Shown here in pieces: positions 1 through 4,471 of a stretch of DNA of 4,471 nt. This DNA is from a virus (taxonomy: Duplodnaviria > Heunggongvirae > Uroviricota > Caudoviricetes), in IMG/VR virus record IMGVR_UViG_2534682327_000006. One strand, written 5' to 3'. Both the position numbers and the translations under genes were made by a program. A model generated the notes under the pieces. It did not search any database, had not been told where the DNA came from, and saw nothing but the letters and a program-made list of their open reading frames with translations. The first letter of the stretch is position 1. Every line of letters starts with the position of its first letter.

Positions 1-2015
1 CGGGCTGTGCTGACCAGCCGCTCACTGCCGTCATCCGCTGCCACGGTCAGGCGAAGCATGAAACTCACGCCCTTCACCACCTTCGGCGTATCCCAGCGGG
101 CCAGTACCTGATACTCCCCGCTGTCTGCGGTGACTTCGGCGGTCAGATGCTGCACTGCTGGCGGCGTGACACCATTCACCGTGCCGCTCTGGTCGCCGTC
201 AAAGTGCGCCCCGTTATCCACGATGGCCTCTTTTTCCGGTACATGCTGCACGGCGGTGATGGCATACGTGCCGTCATCGTTCTCACGGATACTCACGCAG
301 CGGAACAGGCGCTGGCGCAGCGTCGGCAGCTTCAGCCCCCACACGCTGTATCCGGCAACGCCGTCAGGAACACGGCTCACTTTTACCTTCACGCCGTCGG
401 TGACGGACTGGACCTCCACGCTGACCGGATTGCCACTTCCGTCAACCAGGCTTATCAGCGTGGTACCGGAGGATGGCAGCGTGATTTCACGGTCGAGCGT
501 CAGCGTCCGGGTCTGGCTGTTCACCGCCAGCACGCGCCCGCCGGTGCTGATACCCGCATAGTCATCATCGCAGATTTCAATGACATCCCCCGGTACATGG
601 CGAAGCCCTTCCGCACCCACGCTGAAGTCCACGGTCTGCGTTTCCAGCAGTTCCGTTTTAATCAGCCACAGCCCGGCGCGGTGCGCCTGCCCCCGGCTGG
701 TACAGCCAAAGGCATCCATCTTCGTGACGTTACGACCGTAACGGGCAATGGCCTGCGTATCTTCAACAAGCTCTGTCGCCGTCTCCCAGCCGTTGTTCGG
801 GTCAATCCAGTTCACCTCAACGGCATTATGGCGGTCCTTCAGGGCGCTGAAGCTGTAGCGGAACGGCGCGCCATCATCCGGCATCACCACATTACTGCGG
901 TTATAGGTCCACACCTTATCTGATGGTCGGTCCTGCACGAACGTCAGCGTCTGCCCGTTCCATACCGGCATACAGCGCATCGCCGAGCAGAAATCACTGA
1001 GCACATCCCACGCCTTACGCTGCGTGGTCAGGTAGGCATTACAGGTGATGCGCGGCTCCGTGCCGCCAAAACCGTCCGGCACCGACTGGTCGCAGTACTG
1101 GCCGATGACATACAGCGCCCATTTATCCACATCTGCCGCACCAAGACGTTTCCCCATGCCGTAGCGCGGATGGGTCAGCATATCCCACAGACACCAGGCC
1201 ATGTTGTTGCTGTATGCTGGCTTAAACGTTCCGTCCCAGATACCGCTGTATTGCCGCGTCTGCGGGTTATAGTTCGACGGCACCTGCAGAATGCGCCCGC
1301 GCAGATGATAATTACGGCTCACCTGCTGGCTGCCGAACTGCTCCGAGTCCACCTGCACGCCGACCAGTGCCGTGTTCGGGTAGCACTGTTTCACATCGAT
1401 AATTTCGGTGTATGACGACCAGAGCGTTTTGTTCTGCAGCTGGTCTGTGGTGCTGTCCGGCGTCATCCTGCGCATCCGGATATTAAACGGGCGCGGCGGC
1501 AGGTTATCCACCACCACCGAGGCCAGATACTGTGAAGTGGTTTTGCCCTTAATGGTGATGTCTTTTTCTGTCACCCAGCCACCGTTACGTTGTATCTGAA
1601 CCAGCAGGCGGACTTCCGACGGATTCCTGTCCCCCTTTGAGGTGGTTTCCACCAGTGCCTGCACACCGAAGGTAAAGCGCAGACGGTCGATATTTGCAGA
1701 CGTGATGGTCCGGGTGATCGGCGTGTCATATTTCACTTCCGTACCCAGCACCGTCTCGGAGCCGGAGGATTCAAATCCCTCCGGCGGAGTCTGCTCCTGC
1801 TCACCTGCCCGGAACACCACCGTGACACCGGAGATGTTGGTATTCCCCTCAGTGTCCAGCACCGGCGTACTGTTCAGCAGCACGCTTTTTAATCCATCCA
1901 CCGGACCTTCAATCGGCCCTTCACTGATGGCATCAATCACACTCAGCAACTGCGTGGATTTCAGGTTGTCCTTCGCTTCGCGCGGGGTATGCCCCTTACT
2001 GCTGCCTTTACCCAT
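1..2015 (-). CDS. J: Tail-tip host-specificity protein J (central tail fibre), N-terminal 671 codons; gene continues beyond the window start
   Basis: Minus-strand ATG at 2015..2013 with GGAG 8 nt upstream; translation begins MGKGSSKGHTPR. Hand translations in the same frame at 1499..1441 (PPRPFNIRMRRMTPDSTTDQ), 1019..961 (RKAWDVLSDFCSAMRCMPVW) and 59..3 (MLRLTVAADDGSERLVSTA) all match lambda gpJ as I recall it. Absent from the ORF track presumably because no stop codon falls inside the window. I did not check every codon for stops. Confidence 0.9.
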   Translation of the reverse strand, partial: MGKGSSKGHTPREAKDNLKSTQLLSVIDAISEGPIEGPVDGLKSVLLNSTPVLDTEGNTNISGVTVVFRAGEQEQTPPEGFESSGSETVLGTEVKYDTPITRTITSANIDRLRFTFGVQALVETTSKGDRNPSEVRLLVQIQRNGGWVTEKDITIKGKTTSQYLASVVVDNLPPRPFNIRMRRMTPDSTTDQLQNKTLWSSYTEIIDVKQCYPNTALVGVQVDSEQFGSQQVSRNYHLRGRILQVPSNYNPQTRQYSGIWDGTFKPAYSNNMAWCLWDMLTHPRYGMGKRLGAADVDKWALYVIGQYCDQSVPDGFGGTEPRITCNAYLTTQRKAWDVLSDFCSAMRCMPVWNGQTLTFVQDRPSDKVWTYNRSNVVMPDDGAPFRYSFSALKDRHNAVEVNWIDPNNGWETATELVEDTQAIARYGRNVTKMDAFGCTSRGQAHRAGLWLIKTELLETQTVDFSVGAEGLRHVPGDVIEICDDDYAGISTGGRVLAVNSQTRTLTLDREITLPSSGTTLISLVDGSGNPVSVEVQSVTDGVKVKVSRVPDGVAGYSVWGLKLPTLRQRLFRCVSIRENDDGTYAITAVQHVPEKEAIVDNGAHFDGDQSGTVNGVTPPAVQHLTAEVTADSGEYQVLARWDTPKVVKGVSFMLRLTVAADDGSERLVSTA

Positions 2016-2037
2016 TCGTCATGCTCCATAAACGACA

Positions 2038-2057
2038 AAACCGCCCGGAGGCGGTTT
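2038..2057 (-). other. RNA stem-loop in the I-J spacer (8-bp stem, 4-nt loop) followed by a U-rich tract on the transcribed strand
   Basis: Plus strand 2038..2045 AAACCGCC, loop 2046..2049 CGGA, 2050..2057 GGCGGTTT: perfect inverted repeat. In mRNA sense (minus strand) it reads AAACCGCC-UCCG-GGCGGUUU, then UGUCGUUUAUGGAGCAUGACGA-AUG (J start). Confidence 0.35.
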
Positions 2058-2075
2058 CACATAAAACATTTTGCA

Positions 2076-2723
2076 TCAGCGACCAATCACCACAACCTGA
2101 CCACCGTCCCCTTCGTCTGCCGTGCTGATCTCCTGAGAAACCACCCGCGACCCCACACGCATTTCCCCGTACAGAACAGGCAAAACATTGCCCTGAGCAA
2201 CCATGTTATCCAGTGAGGAAAAATAGGTGTTCTGTTTGCCGTTATCTGTACTGGCTGCCGTGGACGTCCTGGCTTTCGGTGCCAGCATCTGCGCCACACC
2301 GCCCAGGATCATACTGGCCCCTGCCGCATACATGCCCGATACAGCCGCGGCACCCAGCCAGCCCACAGGGTTCCACCATGCCACCGCAATCAACGCCGCC
2401 CCCAGCACCACCTGAAATACACCGCCACTTTTAGCTCCCGCCAGACGCGGCACGATATGGATCACGGCACCATTTGCCAGCGGCTCATTAAGACGGGCAG
2501 ATAATTCGGTTTCACCTGCATCACGCCCGGCAATGCGCACCTGATACCAGCCGTCATTCAGTTTCTGACGAAACGCCGGGAGCTGTGTGGCCAGCGCCCG
2601 GATGGCTTCGGCCCCCGTTTTCACACGAAGGTCGATGCGGCGGCCAAATCGTTGCAAATCCCCGTAAAGGCAGATGCGTGCCATGCCCGGTGACGCCAGA
2701 GGGAGTGTGTGCGTCGCTGCCAT
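2076..2723 (-). CDS. I: Tail-tip assembly protein I (215 aa)
   Basis: ORF track 2076..2723 minus. ATG at 2723..2721, stop TGA at 2078..2076. N-terminus MAATHTLPLASPGMARICLYGDLQRFGRRIDLRVKTGAEAIRALATQL and C-terminus NGKQNTYFSSLDNMVAQGNVLPVLYGEMRVGSRVVSQEISTADEGDGGQVVVIGR match lambda gpI from memory. Sits 60 nt upstream of J, as in lambda. Confidence 0.9.
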   Translation of the reverse strand: MAATHTLPLASPGMARICLYGDLQRFGRRIDLRVKTGAEAIRALATQLPAFRQKLNDGWYQVRIAGRDAGETELSARLNEPLANGAVIHIVPRLAGAKSGGVFQVVLGAALIAVAWWNPVGWLGAAAVSGMYAAGASMILGGVAQMLAPKARTSTAASTDNGKQNTYFSSLDNMVAQGNVLPVLYGEMRVGSRVVSQEISTADEGDGGQVVVIGR

Positions 2724-3364
2724 TTGTCGGTATACCTCTCTCGTTTGCTCAGTTGTTCAGGAATATGGTGCAGCAGCTCGCCGTCACCACAGTAAATGGC
2801 GGCATGATTCGGCACCGATGAACCAAAACAGCACAGCAGCACATCGCCCGGCTGCGCCGCTGACAACGGCACCTGATACAGCCCTGTGGCCTCCAGATTA
2901 TCCAGATAGAGATTCTGACCGTGACGCCACCAGTCATCCCCGCGATGAAAATCCGGCATCTCAATCCCCGCCAGATGATAAGCATCCCGGAACAGCGTGT
3001 AACAGTCCGTCACCCCGTGCTCAAAGCGCCGCCCGGTAAGATGCGGCACACTGCGGAATTTATGAATCTCACCCCGGCAGACCAGCCACCAAGGCAAATC
3101 GCTCTGCACCTGCAGCCGCCTGTCAGCCTCACTCAGCCAGGGCAGACCACCGGGGTGGCTGTGGACCAGCGCCACAATCTCACCCTGTATCTCTGCCCGC
3201 AGCCAGTCCTCCGGCGACATCCGGAAATACGCCTCCGGCTCACCGGAGATATTCACGCAGGGAAAATATCTTTCCCCCTCCGGCGTTCTCACCACGAAGC
3301 CGCACGATTCCGCTGGCGCACATCGCCGGGCGTGCGCCAGAATCGCTGATTCTGTCTGTGTCAT
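2621..3364 (-). CDS. K: Tail-tip assembly protein K (247 aa form) with N-terminal JAB/MPN (JAMM) motifs and C-terminal NlpC/P60-like motifs
   Basis: Same frame as track ORF 2621..3439, but I place the start at the ATG 3364..3362, 4 nt after the L stop; the track start at 3439 is a GTG inside L. Motifs read directly: ExCG (AESCG, Glu codon 3310..3308), HSHPGGLPWLSEAD (HxHx7SxxD, first His codon 3163..3161), NlpC/P60-like Cys in TDCYTLF (codon 3004..3002) and downstream PGDVLL...NHAAIYCG...HH. Stop TGA at 2623..2621. The last 103 nt overlap the start of I in another frame. Start site is uncertain: the internal Met at 3220 is the alternative. Confidence 0.85.
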   Translation of the reverse strand: MTQTESAILAHARRCAPAESCGFVVRTPEGERYFPCVNISGEPEAYFRMSPEDWLRAEIQGEIVALVHSHPGGLPWLSEADRRLQVQSDLPWWLVCRGEIHKFRSVPHLTGRRFEHGVTDCYTLFRDAYHLAGIEMPDFHRGDDWWRHGQNLYLDNLEATGLYQVPLSAAQPGDVLLCCFGSSVPNHAAIYCGDGELLHHIPEQLSKRERYTDKWQRRTHSLWRHRAWHASAFTGICNDLAAASTFV

Positions 3365-3368
3365 GGGA

Positions 3369-4067
3369 TTACTGCGAAAGTTTGTTAATGGAAAGGAAGC
3401 CGCCAAAGTTGCCGACGTTATTGCGAAACTTACAGCCACTCAGGCATTTGCTGCATTTATCCTTCGTGATATCGGACGTCGGCTGGTCATATTCATCAGC
3501 GACAGCCGGACCGTGATAACCGCACTCATCACCGCGATAGGTCCAGGTGCAGGTGTTGGCCAGCATGATGCGCCCCGGAAAAACAGCACCATCCGTTTCC
3601 GTCGGTGTGGAGAGCACAAAGGAGGCACTGACCGCACTCAGTTCGCTACACTGCTCGATGCGCCAGCGGCTGATCACCTCCTGCTCCGGATCGGCGTCGC
3701 TGTTTCCGTTGACGAAGTTCACCGCATCCAGAAAACGGGCGTAAACCTTACGCCTGACCACCGTTCCGCCGACCAGACTCTGCAGGTCTTCCGCCATCCC
3801 GGTGACCATGCCGTGCAGGTTAGAGACCGTCAGTGTCGGACGGGCAGCACTGCCCTTACCGTTCAGTTCAAATCCCGTCCCCTGAATGGGGTATGCCTGA
3901 TACTGCCGCCCCTGCCAGGTGACCGGCTCACCTTTTTCGTTCTGCTCATTACAGAAAAAATAACGTTCACCACCGACCTCTGTCAGATCGATTTCCCAGA
4001 GCACCACCTGGGCTGACTGAGTAAGGCGTGTCGTCTCATGATGTGTTTCCTGTGGAATATCCTGCAT
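3369..4067 (-). CDS. L: Tail-tip protein L (232 aa), cysteine-rich C-terminal region
   Basis: ORF track 3369..4067 minus. ATG at 4067..4065 with GAGG 7 nt upstream; stop TAA at 3371..3369. Sequence (LWEIDLTEVGGERYFFCNEQNEKGEPVTWQGRQYQ ... CSKCLSGCKFRNNVGNFGGFLSINKLSQ) matches lambda gpL from memory, and the 699-nt length equals the lambda L gene as I recall it. Confidence 0.92.
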   Translation of the reverse strand: MQDIPQETHHETTRLTQSAQVVLWEIDLTEVGGERYFFCNEQNEKGEPVTWQGRQYQAYPIQGTGFELNGKGSAARPTLTVSNLHGMVTGMAEDLQSLVGGTVVRRKVYARFLDAVNFVNGNSDADPEQEVISRWRIEQCSELSAVSASFVLSTPTETDGAVFPGRIMLANTCTWTYRGDECGYHGPAVADEYDQPTSDITKDKCSKCLSGCKFRNNVGNFGGFLSINKLSQ

Positions 4068-4076
4068 CAGGGCCTC

Positions 4077-4313
4077 CTATGCCACGACCTGTTCAAAATC
4101 TGCCGTTATGGTTACCCACAGCGCCCCCACGCTTGCCGACCATTTACGACACCCCCCCCTGATCGGCTTCCAGTCATAAGGTGGCGTCCACTGAAATGCG
4201 CGGACGCCACCGTGCCGTTCCAGAAAGGCTTTCAAAGATGGGTGTTCACATTTACGAACACGTATCGTCACGCTGTAAGTCGACAACTGGTTATTCAGTC
4301 CGTAAGCGTCGTC
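4077..4313 (-). pseudogene. M: Tail-tip protein M, 5'-truncated remnant (roughly the C-terminal 78 of about 109 codons)
   Basis: Minus-frame translation ...DDAYGLNNQLSTYSVTIRVRKCEHPSLKAFLERHGGVRAFQWTPPYDWKPIRGGCRKWSASVGALWVTITADFEQVVA aligns with the C-terminal part of lambda gpM (AGLNANLKTYSVTLSV...FLEEHGG...WTPPYEW...AEFEQVVN, from memory). Stop TAG at 4079..4077. An in-frame TGA sits at 4316..4314, and there is no ATG or GTG between it and the TTG at 4286 that the ORF track uses as a start. No convincing gpM N-terminus in any frame further right. Confidence 0.6.
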
Positions 4314-4334
4314 TCAGCACCGTCTGGCAGATCC

Positions 4335-4471
4335 TGAAATTCCTGAGAGAATAGTGGACACCAAATATGGTGGACGCTATCCATGAAATCATTAACCGCA
4401 GTGCGTAAAAAAAGCCCTAATTATCCCGTTGAGTTCAAAATCAAAATGGTTGAACTCTCGCATCGACCAGA
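4335..4471 (+). mobile_element. Probable left end of an IS3-family insertion sequence (terminal inverted repeat plus start of OrfA); partial, runs off the window
   Basis: From about 4335 the sequence starts 5'-TGAAATTCCTGAGAGAATAGTGGACACC, with a TG terminus and a TAGTGGACAC block that I recall from the IS3 left inverted repeat. About 41% GC over 4335..4471 by hand count, against visibly GC-richer phage DNA to the left. A + strand ORF starts 48 nt inside. Boundary is approximate (about +/- 12 nt); only one end is visible. Confidence 0.45.
4383..4471 (+). CDS. Putative IS3-family transposase OrfA, N-terminal fragment (29 codons in window)
   Basis: ATG at 4383; translation MKSLTAVRKKSPNYPVEFKIKMVELSHRP, open to the window end. 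The YPxEFKxKxVEL pattern resembles the start of the helix-turn-helix region of IS3-family OrfA proteins (IS150-like YP(F)EK / xEFK signatures, from memory). Too short to assign to a named element. Confidence 0.4.
   Translation, partial: MKSLTAVRKKSPNYPVEFKIKMVELSHRP

Follow-up and report, generated by a model that had tools for sequence, protein, structure and literature searches.

Gene order and candidate starts of K

The window, by which we mean the whole stretch of 4,471 nucleotides that was analyzed (IMG/VR virus record IMGVR_UViG_2534682327_000006, Caudoviricetes), carries lambda-type tail-tip genes which are all located on the minus strand (Table 1). The gene order L-K-I-J is syntenic with that of phage lambda. 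Gene K is flanked by L (PF05100) upstream and by I (PF06805) downstream, which is the position of lambda gpK, and its identity to lambda-type K proteins is 95-100%. The protein matches PHROG 30 at 2.7e-163. The window matched 267 phage records, the closest of which is 99.5% identical over 1 kb. The 3' end of K overlaps the start of gene I in a different frame. In this overlap the synonymous rate in the K frame (dS) is close to 0; the variable sites are distributed 2/8/3 over the three K-frame positions and mostly coincide with third codon positions of I. In the host prophage of the window, the M gene is truncated and adjoins IS66-associated sequence. Because of the truncation of M, this copy of K may not be expressed in a productive cycle.

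Table 1. Coordinates of genes, domains and sequence elements at the K locus of the window.
Feature	Position	Strand	Basis
Gene K, full-length (247 codons + TGA stop)	2621..3364	-	ORF and translation
Gene L (232 aa), upstream of K	3369..4067	-	Pfam PF05100 (Phage_tail_L), 1.8e-99
Gene I (215 aa), N-terminal ubiquitin-like domain	2076..2723	-	Pfam PF06805 (Lambda_tail_I), residues 14-97
Overlap of K 3' end and gene I start, different frames	2621..2723	-	ORFs
Start of J	below ~2015	-	Gene maps of close relatives
L stop TAA (3371..3369) and spacer TCCC (3368..3365), no Shine-Dalgarno	3365..3371	-	Sequence; anti-SD +0.7 kcal/mol
ATG start of the long form	3362..3364	-	ATG in 85/85 close relatives; equivalent ATG adjoins L stop in diverged prophages
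JAB/MPN+ (JAMM) metalloprotease domain, residues 3-100	3065..3358	-	Pfam PF14464, 2kks_A, AF2/Foldseek
E19-S20-C21-G22, catalytic-Glu element of the JAMM motif	3299..3310	-	Translation; conserved in relatives
GGAGG in codons P43-E44-A45	3232..3236	-	Anti-SD -9.5 kcal/mol; present in 82/85 close relatives
G absent from the lambda reference after J02459 position 14266	3230..3230	-	Alignment and ORF comparison
Internal ATG, Met49 (classical 199-aa start)	3218..3220	-	ATG in 83/85 close relatives
H68-S-H70-x7-S78-x2-D81, predicted zinc-binding JAMM motif	3122..3163	-	Translation; conserved in relatives
NlpC/P60 (C40) cysteine-peptidase domain, residues 111-224	2693..3034	-	Pfam PF00877

As read from the sequence, the K frame extends on the minus strand from the ATG at 3364..3362 to the TGA at 2623..2621 and comprises 247 codons. 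Its ATG is located 4 nt past the L stop. No Shine-Dalgarno (SD) sequence was found upstream of ATG 3364, either by inspection of the sequence or by prediction of the anti-SD duplex, for which the energy is +0.7 kcal/mol. The internal ATG (3220..3218) is preceded at a distance of 11 nt by GGAGG, with a predicted duplex energy of -9.5 kcal/mol. Over all minus-strand positions of the window the median of this energy is -3.5 kcal/mol and the 5th percentile -8.6 kcal/mol, which places the SD of the internal start among the top 5% of the strand. All positions given in the initial annotation were correct by direct reading.

A third candidate is the GTG at 3439, which is located within L and up to which the mechanical ORF remains open, giving a protein of 272 aa. 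Initiation at this GTG has a vanishingly small probability. It is not preceded by an SD (+0.6 kcal/mol), the additional residues are covered by no profile match, and distant homologues begin at a median of ~9 residues ahead of the conserved I8. In addition, the spacer between L and K is 4 nt long in 32 and 5 nt in 53 of the related loci described below, so that the frame of K relative to L varies. This indel disrupts the frame above ATG 3364 in most relatives; that frame is thus not conserved, and GTG 3439 was therefore rejected as a start.

Domain content of the 247-codon frame

The Pfam profile PF14464 (Prok-JAB; gathering cut-off 25 bits) matches the long form of K with 51.9 bits over profile positions 3-108 of 114. 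The 199-aa form, in contrast, scores 22.7 bits against this profile, which is below the cut-off, and matches profile positions 65-108 only. The 48-residue extension by itself matches profile positions 3-41. Because the domain spans residues 3-100, about half of it is encoded upstream of codon 49. The JAMM motif [E-x(n)-H-x-H-x7-S-x2-D] is complete in K (E19, H68, H70, S78, and D81), and a start at 3220 would remove its E19-S-C-G element. A complete JAB domain is encoded only from ATG 3364. The calculated masses of the long and short forms are 28.2 kDa and 22.9 kDa, respectively.

Structural comparisons gave a consistent picture. The PDB chain 2kks_A, a solved JAMM-type protein, aligns to residues 7-100 of K with its PNEACG over PAESCG, and the NCBIfam desampylase model gives a weak match over residues 3-115. 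An AF2 model of K, built from 19 sequences, has a mean pLDDT of 77.5, which is a moderate overall confidence. The block-mean pLDDT of residues 1-40 in this model is 80-93, with a helix at residues 3-15 and strands at residues 19-27 and 30-35. Foldseek searches with the N-terminal half of the model retrieved JAMM1 of P. furiosus, both by itself and bound to the ubiquitin-like SAMP2 (5ld9/5lda; rmsd 2.9 Å over ~105 columns), and also Rpn11, CSN5, AMSH and 2kks. According to the model, the N-terminal half of K is predicted to have the MPN fold.

The second domain was detected by PF00877 (gathering cut-off 23 bits) with 47.7 bits over the full profile (positions 1-105 of 105). Its predicted catalytic triad consists of C121 (3004..3002), H187 (2806..2804) and H199 (2770..2768). 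The C-terminal half of the AF2 model matched MepS/Spr, LytE and Acd autolysins in Foldseek searches, indicating a papain-like fold. This NlpC/P60 domain is also complete in the 199-aa form. Neither a signal peptide nor a cell-wall-binding module was apparent in K. The initial annotation had proposed that the long form is a two-peptidase-domain protein, that a start at 3220 would drop an ExCG element located within the first 48 residues, and that an NlpC/P60-like half with a Cys...His...His arrangement completes the protein. These proposals agree with the domain searches, none of which placed the whole JAB fold downstream of codon 49.

Conservation of the two starts and of the segment between them

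Close relatives of K were compared in a set of 85 sequences (84 related loci and the window) representing 80 distinct alleles. The long-form start is an ATG in all 85 sequences. The K frame is intact in 84 of them, and the single exception has its stop at codon 60, which is downstream of Met49. In codons 2-48 the variable sites are distributed 10/4/27 over codon positions 1/2/3 (chi-square p = 3e-5), a pattern like that of the following two segments of K (12/4/30 and 19/6/46). Pairwise dN/dS, given as averages over pairs of related sequences which are not independent events, amounts to ~0.21 in codons 2-48 and falls to 0.12 in codons 49-105 and to 0.07 in codons 106-213. These patterns of substitution indicate that codons 2-48 are under constraint at the protein level and that their variation is of the coding type. 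The initial annotation had suggested examining conservation of the 3364 ATG and the balance of synonymous and nonsynonymous change across 3221..3364 as checks of the long form, and both comparisons came out in its favor.

In 19 relatives with 68-95% identity, I8, L9, A12, P17, E19, S20, C21 and G22 are invariant, and position 49 is occupied by M, I or L. More distant homologues were collected by a HMMER scan of 1.84 billion representatives, which returned 1715 proteins at E <= 1e-10. Full-length matches at 35-60% identity are ~230-260 aa long and align from query residue ~4-10 onward. Among 105 representatives in this identity range, the residues of the JAMM motif are conserved in nearly all sequences (E19 in 101, C21 in 95, G22 in 101, H68 in 102, H70 in 101, S78 in 96 and D81 in 102), as are those of the NlpC/P60 triad (C121 in 100, H187 in 101 and H199 in 101). 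At position 49, 67 of these 105 proteins carry Ile, 14 Met, 13 Leu and 6 Val.

The position of the K start relative to L was also analyzed in diverged prophages of Citrobacter, Budvicia, Providencia, Xenorhabdus, Limnobaculum, Aeromonadaceae and Pasteurellaceae. The K ATG is located 3-11 nt past the stop of an L-like ORF, or overlaps it, in 10 of 14 informative loci. The remaining four comprise one Edwardsiella locus with a gap of 35 nt and three loci in which a long upstream ORF was not detected. Three frameshifted copies of K (L144, L146, and L147) were set aside as poor assemblies or pseudogenes; they are uninformative on the start of K because they carry many frameshifts throughout the gene.

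The presence of an SD-preceded internal start raises the question of whether K is expressed as two nested products, both with a role as in other nested-start pairs of lambda: the full-length protein, coupled to L, and a 199-aa K' from ATG 3220. K' would consist of a broken JAB remnant and an intact NlpC/P60 domain. In coliphage-type K the internal SD and ATG would then be used beside the L-coupled start, and the efficiency of coupling would set the ratio of the two products. We consider this improbable. It is true that the GGAGG is strong, that GGAGG and ATG are retained in 82 and 83 of the 85 close coliphage relatives, respectively, and that the short form retains the whole NlpC/P60 domain. 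However, the GGAGG is part of conserved Pro-Glu codons, which suffice to account for its conservation, and its spacing of 11 nt is above the optimum. Codon 49 is ATA in one and CTG in another of the close relatives. Salmonella, Citrobacter and about 86% of the distant relatives have Ile, Leu or Val at this position and lack the GGAGG, which is missing where the peptide reads EPTM or DPEN. Finally, the short form would carry ~50 residues of an incomplete fold.

The lambda reference, proposed function and related enzymes

Lambda K is annotated as a 199-aa protein in J02459 and NC_001416 (14276..14875 in both) and in UniProt (TIPK_LAMBD), in agreement with the initial annotation. The choice of a start codon, which it had assumed as the reason, does not by itself account for this annotation, as the frame is broken in the reference. 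The sequence GAGCCGGAGGCGTATTTCCG.ATG of the window and other phages appears as GAGCCGGAGGC-TATTTCCGTATG in J02459 and NC_001416. The missing G puts the first 45 codons (MTQTESAILAHARRCAPAESCGF...EPEA) into a separate ORF of 76 aa and leaves the SD-preceded ATG at 14276 as the only start from which the remainder of the gene could be read, and this ATG was taken as such. We regard the 199-aa lambda K of the classical annotation as an artefact caused by the G missing from the 1982 reference.

The G, together with an open frame of 247 aa, is present in five independent lambda-derived records (LC730321, PV340536, KT232076, DE3, and lambda imm21). One of these, LC730321 (48,503 bp), otherwise shows no difference from the reference over 37,410-45,550. 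A scan of species genomes showed the G and an intact 247-aa ORF in ~20 further independent, low-coverage stray lambda contigs from unrelated bacterial assemblies, including those of Shewanella, Pseudomonas, Bradyrhizobium, Chromatium, Paenibacillus and Leeuwenhoekiella. Most of these contigs differ from the reference across the region by the additional G alone; one or two more mismatches occur in a few. Apart from the reference, the deletion was found only in OR974322 and OR474059, both of which match the reference without a difference along the 301-nt query and one of which is marked UNVERIFIED. The initial annotation had regarded frameshifts between 3221 and 3364 in homologues as evidence against the long form. 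Such a frameshift does exist, but it is confined to the reference and these two records. NEB lists an inserted G at 14266 with respect to J02459. A genome announcement from specialists on lambda mentions nine differences from the original lambda sequence in hybrid phages which are common to many laboratory strains. A literature search for a published note on the start of K or on a missing base found nothing explicit. The most economical reading of these sequences is that the base is missing from the 1982 sequence, or is missing privately in the stock that was used for it, in which case lambda K would be 247 aa long.

These observations also bear on the view that only the 199-aa form is made from ATG 3220 and that the 144 nt upstream are untranslated or a decaying remnant. 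This model is used by the reference lambda record, RefSeq and UniProt, and the internal start has an SD while the upstream start has none. It is nevertheless most improbable, considerably more so than nested products. A short product as the sole product is contradicted by the upstream segment, because codons 2-48 evolve as coding sequence in the K frame and include half of a conserved domain with its conserved catalytic Glu. Furthermore, Met49 is not conserved, a non-coding gap of 148 nt would be at odds with the dense arrangement of the neighboring tail genes, and the frameshift behind the annotation is missing from independent lambda sequences.

We consider it very likely that 2621..3364 is a complete lambda-type K which encodes, from ATG 3364, a 247-residue JAB plus NlpC/P60 enzyme, with reinitiation at K and cleavage of protein I as likely parts of its biology and the 199-aa form as an artefact. 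The K product would be a non-structural enzyme of tail-tip assembly, with a predicted zinc metalloprotease of the JAB/MPN+ type at its N-terminus (residues ~1-100, with E19, H68, H70, S78, and D81) and a predicted NlpC/P60 cysteine peptidase at its C-terminus (C121, H187, and H199). Translation of K would start at ATG 3364, and the most likely mode is termination-reinitiation coupling, in which ribosomes that have just terminated on L reinitiate at K. We infer this coupling because an SD is lacking and because the ATG lies 4-5 nt past the L stop in close relatives. It agrees with how closely the tail genes of lambda are packed, with overlaps of 4 nt between H and M and of 1 nt between M and L. 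During tail-tip assembly, the JAB domain would most likely remove the ubiquitin-like N-terminal domain of protein I, as proposed in the literature. A listing of JAMM proteins from 2004 included lambda K, and TAPK proteins were described as JAB plus NlpC/P60 proteins predicted to process the ubiquitin-like protein I (Iyer, Burroughs & Aravind, 2006). Cleavage of protein I by the JAB domain of K was reported from experiments in a conference summary of 2025. Lambda gpK is known from the literature to be needed for tail assembly and to be absent from virions.

The two-peptidase architecture proposed in the initial annotation is biologically not new: the combination of JAB and NlpC/P60 was published in 2003-2006, the likely action on protein I has already been described, and NCBI already lists the exact protein of the window, on 111 contigs, as a C40 family peptidase of 247 aa. 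Lambda K in its corrected 247-aa form is found in NCBI on at least 1000 contigs, under names including PAD1/JAB1-superfamily protease, and a K of 744 nt is annotated in the records of phage 434, mEp460 and PV340536. Databases nonetheless differ in their treatment of K. The short K is annotated despite an intact ORF in PhiR47_1, in lambda imm21 and imm434 (CPT records) and in DE3, and thousands of automatic 199-aa gene calls for K occur in clusters. The practical value of the analysis is in curation, as the K of J02459, NC_001416 and TIPK_LAMBD lacks half of the JAB domain and the catalytic Glu. The 199-aa model spreads by homology transfer and has misled analyses; a structural survey of the 199-aa protein in 2020 reported a single peptidase domain. 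Cloning or modelling of gpK from the reference coordinates would yield a truncated enzyme. As a useful by-product, the analysis makes clear why lambda K was annotated with 199 aa.

Among known enzymes, the C-terminal half of K resembles the NlpC/P60 (C40) proteins MepS/Spr of E. coli and LytE of B. subtilis in its Cys-His-His triad and papain-like fold. Unlike these proteins, K has no visible signal peptide or cell-wall-binding module, and it is not found in virions. The N-terminal half resembles JAMM/MPN+ isopeptidases (prokaryotic JAMM1 with SAMP2, the haloarchaeal desampylase, and Rpn11/CSN5) in its E...HxHx7SxxD motif and its fold match; these enzymes act on ubiquitin-like proteins, and the gene for a ubiquitin-like protein adjoins K. 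It differs from them in that its JAB domain, the activity of which is predicted, is fused to NlpC/P60 and serves virus tail assembly, and in that its putative target is a peptide bond within protein I rather than an isopeptide conjugate. The closest system is lambda gpK (TAPK) itself. The window protein differs from the database versions of lambda K, which do not include residues 1-48, and unlike lambda its gene is located in a prophage with a truncated M next to IS66-associated sequence. It is 96% identical to the 247-aa K of resequenced lambda and shares with it the gene order M-L-K-I-J, the JAB plus NlpC/P60 architecture and the overlap with gene I.

A missing base in the lambda reference K gene

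The lambda reference sequence (J02459, here L001) lacks one G at 14266/14267 (L001 1267/1268), at the counterpart of window position 3230. This G is present in five independent lambda-derived phage records (LC730321, PV340536, KT232076, DE3, and lambda imm21) and in about 20 stray lambda contigs. Because of the missing base, the reference K gene is split in two, leaving an ORF of 76 aa and another of 199 aa, the annotated one. The PHROG family phrog_7305, a profile of 76 positions, matches K residues 1-76. As the profile is equal in length to the orphan 76-aa ORF of the frameshifted reference record, the family may have been built from this artefact.

Low-coverage lambda contigs of this kind were found in genome assemblies named as unrelated bacteria (L100, L102, L103, L105, L107-L113, and others), labeled for example as Shewanella canadensis, Pseudomonas spp., Bradyrhizobium, Chromatium, or Neobacillus. 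Some of these contigs are 48.4-48.5 kb in size, and they evidently represent contamination by laboratory lambda DNA.

Features discussed and their coordinates
Feature	Window	L001	Basis
phrog_7305 and 76-aa ORF	3221..3364	1134..1364	PHROG profile match to K
K/I overlap	2621..2723
Truncated gene M	4077..4471		M-frame stops and end of phage homology

K copies with stops or frameshifts and the state of the prophage

The otherwise closely related K of IMGVR_UViG_2537561603_000004 (L022) is likely a pseudogene, since its reading frame is interrupted by a stop at codon 60. Multiple frameshifts along K in the complete genomes L144, L146, and L147 (E. coli ECMA0423, Shigella flexneri SFBU1023) suggest error-prone assemblies or decayed prophages.

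In the window itself, stops interrupt the M frame upstream of approximately 4290 and homology to phage tail genes stops at 4301. The remaining sequence (4302-4471) is 100% identical to a stretch of E. coli NZ_CP189657 that adjoins an element of the IS66 family and a truncated copy of a tape-measure gene. The prophage is probably defective.

The K/I overlap and the start of I

Within the overlap, the variable sites are distributed 2/8/3 over the K-frame codon positions, corresponding mostly to third codon positions of I, and K-frame dS is approximately 0. Together with the Pfam Lambda_tail_I match, which begins at I residue 14, this pattern supports the classical upstream start of I at 2723. 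PV340536 and KT232076 annotate I from a GTG overlapping the K stop, giving a gene of 573 nt; this start would remove 21 residues of the ubiquitin-like domain.

Follow-up and report, generated by a model that had tools for sequence, protein, structure and literature searches.

What cut short the tail gene M at the right-hand end of this DNA, and was anything else lost with it? The window analysed here is the whole 4,471-nucleotide stretch of virus record IMGVR_UViG_2534682327_000006 (Caudoviricetes), and a first-pass annotation of its letters had proposed the end of an IS3-family element, possibly with an adjacent deletion. We put a probability of about 0.95 on a different account, in which an IS66-family element (ISEc22-like; 2454 bp in a reference copy, with tnpA, tnpB and a DDE transposase) would have transposed into codon 38 of M, in the orientation opposite to the gene, in a lambda-like prophage of an enterotoxigenic Escherichia coli (ETEC) lineage. 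It would be a simple insertion, flanked by an 8-bp target duplication, with nothing deleted.

The DNA to the left of the break is ordinary lambdoid prophage DNA, since positions 1-4301 match the deposited lambdoid phage records PhiR47_1, Tritos, mEp460 and cdtI at 96-98% identity over the whole length. The minus strand of the window carries the tail genes in the lambda-type order M-L-K-I-J, and downstream of M these are as follows.

3369 to 4067, minus strand: tail gene L, intact (PF05100 Phage_tail_L, E = 1.8e-99).
2621 to 3364, minus strand: tail gene K, apparently intact (Pfam Prok-JAB and NLPC_P60).
2076 to 2723, minus strand: tail gene I, apparently intact (Pfam Lambda_tail_I, PF06805).
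Open to the window start, minus strand: 5' two-thirds of tail gene J, apparently intact, a 672-codon open frame running off the left end.

As we read the sequence, L has its own ribosome-binding site, an AGGAGG that overlaps the M stop. K and I share 103 nt (2621-2723) if I starts at the ATG at 2723; the PGAP start of I in E. coli GPEC657 lies later and gives a 603-nt gene. The long plus-strand open reading frames antisense to J and L (147-923, 258 aa; 3363-4016, 217 aa; 130-561, 143 aa) look like shadow frames of GC-rich coding sequence and not like genes.

What is left of M in the window comprises two features.

4077 to 4301, minus strand: 3' remainder of M, the distal tail protein gene: codons 36-109 of 109 plus the stop.
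4284 to 4286, minus strand: a TTG, the sole possible start of the M remnant in the list of open reading frames (69-aa frame).

The reading frame ends at its stop codon at 4077-4079, and the remnant matches PF05939 (Phage_min_tail) with E = 2.9e-22 across profile positions 35-108 of 108; up to 4301 it is 99% identical to the uninterrupted M of E. coli 120899. Position agrees with profile: L lies directly downstream and, minus the inserted element, H lies directly upstream. Read upstream, the sequence ...GLNNQLSTYSV is preceded by D-D-A-Y and then by an in-frame TGA (4316..4314), with no ATG or GTG in the M frame between that TGA and the TTG at 4286. The first-pass annotation had read the frame in this way, and its 69-residue product from the TTG agrees with the list of open reading frames, although the surviving part of M amounts to 74 codons (residues 36-109) and not just those 69. 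No AGGAGG-like (Shine-Dalgarno-like) motif was found in TGAGACGACGCTTACGGACTGAATAACCAG, the sequence upstream of the TTG, and the inserted element separates the remnant from the M start codon and its ribosome-binding site; we infer that the remnant goes untranslated from the TTG.

Within the remnant, positions 4153-4160 of the window consist of eight consecutive C (G8 on the coding, minus strand), at M codons 84-85. The allele in the window has Gly-Gly at residues 84-85, in contrast to Val-Val in the common allele of GPEC657 and 120899, a change that makes up two or more of the few differences separating this stretch from the 120899 gene. The Gly-Gly allele also occurs uninterrupted elsewhere (EIZ3558131.1) and so probably reflects genuine variation, not an error of sequencing.

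The breakpoint was located by alignment with an uninterrupted M (E. coli 120899, L002) and with an independent copy of the mobile element that lies in gene H of E. coli GPEC657 (L001). The window tracks M to 4301 and the element from 4302; in a megablast comparison with phages the M match likewise stops at query base 62, which is window position 4301. The features at and beyond this point are given below.

4294 to 4301, no strand: left copy of the 8-bp target-site duplication, TTCAGTCC; the same 8 bp stand at the right end of the insertion sequence (IS).
4302 to 4471, plus strand: first 170 nt of the IS66-family insertion sequence (ISEc22-like); the window ends within it.
4302 to 4327, plus strand: imperfect inverted repeat at the left end of the element, GTAAGCGTCGTCTCAGCACCGTCTGG, as aligned with its right end.
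4383 to 4471, plus strand: 5' part of tnpA (coding for the IS66 accessory protein, of 134 aa in the complete element), from the ATG at 4383, MKSLTAVRKK..., MKSLTAVRKKSPNYPVEFKIKMVELSHRP...

The element begins GTAAGCGTCGTCTCAGCACC... at 4302 (also given as GTAAGCGTCGTC...), its first bases being GTAAGCG (4302-4308), and window positions 4302-4471 equal L001:4831-5000 at 170 of 170 positions. Its two ends match at the first 8 of 8 positions and at 15 of the first 22; past position 22 the left repeat agrees only sparsely with the right end, and its inner limit at 4327 is approximate. An inverted-repeat finder run with a 9-nt seed missed these terminal repeats, whose ends share only 8 consecutive bases; the ends were read by eye and then aligned. 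The ATG of tnpA stands 81 nt from the IS end, as it does in GPEC657 (tnpA = IS positions 82-486), and the 109 residues of TnpA encoded in a longer contig (L003) match PF01527, HTH_Tnp_1, with E = 5.9e-12.

This alignment moves the border of M. Homology to M had been carried to about 4313, but it stops 12 nt earlier, at 4301, and the codons at 4313..4302 that read D-D-A-Y come from the IS. The start of the element had been placed near 4335, at a TG; its actual first bases, GTAAGCG, lie 33 nt earlier. Within the left inverted repeat fall the TGA at which the M frame closes and the greater part of the GC-rich 21 nt at 4314-4334. Those 21 nt had been offered as a possible frameshifted trace of the gpM N-terminus, which is ruled out: they are part of the terminal repeat of the IS and are identical at the unrelated GPEC657 site. 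The change of composition that drew attention to the region is real (40.9% GC over the last 137 nt vs 58.3% for 1-4301), and the minus strand to the right of 4316 is indeed full of stops.

What kind of element this is can be read from its ends and its genes. The reference copy in GPEC657 spans 2454 bp (L001:4831-7284), has the ends GTAAGCG...CGCTTAC, is bounded by the 8-bp direct repeat ATTTCATC, and contains tnpA (HTH), tnpB and a DDE_Tnp_IS66 transposase gene, which PGAP labels 'IS66-like element accessory protein TnpA', 'IS66 family ... TnpB' and 'IS66-like element ISEc22 family transposase'. The copy in M can be compared by its assembled ends: the left end encodes a TnpA that matches PF01527 and the right end a transposase C-terminus that matches PF03050/PF13817, and they differ from the GPEC657 copy by 1 mismatch in the left 410 nt and by 0-1 mismatches in the right 328-391 nt. 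The GTAAGCG at 4302-4308 has its counterpart in the right end ...CGCTTAC, read in both L007 (a contig described below) and L001, and 8-bp duplications flank the copy in M (TTCAGTCC), a second copy in the same prophage (ATATCACC) and the copy in GPEC657 (ATTTCATC). On these sequence features the element in M is assigned to the IS66 family as ISEc22-like, the name ISEc22 being the PGAP product label on WP_000099202.1. From the ends and from the GPEC657 copy we infer its middle with tnpB, how long it is and that its three genes are intact.

The target duplications (window 4294-4301; L007:299-306; L001:4823-4830) lean toward A/T, and 2 of the 3 fit ATnTCAnC, a sample too small to speak of a target preference.

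The IS3 proposal, with an end near 4335 and perhaps a deletion of the M N-terminus and the end of H, drew on a plus-strand frame with HTH_Tnp_1, a domain also present in IS3 OrfA proteins, on the fall in GC past about 4335, and on a TG at 4337. The frame exists, at 4383, and it has PF01527, but its product is the TnpA of an IS66 element and not an IS3 OrfA; the likeness to OrfA is real but non-diagnostic, because IS66 TnpA shares this domain. IS3-family elements have TG...CA ends and short target duplications. Here the sequence common to an independent copy of the element begins at 4302 and not at 4335, the true termini are GTAAGCG and CGCTTAC without TG...CA, and the duplication is 8 bp long, not 3-5 bp. 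The gene content differs as well: a separate tnpB stands between tnpA and the transposase gene, unlike the OrfA-OrfB arrangement of IS3, and in place of an OrfAB frameshift fusion with an rve-type DDE domain there is a DDE_Tnp_IS66 (PF03050) transposase, in genes that PGAP calls IS66-like. The IS3 family is excluded because of the ends, the duplication length and the transposase.

Whether DNA was lost at the insertion can be decided only at the other end of the element, which lies outside the window, since contigs of draft assemblies end within repeated copies of an IS. The window is identical over all 3499 shared nt to the 3739-bp contig APYC01000082.1 of GCA_000357005.2, which reaches 240 nt further into the IS. 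The 69-aa M remnant is on record once, on this contig, and NCBI gives its source as E. coli P0299438.3; the designation P0299438 refers to a patient who contributed ten sequenced isolates to an ETEC population-structure study (PMC4462620). Assuming a simple insertion with an 8-bp duplication, we predicted the right junction beforehand as ...GCG GGA CTG AA/G TAA GCG... (the slash marks the junction), and with it a stub of 38 residues, METFH...RRAAGLK, consisting of M1-37, a Lys and a stop, that is METFHWKVRPDMNVVSEPKVVTVKLGDGYEQRRAAGLK. This stub was found exactly in the protein collection, in E. coli P0299438.5, P0299438.11 and others. It also lies on APYC01000020.1 (L007), from the same assembly as APYC01000082.1, directly after a 1018-aa H, which itself follows T, G, V, U and Z. 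The junction on this contig reads GGACTGAA followed directly by GTAAGCGTGCAGC..., the right IS end extending for 328 nt with 0 mismatches and encoding, on the strand opposite to M, the transposase C-terminus of the IS66 element. GGACTGAA is TTCAGTCC read in the M direction, and it adjoins the right IS end in L007, L004-L006 and L008-L010.

When the IS and one copy of TTCAGTCC are removed in silico, a 109-aa M results that is exactly an uninterrupted protein of another E. coli (EIZ3558131.1). Codons 1-37 of M have thus been split from codons 36-109, with codons 36-37 and part of 38 duplicated, and the stop of the 38-residue stub is supplied by the right IS end. Because the N-terminal part of M stands directly beyond the IS, together with a full-length H and the genes upstream of it, and because the 8-bp duplication is perfect, there was no deletion; by its two junctions the insertion in M is a simple one. 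The idea of an adjacent deletion falls with this result, and an IS3 insertion with deletion, refuted by the alignment at 4302 and by the right junction with the M start and H, is almost certainly wrong. Of the first-pass annotation there stands the central point that an insertion sequence interrupts M, borne out by the alignment break at 4301/4302, by the junctions and by the duplication. The checks that it proposed gave these results: alignment to an uninterrupted M and to phages located the breakpoint, H and the upstream tail and head genes do resume beyond the IS in the same assembly, and the other inverted repeat was found, although with a duplication of 8 bp instead of 3-4 bp.

Both the window and APYC01000082.1 end inside a repeated element, the least reliable zone of an assembly, and one could ask whether a chimeric contig end has joined the prophage to an unrelated IS read. 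The left junction is identical in the two, however, and the right junction occurs in five P0299438-series assemblies, in GCA_049980385.1 and in the Logan run ERR4899337; together with the matching 8-bp duplication it is present at seven loci drawn from three or more unrelated sequencing projects, and a chimera would yield no perfect target duplication. Since the junction recurs in several separate assemblies, it is not an assembly artefact, an explanation to which we give practically no weight. Searches of broader collections returned no one-piece copy of the junction: its 27 nt had 0 exact-pattern matches in a contig collection with one genome per species, a result that says little, and megablast did not find it in 5,426 complete E. 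coli genomes, where the 11 full-coverage matches are in two pieces and derive from a different insertion, in H.

That other insertion belongs to a wider record of the same IS in this prophage type. In the P0299438.3 prophage itself a second copy, inverted with respect to the copy in M and with its own duplication ATATCACC, splits a head protease/capsid fusion gene at about codon 59 of the 675-aa gene (junction regions L012:10107-10545 and L007:1-306). Its left junction is on APYC01000018.1 of the same assembly, which carries Q, holins, endolysin, terminase, portal and the head-gene stub, then ATATCACC adjoining GTAAGCGTCGTC... (the left inverted repeat) and tnpA; its right junction is on APYC01000020.1, where the right inverted repeat adjoins ATATCACC... 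A 49-aa N-terminal stub of the head gene, counted from an internal ATG, has an exact match in the protein collection, from which the 72-aa version counted from a GTG start is absent. APYC01000020.1 is flanked at both sides by right IS ends. From these contigs the layout of the P0299438.3 prophage is read as Q-lysis-terminase-portal-protease' IS> 'capsid...H-M' <IS 'M-L-K-I-J. The stretch between the two copies measures 8.2 kb, and most carriers have the head gene split by this second copy upstream of M. In GCA_049980385.1 (L004) the insertion in M is present and the head gene is uninterrupted, and ERR4899337 (L010), which has both insertions, is identical to L004 over 8202 nt, a stretch in which L007 differs at 3 sites. 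Because L004 has the M insertion only and L010, identical over 8202 nt, has both, the insertion in M preceded the one in the head gene.

Two nearly identical, inverted copies, with right IS ends on both sides of APYC01000020.1, also admit the view that they have recombined, inverting the 8.2-kb segment from capsid to M', or that they act as a compound transposon. An inversion would leave all four junction sequences unchanged, and short-read contigs leave the pairing of left and right ends of the two copies ambiguous. Yet each pair of junctions has its own matching 8-bp duplication, as expected from two simple insertions, L004 with its intact head gene indicates sequential events, and nothing suggests that the segment has relocated; we therefore regard recombination or compound transposition as unlikely. 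The same IS has also gone independently into H, the tape-measure gene, in prophages of this type from 11 complete E. coli genomes (H1-H11), most of them of chicken origin. It is highly improbable, in our judgment, that an invertible 8.2-kb segment or a compound transposon is moving phage structural genes here, or that the repeated insertions (in M, in the head gene, and in H in 11 genomes) are due not to chance but to selection that locks prophages in place.

Two simple insertions, the first of them in M, would have had consequences for the prophage. The distal tail protein gpM assembles into a hexameric ring, by which the gpJ/gpL tip is attached to the tail tube, and 109 of 109 of its residues are structured (PMC10721106). 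To judge from lambda, a prophage without gpM would fail to build functional tails, and the 2.45-kb IS in the late operon may also lower transcription of L-K-I-J. That the tail is disabled, and the tail-tip module inactivated in a defective prophage, is thus very likely from the analysis of M, which is split and whose remnant has neither a start nor a ribosome-binding site of its own. The first-pass annotation had allowed, as an alternative, for a domesticated tail cluster, a tailocin-like assembly kept by the host in which M is dispensable or has been replaced. L, K and I are intact, and so is J as far as it is visible, as such a cluster would have them. But all 4301 nt of phage DNA are 96-98% identical to lambdoid phage records, the rest of the prophage follows lambda order, with Q and the lysis, terminase, portal, head and tail genes, and gpM is a structural ring of the tail (PMC10721106). 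Moreover, M differs from a live allele, uninterrupted elsewhere, by the IS only, which points to a recent event with no time for domestication. We consider domestication extremely improbable, and the genes as assembled argue that the prophage is doubly defective (in M and in the head gene), recently crippled and not domesticated.

The event is an ordinary and well understood one, a known kind of event involving a known element, and it offers no novelty. Its value is mainly corrective, in that an IS66-family insertion with an 8-bp duplication replaces an IS3 insertion with a deletion; it is the sign of a lambdoid prophage that became inactive recently in an ETEC lineage, and it raises no new question. 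There is also some practical use: short contigs that end in an IS can be stitched by predicting the reciprocal junction, and the two sequential insertions could serve as lineage markers.

Among known elements, the closest likeness is to ISEc22 and the classic IS66-family members (IS66, IS679, ISEc8), which have the same ends and 8-bp duplication as found here and the three-gene layout of the reference copy; we detected no difference from them in a copy whose centre is unassembled and whose ISEc22 label comes by way of PGAP. Ends of the GTAAGCG type with the three-gene layout are known in other IS66-family members (PMC12888890), and an 8-bp duplication has been reported both for IS66 (PMC6778807) and for ISEc22 (PMC4048246). 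The insertion in H, as in GPEC657, involves the same IS (identical at 170 of 170 left-end positions) in the same tail module and in the same orientation relative to the tail genes, but it lies about 440 nt upstream of M, has the duplication ATTTCATC and leaves M intact; being at a different site, it is a separate transposition event. With lambda and with PhiR47_1, mEp460, cdtI and Tritos the prophage has in common the gene order H-M-L-K-I-J. The reconstructed M matches what we take to be the lambda gpM sequence at 59 of 109 positions, and it shares with the gpM family both PF05939 and the length of 109 residues, whereas the M of the window is split after codon 37.
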